From Sphaerodactylus townsendi (taxonomy: Eukaryota), in NCBI RefSeq assembly GCF_021028975.2, contig NC_059434.1, positions 88,908,001 through 88,972,000 of the forward strand: DNA of 64,000 nucleotides. The letters are read 5' to 3'. Position numbers and translations under genes: made by a program. Positions 1 through 64,000 of this stretch are shown here, piece after piece (position 1 is the first letter of the stretch; every line of letters begins with the position of its first letter). The notes below the pieces were generated by a model. The model did no database searches and was not told the origin of the DNA. It saw only the letters and a program-made list of their open reading frames with translations.

Positions 1-94
1 AGAATTCCAGCAGCTCCGCTCGGCCCCCTGTGCTCCCCACCTCCAGGAAGCCCCGGGACCAGCAGAGGAAGCCGGAGGCCCCGTTCAGCATGGG
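1..94 (-). CDS. AUP1: AUP1 exon 4 (truncated by window edge)
   Basis: ccacag acceptor; PMLNGASGFLCWSRGFLEV. Confidence 0.88.
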
Positions 95-1453
95 CTGTGG
101 GAAGAGAGAGGCAGATGTCAGAACCTGAAAAAGACCACTGGTCACCTGGCCACAGGTACAGGGAGCTCAGATGCTGCTGAACAAGGAAGAGGCCAGTGAC
201 CGAATACAGTTGTGGGGTACCTGCAAGCCGCCCCAAGATAGCGGATGCCCTAGTTCTGACCCAACTGGGGAAAGAAGTGATTAAAGATTTCCCAAACGTA
301 GCACAAAATGCTCAGGCAACCTTCTCAGGGGCAGCAGTGGCGTAGGAGATTAAGAGCTCCTGTATCTAATCTGGAGGAACCGGTTTTGATTCCCAGCTCT
401 GCCGCCTGAGCTGTGGAGGCTTATCTGGGGAAGTCAGATTAGCCTGCGCACTCCCACACACGCCAGCTGGGTGACCTTGGGCTAGTCACAGCTTCTCGGA
501 GCTCTCTCAGCCCCACCCACCTCACAGGGGGGAAGGGCAAGGAGATTGTCAGCCCCTTTGAGTCTCCTGCAGGAGAGAAAGGGGGGCTATAAATCCAAAA
601 CTCTCTTCTCTTTTTTCTCTTTTGCAGGAAAGAGACAGGACGTGGCGCCAAAACAGGCACATGTGCAGGGTGGTGCTGGGTGAACCTAAGACCTATTCTG
701 GGGACCCGCTCCCCCACTGGGGTTCTACTCACTGCGTTGCAAGAGGTCAGCAAGTTAATGACGTTGTGGTCGAAGTGCGTGACGTGGTTGGCTATGTAGA
801 CGCGGGCCCGGAGGCCCCGCTGCCGTGGCTGGCTCTGCCGCACCAGGAGGCCCAGCACCGAGCACATCACCCGCACCACGAACCTGGAAGAGGTGCACGC
901 CTCAAGCACGCCCGCCTACCTGTGCGCCCGCCACGCTGCCTCTGCGCAATCGCGACCCCGCCCCCCTCCCACGACCTGCCACCCACAGCCTGGGGGGGGG
1001 GCGCGGTTTCCCTGGCGGAGTCCCCCCCCCGCCCCGCGTTCCTGGCCCGCCTCCTCCGCGCGGCCGGGTTGGCTGCAGCGACAGCCCCGGCCAGACCCCC
1101 CCCCCTTGCGGGGCGGCCACTGACCTGCGGAGGGCGCTGTCCGGGAGGGCGCAGCTGACCAGGAAGACGTGGAGGCCGACGAAGAGGCGCAGCAGCAGCA
1201 GGCACAGCCCCACCGGCGCGTACAGCAGCAGCGACACCAGCAGCAGCCCGTCGCTCGGCAGCCTGCGAAAGGAGGGAGGGGGGGAGGGAGGGAGGGGTTG
1301 GCGGCGGCGGCGGCGGAGAGCGGGAGGGGGGCCCCGGGGCGGGGGGCGGGGGGCGAGGGGGGCTCACCGGTGCGCGTCGAAGAGGCGGTCGGCGCCCGGC
1401 GGGGGCGGCGCGGCGGCGGCGCCGGCGGCGTCGGGGGTCGGGGCGGCCTCCAT
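1..1453 (-). CDS. AUP1: AUP1 lipid droplet regulating VLDL assembly factor (ancient ubiquitous protein 1), 5' part; exons 1453-1368, 1262-1125, 883-733, 94-<1
   Basis: Spliced translation [87 protein letters not shown]...NHVTHFDHNVINLL...-PMLNGASGFLCWSRGFLE matches the AUP1 N-terminal hairpin and acyltransferase-like region; all introns GT-AG with consistent phases. Confidence 0.95.
331..610 (+). mobile_element. tRNA-derived squamate SINE (Squam3-like)
   Basis: tRNA-like head (agtggcgtagg...ggttttgattccc), gctgggtgaccttgggctagtcaca core, ataaatccaaa...ctcttct tail; several related copies in the window. Confidence 0.75.
733..883 (-). CDS. AUP1: AUP1 exon 3
   Basis: cttccag acceptor; NHVTHFDHN motif; donor gtgagt. 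Confidence 0.93.
1125..1262 (-). CDS. AUP1: AUP1 exon 2
   Basis: tttcgcag acceptor; LLLYAPVGLCLLLLRLF; donor gtcagt. Confidence 0.93.
1368..1453 (-). CDS. AUP1: AUP1 exon 1
   Basis: ATG at 1453; ends RLFDAHR; donor gtgagc. Confidence 0.9.
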
Positions 1454-1667
1454 GGCTGCGCCGCTCCGTCCTCCCTTCAGGGCCCGGCCGAGGCCCGCGC
1501 AGCCCCAGCCGCCATCCTGGCCGCGCTTGCGCAGACGAGAGCTCGTTGCCTCTCGGGCTGGCCGGAAGTCGGCCGGCCTTTCCCAGCGACCACCGCGCGG
1601 CAGAGCCGCCCGGAACGCCAAGTCCCGCAGGGGACTTCCGGCCGCGGGAGGCGGGGGGGGGGGGAAG
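1454..1667. promoter_or_regulatory. AUP1/HTRA2 bidirectional promoter within a CpG island (~780-2170)
   Basis: Only 214 bp between the divergent ATGs; ETS/GABPA motifs CCGGAAGT (1562-1569) and ACTTCCGG (1634-1641); YY1-type AAGATGGCGGC overlapping the HTRA2 ATG; very high CpG density. Confidence 0.85.
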
Positions 1668-1948
1668 ATGGCGGCGGCGGCGGCAGGGCGGGCTGTGCGG
1701 GTGGCGCTGGCGGGGGGCGGGCGTCGGTGGCGCTGGCGGGGGGCCGGCTGGGCCTGGGCCTTGGCGGGCGCGGGAGGAGGAGCCGCGGCGGCGGCGGGGG
1801 CGCTGCTGCTGGGCGGGGCGGAGGCGGCGGCGGCGGCGGAGGAGGGGGGGAGGGGAGGCCCCGCCTCCCCCCGCGCCACCTTTAACTTCATCGCCGACGT
1901 GGCCGAGAAGACGGCGCCGGCGCTGGTCTACGTGGAGATCCTGGGCAG
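1668..1948 (+). CDS. HTRA2: HTRA2 exon 1
   Basis: aagATGg; ...[30 protein letters not shown]; donor gtgagg. Confidence 0.9.
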
Positions 1949-4900
1949 GTGAGGCCCCTCCTCCTCTCGCAGCGGGGGCGGGGGCTTCACAGGCCGGCCT
2001 TCCCCGTGGGGGGACCCACCGCGGTCCCCATCGAGAGGAATAACGGCAGCCACGAATGTAAAATGCATCCGCGCAACAGCCGTTTCCCCGCGCCCTACGC
2101 AATAGGTGGGAAGGAACATCCTTCCTCACAACAACCCTGTGGGGTAGGCTTGGCTGAGCGAGGGGGGGGGCTCGGCTCCTGCAGCTAAGTCTGCCGAGCA
2201 GACCACGGATTTGTTAAGCCCTCCCCTCCCTCATGTTTCCCACTTACGGGAAGAACGTTGATTTGAAATGTGGCGTTGGAGGCGAGCTTTATGGATTCCA
2301 CGTTGATCAGACTATGAGTGCAATTGGGGAGGGGGGGGTAGAATTGTGGATGCAGCACAAGGGCCCACTGACACCCGTTCCTGTAACATCTGCGAAAGGG
2401 GCAACTGTGCCCATCGTGGGGGCAGATATGCCAGTGCTTTGCAGCACCTGAACGCAGAATCTGCCACTGCTCTGGGGCTTCTCTGCCAGAAGGGCCCACA
2501 TCTGCATGGGTGGCCAGTTCTGGGAGGTGACGACTGACACCCTGGAAATGACCAGCTGCCATAACCTAGGCCATCAAAATAGCAAGAATGCGCCCTTGCG
2601 GCAGAAGGGTGACTTGGGGTCTTCTGCTCGGTTTTGGATCTTTCACCTTCTCTGCATCTCTCCACTGCCGGCACCATCCTCGGCTGCTGCAAAATTGTCC
2701 CCCATCCCAACCCAAGGAAGAAAGTGTGCTTGCCTTCTTGGTGGCCTCCCTCAGGGCCTAGAGAGGCAGGTCCCTTCCTGCCCTGGACGGGTGTTCCTCT
2801 GTGAGGCGCTGCTTTTCTGCAGCCGCTCTCCTGCCTGTGCAGCCTGGAAGAGAGCCATTTGCTGGGCTGCTCCAGCTGAGAAGCACACAGTTGGAAGGGG
2901 CCAGCCAGTCAGTGCAGGATCAGCCTCGCATCCCAGACAAGTGTTTGTCCAGCTGCTGCTTCAGGACTGCCAGTGAGCGGGAGCTCACCCCCTCCCAGGG
3001 TGGCTGATCCCACTTTTGCACAACTCTTACAGTGATTCCCCCCCCCCCCCCCAATATCCAATTGGAACCTTTCTCCCTGTAATTTACATCCTTGCATAGT
3101 GCGGGGTTGTGCGTTTGGAGCATATGACTGCCTGTCGCCTTCTCCTGTTGTCCCCAGGCATCCGTTCTCAGGGCGAGAGTTGCCCATCTCCAATGGTTCT
3201 GGTTTCGTGGTGTCTGCAGACGGCTTGATTGTGACAAACGCCCACGTTGTGGCAAACCGCAGGCGAGTGAGGGTGCGCCTGGCCAGTGGGGAGCTCTACA
3301 ATGCTGTTGTGCGGCAGGTGGACCAAGTCGCTGACATCGCCACCATCAAGATAGATCCCAAGGTGCTTTACTCAAGCGAAGCCGGGGGGGGGGGTGTCTC
3401 CCAACCCCCCTGTTGTCCTAGGCTGGGGCAGGAAGCTGGGGCAGTGCAAAGCCACACACACAGAATCTGGGTTGCACGGATGCCTCAAGAAGCGGCACCA
3501 GGAGGCTTCAAACTGCATGCAACGTTGGAAGGCAGCCCTTCCAGGAACAAACTAATCGGGTGGCACTACACTGTGTTGCTCCATAGTGCGCCCCCTGGAA
3601 TCCCTCTTTTGTTTCAGGTCGCTGCTGCAGCAGTTGGGGTGGGGGCATTAGCCGAAGGCAGCTGCAACCACAGATGCTTGCTTGTTCCTCTCTCCTCAGC
3701 GCCCCCTGCCCACCTTGCCCTTGGGTCGCTCGTCAGAGGTGCGCCAGGGGGAATTTGTGGTCGCCATGGGCAGCCCTTTTGCCCTCCAGAACACTGTCAC
3801 ATCCGGCATCGTTAGCTCAGTCCAGCGAGGAGGGCGAGAACTGGGCCTGGCTGCTTCTGACATGGAGTACATCCAGACAGACGCTGCCATAGACGTAAGG
3901 ACCCCATGCCTTATATGGACCTCTCTGGGGTTTTCGCTATGGCCTGCCTGTGGGCATTGCATCTGCAGAACGTGAGGGGCTTGGGCCCTCTTTGCATGGT
4001 TGGGTTTGTTTGGATTTATATCCCCACTTTCTGTCCTGTAAGGAGACTCAAAAGGCTGACAAGCTCCTTTCCCCTCCTCTCCCCACAACAGACACCTGGT
4101 GAGGCAGGTGGGGCTGAGAGAGTTCAGAGAGAACTGCAGCTAGTCCAAGGTCACCCAGCAGGAATGTGTGGGAATGGAGAAATGAATCTGGTTCACCAGA
4201 TAAGACTCCTCTGCTCATGTGGAGGAGTAGTAAATCAAACCCGGTTCTCCAGATTAGAGTCCACCTGCTCTTGACCGCCTTACCATTCTGGACACAGCCC
4301 TCAGTGCACTTAGAAACATGGAGCTGGAAGAGCCTCAAGGGTCAACCAGTCCCACCCTCTGCCTAACATAGGAAATTCACAGCTACCTCCCCCCACCCCT
4401 AGTGAACCCTGCTTTATGCCTAGAGGATGGCATAGGACAGTGGTGGCGAACTTTTGGCACTCCAGATGTTATGGACTACAATTCCCATCAGCTCCTACAA
4501 TTGGCCATGTTGGCAGGGGCTGATGGGAATTGTAGTCCATAACATCTGGAGTGCCAGAGGTTCGCCACCACAGGCATAGGATCTCTGGCCAATTCCTCCC
4601 TGACCCCAAAGTGGAGTTATCCTGGGCATGTAAGAAGGGACCACGAGAGCTGAGCACTGGCTCCCCCTGTCCTGCCCTCCCTCTCATGGTCTGCCTGAGT
4701 TCACAGAGTCAGCCTTGCTACGGGTGGCTGCCTGGCCTCTGCTTAAAGCTCTCCAAAGAAGGAGAGCCCCCCACCTCCTGAGGAAGCCTCCTCCACTGTT
4801 AGGGTGTTCTTCCTGATGTTTAACCAAAAACTCATTTGATTTAATTTCAACCCGTTGGTTCTGGTCTGACCTTCTGGCGCAACAAAAAACAACTCTGCCC

Positions 4901-7900
4901 CACCCTGTACGTAACTGTCTTTCAATAATTTGAAGATGGTTCTCATATCACCTCTCGGTCGTTTCCTCTCCAGGCTAAACATTCCCCGCTCCTTCGGCCT
5001 CTCCTCAGAGCACTGGCTCTCCAGACCCCTTGCTGTCTCCGCTGCCCTCCTCTGGACATGTCCCTGCTTGTCAGCATCCTTGTTAAATTGGGGTGCCCAA
5101 AACTGAGCACAGCGCTCCAAGTGGGGCTATCACTTTCTGTGGCCTGGCCAGTGACTTAGAGTCAAAGAATCCTAGAGTTGGAAGAGACCCCCAAGGGCCA
5201 TCAGGTCCAACCCCCTGCAGTGCAGGAACACATAATCAAATCACTCCTGACAGATGGCCATCTAGCCTCTCTTTAAAAACCTCCGAAGAAAGAGACTCCA
5301 CCACACTTCGAGGCGGTGAATTCCACTGTCGAACAGCCCTGACGGTCAGGAAGTTCTTCCTGATGTTTGGGTGGAATCTCTTTTCCTTCACCTTGAACCC
5401 ATGACTCCTGGTCCTAGCCTCTGGAGCAGCAGAGAACACGCTCGCCCCCTCACCAACATGACATCCCTTCAGATATCTAAACATGGCTGTCATGATTTTT
5501 TACCTCTTAACCTTCTCTTCATCAAACTAAGCATACCCAGCTCCCAAAGTCTCTCCTCTGTCGATGCAGCCTGAAATTGCTTCTGCCTTTTCAGCTGCTG
5601 CATCACACTGCTGGCTCACTTGAGCTTTCTTGGGTTGTTCCTCATTATTACCTTTGTTTCCCACTCTCTGCAGTTTGGGAACTCTGGTGGCCCCCTGGTC
5701 AACCTGGTAAGTTTCTAACGTTCTGCGTGCGATAGGCGGCGAGCAGTTTCTTCTGCAGATGTGTACATGGAAGGGCTATGTCTGTTTCTTGTGACTGGTG
5801 GTGGTGGGGCAACAGGAGGATTTCCCTCCGGAGCAAATGATTGGAGGTTTGGGTTTCATGCTGCCAGCTGCAGGGCCCCCTCCTCCTTCCCTCCCCCCGC
5901 CCCATTTCCCTGGGTGCTGCTGGGTCTTTCCAGCCAGCCTGTGTGGCTTTTCCAGTGAGCAGGGCTCCAGGTGCCGCCTGCTGAGGTAACTTTGTCCTCT
6001 CCTAGGACGGTGAGGTGATTGGTGTCAATACAATGAAGGTGACTTCAGGGATCTCATTTGCCATCCCCTCTGACCGGCTGCGGGCTTTCCTTGAGGAGGA
6101 GGGGAAGCGTACGGGTGCGTGTGGGGAGGGGACGAGGTCTGAATTTCCCCCACTCTCCTGTTACATTGACGGTCTACTTGGATGGGGCCTGGGCTCAGTC
6201 CTGGAGTGAGGTGGGGGAGGACCATGGCACCTCCAAACAACGTTGCTCTTACGGTGACCTCAATGCTGTCCCTTTGATGCCTCAGCATGCCGAGTGGATG
6301 TTGGCCTTTCCAATGGTGTTCCCGGCTGTTGCCACTCTGGGCTTTTGGGGCAAGACGACGTCGGCTGGGGTCTTTGTGCTGATGGGGGCTGGGTGTGGCA
6401 GGTAGGCGGATCGCAGCACCCCCTCGCTGACTGCCTTTCCCTCTGCAGGCCCCTGGTTTGGCAGCACAGAGGGGAAGCGCCGCTACATTGGAGTAATGAT
6501 GCTGACCCTGACCCCCAGGTGAGCAGGAGTCTGGGGTGGCTGGATGCTCCATCTCTCCCCTCCCCTCTCCTGCCCTGCGGCATCAGCAGGTTGCAGCTCC
6601 TGAAATCTGTATGGTTCAAAACCATTATTCTATCTCATTCTGAACAACGTTGTTGGTGTGGATTGAAAAGTTTGCCCCAGGAGACAGCGTATGCATGAGC
6701 AGCATTTTTCTACACACCTGGCGGAAGCTCCAAGGTGGGGGCTGTTTAAAAACTCTAAAATAGTCCCAGCAACGCCTGCTTCCTAAAGGAAAGGATCCCC
6801 CTGGGATGCCGTGACGCTGCCCTGGGAGCGCTGGGTCGCTCTTTCGGGAAGGGCTGAGCAACAGGGCCAAAGGTTACAAGCGCGGGAAAGAGGGAGACTT
6901 TGAGACTAAGTCACAGATAGGCCAAGGAAAGATAAAGCGAGAGGAGGGTGAGAAAACGCCTACAGGAAAACCAAGGAAATAGAATAGGGTGGAAGGTGAG
7001 AGCAGTAGAACAAGACGCACCAGGGTCTGTGTGGCAGAAGAGGCGGAGTTTGGATTTATACCCCACCTTTCTCTCCTGGGAGGTGACTCAAGGTGGCCTA
7101 CAATCTCCTTTCGCTTCCTCTCCCCACAACAGACACCTTGTGAGGTAGGTGGGGCTGAGAGAGTTCTTAGAGGACTGTGACTATCCTGGGGCCACCTAGC
7201 AGGAATGTAGGAGTGCGGAAACACATCTGGTTCACCAGATAAGCCTCTGCCACTCAGGTGGAGGAGTGGGGAATCAAGCCCGGTCCTCCAGATTAGAATC
7301 CACCTTCTCTTAACCACCACACCACGCTGGCTCTCGGGGAGGAGCTTCGGGCCCTGCTAGAGGGAGGCAAAGAGCAGGGGAGTTAGAGAAACTTTATTCT
7401 GGTGGGTTTCTCTTCTCAAGGCCTCCCTCTGCCTTCTGGCTGCTGGCATCATAGCTGTGTGTGGAGACGAAGGGACAGGCAGAGCCCCCCTCCCCCACCT
7501 TGGCATTAGAGCTCCTGCTTTGTGCACGGAGAGTCCCAACCTCTGTCCCCTGCAGCATCTCCAGAGGAGAGGGCAAGACTTAAGGTGATGTGGAGAACCT
7601 TGGCCCGAAAGAGCTGCTGCCAGTCAGAGGAACCTCAGGGGCACCCCGCCACCAGTCTGGCTCTTTGCATGCCTGTCAGCCAAGTGGCGCTGGCGGCGGC
7701 TTCTGCTGCATTGTTCTTGGGTCGGGGCTGGCTGCTCGCTTTGGGGCCTGGTTTCTCATTCTGCAAAATGGGCAGCTTCGTGGTGCTTTTAGGACGGGGA
7801 GCCCCAGGGAGAGGCTCCCAAAAACCCAGGGGGCCGCTTTGGAGAACACGACTGAGTCTGCCCTCTTCCTTCGGGGCGAATCACACTGCCAAGAGCAGAA

Positions 7901-8476
7901 GGCTGTTGAGGAGACGAGGCTGGCAGTGGCTGTGCCAAGGCACTCCAGAGGTTTGATGCAAGCCACACACAGCCCTGGAGGAGTGCGCACGGGGAGCACT
8001 CTCTGGCCGTGCAGTGGCAGCCTCCGTGGCTCGTGAGGTGCTGATCTGGTGGTCTCTTGCCTACCCTCCATAGTATCCTGTCTGAGCTGAGGCTGAGAGA
8101 TCCAGCCTTCCCTGACGTGCCTCATGGCGTCCTGATCCACAAGGTGATCCTTGGCTCTCCGGCTCATCAGTAAGTGTTGGACTCCCCTCTCGCCTGCCCT
8201 GCGGGGGAGGGGGCAGTCTTGGGTGCCTGCCCCTCCCCTCTTCCCCACCTGCAGCCAGACAGGATGTCCTTCTCCCGCCCCCACCCTGCCTCCCTTCTGC
8301 CTTTCCCCAGGGCTGGACTCAGGGCAGGTGACATCCTGATGGAAATCAACGGGCAGCCGTCTCGGCGGGCAGAAGACGTCTACACGGCTGTGCGGACGCA
8401 GCCCCACTTGGAGCTGCTGGTGCGGCGTGGTTCTCAGTCGTTGCCGCTGACGATCACCCCCGAGGCCACAGAGTAG
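1668..8476 (+). CDS. HTRA2: HtrA serine peptidase 2 (mitochondrial Omi); exons 1668-1948, 3158-3362, 3700-3894, 5674-5706, 6006-6114, 6449-6518, 8074-8169, 8311-8476; 384 aa
   Basis: Catalytic triad motifs VTNAHVV, DIATI and [11 protein letters not shown]; PASPR/FNFIADV N-terminus; C-terminal PDZ domain ([11 protein letters not shown]...[15 protein letters not shown]); GT-AG introns, 1155 nt total in frame. Confidence 0.96.
3158..3362 (+). CDS. HTRA2: HTRA2 exon 2 (catalytic His and Asp)
   Basis: [18 protein letters not shown]...TNAHVV...DIATIKI. Confidence 0.95.
3700..3894 (+). CDS. HTRA2: HTRA2 exon 3
   Basis: [32 protein letters not shown]...YIQTDAAID. Confidence 0.95.
4003..4290 (-). 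mobile_element. tRNA-derived SINE, same family
   Basis: Reverse complement of the 331-610 family motifs. Confidence 0.7.
4438..4573. mobile_element. Palindromic hAT-type MITE
   Basis: 136-bp near-perfect palindrome; 8-bp TSD GCATAGGA at 4430-4437 and 4574-4581. Confidence 0.85.
4700..5620 (-). mobile_element. Two adjacent CR1 LINE 3' fragments
   Basis: Minus-strand peptides [12 protein letters not shown]...VQRRA...[10 protein letters not shown] and FRYLKGCH...[16 protein letters not shown], typical of the CR1 ORF2 C-terminus. Confidence 0.8.
5674..5706 (+). CDS. HTRA2: HTRA2 exon 4 (33-nt exon, catalytic Ser)
   Basis: ctgcag|[11 protein letters not shown]|gtaagt; absent from the ORF track. 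Confidence 0.95.
6006..6114 (+). CDS. HTRA2: HTRA2 exon 5
   Basis: [29 protein letters not shown]; an in-frame alternative donor exists after 6108. Confidence 0.9.
6449..6518 (+). CDS. HTRA2: HTRA2 exon 6
   Basis: [14 protein letters not shown]; donor gtgagc. Confidence 0.93.
7045..7335 (-). mobile_element. tRNA-derived SINE, same family as 331-610
   Basis: Shared family motifs in reverse orientation. Confidence 0.72.
8074..8169 (+). CDS. HTRA2: HTRA2 exon 7
   Basis: [31 protein letters not shown]; donor gtaagt. Confidence 0.94.
8311..8476 (+). CDS. HTRA2: HTRA2 exon 8 (last coding)
   Basis: [14 protein letters not shown]...TITPEATE*. Confidence 0.94.
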
Positions 8477-9077
8477 GGCGGGAGGCGTTGGCTGGGGAAG
8501 GTGGACTCTGTCTTGGATGCAGGGCTGGGTTGTCCCCCTCTCTGCTGCCCTCTTGCCCAGCCTGGGGGGTTGGTGGGGCTGGACCCCCTCCTTGACACCT
8601 GGGCGGCCTCCTTTCTGCTGTTGGCCAGATGGCAGCTTGAGCCCCAAGGAAGTTCAACCTTTTTCTTTGCGGGGGGGGGGGGGGGGCCCCCTCCTCTCAC
8701 CAGTCCTCTGTGATAAGAGTACTGGAGACTGGACAGGAGTCTATCTGCGCAGAACCAAAGCCAGAGGAGGCTGCCCTGAGAGACGAATTTGGGGGGGGGG
8801 GGGGTTTGCGCACTGGGGCTGCCTGGAGGAGGAAGGAATCCACAGCTGTCGGACTGGAGCTGCAGGGCTGGTCGGCCGCAAGGAGCATGGCAGCGACCGC
8901 CTCGGCGGGTGATTCTCTCCGCTCAGAGGTGCCCAGTCTCCAGTTGGGTGGTGGCTGCATGGACGCGCACGCACACACCCCCAGCTGTGAGAGTGGGTCA
9001 GGGCAGACTCCGTCATGGTCTCTCTGCTCGTTCAGTGGTGCAGGAGGTCCAGATTGTGAAATGTGTTCTGCTGAAGG

Positions 9078-9083
9078 AATAAA
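9078..9083 (+). terminator. Probable HTRA2 polyadenylation signal
   Basis: First AATAAA after the stop codon, followed by GT-rich sequence (~9120-9190). Confidence 0.7.
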
Positions 9084-10902
9084 ATGACACTTGAATCAAG
9101 ATGGGTTTTGCCAGCTCCTTTGGTGTGCTTTGGTGAGCGTCTTGTGCTCTGTGTGGTGCAGTTGTTGACAGTTGTTGATGTGCTTGTGAATCAGCACCCG
9201 GCCCATGAGCCCCGGCTCTCCTGGCATAGCAGCTTCCCTGGTCTTCTCAGGCTCTCCCTGCTAGAGCCGCGTTTCCGGCCTTCCCAAGGCAGCTGCTGAC
9301 GCCCCGGCAGAGGCTCTCAGGGGGGCTCTGGGAAGGGCTCTGACTTGTGGGCGCAACGGCTGGATGCTGACTGGAGGGAGTGGGGCTGGGGAGGGGTGTG
9401 TGGTGGCAGGTAAGCCTGCCTCCCCATCCCCAAAGGGACGGTTGCCTCCCTGGGGTAGCCGTGGCAGAGGGCTGTCTGCCTTTCTTGAAGGAGACTGAGC
9501 AAATCGTGGCTGGCCACATCCGGCCACAGCAGGGAGGGGCATGTGGCAGAGGGTGTCAGCCGGGTGCTGGGGTGATGCTGTAGGCCTTTCCCCTTGTCTC
9601 CAGCTACATGGTCGGGGGCCAGTGGCCAGCCACCCCCTCCAACAGGCAGCATTTGCCTTCCTGTCTGCTTTTGGAAGCCATGGTTTTGGGGGCTGGGGGA
9701 GGGAGGGGGGCCTGTGCTGTGACTCTGGTGAGACCCTGCAGTGGGGCTGAGCCCCTCTTGCCCACTTCCATATGGCCCACTTCCAAAGGAGTCTGGAGAC
9801 ATCAGATCTGGGATTGGGGGGGTGGGGGGCTTTTCCCTCTGGTCTCGCCTGCCTCTCGAGTTCTGGCTTCCCCTGAGAAATACTTTCAGTAAAAAGACAC
9901 ATGAGGAAGGTTTATAAAAGTATTCCTCAGGGGAAGCGGACATTTCCCCTCCCTGACCCATCGTGCCAGAAAGAGTGCCGTTCTTTAGTCAGCAGTTTTG
10001 TGTTTTCACGTCTGCCTCCCCAGATGTTCCAGTTTCCTGGCTCTGCTCAGTGCCTGCTGCTCTTTGTGCTGCCGGAGGGGAGGAGGGGCCGAGGGTTGGG
10101 TTAAAGTTCAGAGCAAGCCAGAGAAGGCCCCGTCGTCTCCACTGGGCATCTCCATTGACCCCTCTGAGCGGCCAGGCCTCGTTTCACCTTCTGCAGAGGA
10201 ATCTGCTTCTCTGCTCAACGCAGCCTAGAAAGAAAACATTCCCAGGAACACAAAGCGGTTGCAGCGGAGAGGGGCCAGGGGGCCCAGGCTGCCACCTCCC
10301 CACCCACCGCTGTGCTCCAGAGCTCTTTCTCCTGGCTCCAGTTGCTGGGGCCACAGAGGGGTGGAGTTGTGGGGCAAGGGGCTCTGCCCAGCCTGCCCTC
10401 CTTGCTGGCTTGCTGAAGGCTGGGGAGCACCCTGTGCCCTCCCCTGCCTGGCAAGGCCTTTCTGGGTTTGAGGGACCCCCCCCCCCTCCAAAAAAAAATA
10501 TAACTAAGCAGGAGACAGGTTGGGGCAAAAAAATTTAACACTTTATATAGAAAACAGCCCTGACAAGCATTGTTTGAAGGAAAGGCCCAGTGGACGGCGG
10601 TGCCTGGGAGGGGAGCCCCCTCCCCTGACGGCCTCCCCTTGCTGCCCAGGCCCAGCCTCACCCATTGGCAGGTGTGTGTGTGGGTGGGTGTGTGTGGTCC
10701 AGACCTGGGTCATCCTGCAGTCTCGTGCCAGCCTGCTTGGCCCCATGCTCCTCCAGGGCCACGCTGGATCAGCTGCTGGCTGGTGGGTTCAGGAGAGGGC
10801 AGGTGGCTGGGCCAATGTGCCACTCCAGCCCTGCCTGACGCGGCTGGAGCATGAGCAGGCTGTCTGCGGCCCAGGAGCAGGCGGTGGCCTGGTTGCTGCG
10901 GC

Positions 10903-10976
10903 CTACACAACTTGGTTGTTCAGCTGTCCGGGATACTGTTCCAAGCGCCTGCTGGCCTCCTCGCTGAGTGCATCAC
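10903..10976 (-). CDS. LOXL3: LOXL3 exon 14 (last coding)
   Basis: [23 protein letters not shown]. Confidence 0.92.
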
Positions 10977-13900
10977 CTGCAGGGGGACCACAGGAGAGGG
11001 TCAGCCACTCTTAGCCCCAACGGCTCCCCTTCTCCCACCTGGGGCTCTAGCCTGGTCCCCCCCCCCCCCGAGGCCCCAGTGTCTCTTCTGTGCCCCCAAC
11101 CCTCTCCCTTGGGCCGGGAGGCCGCCTAGCAGCTGGGCCCTACCGATGTGGCAGCTGTGCACCCAGATGCGGTGGCCGTCGTACTTGCAGCTGCACTTCA
11201 TGGCGTTGTTGGTGAAGTCGCTCTCTGCCACCTCGTTCTGGGGGTTGATCACCACCTGGGGAACATCAGCCAGCGCTCAGAGGGACCCCCAAGGCCCCCC
11301 CCCCACACCTGCTGCCCATGGCTGGGCTCAGAACCCCTGCCTGACCTGCAGAAGCCTTCCCTCCACCCCACAGCCAGGCAGCAGTCTGAGTGAAACCACC
11401 CCCTTCCAGATGCTGAGCCAGAGAAGGCAAGGGACTGCTGGAGGGCCCCCCCCACTCCTCTGCTTCCCCAGTGAAAGGTGGTCTGGGGGTCAAAGGAGAT
11501 CAGCCCCAGGGAGGAGGGCGCCTTTGGGGCTGTGGGAAAAACAGGCTGTTGGGCCAGGGGCACCTCTGCTCTCAAGGCAGCCTGAGCACCCCAGGCCGTT
11601 TCTCCAGACTGACCCCCCCCCCTCTGAATGGCAAAGCCCAAGCGGCTGGTGGGGAAACTCCGTGCACCCCCCCCCCCCCGCTGATCCTGCTGGGGGTGGA
11701 GAAGGAGCCCCCTCCTGCCGCCCGCCTTCCGGCTCACGGGGCTCCAGGGGTCCCGCTTGACTCTGCAGTGGCTGACCTGCAGAATGTAATTCCCGGGCCG
11801 GACGTCTGTGATGTCGATCCACTGGCAGTCAATGTCGTGCCGGTAGAGGTCCCAGCAGCCCACGGTGATGCCCTGCTCCCCAAAATTGGCACACTCGTAC
11901 CGCTTGCCCACATCTGTCAGAGGAAAGGACCAGGGGTGGGGGAGAAACGGGCATCAGGTTTTGCCTCTGGCTTTCCGCTTTCTCCAGTCATGACCACGTG
12001 GGGCCCAGGCAAGCGGCTTCACAGCTGTGGCAAGGAGGGAGCTCTTTAGGGCAGGCTTCTTTCCACACCTGGTCTGAAAGGGCCCAGGGGGCTCTCCCAA
12101 TGCAGCCCCTCCCTGGCCACCCTGCCCAGCCAGCCAGCCCTCCCTCACCCACCTTCCTGGCACTCCGTGTCTTCCAGGCAGAAGCTGGCCTTGTGTCCCT
12201 CGGCCACCTTGGTGCCGTTGGGCGTGAGGAGGTCATAGTGGGTAAAGATGTCCATGCTGTGGTAGTGCCTGGGGCGGGGAGGGGAGTCCAGGATCAGAGT
12301 GGGGAAGGCCCTCCCATCCTCCTTGTGGTCACTAGTTCAGCTGAGCTCTGCTCAGTCTCCGGCGTGTCCAGGGCACCACTGCCACCCTCCTCGTAGCACT
12401 CCTTACCCGTGGCACTCGTGCCACACCCAAGAGTGGCGCCCTGCCTTGGGACGGAAGTCTGCCCGGCCATTGTTGTGAATCTGGGAAGAGAAACGCAGGA
12501 GGCGCCGGTGCCCGTAGGGCCAGTTGGCTTTGCGGGCACTGCTTGACAGGCAGTTCTCCTCTGCAGCACAGTAGAGCATGTGTAGAGGGCGATCCTCAAT
12601 GTATGCCGTCTCTTGCACCAACGGAGCATGGAGCAGCAAGTCGGAGGCAGCTGCAGGGAGGCAATGGAGCAGGGATTGCTGCAGGAGGCCAAAAGGGCGC
12701 TCTGCAGAGGTGCCTCTGCAGGAAAGGCAAAAGGGGGGGGCAAAGGCCTGGCTGGCTGGCTGGCAGGAGGACACCCAAAAGTCAGCCTCAGCCGGCTTCT
12801 GCCCTCATGGATCCCAAAGGCCAGAGCAGAGATGGGACGGGAGCCCAGAATGCCTCCAACCGGCCTGCAGCCCGCCCTGGGGAGGCCCAGCGTCCGACCC
12901 CCCAACCACAAAGCTCACTCTCAGAGCAGATGACCCCAGCAGCAAAGCGGGGGCCCGTCTTGCGGCAGGTGAGGGTGTCGTGGCGCTGGCAGTGGCTCAA
13001 CGTCATCTCGTGGCCCGCACACTTCACACCGCTCAGCACCATCTCTGTCACGTTGCTGGCATCCCAGTACCAGGTCTCCTTGGAAAGACAGCACACCACA
13101 GCCCGGTCAGGGGAGTGACCCACGCCTCCCCCCACCCCATTTCTCCCTCTCCCCCGACATGTCGTGAGCAGTGTTCGGCATCAGCATGCAAACATGCATT
13201 TCCTGTTGCAAGTTGCTGGCACCGCTCCCCTCCCAAGCCCTCCCCCTGCCCCTTCCATGCGTCCTGCTGGCTACAGACCGCACACGCTGGCCCTCCACCT
13301 ACCGTCACAGCATGCATGGCATAGCCAAGGCCGAGCTGCCGACATGCCACCATGGCTTCTGTGGTGCTCCAGCCCGAGCTGCAAACCGTGCCCCACCTAC
13401 CAGCGTGTTTCACCTCCAGGCGACCCTCAAACACCGTGCGGCCACCGACCATCCGGATCTGTGGAGAAGCCCTGCAGGGAATGAGCCTGCGTGCCCCCCC
13501 TGCCCCGCCCGGGTCCCCACAGAGGCAGAGGGATGCAGGCAGCGCAGCGCAGAGGGCAGCCCAGCAGCCAAGAGCTTAGCCCGGAAGCCCGCTCGGGAGC
13601 CACGCGAGTGCAGGCAGGCATCGGGTACCTCCACTTGCTCTCTAGTAAGCCGCTGCTGGCGTAAGCCCCAGTGCTCCAGCTGGCGATCGCACGCCACCGT
13701 GGCTCTCCAGGGGTCTCCCCAGCCTCTGCGCCACCAGATCCAAGCTCCCACCGGGCTGGGTGAGACCTCGTTAAGCTCCCAGCCCCCCGGGCCACCTCAA
13801 CCCGCCCCTCAAAGCGGTTGCGGCCCATGCTGAGGCGGATCTGTGGAGAAAGGGAGTGGCAGAGGGGGGGGGATCAGGGTCTCTGGGGAGCCAGCAGCTC

Positions 13901-16900
13901 CTACTGGGGAAGCCCCCTCTGCCACTGGGCCCCTCAAACAACACCCCCCCCCCTGCGTGCGCACACATTTCCCCGGGGAGCTCCTCTCCCCTCACACCCA
14001 GCCTGAGGCTTTCCAATCCGCTGTCTTCTTGGCCTGTCTGGTCTAAGCAAGCCCACCCCCCAAACTCCTCCCTCAACAGAGGCCCAAGGTTTTTGCCCAG
14101 TGTGTGCCCCACTTGGAGGCAGCCTAGGAACTACACAGGGGGCAGAGCTGGACCCACAAGGGTTGGTGTTCCAGGCATTTCCCCCTTCCTCTGACAGCTG
14201 GTCACACAAGGGCAGGAAGAACTGGGGGGGGGGGGCGCAGGCAGGCAAGCAGGACAGGCTACTGCACGGTGGGGGAGTGGGTCTGGACCTTCAACTGCAG
14301 CACAGGTGCCCCCGGCAGTGACTCAAGCAGGGCTGATGAAACCCCATCTGCGGCCCTCTGTTCCCCTCTTCCATGCCCACTTGCTTGTGCCAACAGGGGC
14401 TGGCAAACACCCTTGGCCCGGGGTGCGTGGGTGGGCAGCCGTGCTTGACCCTGAGGCCAAACTTCAGGTTACATTTGGCACCAGTTGAACCAACTGCCCC
14501 CTCCCTCGGCCACTGTGGTCTGAGAAAACGGCCTGGGGAAAAGCCTGGCCCCCTCCCCCGCACACATGCAGCATGGTCCGGAGCCCAACAGGGCCTGGCG
14601 CACCACTGGACCAGACTCTCCTGGTGTCCCCACTGGCGGTGCAGACACCAGACTCGAGCCAGGAGGCTCCCGGCAGGCCCCGTGTGGTTCCTCCAGATGC
14701 CAGCCCAACTATCCGCGCAGCAGCCATTTCTCCCTCCCCCTCCCATCCCTCCGGCAGCATCTGCTGCCCACAGCGTGGGTCAGTCGGCCGTCTCATAATG
14801 CCCTGCAAAGGAGGTTCTCCGATTCCCAGCCCTCTCTGGGCCCTTCTGTGGCAGAGATTTTGTGCCTTCCCATTTATAGGTAGAGTGGCTTTTTTTAAAA
14901 ACGACGACAACTGGTGTTGCAGAGATGTTGATATTGTGATATTGTAACAGTATCCAGTTGCTGATTAAAGAACCTGGAAAAGTTCCTGTGGCCCCCGGGG
15001 TGGGGTGGGGTGGGGGCCTGGAGCAGGGACCTCACCCCCCCCACCCCGACCCCTGTGTCAAACCCTCCTCCTCCTCACAGCACAGCCTGGGCAGGGCAGG
15101 GAAACCACAACCGTGGGTCCAAACTCCAGTTCCTCCTGAGGGCCAGACACAAAGGTTTTGGGGGGCCAGGGTGAGAGACGCGCACTTTGAAGGACTGGTT
15201 CTGGGGGGCACGTGGGCCCAGTCCCCCCCCCACACACACCCTCCACAAAGCCAATTTCTTCTTCTGCAGGCAAACGCCCGCTTGACCCCAGCCAGGGCCT
15301 GGCCCTCCACGGCTCCCCCCAGCCTGCCCCGGGGTTTTCATCCCTGGTTGGAGGAGGAGTAGAAACAGGGCTCCACCCGACACCCCAAAGCAGCAGCACC
15401 TCTTCTCCTGTGCCCCCCGCCCTTGAACGGCCCCCCAGATTCCCCACTTCACATGAGGAGGGCGACCTCTTGGCAGGGGGTGGGGGTGGGGGGCTGCAGA
15501 TCTGGAAATGCCAGAGATCCGTTTCCCTGGAGAAAATGGCAGCTTTGGACAGCAAACTCTCGGGCGTTCCCCCCCCCCCCACTGAAGCCCCCCACCCCCT
15601 CCTCAGGCTCCACCCCAAACTCTCCCGGTATCTCCCAACCTAGACTTGGCAATCCTCCCTCTTGGGGAAGGGGGGGGCAGCAGCAGCAGCCGAGGTGGAG
15701 CTACTTTGGGGCTGGGGGCTGCCTCCATCCGCACCTTGCTGGAGCCACTCCAAGAGGAGGACTGCCCGGGTCCTGGGCCCAGCTGGGCAGGGGAGACCAG
15801 CCCCCAGCTCAGCAGGCTGCAGGCGAGTGGGGGCCCTTCCTCCAGGGGGGCAGGAAGAGGCGGGGCCCCTGCCCAGGGTTGTGCGTGGCCCAGCTAACCG
15901 TGGTCTCGTAGCCCATGTAGGGGATGTTGCAGCGGACACCGGCGTCCTCCGAGTGCTTGCAGTCCTCCTGGGTGATGTTCTTGTGTGGGCAGCTCCACAG
16001 CGACTTCTCAGAGCCGGCACACTGCACCTCGTTCATGTGGACGGGGCCCATCCCTGCCGGGGAGAGAGGAAAGAGGAGAGGCTCCCAAGAAGCCCACCAC
16101 TTCCAACTCCATCAGGGCAGCTGGCAGGCCGGGTCACTTACAAGGCGGCTGTGCACCCAGCCGGGCCTCCCTCCCTCCCCCAAGGGCAGGGTCTCGGGGA
16201 GCAGGGGTCCTTCACGACCTCCTCCAACCTGACCCTTTCCATCAGCAATGCCGGGGATTTAACTGTATGGGGGCCAAGAAGACGCTCTACTACTGAGCCA
16301 CCCAGCCCCAGGCAGTCACCGTGTCTTATAACCGGTGGGTTGGAGCCGGCAGGCCAGGGCCGGGGCTCATTCGCAGGAAAGCCAGGACGACTCTTCAGAA
16401 CAGGGAAAAACTTGGTGTGGGGAGGGGGGTGGGGGGTTAAGCTCCCACCCCCAGCCTTGTGGCTCAGAGTGGCGCGTGCCAGCCAGACTCACCTTGGCCC
16501 ATGCGTGCCCCCGTCAGGGCCTCCTTGGCGCTGCCAAAGCCCAGCTCCCGGCAAGCGACGCTGGCTGACATCAGGTTCCAGCGGTCATCGCAGACGGTGC
16601 CCCATTCGTTGTTCTTGAGCACCTCCACCCGCCCTTCGCCAGGCCTGGCCCCGCCCTTCAGTCGGATGCGCTTCTGCGGGCAAGACCGGGAAGTTCAGGG
16701 CCCTGGGGACAGAGGCTGCCCCCCCCCCCGCCCTCACCTAAGACCGGGGTGGGCTCACCTGCCCCTGCCGCTGCTGCCGCTGCCTCTTCTGGGCATTGCC
16801 TGTGGCAAAGAGGGGCCCCAGCACACAGCCCACCACCACGGGCATCCCGCCCTTGCAGGCGCCAGTGGCGTTGCCCCTGTAGAACTGGGAGGAGCACAGG

Positions 16901-19900
16901 GAGAGGTGGGCCTCGTTCCCCAGGCAGGACACGGAGTGCAGCCGGTAGTTCAGCGGGTGTCGCTGCGCATACAGCCTGCAAGGAAAAGGGCCGGTCAGGA
17001 GGCGGGGAGGGAAGCGGAGCTGGCCGGGGAACTCTCCTTTGCACTGAGGCCTGGCATTCGGACCCCCGTGCCCCAAGAGACGCTCACTTGAGGAATGGAG
17101 ACGACCCAGGGACGGGGAGGCTCAGCAGGCACCTCTCAGCCCAGGAAACAGCACCGCACCAGAGCCCTAACAGGGCCAGGAAGGTCCTGGGGCCACCCCC
17201 TCAGCTCAGGTGCAGATCCACCAGGCCCCACACCACCACGCGGGAGCTGGGAACTCTGGAGGCCTAGCAAGGGCGGGGGGCGGGGCTTCAGCTGCTCCTC
17301 TGCTGAACAGCCTCCAGCTGTCCTCGAGCGGCTCCTCTGCAGAGCGGCCTGAGGGCCCTCCTGGCTGCACACCTCCCAGGGGGCAGCGGGGCTCACGTTA
17401 CCTCTTGACACCTCTAAAGCCTTCCCTGCGCCTATGCCGGGGCTGAGCCCTGGGGGCTGGCCTGGAAAACAGAAGCGAACAGTGAAGGAGCCCCCCAAGG
17501 GCCCCTCCCCTCCCCCATCTGCAAGCATCTCCCCAAACCCCTTTGCTGGCCCAGCTCTGCCCGCTCGACGCAAGCCCCCTGGCTGGATGAGACCCGTGCC
17601 TTTTGCCCCCAGCCTGCTGTGTCTAACACTGGCCAGCCAGAGACTCCCCTCACCAGGTGCCAAGGAGGGCACGGAGGCGGCCTCAGCCCAGGCACCTGCC
17701 TCCCTGCCCCGCCCCCCTGGCACTCCCAGGCCCCTCGCGCTGCCCCCGCCCAGAGCATTTTTCCACACTTAGTCGTGGGAATTCATTTTGCACTCCGAGC
17801 AGTTTCCCTCTTGGTTTCTCCAAGCATACCGCTCAGGACAGAAGATCTGGCCCTCAGCCCTTGCCCGATTCCTTAGCTGAAGGACCTCCCCCCCCCCCCC
17901 CAAAAAGTGCCACTGCGCAAGCAGGTGCTGTTTGTACACCTGCAAAGGCTCGGGGGAGGGGGCACCATGCTGCACACCTAATCAGACTCACAACAACTTT
18001 AAAGCCCACCGAGAGCCCCACGGCCTCGGTCACGAGCATTTTGGCTCTCATGAGGGCTCCAGTCCATGAAGTATCCGAGCCTCAAACTGCCTGTTTTTTG
18101 CAGTCCAGATGAGCACACAGATGTGTTTACGTGGGGCTGCTGCACCTCATCACTGCTGAGATGTCCCACGTGGCACGAGAAGTAGTTCATGGGCCACCAT
18201 CCAGTGCAGCCGCCCAGAGGGGACAGGAGCCGTTCAAACCCCTCCTAGCGCCAAAGTTGTCATTTTTAGTACCAACTGTAACTTTTGTATAAAACTTTGT
18301 GGGTTGCCTTGAGTGCAGCAGGGGCTGGGAGAAAAGCGGGGAATGAAGCGAACTGCGGGGTCTCCCCTGCCTCCAACTGTGCCTCTGCTCCAACAGCTGC
18401 CTTCTGTCCACCTCCCGGGAATGGAAAGCCAGCGGCTGTGGCCACATCTGACGTGGCAGTCCATGTAGCACGGAGGACTCCCTTGTGCCTGTCTTAACCC
18501 CACTTGGCCTGTGACTTCATCAGGTCTAGAAAATCCCTCTCACCGTTTGGGATGTTAAGAACATGTCACACCTGAGACATCACGGTGTGTGCCTAGAAGG
18601 AAAAGGGTTGGCGGAAAAGCCACTGAGGTCTGGCTGCAGGCCTCTGGCAGCCTCCTGGCCGGAGGGAGGTCGCCCACTGAGGCTGAGGTGGTCCCTGGCA
18701 CTAAGCTGTCCCTCTCGGCCGTCTCCACAGCCAGTCAGCACGCAGTGCCGGAGGGTGAGTCATCCCCCCTCCCAACGGCCCGGGAGAGGCCCCTGCACAG
18801 TGTCGCCTTTGTCTGGAAGCTCTTTCCAGACTCCCATTCATGTCTGTCGGGTTCTCGCACTCACCTGCTGACCCACCCCACTGCCTGCCCCTCCATTCCT
18901 TGCTTGTTCCTCCCCATTCACACCCTCTGGCAGCTGGCCAGATCTGGTCCCCAACTGGGGTGAAAGGAACCAGCTGGCCGGCAAAGTTCAGCCTCCCCTG
19001 ACCCTACACGTGGCCTCCTGCCGAGGATGCTACCAGCGGCGGCGGGGCTCCTCTTCCGTCCTGTTTCTGAATGGCCTGCCCTCTTCCTCCTCAGCACTGC
19101 GTGGCCGGCCTGCCACTTGCCTCTCCACACAGGACAGGCTGGCCTGCTCACTGCTGGGCCCTCGGCTGCCACGGAGGCAGGCCAGCCGGCCATCATCTCA
19201 TAAGAACACACGGGGACAGCTAGCCGGCTGCTGGCAGATTCGCCCCTCCTGGGAGGGTTAAACAAGACTATTACCTATGACTCTCCAAGAGAGGGAGGTG
19301 CCAGCAGAGAGGGGAAACCTTGTTGGCCAGAGAATGAGCAGAGATGGGCTGCTGGAAGCTCCTGGGCCAAATGGAGGCTGGGGGCGGGGCGAGGGAGGAA
19401 CACCTGGAATTCTGTGCCCAGTTCTGGGCACCACAATTCAAGAAGGATATTGACATGCTGGAACGGGTCATTGATCAAAGGTCTGGAATCCATAGATTAT
19501 GAAGAGAGGCTTAGGGAGCTGGGGATGTTTAGTCTGGAGAAGAGAAGGTTAAGGGGGGTGGGTGGGACATGATCGCTATGTTTAAATATTTGAAGGGATG
19601 TTGGTGAGGGAGCAAGCTTGTTTTCTGCTGCTCCAGAGACTAGGACAATGAGCGATGGATTCCAGGTGCAGGAAAAGAGATTCCACCTAAACATCAGGAA
19701 GAACTTTGTGACCGTCAGGGCTGTTAGACAGTGGAATGCGCTACCCTGGAGTGTGGTGGAGTCTGGAGGTTTTTAAACAGAGGCTGGATGGTCATTTGTC
19801 AGGAGTTCTGTAATTATGTGTTCCTGCATTCCAGGGGGTTGGACTTGATGGCCCAGGACAGATTATTAACTGGACCAGACGCCATGACAGCCAGCAGCTT

Positions 19901-22900
19901 TGCCCCCCCCCCCCCCTCGCCCCAGAACTGTCCCAGTCAAACCGGTACATATGATAAGCCTACTGTTATGGAGAGAAGCATTGGATTAATCCTGCCCCAC
20001 ACCAGCGATTCCTTTGCACAGCTGGCAATTAGACACAGCCACAGGTGGGGAATAGAAAGCCCCTCAAAACAGACCCTCCCCCTCCCCAAAAGACCGCGGG
20101 CCCTGGCCCCTCCTGGGCCGAAACAGGCCTGCCACAGGGCTGGGTGGCACAGAGAGGTTGCCAGCAGCAGAAAGGCCACCCGCAGCCCCCACCCCAGCTT
20201 TGCAGGCGGCCCGAGAGGCAGAGAGGAAGCGGCAGCCCCGATCCCAAGCAGGTCAGCGGCGCCCTGGGCTTCCCGGATGAACCTCACTCCTCCCAAGCCA
20301 AAGGGGAGCAGCTGGGCGGCCGGCCGGCCGGCCTGCCCCCCCGAAGGAGGCCCAGCATGCAGGGCGGGGGGCTTGGGGCGGAAGTTCATCCTGTGTTCTT
20401 GGCTGGATTTCAAGCCACTCGATCCAGCCCGGATGGTTCTGCCCGCTGGGCAGCTTGGGCCCATCCCACAGAGAAGCCTCAGGGGGGTCTGGCGTTACCA
20501 GGGGGCACTGGCAGCCCAACACTGCAGGGCCCGCCTGGCCCTGTTACCTCCTCCTGCCCAGGCCTGCCTTCCTCCTGCCCTTCGTCGCCTTGGCTGCTCG
20601 CTTGAACCGCCTGGAAAAGTCAGCAGGAGCTTCTTAAGGGGGAGGCGGCAGCTGGGCCCTCAGTTGGGATCCCAAGAGTCTCACAGTGGGAGTCCACAGA
20701 CCGGCTCTCCCTGCGATGCCCCACGCGAGCCCCCTTCCTTCCACAGAACGCCACTTCCAGGCTCTTGACCCTGAGCCGGCCACTAGAGTTGGGGGGGGGG
20801 GCTTTCAAATGGTGTGGGGCCCAATTGAAAACAGTGTTCCTCCTGCTGCCTGCAATCCCCCCCGCCCCCCCGTGTCCTGCGTGTCGGGCGTAGTTTGCTC
20901 GGAGCTGAGCCCTCGGCACACAGAGGCTGGAGAGGGGCTGCTTCAAATCAAGACAGGCTGAGCCCCCCCCCCCCCCCCCGCTAGTTAGTCAGGCTGTCTT
21001 TCCAGCACGCAATGGGTGTGGGCTGCTGCTATTCTCTACGTGGCAAAAGCTCCTCTGTAGCCCCCCCACCCCGCCCAGGATACTTGAGCCTCCCCCAAGA
21101 GGGCTGTTTCAGGCAGAGAGGGCCCGGGGCCTCCTCACCCGGCCTGGGGCTGCAGTTCCAGCTGGGCCACCTCCTCTCCCGGGCCCTTTCTTCCCCTATG
21201 CCCTGGGGGCCAGGTCTCCCCCCTGCTTGGCCGTGAAGCCTCGGTGGCCATGGAGCAGGCACGTCCTCCCTCTCTGTGCCTACCTCGCTGAGTTGTTGTG
21301 AAGATGAGACCGAGGGGGAGGGCCACTCGCACAGAGCTGAGCTCACTCTGGGGACAGCGTGGCCACGTCAGCCTCATCAGGATGCTGGGCCCGCCCCCCC
21401 CCCCGCCCCGCCCCCCCCGCCCCAGACCAGGGGTCTTCCGTGAGGGCCTGACTCACCTGTAAAAATTCCGGTTAACCTTTTTCTCAGCAGGGAAGCCCAG
21501 CAGGCCACACACGACCCGGCTGTTCTGGCTGCTCCAGTTCTCGTCACAAATTTGGGCCCAGCTGTTCTTGTAGCGGACTTCCACGATGCCCTCCGTCACT
21601 GGCAGCGGCCGCTTTGCATGGGACACGACTGGGCGCAGCCGCAGCTCCTCCACCTGGCTCTGCTCTGTCTGGGGGAGGGGAAAGGGTCAGCCCCGTCCAC
21701 GCCTGCCTCAGCCAGGGATGCCAACCCAGCTGGCACCTGGGGAGGATCCCCGGAATGATAGCTCCTAGTCTCCAAACACAGGTTAGATTCCCCGGAGAAA
21801 ATGGAGAGGGCAGGGCTCTGTGGCACAGAGCCCCACTGAGGCCCCCGTTCCCCCCACGCCCCATCCCCAAATCCCAGGAGTGTTGGCAACCAGACCCCCA
21901 CCAGCCTTGGCTCTCGTTGCATAGGCCTCCTGCAGCCCCCCCTCCCCATCTCCCCTCGACTCAACACATTGGTTGGAGCAGACAACTTTGGGCTGTCCCT
22001 GCCGTGGGCCCAGGCCAAGCGGGAGGAAGTCTTGCTACTCCTGAACAAGCCCAACTCTGCTTTGCCGGGCTGCAGCCCCACACAAGGCTGGGAGGGGAAC
22101 CCCCCCCACCTCACACACACACACACAGGGTTTCCATGGCTTCAAGTGGGAAACTGGGAGGGGGCTGTGGCAGAAGCCCAAGATAGATTGAGAGGCAGAG
22201 GAAGGCCCCACTTGGAAGGCCCCGCACCTGCCTGGCACCGGCCACTCCCATGGATACCCCCAAGGTGGAAGAAACGGCTTCAACTGGCAAAGGCAATCCA
22301 GTGGAAGGACGTCCACACATTACCTGCATGACGCCCGCACACCCCTGAACGGCCCAGGAGGACTTTTTGCAAAGCTTAGAGGGCACAGAAAGACGCTTGG
22401 CAAGAGGACAGGGACTCTGGGGCGGAGTAGTGCATAGTTAGGGTTACCAGATCTGGGTTGGAAAATACCTGGGGATTTTGGGGGCGAGACCCAAAAGGGT
22501 GAGCTGGGGGAAGAAGGGCCTTCTGTGAGGCATAATGCCTTAGAGTCCACCTGCCAATGGGGCTGTTTTCGCCAGTCGCAACCTGGAGGTTGGCAACTCT
22601 GTTCATACCACTTGCTGCAGACAACCTGACCTTGAGGTAGGTGCCGAGTTAATACTGCAGTTCTGTATTGGTTGGTCCCAGATTTCTGCTTTCTAAATCC
22701 TGCTGCAACATTACTGGGTATGTCTGACGGCCCATCCTGATTCAGCTGCATTACCCACATTTTGCCTCGGTGAAAAAGCCCAACCTCAAAGGATGTAAAT
22801 ACATTTTTCTTTTAAAATTGCCCACAACCTCTCTATGAAGTACAGAAAAACAGCTGGTGGCAGCCTGGGGGCCCACGGTTGGTCCCACTCCTGACCTTGG

Positions 22901-25900
22901 GGGCAACAGGACCCACCTGGACCACGAGCAGCGTCGGCTGGAAGACTGCAGTGGTGTTGGGGCTGACCAGTCCCCAGGACTGTAAGTGACCTCCAGACGA
23001 CAGCGCTCAGTGTCCCATCGCCCCTGAGCTCCTTTGCCTCCCCAGGTGACACTCCAAACCCTCCTGGAATTCCCCCAACCTGAGTTGGCAACCCCACTCC
23101 TCCTCCCACACCCTCCGCAGCCCTCCCACCCACTGGAGTGGCTCTTGGCCAGGCAGTCACGTAACCTAAATCACAACCTTGCTCGGGGGCCGGGGGAGTA
23201 AGTGCCTGAGGAGCTGGGCTTGGAGCAGGGGCCGCTGGGGCAGTGGGATGGGGCTGGTCGCTATAAACTCCCCCCTCATGCAGAGGGTTGGACTTGAGGA
23301 CCCCAGAGGCGCCAGCAGAGAGATTCACTTCCTTACCTGAAGTGAAAACTCTGAGCCCTCCCTTTCCCTCCCTCCCTGCCTCACCCTTTTTTCCCTTTAA
23401 ATTTGTCACACCCAGACTGAGGAAGAGTCCCAGAGACCCGGGAAGCTGTTCGGGGCCATTGTCCTGATAGCAGAAAGTTCTGTCAGTCACAGCTAACTTA
23501 TGGGAGCCTCTCTTGGGGGTTTTGAGGCAGGTGGCTGGCCTCTACGGAGCAACCTTGGGATGCGGGGGGGGGGGGGGCTGCAAAAGGATCTGTACAGGAA
23601 GACCCACAAACAGGTTAAGCATGCATGAACGACAGGGCAGAGAAGGAGCAGCCTGCCAAACCTCCTGCAGTTCTCAAAAAAGCAGATGGGCAAACCAAAC
23701 TCAGAGCAAAGAGCAAAACAAAAGTGGTCATGGAAAAAAGGAGGGGGGGGGGAGAAATCCCCAGGGATGGGGGGTGGGAAGCAGGAGGACTTCAAGGCAA
23801 AGAAACTGCCCAATCTGCAGCCGGCATGTCCCTCCGAGACTAGCAAGGCGGAACGGGAAAAGGACCCTTCTGATTCAGCCTTCAGGCCAAGAACAGCCGG
23901 CAGAAGAGGCTCCGCTTGCTAGAAAGCAGCAAACGCTGCCAGCAGGAGGAGGAGGAGGAGGAGGAGGAGGAGGAGGAGGCGGGAGGGATGCTGTGGGGGC
24001 CCAATAGCCAGGCTTCAGTCAAGCTTGTGGTGATGCATATAAATCTTTTCTTTCTTTATATTATCTTGTACGATGTAATTGTTCAGTTAATTTAGATAAA
24101 GATTTAATGTACCTTAAAGGTGAACTAGTATAAAAGATATGTTCCAAAATTAGACCATTTTTCATAGCACAGCTGGAAGTTTTATGTAACAAAGAATTTT
24201 GGAGGAGGTTTTTTTTCCACTGAAAACTTTTCTATTATAACTTTTATTCCTACTGTCTTTTATTCTCTCTTTCCTTTTTATTTTTTCCTTTTTATTTTTT
24301 CTCTATTAAGAATTGCTACGTTTTTTAATATTATTATCATTTGACTCCGCATTTTAAAACTTTGTTACTTTCAAATAAAGATTAATTTTTTAATTTAAAA
24401 AAAACAGTGACATTTTTAACTTTCAATCTTTTGACTTGTAACTTGGGGTTATTGTGAGAGCAATTAAAGAGGTGGGAATGTCTGAAAAAGCTTCTGCAGG
24501 TTTAACAGGAAACGTCCCCAGCGAGAGTCCCTGTTCCAGACTACGTTTGTTTTCCAGGAGAATACAGGTCTAATACTAATAATACTAAAAACAGCACATG
24601 TGACAGATCACAAACAATGCCACAAAAAAGGTAACACTCCCTCTGGTGACCGCTCACAATTCACAAACCCCTGCAGGCAGATAGTAAAGGTGACATTTAA
24701 ATGAAGAGTCCAAGAGTTGGAGCCACAAGGAGTTGGTCCCCCAAGAAAAACCATGCTGTGGTTGAGTTCTGCCGTGGAGAAAACAAAGGGCAACAGGGCT
24801 GGCCAACAGGTAAAAATCCCCCTGGGTCAAACCCCGCCCCCTCCACATGAGGAAAACGATCCAAGACCACTGCTTTGCCGCGTCTTTTTCTCTCACCTGT
24901 GACTCACGCTATATGAGAGTAATCAGAGGCGCACGGCCTGTAGGGTCACCCATGTCTCTGGGTGCACGCTTTTGGTCACATGGGGGGGAACCGGTCGCCG
25001 GTCGCCCCCCCATAACCAAAAGGCGTGTGCCCCAGCCACACGCCACTGAGCCCCGCTGCCTGACTCCCTGCAGGCCAGCTCAGGAGCTGCCACTGAGCCC
25101 TGCCCCCGGGCTCCGTGCAGGCCGGTTTTGGCCCTCCCCAGGCCCTGCCAGCCTGCATGGAGGCCGGGGGTGGGCTTGTCTGTGGGTGGCCCTTCCCCCT
25201 GCCTCTGTGCAGGCTGGCAGGGGCAGGGCTCACCACCATGCCCCCGAACAAAGGGGCTGTCTCCAGGCACCATTCCCCCCCCCCCACACACACACACACT
25301 TCTGAGAGTAACGATTACAAGTCAGTGTGGTGTAGTAGCCAGACTGTCAAACCTGGATGTGGGAGACGCAGGTTTGAACCCCTACTGTGCCACTGAAGCT
25401 GGCCAGCGGCCATTGGGCCACTCATAATCTCTCAGCCTAACCTACCTCACAGGGTTATTGTGAGGAGAAAATGGAAGGGAGTGTAGCAGTGTCTGATTAC
25501 TTCACCACCTTTCTTGCTAACAATGCGCGCTGAAGTGTGAGTTCCTGCACTCGTCAGCTGTCAGGGAAGTCTGGTTGCTTACAGTAACTGTAATGTTTGG
25601 CAGATGAATTATCTTTAAATGGAGATTTCAGTTAAAGGTTTAAGTTTGGCCTTACCTTGGTTAAGAAAAGACAAGGACGGGTCAGATGTGTCTCATCTGC
25701 ACCGGTTTTGATTGTATCATACTTAGTTAAGAACCAATCACTGATCCAGATAGTAGCCACATGCTTATGATAGAAGACATGTAGAGGAACATAAGGCTGA
25801 CATTTTCCTCTAAAAACGAACTTCCCTGAGATGCCAATCAGATATTCCAGGTGGAAACCTCGGAGGAAAGATCAGGAGAGATTTCAAAGAGGGAGGGAGG

Positions 25901-28801
25901 GGGGGGGGCTGGGACTTATTTGGGATGTCTGCCTGCACTTTGTAAAGTCCTGCTCAGTAAAGAGAAGGATGACTCCCCTCCCCCACCCCAGAGGATGTCA
26001 CCAGAGCCTCGGACGCTTGCAAGAGACGCCTCTTCTAAAAGATCAGACTTGGCCTAGAGAGCAAGGAGTGCCGAGGGGTGGAAGCAGAAAAGAGTAGAGA
26101 AAAGCACACCACACACGCCCAGTCCAGCCTTGGGGGCGGGGGACAGGCAGACATCTGTCTGGCCAGCTGGATGGACTACTGGTGGGTTGTGCAAGACTTA
26201 AAACAAGAGCCCCCTTCACACACCTCCACAGGACTCTGTTCAAACAGCACAGACGCTGGGGGGCTGGAGTGCAGCACCAGCACCCCCCCCCCCCCCACGC
26301 AGTTGCTCAGCAGGATCTGCCAGGCTGGAAGCGTCTTGGTTGCAAAAGGCCTTTTCCTCTTCGGCCCAGACTTCCCCAGCTGGTTGTGAAGGGACTGCCC
26401 TGTTGGATTGTCTAGCAGGATAAAACTGAAGCCTTGAAGGGGCCCCTTCTGGAGACGTGAGGACTCCTGCTCCGGGTGCCTCCACCCCACCCCCACCCCC
26501 ACCCCCGAGGTCAGTGGCAATCCGGGAGAAGGGGGCCTTTTCGGTCATGGCGCCAAAGCTCTGGAGTTCTGTCCAGAGGAAGATTGGGCTGCCCCTTTCT
26601 GCGGCCGCCTTCTGCCAGTGCGTTCACATCTTCCTGTTGTGTGTGGTGTTCCCTCAATGATCTCTCCTTCCTGCCCACTGTTCTTTTTACTTTTTAATGT
26701 ATTTGTATCTCTGAATTTTATTTATTTATTTATTTATTTATATTTAAATACCGCCCTCCCCAAAGGCTCAGGGCGGTGTCCATCAACACTAAAACAATTT
26801 AAAACATCAAATACATAATTTACAATAAAATAATATATAAAATACTAACTACAGATGACTGGACTATACTATAAAATACTAAACAACCCCTCCTTCCCCC
26901 TTTATGTACCCACGGGAGGCCAGCTGTTCTTATGGCGGAGTTGACATCATCCCGGCTGGCCAAACGCCTGGCGGAACAGGTCCGTTTTACAGGGCCCTGT
27001 GGAAACTTTGTAAGTCCCGCAGGGCCCTGACCTCACCTGGAAGCCTGTTCCACCAGGTAGGGGCCAGAGCCGTAAAAGCCCTGGCCCTTGTAGAGGCCAG
27101 CCGGAGCGCCTTGGGGCCTTTGACTATTTATTGACTCAAATAGTTAGAATGCTTTTAAAATGTAATTTTATTATGTATGTTTCCATTTGTTAACCACCTT
27201 GATAGGCCTTATGAGGGCAGAAAGGCAGAGTATACGTTCTATTTAATAAGTAAACACTAAACATTTATTTCAGTGTAAGCCAGTGTGGTGCTCTGGTTTT
27301 GCATGAATTACACCATGTGTCTTTCAAGCCTAAATTTCCACACGAGGGGGAAAAGGAGGCATGGATGTGGAAAGGGCACCTCCTGCCACAGATCAACAGA
27401 GGCAGCCGCAGTGCCTGCTGGAAGGGGAGGAAGGCCAGAGATTCAAAGAGATGAGCAGATAGTTCCGGGGCTCTCACAGGAGGTTACTGTGTGATAATAT
27501 TTATGATCGGCCCATTCAGATGTCCCGAGAGGCAGCACTCTTGGCAGCCGTGTGAATGGGCTGCTCTCAACATGCCCCCTTCCTTCTCCCCTTACACGGA
27601 GATGCACACTTGGAAGACCTCAAGCCTTGAGCTCCCCTCCCCCGATCTTTGTAAGTCCCGCAGGGCCCTGATCTCACCTGGAAGCCTGTTCCACCAGGTA
27701 GGGGCCAGAGCCATAAAAGCCCTGGCCCTTGTAGGGAGCTTCCAGAGCCCCCGTTTCCCAACCCACCCTCGAGCAACACCCGTGGCCATGGCGGCCTGGA
27801 CCTGGGTGGAGAAGGAGGGGCCGTCAGGAGCGTCCAGAGCCCCCGTTTCCCAACAGGATGGTTCCCCAGCCCGTCTCTTTCTGATGAGGAGGCCCAGAGG
27901 CTGCTGCTCGCATGCTGGAGGGGCCAGCCGGCCACCTCCCTCCCCTCCCTCACCTCCCAGTTCTGGCCGCGGCCGGTCCACTTTCCTGAGGAGACCCACC
28001 TCGATCACGTTGGAGTCCACGAAGCCAGCAATGCGCTCGTCTTTGCAGATGACGCCGGCATCTTCCTCGTGAGAGCAGTCGCTGTTGCCCCAGCCCCGCG
28101 AGCGGCAGTCCACCACGCTCTTCTCGCTGCCCCCACAGTTCAGGTTGTCCAGCCAGATGCGCCCTGCAGGGTCCCAGCCAAGCCGGAGAAATGAGAAGAG
28201 GAGGCCACGCAAGCCCGAGGGGGGACCTCTGGCCGGAGGTGGCTGGGTGCCTGACCCTGCCCGAAAGACTGGTCACTGAGGTGGTCTCTTGGGGATCAAG
28301 GGAAGGCACTCTGCACATGCGTGAAGGCACCTTTGTTTGTACCTCACGTGACCCGTGGCTTCTGTCCTGCAGGTCCCGAGTCTGACCCATGGGGTGCTTT
28401 GCAGAGTGGCGGGGGGATGGGATGGACGGCTGTTTCCACCCTCGGTCCACCTAGCCCCCGCCAGACCTTCTGCAGCTGAACTCACCTGTGCCTTTGCCGT
28501 ATTTCGCACTGTGGGTCCAACCAGTGGCAGCAACAAAGCCCAGGTGGCGGCAGAGGACATGGGCGTTGGCCAGCGTGAAGTCGTCGTCGCAGATGGTGCC
28601 CCACTCTTGGTTGTAGAAGACCTCAACGCGCCCCTCGTTGTGCTTGCGGGGATAGCCCGCCAGCCGGAACTGCAGGGGGGTTCCCTCCCGGTTTTGCCCT
28701 GTGGGTGCCGTGGGGCTCGGCTCGGCTGCGCTCACCCACAGCCAGACGCCACACAAGAGACCAAACAGCTCCTGCCGCCCCCGAGCAACACCCGTGGCCA
28801 T
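10903..28801 (-). CDS. LOXL3: Lysyl oxidase-like 3; coding exons 28801-28486, 28163-28000, 21668-21457, 16975-16759, 16673-16493, 16053-15899, 13458-13303, 13078-12919, 12650-12407, 12268-12153, 11913-11777, 11255-11144, 10976-10903; 747 aa
   Basis: Signal peptide, four SRCR domains, copper-binding motif [16 protein letters not shown] Lys ([10 protein letters not shown]) and Tyr ([14 protein letters not shown]); LOXL3-type [16 protein letters not shown] and C-terminal [10 protein letters not shown]; 2244 nt in frame. Confidence 0.96.
11144..11255 (-). CDS. LOXL3: LOXL3 exon 13
   Basis: [31 protein letters not shown]. Confidence 0.95.
11777..11913 (-). CDS. LOXL3: LOXL3 exon 12
   Basis: [33 protein letters not shown]. 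Confidence 0.95.
12153..12268 (-). CDS. LOXL3: LOXL3 exon 11
   Basis: [14 protein letters not shown]...[15 protein letters not shown]. Confidence 0.95.
12407..12650 (-). CDS. LOXL3: LOXL3 exon 10
   Basis: ASDLLLH...CAAEENCL...[10 protein letters not shown]...WVWHECH. Confidence 0.95.
12919..13078 (-). CDS. LOXL3: LOXL3 exon 9
   Basis: [20 protein letters not shown]...AAGVICSE. Confidence 0.93.
13303..13458 (-). CDS. LOXL3: LOXL3 exon 8B (intact SRCR4 N-half)
   Basis: [52 protein letters not shown]; donor gtaggt. Confidence 0.93.
13640..13840 (-). other. LOXL3: LOXL3 alternative exon 8A: paralogous SRCR4 N-half exon, frameshifted in this assembly by insertions
   Basis: ttctccacag acceptor identical to that of exon 8B; [16 protein letters not shown], then [32 protein letters not shown] recoverable by deleting 16 bases; 3' boundary approximate. 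Confidence 0.8.
15899..16053 (-). CDS. LOXL3: LOXL3 exon 7
   Basis: [21 protein letters not shown]...[10 protein letters not shown]. Confidence 0.94.
16493..16673 (-). CDS. LOXL3: LOXL3 exon 6
   Basis: [32 protein letters not shown]. Confidence 0.94.
16759..16975 (-). CDS. LOXL3: LOXL3 exon 5
   Basis: [16 protein letters not shown]...[13 protein letters not shown]. Confidence 0.92.
19400..19855 (+). mobile_element. CR1 LINE 3' fragment
   Basis: cagttctgggcaccacaattcaagaaggatattgac...tatgaagagaggcttagggagctggggatgtttagtctggagaagagaagg. Confidence 0.8.
21457..21668 (-). CDS. LOXL3: LOXL3 exon 4
   Basis: [13 protein letters not shown]...[12 protein letters not shown]...CGLLGFP. Confidence 0.92.
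23944..23979 (+). repeat. (GGA)n microsatellite
   Basis: About 12 perfect units. Confidence 0.9.
26715..27125 (-). mobile_element. L2-like LINE 3' end with (AAAT)n tail
   Basis: Minus-strand [21 protein letters not shown]-type peptide and ggcggtatttaaatataaataaata tail. Confidence 0.65.
27647..27854. repeat. Composite local duplication: copy of 27006-27093 followed by copy of 28782-28862
   Basis: 88 nt with 2 mismatches; 81 nt with 3 mismatches; ~28-nt direct repeat at 27735-27762 and 27827-27854. Confidence 0.9.
28000..28163 (-). CDS. LOXL3: LOXL3 exon 3
   Basis: [13 protein letters not shown]...[11 protein letters not shown]. Confidence 0.94.
28486..28801 (-). CDS. LOXL3: LOXL3 exon 2 (start codon, signal peptide, SRCR1); exon acceptor at 28813
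   Basis: gccgccATGg Kozak; [30 protein letters not shown]. Confidence 0.93.
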
Positions 28802-29159
28802 GGCGGCCTGGACCTGGGTGGAGAAGGAGGGGCCGTCAGGAGCTTCCAGAGGCCCCGTGTCCAGCATGGGCTCCTCCTGGGGCCGCCTTCCCCAGCAGCC
28901 AGCACCAAGGAGGCGCTCCCACCCCCAGCACGGGAGATCTGATGGGGAAAGGCACTGGCCAGCGACAGGCCTGCCGACACAAGAGGCCCTCTGCATCCAG
29001 GCACTGAGCAGCAGCACCTGCAGGGAAACGCCTGGTGGGAGTCTGCAGGGGGGCTGGGCCAGGGTCTCCAGGCTGGCTCAGTGGCCCCTGGTCTCATTGA
29101 CCCAAGAAACACTGCTGGCGGGGGGGAGGGGGCTGTTGCCACAGGCACTGCAGCTACAC

Positions 29160-29580
29160 TGAATGGTGGCTGAACCCACTGTGGTGCACTCTGATCTGGA
29201 GAACCGGGCTTGCTTCCCTGCTCTGCCATTGAGCTGTGGAGGCTTATCTGGGGAACCAGATTAGCGTGTGCACTCCAACACACATGCCAGCTGGGTGACC
29301 TTGGGCTAGTCACAACTCTTTGGAGCGCTCTCAGCCCCACCCACCTCACAAGGTGTTTGCTGTGTGTGTGTGTGTGTGGGGGGGGGAGGGTGTGGAGGGA
29401 AAGGAGATTGTAAGCCAGTGGTGGAATTCAGCAGGTTTGCACCAGTTCAGCAGAACTGGTTGTTAAAATGGCGCTTGTAGACAACCATTTGGTAAATTAT
29501 TTGAATCCCACCACTGTTGTAAGCCCCTTTAAGTTACAGGAGAGAAAGGGGGGGGGGGTATAAATCCAAACTCCTCCTCC
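29160..29580 (+). mobile_element. tRNA-derived SINE interrupted by a nested MITE
   Basis: Family motifs resume after the 29416-29516 insertion. Confidence 0.75.
29416..29516. mobile_element. hAT-type MITE nested in a SINE
   Basis: TIRs CAGTGGTGG.ATTCA / TGAATCCCACCACTG; 8-bp TSD TTGTAAGC at 29408-29415 and 29517-29524; a partial sibling lies at 56161-56235. Confidence 0.85.
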
Positions 29581-31154
29581 TCTGGGTGAGGTCAGGCAGA
29601 GAAGCTCTCAAACTGCAGGCCCAGCAACATCCCCCCCCCCCTCACTGGTGTTTCCAGGAGCAGAAGCCAGAGAGTTTGCTGGGAGGAGCTGCCTGCCAGC
29701 CTTAAGCAAACCGCGGGGTGGGGGGAGGCCTTATTCCACACTACTAGGCCTCAACCCACTGGGCAGGACTGGAACTCCAAGCAGCACTCATTGCCCCAGC
29801 ATGCATTTTATCTTCACAACCACCCTGTGAAGTAGGCGAGGCTGAGGGATGGATCACCCCTGAAGCTTTGTGGCAGAGCAAGGATCGAACCAGGGTCTCC
29901 CAGATCCTAGCCTCACACTCTAACCATTAGGCCCGCTGGCTGGCTCTGTGTTTCTGGACTGGTGGGCAGCTGCTGCTGCTGCTGCGGGTTGGAAGACGCT
30001 GGGGGGTGGGGTGGGGGGGGGGGTTCCAGGGCAATCCCAGCTGATCTCCAGCCTGAGCTGGGTGGCTGCCCGCCCGCGGGGATCCCGGGCCGTTTGGGGA
30101 CCTTCTTGCCGGCGCCTCCAGGGGCTCCCAATCCGCCAGCAGTCACCGCGGGGCCGAAGCCACCCGCGGCTTGCTCGGGGCCGGGGCCGGTCCGCTGGGC
30201 GGCCTGTTCCGTGCCGGGTTCCGTCGCGGGGCTCTTCCCCGGCGGCAGGGCGGGCTGCGTGAGCATCGCCGCCGCTTGGGGGTGAGGGAGGGAGGGAGGG
30301 AGGGCGGCCTTCTCCGCCCGAAGGCCTCGGGACCGTCAGCTCAGCCACAGCTTCGGGGCCCGCCAGTGCTGCTGCTGACGCCACTGGGGCGGCTCCGGGG
30401 CGCGGACGGGGGTGCCTAGTGGCCGAGCCAGACCCTGCCGCCGCCGCCGCCGCCGCCGCCGCCAGCTGGGGACGTGGAAGGCGGGGAGGCGCGCCAGGCG
30501 GCCTGGGAAAGGCCGGCGTCTGGCGGCGCCCCCTCCCCGCAGGCACCGCCGCTCCGCTCCGCTTGGCTGCAGCCCGGCCCACTGCCCAGGCCAAGCCGCC
30601 GCCGCCGCCCGCCCCCTCCTCCCCGACGTCTCCCCCCCCCGCCCCGGGAGCGTGGCACGCCAGCGGCTCAGCTGCTCCACAGCCCCCTCCCCCGCGGCCC
30701 GGGCCACTGACCTCTCCTGCGCTCCCTCGCCCCGTCTGCGCCGACTAACGGAACGGCCGCCCCCGCCCCCTCCTCCGCCCGCCTCCAGGTCGGCCCGCCC
30801 AGGCAGGCGCGGGGGGCTCGGGGGCCGCGCCTCGGCCCCCCCTCCACGTCCGTGGCTTGAGCCCGCGGGTGGGGGGCGGCCCTGGATGCCTCCCCTGCTG
30901 GCACGGACAGCCCTGCGCTCCTGGTCCCCGGGGTCGCCCGCCCACCGTGGCTGGCCGCGGGACTTGCCCACATCAGGCTTGACCCGCCGGTCGCAGGGGC
31001 GCGGGCGCAGCGGGGGAGTCAAGACCCCGGCGCCGCCCCCCGTCCTGCTGCCCCACTTTTCGGAGCGGCAAAGGGCCGCGGGGGGTGGGGGGGCAGGCAG
31101 ACCTTGAGTCGGATCTTGCCCGGCCCCCGCCCCGTCCCGCGGCAGAGCAGCCGA

Positions 31155-31317
31155 TTAACAGACCAGGTGATCGGGAGCAACAGCCACAGCAGAAGGCCAT
31201 TGCTTTCACCTCCTGCACGTGAGCTCCCAAAGGCACCTGGTGGGCCACTGCGAGTAGCAGAGTGCTGGACTAGATGGACTCTGGTCTGACCCAGCAGGCT
31301 AGTTCTTATGTTCTTAT
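31155..31317 (+). mobile_element. CR1 3' UTR fragment with TTCTTATG tail
   Basis: Close match to the reverse complement of ~45475-45640. Confidence 0.85.
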
Positions 31318-31370
31318 TCTGTCCCGGTCCATGTTCTAATGCTTGAGCTCCCCTTTGTTGGGTTGGCACA

Positions 31371-31696
31371 GCACGGGTGCCCTGGCGGACTGCAACTTGC
31401 GCCAACAAAGGGCATGGGACACCTCGCTTTGCCCCCCCCCCCCCGCCGCGACTCCCTCAGAATGGCCGGGCGCTTTCCGACCCACCCCGTTCTCAGGTCG
31501 CCATCCAGTGTCCCCCCCTCCCCTGGGACCGCCCAAGTAGTTTATTGTGGGGGGGGGGCGATCTTCGTGGCCTGGGCAGGGACCAGGCAGGTGGCCGCTG
31601 GGCGCGGTGACGGAAGCGGAGCCGGGGGCCTCCTCGGAACACGGCAGGCTGGCACGGGTGCCCTGGCGGACTGCAACCTGCGCCAACAAAGGGCAT
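31371..31696 (+). repeat. 45-bp dispersed direct repeat (31371-31415 and 31652-31696)
   Basis: gcacgggtgccctggcggactgcaacYtgcgccaacaaagggcat, one mismatch. Confidence 0.9.
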
Positions 31697-32679
31697 CTTG
31701 GGTGGGGTGGGGGTGCAGGCAGGCTGGTGCCCGGCGGCAGCGACTCCCGGCATCTCGCTGGCTGGACGGGCGTCTTGGCCCCACGCCCCCGACCACAGGG
31801 TGGCTCGTCTCGTCTCGTCTCGTCTGCCTGCCAGGGCCGGGCCTGGGGTTTGGCGGAGAGGTCCGGCGGCCGAAGGGGCCTGGAGCCTTTCCCGCGGCGG
31901 CCCGGCCGGCTCTCTTCCCACGACGGGGCGCACCGGCCGTCCCCCCCCCCTCGGCCTTCTCCTAGTCTGGAGAACAAGATGGACCCCGCCACACTCCCCC
32001 CCCCCCCCCCAGGAGTGCCCGCCTCTGAGGGCAGCTACGCCGGCGGTCGGGGTGGGGGCGGGGGCTGCTTCAGAGCACTCTGTGTGGTTTCAGACCTCCC
32101 TCCCTCCCTCCGTGGCCTCCTGAGCCCCCTGTTTTGTTGGCAAATGGGTCGCCGTCTTGCCATAAACCCAGAGAGCTGGAAGGGGCAGTCAAGGCCATCT
32201 AGCCAAGCCCCGCTCCATCGAGCAATCCCGCCAGGCGCTGCTTGCAGACCGCCTGCCGAGCCGGAGCTCCCCCGGGGGTCCCTTTCCGCCGGGCGGCTGT
32301 CAGACGTCACCCGCCGCACATGGGGCTGCCGGCGGCGCTGCGCGACCCTCTCTGTGTGCCTCGGCCGGGAGGGGGGGGGCTGCCCGCTGGGGGCTGGCTG
32401 GGCCAGGGATGGTGCCCGGGCGCTCTCCAGTCCCTGCCCGGGAGGCTGGCACCCCGATCGCCGCCAGGGCCGGGGAGGCGCCGCCAGCCCTGCGAGGGAG
32501 GCTGGCCGGGGCGCGGAGCGGAGCGGCCGGGCTTCCTCTCTCTCTCTCTCTCTCTCCCTGTCGCGCTTTCTCTGGGCGCCGCCCCGAGGAGGTCCGGCCA
32601 GGCCTGGCCTCGCCCCCTGGCAAAGGGGCGGCCGGCCGGGGAGGCTGTTGGACGGTGCCGCTCCCCGCCGCCGGCCCGG

Positions 32680-32748
32680 ATGGACCCCCCGCTGAAGGCC
32701 GGGCTGCTCCTCCTACAGCAGCCGTCGGGGCTGCGCCTGGGCGCCAAG
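32680..32748 (+). CDS. DOK1: DOK1 exon 1
   Basis: cggATGg; MDPPLKAGLLLLQQPSGLRLGAK|gtaggg, resembling the first PH strand; phase 0. Confidence 0.82.
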
Positions 32749-35700
32749 GTAGGGGGGGGGGGGGACAAGCCGCCCGCCGCGCCCCCGCCCGGCTCCCCGG
32801 GCCGCGCCGCTGCTTCCGCCCCCGGGCCTTGGGGCAGCCCGACGGCCTGTGGGCGGCCCGCCCTTCCGTCCGCCTCCCCCCCAGCCGGTGGGTCCGTGGG
32901 CGCGCCGGGCAGTCCGGGCGGGAAGAGGCGGCCCAGCCCGGAAGGCCTGCTCCCCCGGCGGCCCGGCAGTGCTGCGTCTCGAGGCGGGCCGGGCGCCTTC
33001 CGGTCGGAGCGGCTGGGTCAGGGCTTCGACGGGCCCCTTCGACGGGCGCCGGGGGGTTTTCCGGCGAGAGTTTCGCGGATACGGGGCCGTGGGGCGGGGC
33101 GGGGCCGGCGGGACTTCCTTCCTGGGGGGGGGGGCGCCACCGCTTCTGGCAGGCAGAGGGCGGGGCAGCGCCGCCCGGCCCCTCCAGCTCCAGCCGGGCC
33201 CCTCCCCTCCTCTCCGAGGGTTGTCCCGGGCGCGGCGGCCCCAGAGTGGGCGTCCCGGCTGTGCCTGGGGGAGCCCGGTGGGTCCGCCGGTCTGGAGGCG
33301 CGTCGCGGGGGCCCGCGGAGTCTTTGGCTGGGCTTCGGGTCGGGGCGCTTTGGGCCCGTCTGGCTGCTGCGAGTGGAGTGGGAGGCGGTTGTGGAGCTAG
33401 CCCGCGGGGGAAGACACGGGGGGGGGGTGCAGTTTGGAAGAGGGGGAAGCCGAGCAACCCCCCCCCCCGTGACCCGGGCCAGCGGGTTCCCCGGGAAAGG
33501 GCCAGGCGGCCGCCCCCGCAACAGCTTCGGCCAAGTCAAGGGCCCTCGACGGACCCAGGCAGGCGCTCGCTCGGGTGTCCCTTCCAGGAGCCACCATGCC
33601 CGGGGGGCTCCTTGGCCAGTAACAGCAGCAGCAGCCGTGGCAAAGTGGGGGGGGGCACAGGGGGGTCCCTCCCGGCGTCTGGTCTCTGGAGTGGAGGGTT
33701 GGTCCAGAGCAGGGGTAGGGAACCTGCGGCTCTCCAGATGTTCAGGAACTACAATTCCCATCAGCCTCTGTCAGCATGGCCAATTGGCCATGCTGGTAGG
33801 GGCTGATGGGAATTGTAGTTCCTGAACATCTGGAGAGCTGCAGGTTCCCTACCCCTGGTCCAGAGGCTTTATGGGGGATTCATGGATAAGTCCCCCCCCC
33901 CCAAGCTGCTGTTTCTGCTAATTTGTTGAGGTTCGATGTAAACAGAGAAATTCGCTGCCTGTGTCTCATCTGCCAGCCCCCCCCCCCCCCCCCCAAATGG
34001 GCCCGTTGGGCTCCCCTCTCAGCTTGAATTCAGGGTCTGCCTTTCTGGAGCCTCCCAGTGTTTCCTTTGACCTTCTGACCAGGGGGTCGGTTTCCCTGCT
34101 ACCTGCCCTGATGGCCGGCCTCTGCTGCAGCTGCTTGGGTGGTTTGGGCAGGATTTCAGAGAACAGCTTTTGCTCTTCATAATGTCACGTAATGTGATCC
34201 GGAGCCACCTCAAGACGCCCCCCTGCCTTCCCAGAAGAACCCTGAACACCAGTGACATTTTAGGCTACGAGTGGGTGTTCCATTTTGGACGTTTTGATTC
34301 TTTCATATGGAGTGTCTTGGGTGTGGGCAACTGCTCTACAGCGCAGGGAGGCAGCATCGGAAGACTACCACCAAAAACAGGGTAGCTGCTAGACTCACAT
34401 AGGAGGAGCCACCAATTCTTCAGCGAGGGGGGAGTCCCAATTCTTCAGCGAGGGGGGAGGGGGAACTGCCAGATCTTCTGGTAGATGAGAAATAGGGAAA
34501 GTTTCAAGCACCTCCTGATGAAGACCCTCCCCAAAGGGGATGAGAGGACAGGTCCTCCTCCTCTTATGGGTTAAGAGTTGGTTGAATGGCTGGAAGGAAC
34601 TGGGGACATTTCATGTGCTCATTAAATGATCTGGAGTTGGAGCGACGTAGTGCCTGTTTGGGGGCGGGTGAAAACCAAGATCAGTATTGGTTGTGGTGGG
34701 TGCTCCCGGGGGGGCTGTGTGGCCGTGGTCTGGTAGATCTTGTTCCTAACGTTTCACCTGCAACTGTGGCTGGCATTGTCAGAGGTGTATCACAGAGGGA
34801 AGTAGGCTACAATACACTTCTCTCTGTGATGCACCTCTGAAGATGTCAGCCACAGTCCGGAAAACCACCACAACCAGTTGAATCCAGCCGTGAAAGCCTT
34901 TGACAAGATCGATATTGTTGAAGGAGTCTCTCTCTGTCACGGGCAGCAAAATGGCACAGGAGACTCGGTGCTGGGAACTGCCAGGTGACACACATGAGAA
35001 GAAAAATCATCTGAATACCTCGCTCATCTGAATACCTGCTGATGTCTTTTGACCTGGCCAAGGTCAAGAGGAAACGGATGTTGGAGCTGCAGCGGACAGC
35101 TCGGGCGAAACTGTCTACTCAGCGAGCTGTAAGAGGGTGGGTGGGGAGGGAAACTCCATGCTGGGGATTATTTAAAAAGGAACTGCAAATGAAACAGCCA
35201 ATATTATAACGCTCCTGTCTTGGTCTCTGGTGCAGCCTCATTGGGAAAGTTGCGTGCCGCTCTGGTCACCGCCTCTCAGAAAGGACACTGCACATCTGGA
35301 ATCTGGATTAAGGGCCTGGGGCACCTTTCCCATGAAGAACAGTTTTCTCACTTCAGAAAATAATTGCGGGGGGCGGGGGGTGCAGCACAGAATGGTGCAC
35401 CAGGTGGGCCAAACCTATGGAGAGAGAGCATTTTCTCTGCACCCCCTAGTACTAGAGCTTATGGGCAGGAGATTCAGGACACCCCAAATGAAACGTTTGT
35501 GGAAATCACTGCCAGTGGATGTTGGGCAAACCGCTGGCTTAGCTGGCTTCCAAAAGAGTCGGAGGTCCATGAATGCCAGAGTCTTGGGGGGGGGGGGGAA
35601 AGAGCAGGTGGCAGCCGTGGCCCCCTTCCGCTGGTTGTGGCCTTCTGTCAGCATCTGTTTGGTCTCTGTGTGAAACCAGACTCTGGTCAGGTGCTGTGAC

Positions 35701-38700
35701 GTGCTGTTGCCCGGAGTGGCTCTGCCGGCAGCTGGGGGAAGGGGGCACCCCTCCATCAGAGCAGCCAGATTGTGGTTCTGGGGGGAGCATGTGGCCGTGC
35801 CCAGGACATTGTGGGGTGGTGGGATGGGGACAAAGTGATGTGAGGCACAGGGTGGCCTGCAAGCGTCAGGGAGACCAGGGATTCCAAAAGTGAGTGGTAC
35901 CAGCTCCTGGGAGTGATGGAAATGTTAAGGGGAGCAGTGGGGGGATGGTGAGGAATTTGGGGGCACTAGGAGGGTGGCAGAGAATTTTGGGGTGGGGGGG
36001 AGCCATGCAGGGATTCCTGGGCCAACTAGCAGGAAAAAGGTCTTGTGTGTTTTGGGGAGTGCTTTGATTGTGTGTTTCTGCGAGGCAGCGGGTTGGACTT
36101 GATGCCCCTTGTGGACTCTTCCAACTCTAGGATTCTATGATTCATTCCTAGTGATTAAAGAAGAGTTTGGATTTATATCTCCCCCTTTCTCTCCTGTAAG
36201 GAGACTCAAAGGGGCTGACAATCTCCTTTCCCTTCCCCACTCACAACAAACACCCTGAGAGGTGGGTGGGGCTGAGAGAGCTCCGAAGAACTGTGACTAG
36301 CCCAAGGTCACCCAGCTGGCATGTGTAGGAGTGCACAAGCTAATCTGGTTCACCAGATAAGCCTCCAAAGCTCAAGTGGCAGAGCAGGGAATCAAACCCG
36401 GTTCCCCAGATTAGAGTGCACTTGTTCTGGTGAGTTTTGATGGAAAAGCAGCAACTCTTTCCTCACTGTGTAGCCCGGAGTAGAGTGGAGGGAAGCCGAG
36501 GTGAAGAGTCCAGTTTGCAACAGCATTCTCCTTGCTGTGTAGTGGGGGGAGTACAGCGGCACATTCCTTGTGTTTGGGGTGGGGAGGGGGAGAGCCAAGG
36601 CAAGGAGCCAGCAAAGGTCTTCCTATTACTCCATTTCTGAGCCCCATTTACATCTGGTTCAGGTGTCCCTGGGATGGCAGCAGCACATCACATGGGCTTT
36701 CCTCTGAGTAATGTGGGCCGACTTCTTGAGGAGATGTACAGGACATAGAGAAGGGGGAGAGAGTTTGCCCAGATCCCCCCTGAGCAGAGCCCTGGAGAAG
36801 GCGGAGTGGGACATAAAGGCACCCAACCCAACTCCCTGCACAGGAGTGAAGGAGATTAATGGCTGCCTCCCTCGTCCTTTCCCAGTGACCGCTGCTCTGT
36901 GTCCAGAGAGGAAGGCAGAACACCTGCAGGATCCCTGGCCAGTCTGGAATTGGAGGAACATTCCCTACTGACCCCAGAGCAGCAATCGGTGGTCTCCCGG
37001 GGGTTTTTAGAAGTGGCCACAAGAGCTGAGCACCGGCTCATCCCTTCCTGCCCCTCCCAAGGGGTTCTGGTCAGATCTTTAGGGGCAACAACAGAAAACA
37101 GCTCTGCCCCATCCTCTGTATGACGGCCCTTCAGATACTTGAAAATGGCTATCGTGTCATCTACCCAGCTCTTTCAACCGTTCCTCAGAGGACCATGTCC
37201 AGACCCCTCGCCATCTGTGCTGCCCTCCTCTGGACACGTTCTAGCATCTCAGCATCCTTAAACTGCAGCACCCAAAACTGGACCCAAAAAGTGAAGCCTA
37301 ACTAGAAAAAAACAAAGCGATACCATCCCTTTGCACGATCTGGCCGGCAGCACACTTCCGTTGAAGCAGCCCCGGGTCGTGCCTCTGCTTGCTCCAGCCC
37401 TCCATGCCAGGCAGAGCCTGCTGGGCCTCCACTCAGGCAAAGGAGGTGCTCCTCTGCTAGCCCCGGGCCCCCCTGTGCCATCTCCCGCCTCCCTGCCGCT
37501 TACAGACATGGCAGGCTGGGCCGGCCGGCTCCCGTTCCCCTCGTTCTCTCAGGATGACGTGACGTTTCTTTGCAGCGCTGGAAGAAGGGCTGGTTTGTGC
37601 TGTATCCAGCCAGTCTGCACGGCGTGGCTCGCTTGGAGTTCTTCGATGGCAAGGAGGGGGCCGCGGCAGCCGACAAGGTCAGCACCAAGCGCCTGGACAA
37701 GAAGATCGTGCGGCTGGCAGACTGCGTGAGCGTGGCCCCCGTCCCAGACTGCGTCCCCAAAGAGGGCCTGGCGGCCTTCCGCCTGGAGACCAGCGAGCGG
37801 ACCTACCTCTTTGCTGCTGAGCCGCAGGAAACGGCCGAGTGGGTGACCAGGCTCTGTGAAGCAGCGTTTCTGGTAATCAGGGAGCAGTGGGTGGGAGGGT
37901 GGCGTCTCCAGGGGGAGGGGGGCAGAGGGCCAACTCTGGGGTGGAGAGGCAACGCTCTTGGACTGGCCGAGGCCTCTGGCTGTGCTGACACTCAGCATGT
38001 GCGAACGGGGCCTTTCCATCTTGGCAGAGAGGGGTACAGAGGAAGGCTTTTTGGGGTCTGCCTGTCTTCCCCCTCCTTCTGGCTCTCTCCGTTGTGCAGA
38101 AGAACGTTAACCTTTTGTCCAGAGCCACAGACCCTGGGACGCTTGGCCAGAGCCTCCGCACCTGGGGGTGGGGGGGGGGGCATGGCAAGGCGGCCATATT
38201 GGCGGCAGGCAGACAGGCTCCAATGCCGACTCTTTTCTCTCCTGGCAGAATGGCCATGGCAAAGGAGCAGCACTTCCAACTGAGCCAGGTGGACAGTGCC
38301 CCATGGAAATGGCCACCAACTCCATTTATTACTCCCGAGATGAAGGTAGGGGCTGAGTGGGAACCCTGCCCCCCCCACCGATCCAGAGCCTCCCACCACG
38401 TCCTACTTGTGGTTCCTACTGAGGCTCTGTTGCTGCAAAGCAGAGCTGTGCACAAGACCCAGCTGAGGAGGAAAAGGGCTCTGGGGGTGGGCTGGGAGGG
38501 GTGGGCCGGTCCCTGCTGCACGGGGCCCGCCTGGGGGCAACACTTCTGCATGGGGGGAGGGCCCACCCCGACGGACCTTTCCTGAGTCTCTTCCCCGTGG
38601 CCACAGCCAGCACGTTCTGGGTGACGGTGCAGAAGACGGAGGGGGCCGAGCGCTGCCAGCTGCACGGGGCGTACGTGCTGAAGGCCTCCCAGGACGGCCT

Positions 38701-40364
38701 CGTTCTCCAAGACCCGCACTCGCACCAGCCGCTCTACACGTGGCCCTACCGGCTCCTGCGCAGATATGGCCGGGACAAGGTAGGGGAATGAGACGGGGGA
38801 GGGGGCGGGGACCAGGCTGCGGCTGTCTTGGGAGAGGCCAGTGGGCCACTCAGTTATGCCCTTCTGAGCCCCCCCCAAGCCAGTGGGTTTAGGAGAAGGG
38901 CTTCCTGAGTAGGGCGAGCCGGAGGTTCAACTGCTCCGGGGGGGGGGGGGGGGGGGGCAGGGGAGCAGTTTGGGCCAGGCAGGGGGCGGGTGCCCTTCTT
39001 CCATCAAACTGTGCCTTGTTTGGGGGCTGGGGGGGGGGGGCTGGGTAGAGATTGGAAGTTAGTGGAAAGGGCAAGATTCTGCCCATGCCTTAAAAAAGCA
39101 GAAGCTCTCGAAGGAGTGGCGATGCCCAGATCTTGCCCTGGCCCCATCTCAGAAGGGTCAGTCTGTGCCCACAAGAGGAAAGGCCGGCTCTGTCCTGGCC
39201 AGGAGGACGGGCTGAGGTCCGGGTGTCTGTGCGCCTGCCACTCCCACCCCACCAGCGCCCGCTTCCGCCCTGCAGGTGATGTTCTCCTTCGAAGCCGGCC
39301 GACGCTGCGAATCTGGCCCTGGCAACTTCACCTTTGAGACCAGGCAGGGGAACGAGATCTTCCGCGTGGTGGAGGCAGCCATCCAGGAGCAGAAAGCCCA
39401 GGCGGAGGAGAACCGGCAGAGTGGCAGCTCCCTGGACTCAGAAGCCTCCGGCGGCGTGGCCCACATCCAGACCACCATCGCCAGCATGCTCCTCCTGGAG
39501 AGCGAGGGGCCTCCTGAAAGGCCGCGGGGGCCGAGAGCCGCACCGGGCACCACACTCAGCGTGGCCGCAGAAGAGAAGGAAGCAGCCACGGCCACGCCCA
39601 AGGAGCAGAGCCTGCGAGACCCTCAGCCCCCGTGGCCCAGCACCCCACCGCGGTCCCCGCTCTTGGGCCTGGCAGGTTACCCCCTGCCCTCCGAGGACCC
39701 CGGCACTGTCTACTCTGAGCCCCTGGATGCCGTCAAGAACTCCCGGCACGGGCCGGACCCTCTCTATGCCGACCCCCTCGACAGCAGGCTTGAAGGTGGG
39801 GGGGAGCCCGAAGAGGCCGAGCCAAGACGGACTGGCGCCGTGTATGAGCAGGTGGGGCCGCTGCTCACCATCTGCCAGGGCCGGCAGGGGGCTGGAGGGC
39901 ACATCTATGACGAGCCGGAGGGGCGGGCCCCCAGGCCCACCCCCACTCTTGCTTCTGCACCCATCTACGACGAGGCCCACCCCCCTTGCGAGGCCTGGCG
40001 GACTCAGGGCCTGAACAGCTCAGCAGGCTACGAGCTTCCTTACTGGCCCCATGCTGGAGACTACGCCGTTCCCGCCTTCCCCCAGAAACAGGGGGGCAAG
40101 CCCTTCAAGCCCTCCCCGGTCCCAAAACCCCCCCGGGTGCATAAGAAAGCCCCCCTAAAGCCCGAGTGGGCCAAGCTGAAAAACGGCTCCAGCAGCAGCC
40201 GCAGCAACACCAACAACAACAACCACCACCCGGAGAGCGGGGAGCCTGTCTACAGTCGGGTGCAGAAGCCGCTGGGTGCCGGTCGTGGCCCTGCGGGGGG
40301 GCAAGAGCAGTCGGTGGATGACAGTCGCCCGGCCTCTGTGTACGAGGACCTGGGGGTGATCTGA
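32680..40364 (+). CDS. DOK1: Docking protein 1 (p62dok); exons 32680-32748, 37576-37872, 38249-38345, 38607-38779, 39276-40364; 574 aa
   Basis: PH domain (RWKKGWFVLYPASLHGVARLEFFD), IRS-type PTB domain ([33 protein letters not shown]) and YxxP-rich tail; position between LOXL3 and M1AP; 1725 nt in frame. Confidence 0.93.
33710..33857. mobile_element. Palindromic hAT-type MITE
   Basis: 148-bp palindrome; 8-bp TSD GTCCAGAG at 33702-33709 and 33858-33865; shares its core with 4438-4573. Confidence 0.88.
34687..34906. mobile_element. Penelope-like inverted-repeat remnant
   Basis: Inverted arms ctgtggctggcat.tcagaggtgtatcacagag / ctctgtgatgcacctctgaagatgtcagccacag and tggttgtggtgg / ccaccacaacca. 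Confidence 0.6.
36158..36425 (-). mobile_element. tRNA-derived SINE, same family as 331-610
   Basis: Shared family motifs in reverse orientation. Confidence 0.75.
37576..37872 (+). CDS. DOK1: DOK1 exon 2 (PH domain)
   Basis: tttgcag acceptor; ...EWVTRLCEAAFL|gtaatc. Confidence 0.93.
38249..38345 (+). CDS. DOK1: DOK1 exon 3
   Basis: MEMATNSIYYSRDE; donor gtaggg. Confidence 0.88.
38607..38779 (+). CDS. DOK1: DOK1 exon 4 (PTB domain)
   Basis: FWVTVQKTEGAERCQLHGAY...LLRRYGRDK. Confidence 0.93.
39276..40364 (+). CDS. DOK1: DOK1 exon 5 (end of PTB and Tyr-rich tail)
   Basis: [39 protein letters not shown]; TGA. Confidence 0.94.
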   Translation: [362 protein letters not shown]

Positions 40365-41418
40365 GTGCCCGGCTGCTGCCCTGCCTGAGCGCTGTGCCCC
40401 GGCAAGGCCCCCTCCAGCAGGCTTTGGGGCCGCTCCTGTGCCCAGCGGGTGTTCAGCTTGCTTTGCCGTCCAGTGAGAGCTGCCGGCCTCCAAGTGGGGG
40501 CTGCCACCCTCTGGAAACGACCCCCCCACCTGTGCTACAGTTCCCGGGGGGGGGGGGGCTTCTTTGGCCCTGCCTTCCTGGCTGAGCTCCCTCTGCTCCC
40601 CACACGCCACCATCTCCAGGGACTTCCTGGCCCAGAGTTGGCACCTGCTGAGTCTGTAGGTGGGATTTTATCTAACGTGCAGCAGCTGCTGGAAGTGCTT
40701 TGGAAAATATTTTTCTATACATTTTGGTTTTTCTATATCTGAGTCTGTGATGCTGAATGCTCTGGGTGGGCCTGTCCCTGGAGGCCAAACAGCAGCCCCC
40801 CCACCCCACCCTCCTGGGAAGCTGCTCTGGGGACAGGACAGGATTGCCAGGGGAGGGGGGATTGCAAGCGGGGGCACCCTGAACACCCGAGTGCGTTTCT
40901 TGGGTCCTGAGCCTGCCTTGCTCCGCTGCCTCTCCTTCAGCTGCCTGCCCAACCTCTTCCCTGTCAGAGCAGAAGGCTGCCCCCCCCCCAAAGGCAACAC
41001 CCAGTGCTCTTGAAAGCCCCACCAGAGTTTCTTGGGGGTCCAGAGCAAGAGGCTGCAGGTTTCCTGGGCTGCAGCCCCATGACGCCACCAGGGGCCCTCC
41101 TGGGCAGACTGCCTGCCTGCCCCCCTGCCTGCACGCCACCAAGAACCATTCCTCCCAACGCTTTCCACCAGGCATCTCTTCCCCACTCCCCCCCCCCTTG
41201 CCCTAACTTTCACCCTGTGGCCCAAGTCCTGTGTCCCAGAAGGCAGGCAGGCAGGCAGCTGACCCGCAGGGAAGGTGGCTCTGTCAAATCATAGAACCGT
41301 AGAGTTGGAAGAGTCCAGAAGGGCCATCAAAGCCAACCCCCTGCCACACAGGAATATCCAACCGAAGCCCCCCTGACAGACGGCCATCCAGCCTCTACTC
41401 TACTGTGTGGTAACCAAG

Positions 41419-41424
41419 TTTATT
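41419..41424 (-). terminator. Candidate M1AP polyadenylation signal
   Basis: AATAAA on the minus strand about 0.8-1 kb downstream of the last M1AP coding sequence. Confidence 0.5.
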
Positions 41425-42421
41425 GAAGGAACAGGGTGAGGAGGAGAAGCAAGGGAGCCGCAAGCTGAAGACCGGCCGGGTCAGTGCCTGTGCCTGGCGT
41501 GCTCTGGCCCCCCGCCTGGGAAAAGCCTGCTGTGACCTGGGCTGGATGGATGCCTCTGGCTAGGTCTTGGCCCCCCTGCTGTGCAGAAGGGCTGGGTGCT
41601 CTGAGGCCAGGGGTGAGTGTCAGAGTTCCCTGCAGGGAGGGCAGGGAGGTGTTTCTATGGAGGGAGGCAGGAGGAGAGTGTGTGTGGGGAGGGGAGGCAG
41701 TCACCCCCCCCCCCACTTGGCTTGGAGGCTGAAGCACCCGTGGGGCAATCATGCAGCCTACATGCACGGGAGGCTCCTAAGTGACGGGCTGATGCACACA
41801 CCGGGCTGCCAGAGGGAGCAGGCCACGCAGGCCGAGGGCTTGAGGCGGGGGAAGGGGTCCCGTGCTCCTGGCAAGCAGAGGGGGCCAGAGGGGGGCTGTG
41901 CTGAGGGGCTCTGGGGGTGCAGTGGGTCTTGCAAGTCTGATCCTAGGGGGAGTCCAGGAAGTCCTCTTCCTCTCCGCAGCACAGAGAAAGGGGTCTGGGG
42001 CTCGCCGGTGGGGGGGCCATGCGCAGGGGAGCCACAGCCGCCCTGGCCTTGCTCTGGTGCTGCCGGCTGGATTGCTGTGGACAGGAGGAAGAGGGAGGGG
42101 TGGTCAGTGGGGGGCCTCTCCTGTCCCCATTAACCCTTCGTGGACCACAGGCTGCTCACAAGCGCTGGTGGCACTTGTGCGAGGGGCTGGCTGGGTGCAA
42201 GGGGGTAACGCCAGCTACGGCCCAAATACTTGACTTTTCAACTTAACAGAAAGGTGCGCCTGGCTGGCTGGGCATGCTACATTTCACAGGTGTGCTGGTC
42301 AGACCCTTCTTGACTCCCCAGACAGCCCTGGGTTCTTTGCTCCCCAGTGCAGAGCCTGTGCAGCCCGTGAGGATACCTTGAGCAGGTGATCTGTTTGTGT
42401 GTCTGCCCCCACCCTCAGTAC

Positions 42422-42565
42422 CTGGCGGGGCAGGTGCCGTCCAGCCGTGCGCTGTGGCCTGCAGACCTGTGGCTTTCCCAGGCTGCTTCTCAGCACCCCG
42501 TACAGGTGACTCGTCACGCTCAGGGGGTTGTAGGTGGGCTCTACCTGCAGCCCCTCCAGGATGCT
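42422..42565 (-). CDS. M1AP: M1AP exon 9
   Basis: [22 protein letters not shown]; donor gtactg (in-frame alternative donor after 42377). Confidence 0.88.
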
Positions 42566-45500
42566 CTGGAAGAAAGGAGAGGTAGAGGGAGGGAGGGAGG
42601 AAGGGGCGGTCCTTGTCCAGCCCCAGACACTGTCATGCCCAGTCTCATCCTGCCAAGCCACAGGAGAAATGACCAGGGGCCAAATGCCACAGGCCTGTGT
42701 CTCATGGGCATCCTTGGGGCACGGGGCTGGATGTTGTGGGCGTTGGGGAGGGGGGGGCGAGTGTGACCCTGACGCTTCCTGCCACTTGCCTCCATTTGGC
42801 CGAGTGCTGCTTGAGGCGGCTCGTCAGGGAGGGGAGGGGCGGGGCAGGGCAGCAGGAGCTCTCGGACTGCAACGGACTGGAGCAGCAGCGAAGCGGAATT
42901 GGAGGGCAGGAGGACCTGGTAGGAGCTTGCTGATGGGCCGCAGCCAGGGCCGGTCTCCCAGGGCTCACTCCGGGCCAGAAGCGCCCATTCCCGTTCCTGA
43001 AAGAGCACGGAAATCACAAACCTGGGACACGCTGGGTGCTTAGCAGCCTCTCCTCTCTTCCTTGGCCTCTCCTTGTCTGCAAACTGCAGGTCAACACCTT
43101 CTGCACGCTCTCAGAGAGCCCTCGGGCAACCAACGCAAGAGCTGGAGCCCCGTGGTGCTGAGCCCCGTTTCCCAGGAAGCCACCTGGCCCTTGCCCAGGC
43201 CTGCCTGTCCTCAACCGGCAGAACGAAGAGCAGAGCATCAAGTTCCCTGGAACAGCTCTCAGCCCTGCCCCCCACCTGTCACGGGCCGCCCGGACTCACC
43301 TGCAGGCAGTGGCAGAGGGCCTGGAAGCTGTGCTGGTTGGCCTCCAGCTCATCCCAGTTCAGCTGCCAGCAACTCGTGGGCCGGATGATGAGAGGGAGCC
43401 CAAAGAGCAGCGATGCGCACAGCCCTTCCGCCTTCAGGGCCCTGCAGCGGGAGACGTCGCCATCAAGGGTGGCCCAGAGTCCCCCAGCGATTCTCTCCTG
43501 CTCTGAACAGGGGGCAGCAGCGGCAGGGCTTTGTGCTGACCAGGCAACCTGGCCGGCTGCCGTTCGCCTGCTTTGTCCTCGATGGGTGGAAGGGGCACAT
43601 ATCTTGGGATGTGGTCAGCTATTTCTCAAGGGGAATGGTGCCCGCAGCCTGGCTGGTGTGACAAGCACACCTGTCTGGCTGCTCCTGACGGCCCACCTCC
43701 GTGAGATGCCAGGCCTGGCAGAGTGCCGCAGTGCGGGGCTTGGCTCATGGGTGCCGCTGCCAGGACAGCACATTCCTCTCTGCCCCTTTCCTGGCCTCGG
43801 TGCCTGAGACGGCCTGTGCCGCCCTTTCCCCTGGCATCTGCCCCGTCTGAGCAATAGTGCTGTCTGCACAACGCGACTCCCACCGGAAGTCCTGTGTGCA
43901 GTTTTGGAAGCCTCACTTGAAAAGGGCGTGGCCAGCATGGAGCAGAGGCCGAGGAGCCCCAGGAGGGGAGGCTGACGGGGGTCTTGGGAATGCTGCTCAG
44001 TCTGGAGAAGGAAGGGCTAAGGTTGCCCTCTGGAAGCCCTTGGAAGGCAGGCAGTCAGAGGAGGGCAGCTGGCGGCAGAAGGCAGGACTCGCAATGGTGG
44101 GTATAAATGGCGGGTGGAAAGGAGGTGTCAGCGTTTTTAAATATGAGTAGAGAGGAGCTTCAGCAGTGGAATTGGCTGCCTGGGAAGACGGTGAGCTCCC
44201 TTCTCTGGCAGCCTGGAAGCAGCAGCTGGACAAACAGTTGTCAGGGATGCTTTAGGCAGATCCTGCACTGAGCAGGGGGCTGGACTAGACGGTCTTTACG
44301 GGCCCTTCCCATTCTGAGCCCCTGACAAAGAATGGCCACAGGCAATGTTGAGTTCTCACTGGCAAGCTAAGATCTTGGTGGGGTGAAGCAGAGGCTGGCT
44401 CACGCATGAAAGCAAGCAGCAAGATGACCACCTGCCTGGCCCAAGGGCTTCTCTGTGGGGTGGTGACAGGAACTGGGAGGGGGGGGGAGAGACACAACAG
44501 CCCCCAGAGCCTCAGCCGAGCAGACCAGCCTCTGCCTGCTTCCCTTCTCCCCAAGCCCTGTCTCAGCCGAGTACCTGACAATCCGGAGCCTGTGCGGTGC
44601 CCGGCTGTGGCCAGCTGTCCTCCAGAAGGGGCTGGTGGCATCGTCGGGGTTTTCCAGGCTGCTGCTGCAGGCCGTGGGGAGCAGCGAAGGGCTGAGGAGC
44701 CTCTCCTGGATGTCGCATTTCACACACGCTGGTGGGAGAGCGCATGCAGGGTGAGCAGAAGGAGAGAAGCCCAGGCGGGCCCCCTCTTGCCTTGCTGGGG
44801 GACGGTTCCTGGGCTTTGCGAGCGGCTTTGAGCAAGGGGCTGGAGAGGCAGCCTGTGAGCATTCTGGAGCCAGGGTGAGTAGTGGTTAGAGTGTCAGACA
44901 GAGATCCGGGAGACCAAGATTCAGATCCCTTCTTTGGAGGAATGCAGGACTAGCCTTGAGGATACTCTGGAAACTGCAGCTGGTCCAGAATGGAGCAGCC
45001 TTTTTAGCCCTGACTCCACCCAACGAGACCCAGGATGTGTGGGATACAGTTTCACAGAGCCTGCAAGATGGAGCTGTTTCAGCAGGCGTAAGGTCAAGCA
45101 ACCACGGCCGTCCCCCTGGGCCTCCCCTCCCCTCCCCACCCCCCTTTCCTCTGTTTCCTTTACCATTTCATGTAGCTTATTTCCTGGGTGGAGCTGAATG
45201 AACTGAATGCCATCCATGGAAATGCAATGATTGCTGTAGTTTTAATTATTGTTGAGTTTTAATTGATAAATTGGAATTGTTTTTGAATCGTCAAGGAGGT
45301 CTGTTTGGAAATGTTGTAAACTGCCCAGAGCCAGGACAAGGAGGGGCAGCAGATCAACCCAACAAGTCAAGTCAAACCCCCGGCCCTCGAAGCATCCAGC
45401 TGTTCTCCACCAGGGCCAGGACTTCCTTAGGCTCTGGCCCCGGCCTGGGGGTCCTCCCCGGCAATCCAGATCATAAGAACATAAGAACATAAGAACTAGC

Positions 45501-48500
45501 CTGCTGGATCAGACCAGAGTCCATCTAGTCCAGCACTCTGCTACTCGCAGTGGCCCACCAGGTGCCTTTGGGAGCTCACATGCAGGAGGTGAAAGCAATG
45601 GCCTTCTGCTGCTGCTGCTCCCGAGCACCTGGTCTGCTAAGGCATTTGCAATCTCAGATCAAGGCGAATCAAGATTGGTAGCCATAGATCGACTTCTCCT
45701 CCATAAATCTGTCCAAGCCCTTTTTAAAGCTATCCAGGTTAGTGGCCATCACCACCTCCTGTGGCAGCATATTCCAAACACCAATCACACGTTGCGTGAA
45801 GAAGTGTTTCCTTTTATTAGTCCTAATTCTTCCCCCCAGCATTTTCAATGAATGCCCTCTGGTTCTAGTATTGTGAGAAAGAGAGAAAAATTTCTCTCTG
45901 TCAACATTTTCTACCCCATGCATAATTTTATAGACTTCAATCATATCCCCCCTCAGACGTCTTCTCTCCAAACTAAAGAGTCCCAAACGCTGAAGCCTCT
46001 CCTCATAAGGAAGGTGCTCCAGCCCCTCAATCATCCTCGTTGCCCTTCTCTGTACTTTTTTCTATCTCTTCAATATCCTTTTTGAGATGTGGCGACCAGA
46101 ACTGAACACAGTACTCCAAGTGCGGTAGCACCACTGCTTTATATAAGGGCATGACAATCCTTGCAGTTTTATTATCAACTCCTTTCCTAATTATCCCCAG
46201 CATAGAGTTTGCCTTTTTCACAGCTGCCATGCATTGAGTGGACATTCCCATGGAACTATCAACTAAGACGCCTAAATCCCTTTCCTGGTCTGTGACTGAT
46301 AGCACTGACCCCTGTAGCGTGTATGTGAAGTTTGGATTTTTTGCCCCTATGTGCATCACTTTACATTTTGCTACATTGAACTGCATTTGCCATTTCTGAG
46401 CCCACTCACCTAATTTATCAAGGTCCGCTTGGAGCTCTTCGCAATCCTTTGTGGTTCTCACCATCCTACATAATTTGGTATCATCTGCAAACTTGGCCAC
46501 CACGCTACCTACCCCTACTTCCAGGTCATTTATGAATAGGTTAAAGAGCACTGGTCCCAATACGGATCCTTGGGGGACACCACTCCCTACATCTCTCCAT
46601 TGTGAGAACTTCCCATTTATACCCACCCTTTGTTTCCTGTTCCTCAACCAGTTTTTAATCCATAGGAGGACTTCCCCTCTTATTCCTTCATTGCTGAGTT
46701 TTCTCAACAGTCTCTGGTGAGGAACTTTGTCAAAAGCCTTTTGGAAATCCAAGTAGACAATGTCCACTGGTTCCCCCTTATCCACATGCCTGTTTACACC
46801 CTCAAAGAACTCTAGTAAGTTTGTAAGAACATAAGAACATAAGAACAAGCCAGCTGGATCAGACCAGAGTCCATCTAGTCCAGCTCTCTGCTACTCGCAG
46901 TGGCCCACCAGGTGCCTTTGGGAGCTCACATGCAGGAGGTGAAAGCAATGGCCTTCTGCTGCTGCTGCTGCTGCTCCCGAGCACCTGGTCTGCTAAGGCA
47001 TTTGCAATCTCAGATCAAAGAGGATCAAGATTGGTAGCCATAAATCGACTTCTCCTCCATAAATCTGTCCAAGCCCCTTTTAAAGCTATCCAGGTGAGTG
47101 GCCATCACCACCTCCTGTGGAATCCAGGCCCTGCAGGATTCTGTCCAGGTCTGCAGGCCCTGAAAGGCAGAGATCTTCCACTGGGCCTCCCGTCCAGCCA
47201 GCAGCAGCAGCAGCAGCAGCAGCACTGATATAATTACAGGCCTCCCCCCACCCCCTTCCTTACTTTCCTGACCTATTGCTAGGAGCGTGATGTGCTTGGG
47301 TTGGGTTGGGTGGGGCTGATGCTGCTGAGGTTCCTCCTCCTGAGTTGTTCAATATGTTACATCTATATGATGATGCCTGGGGTGTGTGTGTGAATTTAAA
47401 CTGATGATATTTTATTGATGAATAGATGTATATTTTTGTATGGCATTTTATATTGCAAGCCATCCTGAGCCCGTCTTTGGACAGGAAATAAATTCAATAA
47501 CACAAAATAAATGAAAATAAATGAATAACCTTGTGTTGGTCCCCCACTCTCAGACTCAACTACCTCACAGGGTTGTTGTGAGTGAAATGGGGAAGAGGTG
47601 AGTGTGGCAAGACATTCCAGAACCACGGCAAGGTGGCCCAGTGCCACCGAGGACACTCTGGGAGGTGGGAACTGAGATTAAGACCCATCCGAGATGGCAG
47701 AACCGGGCAATGGCTGGCAGTCACGGTGGTGGTAAAAGGGGCAGCGGGCAACCTGGACCCCTGGGGAGAGGTTTGCCTTCATTCTGGCCACATTCTGGAA
47801 AATGGGCTGCTCAGGACAAGATGGGCCTTTCCTCTGACCCAGGAAGGCACTTTGCACACGGTGTTGCTTGGAGGGGGGGGGGTGAGTATGCTTATGTTGG
47901 CCTCGTCACAGGGGCTGACCAGGGGTCCCTGCAACCGCAGCTCCCATAAAGACTGGGATGGCTGCCCTTGTGGGTACTCGGCTAGCTCTGTCCCCCTCCC
48001 CCACCGTTAGAGAGCTCAAAGATGTGAGAAAGGCAACTCACCTGAGCTGGCCCCTGCTGCGCAAGCAGGTAAGAGGAGGTTCAGGTGCTCTTGATCTGTG
48101 CTGTAGTCATGTAGCCAAGCTTTGAAAAAAGTTTCCAAGGCCACGAGATCGTTCTCTACGGCCTGGAGGTCAATGGCGGTGCCTGGGTGGAGCGTGGAGT
48201 TCTCTGCAAGGGAAGAGAGGCACGTGCGCAGTGAGAAGCCAGGCAGGGCCAGGCAGGAACCAGCGTTATGGTCGGGGGAAGCAAATTAACACAGCTGCAA
48301 AACAACAGCTGCTTTCTCCAAACTCTGTCCAGTCCTGTGTGATGTTGTGGTTAACAGCAGGTGGACTGTAATCTGGAGAACCAGGCTGGATTCTCCACTC
48401 CTCCACATGACACCGCTGGGTGACCTTGGGCCAGTCACGGTTCTCTCTGAACTCTTTCAGCCCCACCTGCCTCACAAGGTATCTGTTCTGGCAAGAAGAA

Positions 48501-50073
48501 AAGAAAGGTTTGTAAGCTGTTTGGAGACCCCTCATGGGTAGAAATCCAGACTCTTCTTCTTCTTCACTCGGCCATATTGGCCACACATCTCCATGCTACC
48601 AACACATCAAGCCTGGACTCATGTCATGTGCTGCTAGGTTTCTGCCCTTGAAGTCAGCTAAAAATCTCCAGGTGGGACAGAACGATGCCGCCCGCTAGGA
48701 GGAGGTCTTTGAGGCTCTCATCTTCATGGAGCCTCCTCTTTTGCTGTCAAGTCACAGCTGACTTCTGGTGACTCCCGGGGGCTTTCCAAGGCAGAGATGT
48801 TGGGAGGTGGTTTGCCATTGCCTGCCTCCACGCCATGCCCTGGGATGCCCTGGAGGTCTCCTCTCCAAATTCTAGCCTGGGTCAGGGCTGTGAGTGTGTG
48901 ACTGACCTGAGGTCACCCTGTGAGTTTCCAAGACACACGTGGGATCCAGACCTGGACTTCCCAGGTCCTGGTCCGACACCTTAATCGCTGCACCCCACTG
49001 GCCTCGAACCTACATATTTGCAGGATCGCCTCTCCCTGCAGGCTCCTCCCCTGAGGCCTCCCTCCATGTTTTTTTTGTGGCTACAACATTTCCAGATATT
49101 TTACGTCTCTGGTTTCACTGCCTCATACTGGATGGCCCCCAAAATCTGAAAAGGCACCTTGTGTTTCACGGACATTTTTGTCCTAAGCAGACTTGAAAAA
49201 CAATTCCCCGTGGGGCCACCCAGGTGCGATGTCCCACCTCTCTACATCTGTGTCTGAAGCCTGCTCTGCTTCCAAGGCACTCGGCACATTCCATCTTCGT
49301 AACAGTTCAGAACAGAAAGAGAGCAAGTCCCCAAATCACCAGTGAACTGTGCAGGCATCTGAACGAGACTGCAGCCCCGGCTGCCCCACAAAGGGCAGGC
49401 CTCGCAGCAGGCCTCGCTCTCTGATCCAGGGCTAATGACACGAGAGTGAGTAGAAGAACCCTTCCCCCTGCCACGGCCCTACGTGTTCATTGGGTGACCA
49501 CTTTCCCCTGGTCAATCTCCCTAGAAAATGAAGCCGCGAGAGACCCTCCAGGAAGCAGAGCCAGGGAGGTCAGCTGGAGCCAGTCAGCATCAGAAGAGGG
49601 TTTCTGCAGCTGGCCGAGGAAATGGGCCACTGAGAACAAGGGACATGCCGGACACGCAGAAACAAAGGAATGCCAGAGGAGGCCGAGGAGCTTCTGGCCA
49701 CGAAGAAAAGAATCACCACCTGGCTCAGTTCCAGCAGCTCAGAAAAAGTCATCATCATCATTTGAAACCACAGTTGCCAGACCTGCAGCCGGTGCTGGCC
49801 TTCGTATGTCTGGGGTTCTTCCCATGAACCTGGAATGCTGTAATGTGTTTCCGTGCAATACGACCCTTTGTAACTGATAGGTGGAGGTTTTACCAGTATT
49901 GTAGATGGTTCAAGTGCTGCCCAAGGTTTTTTTGGTACAGCACCCAGTGTGCCAGTAATCACTGTGAACGGAACTACTGGTTTGTGGCACAAGCTTTCAC
50001 TTTCCATTTTCAGATCTTGATGTTCTGTCATCTTTTCTAGCTCTTTTTCTTCAGCCCTCCAGTACCCGGGTAA

Positions 50074-50104
<31 letters not shown>

Positions 50105-53100
50105 AAATCAATGTGTAACCTGCACTTTCCTAACCATTGTTAAGGTACAGTTCCCACCCCACCCACCCACAGGGACAAACCAGCCACGAAAGGACAGTGG
50201 GAGTGATTGAATGGAGAGCTCCATCCAGCAGGTGGCAGCAGAAAACCACATTAGTTCTGCCAACACTCCCTTTTCAGGTGCAAAAACACTCAAGATCCTC
50301 CTCTGGATAGGGGCTCTTCCTGCCTCCAGCAGACGCGTGCGCAGCATCTGCATATGGCACATCAGGGCACAGGGAAGGTTCTGAAACGCGAGGCATGAGC
50401 CGGCCGCCTCGGTCGAGTGCGCAAGAGGCTGACGTAGCCGTGAAACTGCCTTACACAGAACCAACCATCAGTCCACCAACGTCCGTCCACAGAGCCGGGC
50501 AGCAGTTCTGCAGGGTCTCAGGCCAAGGTCTTCTGCCTCCTGGACTGCCGGACCCTTTAGCCAGCCTGGGGCCTTCTGCCAGCCAGGCACAGGCTCTGCC
50601 ACCAACACGGCCCCTTCAGGCGTCCGGATTCTGGTGCTGGGGGGCCTTTTGTTCCCTGGGGGGCCCCAGCACCGGCTCTGAGAGGGGGCAGCCGCTCATT
50701 CTGGAGGCCTGACACCTATTTCCAACACTCACCGCTGCAGCTGACTTCCTCTCTGGCACGGCTGAGCCCCTCTGCGCCCGATGGGCCTGGCAACGAATCC
50801 CTGCCAATTACGACCACCTGCAGCTGGTGTAGACTGGCCAGGTCGCTGCCCCGTAGCCCCGCCTCCAGTTGCTTGACCATCTCTGCGCCAACTTGGCCAG
50901 TCAGGACTGTGATCTGGAAGAGCAAGCGCACTGCAGTGACCCACGGAGAGCCACCCGCCCGTCCTCTCTGCCCGCCTGGCAGCTTCCATCCAGCCAGTCC
51001 CAGCCAGGAAGGCCAGTGATTCCCACTCATGTCTGGCAGAGGGGCAGGCCTGATCAGAGGAGGTGAATTCCTTCTGCAAACACCGGAACAGGGAGCCTCA
51101 GCTAGCAGGTTCTGGCATCCCAGACGCAGGTAGTAAAGACTCTTCAAATGGCACAGTAAGAATTATGCCAGTGGGATGTAATGGTTCAAATACTGGAATG
51201 TCCTGTGTGCGAATCCCTGCTCAACCACTCAACAAAGAGGTGAGATGGGGCTGGTCACCGTCCTCCAGCTGCCTCGCCAGGAGCAGGAAGCAACACACTG
51301 AAGTGCACTCCCTACAACTCCCACTGCTTCCTGCCCCCTATGAGCCCCTTGCAAGAATGGACTCCTCTGGGCAGGGCAGTCTCCAGAGCTCCTTCCCTAA
51401 ACTGTCCCCCATCACAGGCTGGTATGCAGGTGCCCGTCCCTGGCTCCTGCTCCTGCTCCTGCTCCTGCTCCTCCTCAGAGGCTACACTGGAAGGCACGGT
51501 CATGCTGGATTCTGGGCTGAAAGCAGCCGGCTGAATGCTGGGTCATCTTTCCCACCCACTGTTTCATCTCTCCATGAAATGGATGTTTGTTGCACCTGGC
51601 AGCCCTTGAAGGGCAATGGGCTTCAAAGGGCCAAGCGAGATGAGACTTCAACAGTGCGGCAAACAACCGTTTCATCTTGGAAAAAGGGTGGGTGGTGGGT
51701 GGGGAGAAAGCAAGCGCCCCTCCTCTGCCCACACCACGATCCCAAGCCAAACTGAACCACTGCAGATTTTCAAACGACCCCCCCCCCCCCCCGCCCCCCA
51801 TCTGCTTGGCTGAGCCAGCTCCTGGAACCTGACTCATTAGAAGCATCTCATACAGCTGGACCTTTTTTGTTTTATGCAGAAGCCCTCTTTAAGGGGGGGC
51901 AAGGCGAGGGTGTGTGTCTGGGACATGTTCCCTGCCCTTTAGAGTGCCCAGCTCAGGCTTCTCCTGCATGGTGGGAGGTGGGAATCTCCAGCCACAAGGA
52001 ATGGAAGAAACCCCCACATTCCGTGGAAGCTGCCACGTGCATCCTGAGCACGGCCAGTGGCCCTCGTGGGGCTTTCTCCCTGGAGGTGACTCTGAGAAGA
52101 CCTTTCAGGTGGCTCCTGCAGGGCAGCTTCACTTGCGGCCGGAATCGAGGGAGGGTGGGAGCTACACACCACTTGCCAAAGGGGGGGTGTCTTCTCTCTG
52201 CCCAAAGGCTTTGGGCCGCCAACCCCACCCATCTGCGTGTGCGCTCGCCTGCTCTCAGCCCCTCTCACCTCCACGGAAAAGCTGCCGAGGGAGGAGGCGC
52301 TGGTGGTGCTCCGCCCGGAGAGCTGCTTGAACTGCTGCAGCCCATCCTTCACGGCCTGGGTGACCGCCTCCCCTCTGGGCTGGCACGCCCCTTCCGTGGG
52401 CAAGGCCCGGAGCTCCAGGAGGCTTCTCTGTAGCTGGGCAAAGCCCCCTCTCACCGGCTGCAACAGGAGAAGAAGGAAGCCCCCTAAGCGGCAGAGGCAG
52501 AGAGCCAAGAGAGGATGGCCCCAGGATCTCCTCCAGGCCCCCCTGGCTTCTCTGCCTCCCAGGAGGGTCAGCGCACCTGCTGGGCAATACTGCTGCAGAC
52601 CCACCTTTTCCACCTGGGCTGTGTACCCAGGCCACCGCACCGGGACGCCAGGAACTGTGCCCTGCTCACAGGCAGCGCGCCAAACCACAGGCAGGGCAGG
52701 CATGCTGAGACCAGCTGTGCCCAGTTCTCCAGAGCCACGATGGAGGCCTCTACAGCCAGCCAGGGCAGGGCAGCCAATGCAGGAGGAGAGGCCAAGTCTA
52801 GGCCTGCTTCGTTGGCCAAGAGGAGGCTGAAGCTGGTGCCAAGAAAGCAGAGCAGGAGGTGCCTGACTCGGAGTCACGCTTGGTGGCTCTTTCACACGCG
52901 ACACAGCCTGGACTGCCCGAGAGACCTGCGCGGGGACCACTGTGTGGCTGGGGACTGGCAACTCAGAAAACATGCAGCAGCCGCATGACGGCTCACCAGC
53001 ACATGGCCCCTCCCTTTCGGACCCCAACAGATGAGCCTACGCACCTCGTGTGGGCCCCAAAGAATGGTGAACTGCGGCTGCCAGCCGTGAGAACCTGCCT

Positions 53101-55371
53101 CAATCACCCGGCCTTCTGCTACGTTAACCGCAGGGACAAGTCCCAACAGATAGGCCCTGCCCGTTCTAAACCACAGCGCTGATTCCCACATACGGAACGC
53201 TTTCCCATCAAGGCGGCGCCTCAGCTGCTTCAGGCCCTGTTTGCTGGCTGCATTGAGCTTTGCCTGCCTGTTCTGAGGCTCCACCTCCAGCCCACTAGCT
53301 GGCCAGCAGTGGGCAGGGCTGGGCCAACGTTCACCCCCCTTAGTGGGTTGATAGGGTTATTTTATCCAATTACTTCCATGTTCTAGTGCACAAGGAGCCG
53401 TGTGACGTAGTGGTTAAGTGCTTGCACTGCCACTCACATGGTCAGGAGTTTGAGCCCCCTGTGGGTCAGATATGCTGGCAGCTGGCTCATGGTCAACTCA
53501 GCCATCCATCCATCCATCCCTTGGTCGGTAAATGAGTACCTAGCTCATAGCTAGGGGGTAAAGAATAGCCGAGGAAAGCAATGGCAAACTACCCCACAAA
53601 AATGGCTTGCCTTTGAAATCACTGTTTGCAGTGGTCCCGCGGGGTCGGACACGACTGAAGGGGAAACTTTACCTCTAGTGCACACTTGGTTTTATTCTGC
53701 ACAGGAGATACTCAAGGCACACGCCAGGATTGCACAATTTCTCAAAGATACAGAATCAAAGACCCATAGAGTTGGGAGAGACCCCAAGGACCATCTATTC
53801 AAGTCCAACCCCCTGCCAAGACACTCCTGACAGATGGCACTCTGTTTAAAAATGTGCAAAGGAGGAAACTCCACCAAACTCCGAGGTAGAGAATTCCACT
53901 GTCAAACAGCCCTTACCATCAAGAATTCCCCCCTAATGTTTAGGTGGAATCTCTTTTCCTGCAACTTGAATCCATTCCTCCTTGTCCTAGTCTCTGGAGC
54001 AGCAGAAAACAAGCTTGCTTGCTTCCTAGACTGTCATGTCGCTCTTTAGCCTTCTCTTCTCCATACCCAGCTCTCTAGTATGTTCCTCATAGGACATGGA
54101 TTCCAGACCTTTTACCTCCTCTGAACCCATTCAAGTTTGTCAATATCCTTCTTGAATTGTGCTACCCAGATGAACACAGTGTTCCAGGTGAGGTCTGACC
54201 AGTGCGGAATAAAGAGGTACTATTGTGTCCCTCTATCTAGAACTATATTCCTATTGATGCAGCCCAGAATTGCATTGGCTGCCTTGGCTGCCGCATCACA
54301 TTGTTGACTCATGCTCAGTTTGTGATCTACTAAGACTCCCAGATCCCTTTCACTTGTACTGTTGTCAAGTCAGGTGTCTCGTATCCTATATCTGTGCCTT
54401 TCAATTTTTCTGCCCAAATGTGGTATCTTACACTGATCTCTGTAGAAATTAATTTGGTTAATTTTGGCCCAGCTCTCTAATCTGTCCAGATCATTTTGAA
54501 TCCTGCCCCTCTCCTCCAGGGTATTAGCTACCTTTGCTAATTTGGTATAATCTGGAAATTTGATTAACATGCCCTCTATTTCATTATCCAAGTCATTGAT
54601 AAAAATATTGAACAGCACTGGGCCCAGGACAGAACCCTGTGACACCCCACTAGTCACTTCTCCCCAAGATGAAGCCATTGGTGCGTACCCTTTGCATTTA
54701 GACAACCAGTTACAAATCCATCTAACAGTAGCATTGTCTAGCGGCCCATTTTACTAGATTGCTTGCAAGAATATCGTGGGGCACCTTGTCAGAGGTCTTA
54801 CTAAAATCAAGGTATGCTACATCCACAGCATTCCCTTCGTCTCTTGGCATTCTACATAAAAAAGAAGAGATCAGCCCCAAGAAGAGTAGCCAGCATATCC
54901 AAGGGAAGGCTGATTGGAGCTTGGTCCTCCGCCCAAGACCTATGTCAAATGTTCTGGAAGGAACTATGCTTCCTCTCCTTTGGAAAAAGAGACGCAAGCC
55001 AACTCAGGGCTCCTGAGAGGGGGGCAGGGACGCCACTTGACAAGTGAACCACCTCCACAGTCCTGGTGGGAATAGGTTTGGCTTTACTCACCAGAGGCCT
55101 CCTCTGCACCCCCAAATCTGGGCTCACTCACCACAAAAGGCAGCAGGCACTCAGGCTGGCTCTGGGCCACATAGATGCTGAGTAGCGGGATGCGGGGTGG
55201 GCCTGCTAGGCTGCCAGCCAGGGCGAGGACGTTTTCCAGGGCTTTGCAGATCTGGTGGCAGGTGTGGGTCCAGTGAGGAGCACAAATGTCTACCACGAGG
55301 ATCCTCAAGGGCTGCTGAGAATGAGCGGCAGGGATTTTGCCAGGGGGTTCCCCTCGTCTTCCAGAGTTCAT
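42422..55371 (-). CDS. M1AP: Meiosis 1 arrest protein; exons 55371-55132, 52457-52269, 50913-50733, 48203-48042, 44728-44575, 43441-43300, 42996-42790, 42565-42422; terminal exon probably within 42241-42156 (unresolved)
   Basis: [10 protein letters not shown]...ECLLPFV; DGLQQFKQ; [10 protein letters not shown]; KCDIQERLL; [17 protein letters not shown]; EPTYNPL match M1AP blocks; phases consistent over 1419 nt. Confidence 0.92.
42790..42996 (-). CDS. M1AP: M1AP exon 8 (GC donor)
   Basis: EREWALLAR...VAVRELLLP...QME|gcaagt. Confidence 0.87.
43300..43441 (-). CDS. M1AP: M1AP exon 7
   Basis: [47 protein letters not shown]. Confidence 0.94.
44575..44728 (-). CDS. M1AP: M1AP exon 6
   Basis: [16 protein letters not shown]...HRLRIV. 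Confidence 0.9.
45472..46826 (-). mobile_element. Young 5'-truncated CR1 LINE (RT domain and 3' UTR)
   Basis: [12 protein letters not shown]...[13 protein letters not shown]...KFADDTKL; one frameshift near 46060; (TTCTTATG)n tail. Confidence 0.95.
46824..47120 (-). mobile_element. Second short CR1 3' copy joined head-to-tail with the first
   Basis: Near-identical to 45474-45763, with its own (TTCTTATG)n tail. Confidence 0.9.
48042..48203 (-). CDS. M1AP: M1AP exon 5
   Basis: [35 protein letters not shown]; absent from the ORF track. Confidence 0.92.
48335..48565 (+). mobile_element. tRNA-derived SINE, same family as 331-610
   Basis: taatctggagaacc...gctgggtgaccttgggccagtcac...aaatccagactcttcttc. 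Confidence 0.7.
49845..50065 (-). mobile_element. Degenerate R4/Dong LINE C-terminal (RLE) fragment
   Basis: [12 protein letters not shown]...[11 protein letters not shown] resembles the K..KY.DL..E...V.P.VIG.LG segment of RLE endonucleases; adjacent (CTG)n at 50073-50102. Confidence 0.55.
50733..50913 (-). CDS. M1AP: M1AP exon 4
   Basis: [20 protein letters not shown]. Confidence 0.9.
52269..52457 (-). CDS. M1AP: M1AP exon 3
   Basis: [20 protein letters not shown]...DGLQQFKQL. Confidence 0.92.
53393..53673 (+). mobile_element. Sauria SINE (tRNA head, Bov-B-like tail)
   Basis: A/B-box-like head; gtcggacacgactgaagg tail; 11-bp TSD TCTAGTGCACA at 53382-53392 and 53674-53684. Confidence 0.85.
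53752..54850 (-). mobile_element. Older CR1 LINE fragment
   Basis: [14 protein letters not shown] and [22 protein letters not shown]...KFPDYTKL (degenerate RT). Confidence 0.88.
55132..55371 (-). CDS. M1AP: M1AP first coding exon (exon 2; acceptor at 55394)
   Basis: caccATG; 240 nt; donor gtgagt. Confidence 0.92.
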
Positions 55372-55409
55372 GGTGAGACTGGAGTTTGGCTTCCCTGTGA
55401 AGGGGCAAG

Positions 55410-56160
55410 NNNNNNNNNNNNNNNNNNNNNNNNNNNNNNNNNNNNNNNNNNNNNNNNNNNNNNNNNNNNNNNNNNNNNNNNNNNNNNNNNNNNNNNNNNN
55501 NNNNNNNNNNNNNNNNNNNNNNNNNNNNNNNNNNNNNNNNNNNNNNNNNNNNNNNNNNNNNNNNNNNNNNNNNNNNNNNNNNNCCTGAAGAAGTTACCCC
55601 GGACTTACAGGGGTTAGAGTCATGAGCATGCATGCACANNNNNNNNNNNNNNNNNNNNNNNNNNNNNNNNNNNNNNNNNNNNNNNNNNNNNNNNNNNNNN
55701 NNNNNNNNNNNNNNNNNNNNNNNNNNNNNNNNNNNNNNNNNNNNNNNNNNNNNNNNNNNNNNNNNNNNNNNNNNNNNNNAACTAGCTTACTGTGGTAGAG
55801 GAACTGCAAAGTGTCGTCCTGGCTCACTTCAGACTCTCTCCCTTGAAAAAATCAGAGGGCAGAGTAAATTTTGGGGCCATGCTCAGGAGAATGGAACTGT
55901 CACGGCAAGGTTTGGGAAGACTGCTGGTCCTGAGAATAAAGGTTAAAGGACATGAAGGGCTTTGCATGTTTGGGTTTTCTGTATTTTTAAGTACTCTATT
56001 TTGTTTTATTTTGTTNNNNNNNNNNNNNNNNNNNNNNNNNNNNNNNNNNNNNNNNNNNNNNNNNNNNNNNNNNNNNNNNNNNNNNNNNNNNNNNNNNNNN
56101 NNNNNNNNNNNNNNNNNNNNNNNNNNNNNNNNNNNNNNNNNNNNNNNNNNNNNNNNNNNN
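55410..56160. other. Three assembly gaps (55410-55583, 55639-55779, 56016-56160)
   Basis: N runs. Confidence 0.99.
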
Positions 56161-59100
56161 ACTGGCTGTTAACAAGCACCATTTTAACAACCGGTTCTGC
56201 TGAAGTGGGTGCAAACCTGCTGAATCCCACCCCTGACCATGCCCCTCAATATTTCAGCCTTCTCAGCCAGCATTACAAGGATTCAGTTTCCGATTGTTCT
56301 CACATTTAGAACAAAACACTAGGCAGCCACTCAAAACCTCTGCTCAGTTACCAGGGGATTTGGACAGGGAGATATAGAGCTGAGAAGCTTTGGATTGTAC
56401 AGAAAAAGGACTTCCTTGTAGTACCAACAGAGAGCTTGGAATTATTCTCAAAACAGCACTATTTTTTACTGATGAGTTTTTGCGAGGAACAGCCAAAGAT
56501 GATGAGGCTGCACGTGTGGGTGTGACTAAAGGGACTCTTGTTTCAAACAGAAATGCAGCATTTCGGCTGAAAGTCCCCACGGATGAAACTGGGTCTGGTC
56601 TAAAACGGCAGAGTCTTTATGCCAATTGAAAGTCCTGTGATCATATAAAAGATTCCATATAAATCATTAGAATTGTTGTTGGTCTTAATCCTGGTGACAC
56701 AAGGAAACATCAATGCTGAGAAATGGACCATGCAATTACATCATAGAGTCAAAAAGTTGGAAGGAGCCTAAAGGCCGCCCGGTCCATGCAGAATGACCTC
56801 AGCATCCCTGCCAAATAATAATCCATTCCAACCTCCACTTAAACACCTCCAAGACGGGAGGACTCACTGCATCCCCAGGCAACGGATTCCACCCCTGAAC
56901 TGCCCTCGTTATTAAAAACCGTAATAGTCAAATGAATTTCTGAACAGCATAAATCAGAAAGCCAGAAAGACCATGTCAAGAGTCAGTGGTCTTCTTTTGC
57001 TCCAGAATGCCGCGGCTACAAGACCCAGAGAAGCCTCCTGAGGAACAGGCGGTCCCTGCCGCAGAACTGCCAGATAGTGAGAAATGGTGGTGCCAGAACA
57101 TGGTCAGTGAGGAGGAGTCTAAGACTGGTCAGAAAATGGGATCTTTTCAAAATGGAATCTGGATGAGCATGGATCAAGGGCAGCTTGCTAAACTGAACAC
57201 TCATGTTCCAGTGCAGTCTACCTCAGACCAGAAGCTGATGGCAAATGACAGGGGATGGCCACAACGGCCCCATTTATGAACCTTCAAGGAATCAAGTTGC
57301 CTTTTAGTGATGATAAAATCCTGAATTAGATTAAAGAGATCTAGTGAGATCATTTTTATGTTCTTAATGATGGCTTAAAATCAGGGGAACTACAGAGGGC
57401 AGGTCTTGAATTCTTTGATGCTGCTTCTGCCTCTGCAGTTCTACAAAAGAAAAGGAGGACTCACAAGTGGGGAAATGTTGCAAAATTGGCCTTCAGGAGA
57501 CACAGACCCCATTTCTGCAGGTAAAAGAGGATTAGTAACAGTGGCTTGATCACCTTCCAGGGGTGCCTCCCTCAGCCGCAAGAGGCAGCCCTTTTATCTC
57601 ACAAAGAAAGGGATGAGTCCAGGAAGTTCTAGCAGAATATGCCCATTTCTGAAATGGACAATTGGGATCCAGATGAGTAAAGGAATGAAGGTGTCTGATA
57701 CCAGGTCAGACTATCCTCCACCTACATTACAGCCCAACAAAGCCAGGTCAGCCTTCCAGGGGCCCTCTGAGTGACAGGAGGGGATAAAGGCAGAGAGGCA
57801 GCAAAGACATCCAGGCGACTTCAGGGCCAGAACAGCGACCTGGACCTTGATTGCAACCCAGGTTAGACTACTGAAATGCACTCTGCATGGGGCTGCCTTT
57901 GAAAACTGTCCAGAAACTTCAGCTGGTACAAAATAAGCCAGCCAGGCTGCTAGCAGTGGTGGGTGATGGGGACTACATCAGCCCCATGCTGCCCGTCCTG
58001 TCCTGGCTGCCCGCCCTTCTGTTTCCTCATACAGTTCACATTGCTGGTTCTTCCTTCTAAGGCAATAGCTTGGGGCTAGGATGCTTGAAGGACTCATACT
58101 GTTCAGCCTGCCAGTTTAAGATCCCCCTCACAAGCCTTGCTACCTATTCCCTGGCCTCCTTCAGTCGTGGCACCCCATCGACAGATTGCCCTTCACCCGG
58201 AGCATCCCCTGTTCTCCTCGAGACGTCAGGGCAAGGGCAGGCTGGCCATCTACTTCACGGCGGGTCACTGCCTTGCAGGGTGTGGCTGGCAAGCCTGGCA
58301 TGGCAGCTCCCACATTTGCCCTGTGTTATTCTAGTCACTATGGAGCTCAGACCTGGCTGCCCTCAACTTTTTCCTGAGTTGGTCAGGCACAGGAGTGATC
58401 ACATCTGGCTTTACCCTGTGCTGGCCCTGGCACAATGCCTCCAGAGAGCAGGGACATGGCAGTGCCCAGCCATACCCGACTGACCTGGGCATGGTGTGGC
58501 TGGCGAGGGGGAGCCATACTTCCGTGCTCCACCTTGTTAGCTACAGTGTGCATGGGCCAGAGAGAAGCATGAGCACAGAGGGTGGGTGCGGTGGAGAGAA
58601 GCAGGGCGGCCTCCCATAAGGGCAGGGAGCATGGTGCCCTGTAGGCCTCCCAGGCAAATCTTTCATTTTTAGCCAGGTTTTTCATTAAGGGGAAGGTCCT
58701 TTTGAATTATTTTAGATTATATTAGTAGTTGTACGCTGCCCAGATCCCTCCGGGGGTGGGCGGCATAAAAGTTGAAGAAATAAATAAGTAAAATAAATAA
58801 ATTGTTTCGCGGCCTGCGCCCAGTCTGAAAACTCTGCTATTCAGCTGCCGCCTTCTTTTTTGCTGTGTTTTATTTTTTAACTGTTTTATCATGTAATACT
58901 ATACAAGGTACTTCCTGAGGTCCTCTGGAGAGCCACCAAAGGGACGTCATGAATGAATGAATGGATACTGCAGCTCATCTCTGGCGGTTCTCTGCCTGAA
59001 GTTCGGAGGCCTCCAGCCCCCACTCTGCTTTCCTTACCTGTGTACCTGGTCGTGCTCCAAATCCACCCCACCTGTCACAGGAAAGGCAGGTGAGATACGA

Positions 59101-62100
59101 GAACGGAACGTCCTGGGAGACAAAAGAGAGGCCCTGGTGAGAGACGCAGGGCCAGGAAAGGCACCCCCTCTTCCTCGCTCACCCTCTCCCCCACCACGGC
59201 CCACAGGAGGGGTTTGGGGTGGGCCTCCCTCTGGAAGTGGCTGTGGGAGAATTCGGGTGGAGCAAGACCCCGCGGCTCCCCAGCCCCTCCCTCCCAGGCC
59301 TCCCCCCACCCCGAGAGGGGCTTGCCTAGGCAGCGCTGCACCAAGGGCCAGCGGCCCTGCGACTCGGCCGGCGTGGCACCAGCGGAGGGAGGGAGGGAGA
59401 GAGGGAGACCCCCCCCACACGCTAGCTTTGCCCTCCTGGCAGGCATGGAGGCTGGGGGTGTGTGTGCCTAGGGGTCTCTCACACCTTCTGCTGCTCCTCA
59501 GAGGAGCTGGGCCCAGTAGGCCCCAACCACCGGGCCGGCTGAAGGGCTGGGCCTGCTCCTCCTGCCGCCTGGAGCAGAAGGAGGCCCAGCGGAGGAGGGC
59601 GGAGGGGGCTGCCGAGGGCCTGCGGGTGGCCTCGGGGGCTTCACGTGCAGAGGGCGTGGCCGGGAGGCAGGCGGGAGCTGAGGCCTAGTGATGCCCCCCC
59701 CCGCCTTAGCCTGACCCACCTTGCCGGAGGAGGGAGAGTGAGGGCCAGCCCTGGAAGGCTGTGGGGCCTAGCCCGGTGGACAGGCCCCAGTGGGAGGCAG
59801 GGAGGGGAGCCGGCAGGCCTGCTGCACAGGGACAGGCCTCGGCCCTTGTTGCCCCCACGGACGACAGCTCAGCCCCTCTGCCTGGCGCTGCAGGGGACAC
59901 GCGGCCTTCGCCCCAGTGGGGCACAGCAAGGGCTGGCTGAGGCAAGGAGCAGGGCCCGGACTCCTGCCGGGAGGAGGGCGGCCATCAGGCGACACCCCTT
60001 CCCCAGGAGCAAGCTCCACTGAGTCCCCCCCTCTTCCCAGGCACCACCTCCACGTTTCCCTGGAGTTTCCTGACCCAGAGCCAGCTCCCCACACCTTCTG
60101 GGCCCTGCAGGACCCACCCCGTCCTCATGCAGGAGGGTGCAAGCCCTCCCGTGTCATGGCTTCCAGGTGGGGGAATGTTGTCCCTGACGGGTGGCACGAG
60201 TCAAGCAACCTACAAGAACAACATCAGGACGTTGCCCGCCTGGCACAGTTTCTCTGACGGCCTATAACCCATCACTCACACATCCCTCCATCCCTCGGTC
60301 TTGCAGGCCACCCATCCCCAAATGGGTTTGTTTCTTCCGAAAAAGATGCTAGATGCAGAATGACACCTGGCTTCCCCTTTCAGCTGTATATCAAACTCCA
60401 GGGGGCCGTGGCCACTCCCCCCTAAGGACCCCACTCCTTCCACCCCACTAACCAGGTCATCACAGTTGGTTAGGGTCAGATCTAAGACAGCTGATCCCCT
60501 TGTTGCTTTTCCACCTTCTGGACCAGGCAATTGTCTGCAAAGGAAGTGGGGAATTTGTTGGACTTTATAGTCTTGGCAGAGTTTGACTTCCAGCAAATAT
60601 CCGGATTACTGAAATCTCCCATTACTACTACAAGGTTTGCTCACCAAACCCCACTCCTTCCGCTCTCCAGAGAAAGCACCAGCTGCCGGCTGCCTCTAAT
60701 CCGCCTGTCTTTAATCAGTCTTTGATCTACATCCCCTTCCCTTCTAGACAACAAGGGCGCTGTTCAAAATGTCATCCGCTATCCCATGTGGCAACATCAG
60801 CCCTGCCTTGTCCTTTCCAGCTGTGGACACGTTTTGTGAATAAAAATTCATGCTGAGAAAGAAGTTGTACCAAGGCCAGCTCAGATGGAAAGGAGAAACA
60901 CCGTGAAAGCCATCGGCAGCCTCCATGCAAACTGGAAGTCCGATGAAACGGGGCTCTTCTGGCAACCGTCCTGGACACCACGGGGGTGGGGGGTGGGGAT
61001 CCAAATGTGCTTCACAGAGGAGCTCATTTCCCAGTCCTTTGGGTTGGTGGATCCTTGCCAGTCTGATTTCAGGTCCGGTTTTAGGACTGGAAAAGCCCAG
61101 CCCAGCCCTGCTGCAAGACCCGAATGGCAGCAGTGGACCCCGTTGGTTCTGGTGGACTTCTCAGCAGCTTCGGTGAGCCTCAAGTCATGGCACCCCTCTG
61201 GGAAACTGCCCACATTGGGACTGGGAGGCCCCACCATTCTGTGGTGCTTCCATCTGACATCTGAAGGTGGGTTTTAGACTATTGGCTGATGAATCAGCAA
61301 CAGCTTTTCCTGACCAGAACAGATCTGGCCACTCTGGTAACATCTAGATTACTACCATGCACTCTACATGGGGCTGCCATTGCACATCACTCCCATTTGG
61401 GTCCATCTACGCTGGCTCCCAGTGTGCTTTCAGGCCCAGTTCAATTGGCTGGTTTTGACCTTTCGAGCTCTATTTGGCTTGGTCTGCCCACTTCCTTCTG
61501 ATACTACCTGACCAGTCCCCCCCTGCCCCCGTCCTCTTCAAGTCCTTCAGGTGCCTGTACCGTCTCAGGCTAGACAGAAAGCAACCGTGGAAAGGGCCTT
61601 CTTGGGCATAGCTCCAGGAGTACGAGTCTCCCCCTCCACCTGTCCCTTTATCCCACTGTCTGCCACCAAAGGATGGAGATTTTTGGCATTTCCTCATAAC
61701 TCACTCTCCATTCATGTGTCGGAGTTCATGTGTTTTGTGTGTGTGTACACACCCACACCCACACACTGAAGCCTGTTTTAATGTTCATTGCCTGTGGAAC
61801 CTTACAGTGGGTGTGAAAAGTGTTTGAATGAATAATAATCCTGATCCCACCAATGGAAAGCCCCCCACTAACCCTCTGATGGGGGTGGCGAACACACAAG
61901 GCCTCTTGAAGTGACTTCATTGTACAGGGAGGGTAACGTTGGTCAGGTGAACAGGAGAGAGGCTGTGGTTCAGTGGCAAAGCCTCCGGTTGCACGGAGAA
62001 GATTTCAGGTTCGATCCCTGGCAAGAACCAAGTGGCAGATAATGTCAAAGGCCTCCACCTGAGACCTGGAGAGGTGCCCAGAAGATCAATGGACTGGTTC

Positions 62101-62389
62101 TGTGTAGGTGGATTCATGTATTCACACATTCACCACCAAAGCTACAACCAGTATTTAGAGCTGCATTCAAGAATGAATGGGAAAGCAATGCAGGTAGACC
62201 TGGATAGGTGGTGACAAGTCATCCCAGAAGGTAGACCTGGGCAGCAAACAGACAGGGTGAAGTGACAGAACTTCTGGAAACTTGCTAAAAGCAGACTCAC
62301 ACAAGGGCCTCATCTAGCACAGGAATGCCGCTAATTTCTCACTTGACCTTCAAAAATTGGCTTGAATTTTCTCCAGGGGGGCATAGGAG

Positions 62390-62390
<1 letters not shown>

Positions 62391-62455
<65 letters not shown>
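62391..62455 (+). repeat. (AAT)n microsatellite, target site of the adjacent LINE
   Basis: About 21 perfect units directly abutting the LINE ORF. Confidence 0.95.
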
Positions 62456-62457
<2 letters not shown>

Positions 62458-64000
62458 GACCAACTGCTCATAGATAAAATGATCCTTGAGAATTGCAAAA
62501 GAAGGAAAACCAACTTGCATGTAGCTTGGATTGATTACAGGAAAGCATTCGACTCACTGCCACACAGTTGGATACTTCATTGCCTGGAGATAATTGGAGT
62601 CAGTGAAAACATCAAGAAATTGGTCAAGAATGCAATGCACACTTGAAAAACAGAATTAATAATCAATGGAGCAGGAATAGGGAAAGTCAACATCCGAAGG
62701 GGAATATTCCAAGGAGACTCCTTGTCCCCACTACTCTTCATCATGGCTATGATTCCGCTCTCTATAATTCTGAAGAAAACAGGTCAAGGATATCAGACAG
62801 CAAGAAACTCACCAAAAATTTCACACCTTCTATACATGGATGACCTAAAGCTCTATAGAAAATCAAAAGCAGAGATTGAGTCACTACTGAACACAGTGAG
62901 AGTCTTTAGCACTGACATTGCAATGGATTTTGGACTTGACAAGTGTGCAACTTTGGAACTCAGTAAAGGTAAACTTGCAACATGCGAGGGTGTGAATATG
63001 CCAAATGCCATAGAAATAAAGAGCCCACCAGTGAATGAAAGCTACAAATACTTGGGAATACTGCAAGCAGAGAACATCAAGCATGCAGAAGTCAAAGGCG
63101 CAATTAGGAAGGAATATCTTAGAAGGGTAAGAAAAATTTTGAAATCAAAGTTAAATGGAGGGAATACAATAAAGGCAATTAATACTTGGGTGGTGCCTGT
63201 AGTACGCTACACTGCTGGCATAATTAACTGGACACAAGCCGAATTGGACATCCTGGACAGAAAAACAAGGAAAATTATGACCATCAATCGAGCACTGCAT
63301 CCAAGAAGTGATGTAGACAGACTCTACCTAGCAAGGTCAGAAGGAGGAAGAGGACTGCTCCACGTCAAGCAATCAGTAGAGGAAGAGAAAAGAGGCCTGA
63401 CAGAATACATCCAAGAAAGTCAAGAGCCAGCATTGAAAGAAGTCCACAAGGCTGAGATGCTGAAAGCCAAAGAATCAAAAGAGTATAGAGTCCAACAGTT
63501 TAAAACACGAAAGGAGCAGTGGCTAAACAAGCCACTCCATGGGCAGTACTTTAAGAACATTGAAGAGAAGGTTGACAGCAAGAAAACATGGGAGTGGCTC
63601 AGAAGGGGAACTCTAAAGAAGGAAACTGAAGGCCTGATTTTTGCTGCCCAGGAGCAAGCATTACGGACAAATGCAATAAAGACACGAATTGAAAAGTCCT
63701 ACAATGACCCAAAGTGCCGTCTCTGCAAAGAGGGTGATGAAACCGTGGAGCACATCATCTGCTGTTGTAAGAAAATAGCCCAAACTGACTATCTCAAACG
63801 TCACAATAGGCTAGCAGCAATGGTGCACTGGAACCTTTGCAAAAAGTACGGCCTGCCCTGTAGCAAGACCTGGTACGAGCACAAGCCAGAGAAGACCACA
63901 GAAAATGAAGAAGCAAAAATACTCTGGGACTTTAGAATACAGACAGACAGACACCTGGCACACAACACCCCAGACATAACAGTGGTAGAGAAAAAACATG
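62455..64000 (+). mobile_element. 5'-truncated R4/Dong-clade non-LTR retrotransposon (RT, CCHC zinc knuckle, start of RLE endonuclease), runs off the window
   Basis: WIDYRKAFDSLPH, RGIFQGDSLSPLLF, YMDD (62833-62844), RLYLARSEGGRGL, CRLC-x8-H-x4-C, RHN, PD (63970-63975); one in-frame TGA at 62644-62646, otherwise open to 64000. Confidence 0.93.

What the first reader, a model, noticed from the sequence alone, without database searches (positions are those of the whole stretch)
13303..13850. Hidden tandem paralogous exon: probable mutually exclusive exon pair that switches LOXL3 SRCR domain 4
Seen in sequence: two exon-like units lie ~180 nt apart with the same acceptor (ttctccacag|ATC CG). Both begin the same SRCR half-domain in phase 0. 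Unit 8B (13458-13303) is intact: [52 protein letters not shown]. Unit 8A (from 13840) reads [21 protein letters not shown]... and then appears to degenerate. Deleting 16 bases (13 single bases plus one GAT), with no substitutions, gives [32 protein letters not shown]. From memory, human LOXL3 has [32 protein letters not shown] here, so 8A is the mammalian-type exon and 8B is a diverged paralog with a shorter loop. I also recall bird LOXL3 gene models containing both segments; this is unverified. Inference: each unit supplies half a domain that exon 9 completes, so including both would leave an orphan half-domain. The pair should therefore be mutually exclusive, swapping the SRCR domain next to the catalytic domain and possibly changing substrate or partner choice. 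Mammals may have lost 8B.
Basis: partly seen in the sequence, partly recalled or inferred. Interest (0 to 1): 0.85.

Follow-up and report, generated by a model that had tools for sequence, protein, structure and literature searches.

The report
Ancient alternative exon pair in LOXL3
The collagen cross-linking gene LOXL3 carries two neighbouring versions of one exon, a pair that dates back to the common ancestor of sharks and bony vertebrates and that mammals have halved; in this window one version is intact and the other is garbled, most likely by a local assembly error.

Summary
LOXL3 lies on the minus strand. Two exon-8-like units sit about 380 nt apart, start to start, and share the same 15-nt acceptor junction. 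Unit 8B (13458-13303) is intact. Unit 8A (from 13840) is LOXL3-like only after about 16-25 extra letters are removed.

The pair is not peculiar to this genome. A passerine-like genomic contig, a teleost contig and an elephant-shark model all carry both units intact and in tandem. In a tree, the 8A and 8B classes separate, and each class contains both shark and bony-vertebrate sequences. 8B evolves under purifying selection (dN/dS 0.09), like exon 9.

Transcripts and gene models join exon 7 to 8B (bird RNA contig, salmonid-like contig, frogs, tinamous, Zonotrichia, a gecko isoform) or to 8A (mammals, Ficedula, teleost loxl3b, sharks). Some fish models include both. A tinamou locus lacks 8A and a porpoise locus lacks 8B.

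The damage to 8A consists only of insertions, with no excess of substitutions. A related species' contig lacks about 44 letters at exactly that place. I read this as an unpolished assembly patch (about 80%) rather than decay.

No RNA run exists for this species, so exclusive use is inferred here, not shown. I found no paper describing the pair.

The parts
15899..16053 (-). LOXL3 exon 7 (second half of SRCR3). It ends in phase 0 with ..MGYETT|gt.
   Evidence: tblastn with bird and gecko LOXL3 proteins; boundaries read.
13910..13930 (-). Intron-7 element (core CAGTGGCAGAGGGGG) complementary both to the tract just upstream of 8A and to a tract upstream of 8B. Candidate docking site; a lead only.
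   Evidence: Inverted repeats I3 (14 nt, 100%) and I4 (13 nt, 92%). Duplex energies -35.7 and -34.1 kcal/mol exceed all 150 dinucleotide shuffles. No such signal in the bird or teleost contigs.
13855..13868 (-). Pyrimidine tract of the 8A acceptor (ccccctctgccact), complementary to the intron-7 element.
13643..13840 (-). Unit 8A, the mammalian-type exon 8 (first half of SRCR4). It is clean for 21 codons (13840-13778). It is then interrupted by 16-25 extra letters and has no GT donor as assembled.
   Evidence: Orthologous intact exons: L006:1104-1277:+ and L004:214-384:+.
13566..13787 (.). Suspected unpolished assembly patch covering the 3' two thirds of 8A and the start of the following intron.
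   Evidence: The depth of the one spanning contig of run X6 (28.3) falls to 22.2 and 23.2 in these two bins only. That corresponds to about 24 and 20 window letters absent from the relative; neighbouring bins show none. 20 is also the number of extra letters the bird-guided alignment places in 13677-13787.
13459..13642 (-). Intron between 8A and 8B (184 nt as assembled). It holds the second complementary tract at 13520-13532.
   Evidence: The homologous intron is 149 nt in L006 and 480 nt in L004.
13303..13458 (-). Unit 8B, an intact alternative first half of SRCR4. 156 nt, phase 0-0, with cag acceptor and gtaggt donor.
   Evidence: 90% identical to the 8B segment of a gecko LOXL3 isoform (P0388). 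dN/dS against L001 is 0.09. Confirmed letter for letter, bar one substitution, by a contig of run X5 and without gaps by X6.
12919..13078 (-). LOXL3 exon 9 (second half of SRCR4), starting in phase 0 with ETWYWD.
10903..12650 (-). LOXL3 exons 10-14 (lysyl oxidase catalytic domain): about 12407-12650, 12153-12268, 11777-11913, 11144-11255, and 10903-10976 including the stop.
   Evidence: All are in frame, with no frameshifts.
16493..21686 (-). Upstream LOXL3 SRCR exons seen in the window: SRCR3 first half at 16493-16673, SRCR2 halves at about 16745-17000 and 21456-21671. The first exons were not located.

Best explanation
The window holds squamate LOXL3, which carries an ancient tandem duplicate of exon 8. 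Each copy, 8A and 8B, encodes the first half of the fourth SRCR domain, the domain next to the catalytic domain, and exon 9 encodes the second half.

The duplication predates the split of cartilaginous and bony vertebrates, and both copies have been kept as coding sequence since. A mature mRNA most likely uses one copy or the other. That gives two LOXL3 forms, which differ in a surface loop (6 residues longer in 8A, often with an N-G-T sequon) and in about 20 other positions of SRCR4.

Lineages can manage with one copy: mammals kept only 8A and tinamous only 8B.

In this window 8B is intact and usable. The frameshifts in 8A are most likely a local patch of unpolished long-read sequence in the assembly (about 13566-13787), not a biological change.

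Shown: the pair exists, it is old, both copies are under selection, exon 7|8B and exon 7|8A joins occur in other species, and single-copy losses have happened.

Inferred: strict mutual exclusion, its mechanism, use of both forms in this species, and the artefact reading of 8A.
For: Gene identity: SRCR and lysyl oxidase exons on the minus strand.

Pair intact in tandem elsewhere:
- L006, a passerine-like genomic contig, has exon 7, 8A, 8B, exon 9 and exon 10 in order.
- L004, a teleost contig, has both units with ag/gt sites.
- The elephant-shark model P0301 reads 8A, 29 intron codons, then 8B.

Age: in the tree the A class (87/88) and the B class (95/95) are each one side of a branch, and each holds shark and bony-vertebrate rows.

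Selection: dN/dS for 8B is 0.09 (window vs L001) and 0.08 (L006 vs L005), against 0.098 for exon 9. For 8A it is 0.13 (bird vs teleost) and 0.18 for the clean 63 nt of the window's 8A against the bird.

Use of one or the other:
- The bird RNA contig L007 joins exon 7 directly to 8B. P0300 is a salmonid-like spliced ORF with the same join.
- 8B-only models: frogs, tinamous, Zonotrichia, sturgeon, Salmo trutta and a gecko isoform.
- 8A-only models: mammals, Ficedula, Athene, teleost loxl3b and sharks.
- An elephant-shark cDNA-derived protein runs from 8B into exon 9 (P0245).

Single-copy lineages: the tinamou intron 7 is 279 nt without 8A. The porpoise intron 8 is 135 nt without 8B.

Artefact reading of 8A:
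- All 14 or more indel events are insertions (P about 3e-6 if insertions make up 40% of real indels).
- Amino-acid conservation is not reduced (49 of 58 identical to the bird).
- The relative's contig lacks about 44 letters exactly there and none in 8B or the adjoining intron.
- Runs X1 and X3 of organism A, the best holders of the stretch, have no contigs over 13344-13676, so short-read support there is poor.
- Other first-reader notes on this genome describe young repeats riddled with indels (unchecked).
Against: There is no RNA evidence from this species.

As assembled, 8A lacks a GT donor. Insertions alone cannot explain that: it would also need a deletion and a substitution error, or a real mutation.

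The individual indel places of the relative's contig were not listed, so the 44 missing letters could be one or two real deletions.

Several fish gene models include 8A and 8B together, and that combination stays in frame, so frame does not enforce exclusion.

Both RNA contigs with the exon 7|8B join keep the intron after 8B. A productive 7|8B|9 mRNA is therefore seen only in gene models, plus the elephant-shark sequence, which shows the 8B|9 join but not exon 7.

No single species in my data shows both isoforms.
Confidence: 0.6

Rival explanations
1. 8A is truly inactivated in this squamate. The frameshifts and the missing donor are real, and 8B is the only, constitutive exon 8, as in tinamous and apparently frogs.
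For: The window as given has no in-frame 8A and no GT donor. Loss of one copy has happened elsewhere. The only squamate protein found with this region, gecko isoform X5, uses 8B. The contig L001, which groups with the window and the gecko, has no 8A within 398 nt upstream of 8B.
Against: The mutation spectrum is not one of decay. There are 14 or more insertions, no clear deletions, no stop, and no excess of amino-acid changes. At a usual ratio of indels to substitutions, that many indels would come with saturating substitutions. A relative that differs by about 2% in substitutions lacks about 44 letters in exactly this patch, which is too much change for so short a time.
Confidence: 0.2
2. Both units are normally included together. 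Non-mammalian LOXL3 would then have one and a half SRCR4 domains, and the one-or-the-other models are annotation artefacts.
For: Models with 8A followed by 8B exist for Takifugu, Sinocyclocheilus, Cyprinus, Danionella and Acnodon. Inclusion of both keeps the reading frame.
Against: The bird RNA contig L007 and the salmonid-like P0300 join exon 7 directly to 8B and skip 8A. Many models from different pipelines carry only one unit. Lineages with a single copy exist. An SRCR fold needs one N-terminal and one C-terminal half (established knowledge of the domain). Most of the both-included models are unnamed or hypothetical proteins, so probably predictions without transcript support (inference).
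Confidence: 0.07
3. 8B is a non-functional relic or a poison exon whose inclusion mainly yields unproductive, intron-retaining transcripts.
For: The two RNA contigs that include 8B both keep the next intron and end in a premature stop.
Against: 8B has kept exactly 52 codons and about 75% identity from elephant shark to birds. Its dN/dS is 0.08-0.09, the same as the neighbouring constitutive exon. In tinamous it is the only exon 8. A non-coding role would not preserve the protein reading frame in this way.
Confidence: 0.05

Closest known systems
Human and mammalian LOXL3 exon 8 and the described variants LOXL3-sv1 and LOXL3-sv2
   Same: 8A is the orthologue of mammalian exon 8. It has the same position, phase and sequence type, and it contains the place where the review PMC6678131 puts a putative BMP-1 site (GDD 446-448).
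   Different: The described human variants drop whole exons (1, 2, 3 and 5, or 4 and 5) and do not swap homologous exons. The mammal locus checked has no 8B at all.
Mutually exclusive exon pairs born by tandem exon duplication in vertebrates, such as FGFR2 IIIb/IIIc, PKM exons 9/10 and tropomyosin exon pairs (named from general knowledge)
   Same: Adjacent homologous exons of the same phase, each encoding the same part of a domain. Both are conserved over hundreds of millions of years, and transcripts or models carry one or the other.
   Different: Exclusive use of the LOXL3 pair is not shown by junction counts. The pair is absent from mammals, which is probably why it is missing from the literature I could search. 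Inclusion of both stays in frame, so nonsense-mediated decay cannot police it.
Docking-site and selector-sequence RNA pairing, as in insect Dscam1 exon 6 and 14-3-3 zeta (named from general knowledge)
   Same: In the window, one intron-7 element is complementary to tracts upstream of each variant exon, and it can pair with only one at a time.
   Different: It was seen in this window only. The same test gave no signal in the bird or teleost contigs. The two target tracts share a pyrimidine motif, so this may be a single coincidence. No experiment exists.
The homologous exon of LOXL2
   Same: It encodes the same half-domain, and its loop length of 56 residues is like that of 8A.
   Different: The LOXL2 rows form their own group in the tree (95/75). 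No tandem second copy was looked for in LOXL2 or LOXL4.

Membership tests
LOXL3 gene (lysyl oxidase homolog 3) | SRCR domains followed by a lysyl oxidase catalytic domain, with closest identity to LOXL3 rather than LOXL2 or LOXL4. | tested here: met
   Exons for SRCR2, SRCR3 and SRCR4 and the catalytic domain lie on the minus strand. The catalytic exons are 86-98% identical to bird and gecko LOXL3. The first exons, and so SRCR1, were not located in the window.
LOXL3 gene (lysyl oxidase homolog 3) | Conserved neighbourhood (TLX2, DQX1, AUP1, HTRA2 side of the locus). | not tested
   Earlier first-reader notes place TLX2 and DQX1 a few kb before the window. I did not check them.
Tandem-duplicated mutually exclusive exon pair | Two adjacent exons that are homologous to each other. 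| tested here: met
   8A and 8B align over the whole half-domain. The frameshift-tolerant score for the window's 8A is 184, against a null maximum of 55.
Tandem-duplicated mutually exclusive exon pair | Same phase, and each exon has its own acceptor and donor. | tested here: inconclusive
   Met for 8B in the window and for both units in L006 and L004. The window's 8A has a good acceptor but frameshifts and no GT donor as assembled.
Tandem-duplicated mutually exclusive exon pair | Both copies kept under purifying selection over long times. | tested here: met
   dN/dS is 0.08-0.28 for 8B and 0.13-0.18 for 8A. Both classes include chondrichthyan and osteichthyan members.
Tandem-duplicated mutually exclusive exon pair | Mature transcripts contain exactly one of the two. 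| tested here: inconclusive
   This species: no RNA run. Other species: exon 7|8B joins in two RNA-derived contigs, and many one-or-the-other models, but also fish models with both. No junction counts.
SRCR domain, N-terminal half | Match to the SRCR profile, with the conserved EGR.E, WG..C and C.QLG positions. | tested here: met
   Precomputed PF00530 hits on the ORFs that hold the 8B orthologues. phmmer with 8B finds 16963 SRCR proteins. Motifs seen.
Docking-site / selector-sequence control of exclusive splicing | One docking element complementary to a selector upstream of each variant exon. | tested here: met
   Window only: -35.7 and -34.1 kcal/mol, above all 150 shuffles.
Docking-site / selector-sequence control of exclusive splicing | The pairing architecture is conserved in other species. 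| tested here: not met
   The bird L006 and teleost L004 contigs give values inside the shuffle range (fraction at or above observed 0.67 and 0.66).

The most novel reading that the evidence does not exclude
Non-mammalian LOXL3 is made in two forms by a roughly 450-million-year-old exclusive exon switch. An RNA docking element in intron 7 pairs with one of two selector tracts to set the switch. The two forms differ in processing or substrate reach, because the swapped half of SRCR4 carries the loop, a glycosylation sequon and the place of the putative BMP-1 cleavage site. On this reading mammals lost the regulatory layer when they deleted 8B.
Probability: 0.12. Interest if true: 0.75.

Novelty: new member of a known kind. 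Interest (0 to 1): 0.55.

Why it matters
LOXL3 is studied almost entirely in human and mouse (Stickler syndrome, cleft palate, myopia, cancer), which have only one exon 8. If most other vertebrates make two LOXL3 forms that differ in the SRCR domain beside the catalytic domain, three things follow.

First, zebrafish, frog and chick models of LOXL3 function need to say which form they study or knock out.

Second, the natural 8A/8B swap is a ready-made experiment on what SRCR4 does.

Third, many database models are probably mis-joined, among them the fish models with both exons.

For this genome, the practical point is that the 8A region looks like a raw-read patch. Similar indel-rich oddities elsewhere in the assembly should be treated with the same suspicion.

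Tried and rejected
- phmmer of the 8B peptide against 1.84 billion representatives. The list was swamped by multi-SRCR proteins ranked by summed score and said nothing about LOXL3.
- Sequencing runs.
- Read laying. It listed only the best-supported indel rows, so the individual indels of the relative's contig across 8A are not known. I could only use bin depths.
- Runs X1 and X3 have no contig over 13344-13676. The short pieces near 13716 cannot be assigned.
- The look-up of encoding contigs had no record for gecko isoform X5, Ficedula X1, Charadrius or Aquarana. The Bombina gene is too long to fetch. So no second squamate 8A and no frog locus could be read.
- The 398 nt upstream of 8B in L001 do not align to 8A.
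- The SRR accessions of the Logan contigs occur in no paper I could search. Their organisms are therefore inferred from similarity only (passerine-like, teleost, lepidosaur-like).
- AlphaFold2 of the both-included Takifugu model with a 34-row alignment gave mean pLDDT 47 and pTM 0.25. That is too poor to say which half pairs with exon 9, so I draw no conclusion from it.
- Whole-zone duplex energies were not significant. Only the 21-nt window test was.
- The window's exons were never joined into a spliced model for any search. All searches used single exons or open frames by reference, or database proteins.
- Human LOXL3 entries appeared among the protein hits and were listed in one batch printout. 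They were not fetched as DNA or searched further.
- The N runs at 55410-56160 were left alone.
Full report
**What is in the window**

The minus strand between about 10.9 and 21.7 kb carries LOXL3. Stop-to-stop frames and tblastn with bird and gecko LOXL3 proteins recover SRCR exons and all five catalytic-domain exons, every one in frame. The first exons were not located.

Exon 7 ends at 15899 and exon 9 starts at 13078, both in phase 0. Two exon-like units lie between them.

- Unit 8B (window:13303-13458:-) is 156 nt and open. It is preceded by ttctccacag and followed by gtaggt.
- Unit 8A starts at 13840 behind the same ttctccacag|ATCCG junction. It reads LOXL3-like for 21 codons and then drifts through all three frames.

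Removing 13 single letters and one GAT restores a conserved reading.

A frameshift-tolerant alignment of the bird 8A peptide to this DNA scores 184. The maximum over 150 random window segments is 53, and over 150 shuffles 55. Which letters are removed depends on the guide peptide (19-22 singles plus two codons), so the exact count of 16 should not be over-read. As assembled, 8A also lacks a GT donor.

**The pair is old and widespread**

I searched exon by exon, by reference, and never joined the window's exons into a spliced model.

The frame around 8B found genomic ORFs from Logan assemblies. Their contigs were decisive.

- L004, a teleost contig, has an intact 8A-type exon, a 480-nt intron, an intact 8B-type exon, and then exon 9.
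- L006, a passerine-like genomic contig, has exon 7, intact 8A, a 149-nt intron, intact 8B, exon 9 and exon 10.
- The elephant-shark Ensembl model P0301 reads 8A, 29 intron codons, then 8B.

In a maximum-likelihood tree of 47 half-domain sequences, the 8A class, the 8B class and the LOXL2 exon each form one side of a branch (87/88, 95/95 and 95/75). Both LOXL3 classes contain cartilaginous and bony vertebrates. The duplication therefore predates their split.

The alignment has only 57 columns, so the order of branching among the three groups is not resolved. The window's 8B groups with the leopard gecko and with L001 (100/99), which places the window in squamates.

The 8B class is always 52 residues long. 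The 8A class is 56-58 residues, with a longer loop that often carries N-G-T.

**Both copies are coding**

dN/dS for 8B is 0.09 between the window and L001 and 0.08 between the two bird loci. That equals exon 9, at 0.098. For 8A it is 0.13 between bird and teleost. For the clean first 63 nt of the window's own 8A it is 0.18 against the bird.

**How the copies are used**

Database proteins fall into three sets.

- Exon 7|8B|exon 9: four frogs, four tinamous, Zonotrichia (three Ensembl products), Charadrius, sturgeon, Nothobranchius and Salmo trutta. A leopard gecko isoform also runs from 8B into exon 9, but it starts in the intron before 8B rather than in exon 7.
- Exon 7|8A|exon 9: all mammals, Ficedula, teleost loxl3b and sharks. 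The partial Athene isoform shows only the 8A|exon 9 join.
- Both in series: Takifugu, Sinocyclocheilus, Cyprinus, Danionella and Acnodon.

Two RNA-derived Logan contigs give direct joins. In L007, a bird contig, exons 1-7 are spliced, exon 7 is joined straight to 8B, and a 182-nt intron is then retained before exons 9 and 10. P0300, which is salmonid-like, has the same pattern. An elephant-shark cDNA-derived protein (P0245) runs from 8B into exon 9.

Passerines as a group therefore have both exons in the genome, and their models use either one. I did not see both isoforms in any single species.

**Reciprocal loss**

In the tinamou Eudromia (L005), intron 7 is 279 nt and leads directly to 8B, with no trace of 8A.

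In the porpoise Neophocaena (L008), exon 8 is the 8A type. Only 135 nt separate it from exon 9, and no 8B-like match exists anywhere in the 14.7-kb locus.

Each copy alone therefore suffices to build SRCR4. That fits one-or-the-other use and argues against obligatory inclusion of both.

**What happened to 8A in this window**

The damage is of one kind only: at least 14 separate insertions. There is no clear deletion, no stop, and no loss of amino-acid conservation (49 of 58 identical to the bird after clean-up). Real decay gives mostly substitutions, and more deletions than insertions. If insertions made up 40% of real indels, fourteen out of fourteen would have a probability of about 3e-6.

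Laying public contigs on 12900-16200 gives further evidence. One 1117-nt contig of a relative about 2% diverged (run X6) spans 13275-14425. Its depth of 28.3 holds over 8B and over 13455-13565. It drops to 22.2 and 23.2 in the bins 13566-13676 and 13677-13787. That means about 24 and 20 letters of the window are absent from the relative exactly there.

The bird-guided alignment independently places 20 extra letters in 13677-13787. Two genomes this close cannot differ biologically by dozens of independent indels in 220 nt.

The short-read contigs of organism A (runs X1 and X3), the best holders of the stretch, do not cover 13344-13676 at all. Polishing there would have had little to work with. 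Other first-reader notes on this genome describe young repeats that are riddled with indels (I did not check them).

Taken together, I put about 80% on a raw long-read patch and about 20% on real inactivation.

The caveats are these. The individual indels of the X6 contig were not listed, so one or two true deletions remain possible. The missing GT donor also needs more than insertion errors to explain.

**Mechanism**

SRCR4 packs next to the catalytic domain in the solved LOXL2 structure (from my own knowledge, not tested here). Exon 8 encodes its first three strands and the helix. Swapping 8A for 8B changes loop length, a sequon, and the segment where a review places a putative BMP-1 cleavage site in human LOXL3 (PMC6678131).

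How exclusion is enforced is unknown. Both-included and both-skipped transcripts stay in frame. The intron between the units (87 to 480 nt across species) is mostly too long for steric exclusion.

In the window, one intron-7 element (13910-13930) is complementary to the pyrimidine tract of the 8A acceptor (14 nt, perfect) and to a tract 62-74 nt upstream of 8B (12 of 13). The duplex energies are above all 150 shuffles. The same test is negative in the bird and teleost contigs, so this is a lead and not a finding.

An AlphaFold2 model of a both-included protein was too poor to use.

**Novelty**

Five full-text searches found no paper on alternative or duplicated exons in LOXL3. The review lists only exon-skipping variants.

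The exons are already present, unremarked, in many automatic gene models.

This is a new member of a well-known kind: alternative exons made by tandem duplication. It was overlooked because mammals lack it. Its interest is moderate. The window-specific part, the garbled 8A, is most likely an artefact.

Noticed in passing
window 15512-15660: A short interspersed repeat in LOXL3 intron 7. Summed contig depth reaches 59,000-209,000 in all four runs, with hundreds of loose ends at 15512 and 15549. It is a very high-copy element shared by organisms A, B and C.
   Followed up: no
L006:1278-1289 and L006:1583-1594: In the passerine-like contig, the 12 intron letters after the 8A donor and after the 8B donor are identical (gtaggtgccagc). 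In the window, the two acceptors share 15 identical letters. This could be gene conversion between the units or a shared splicing signal.
   Followed up: partly
L005:6248-6526: The tinamou Eudromia elegans has no 8A. Exon 7 is followed after 279 nt by 8B, the reciprocal of the mammalian loss. This comes from a short-read assembly, so a collapsed GC-rich stretch cannot be excluded.
   Followed up: partly
L007:1445-1626, and protein P0300: Both RNA-derived contigs that join exon 7 to 8B keep the intron between 8B and exon 9, which brings a premature stop. This may be slow removal of that intron, an assembly path effect, or regulated retention.
   Followed up: no
Proteins P0294, P0295, P0299, P0310, P0314: Several fish LOXL3 gene models contain 8A and 8B in series, giving one and a half SRCR4 domains. 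They are probably mis-joined predictions that should be split into two isoforms.
   Followed up: partly
window 55410-55583, 55639-55779, 56016-56160: Three runs of N (460 letters in all).
   Followed up: no
window 442-2213, minus strand: Very GC-rich open frames (about 70% G+C), including one with an acyltransferase-like NHVTHFDHN motif. This is probably the first exon of the neighbouring gene on the AUP1 side of LOXL3.
   Followed up: no
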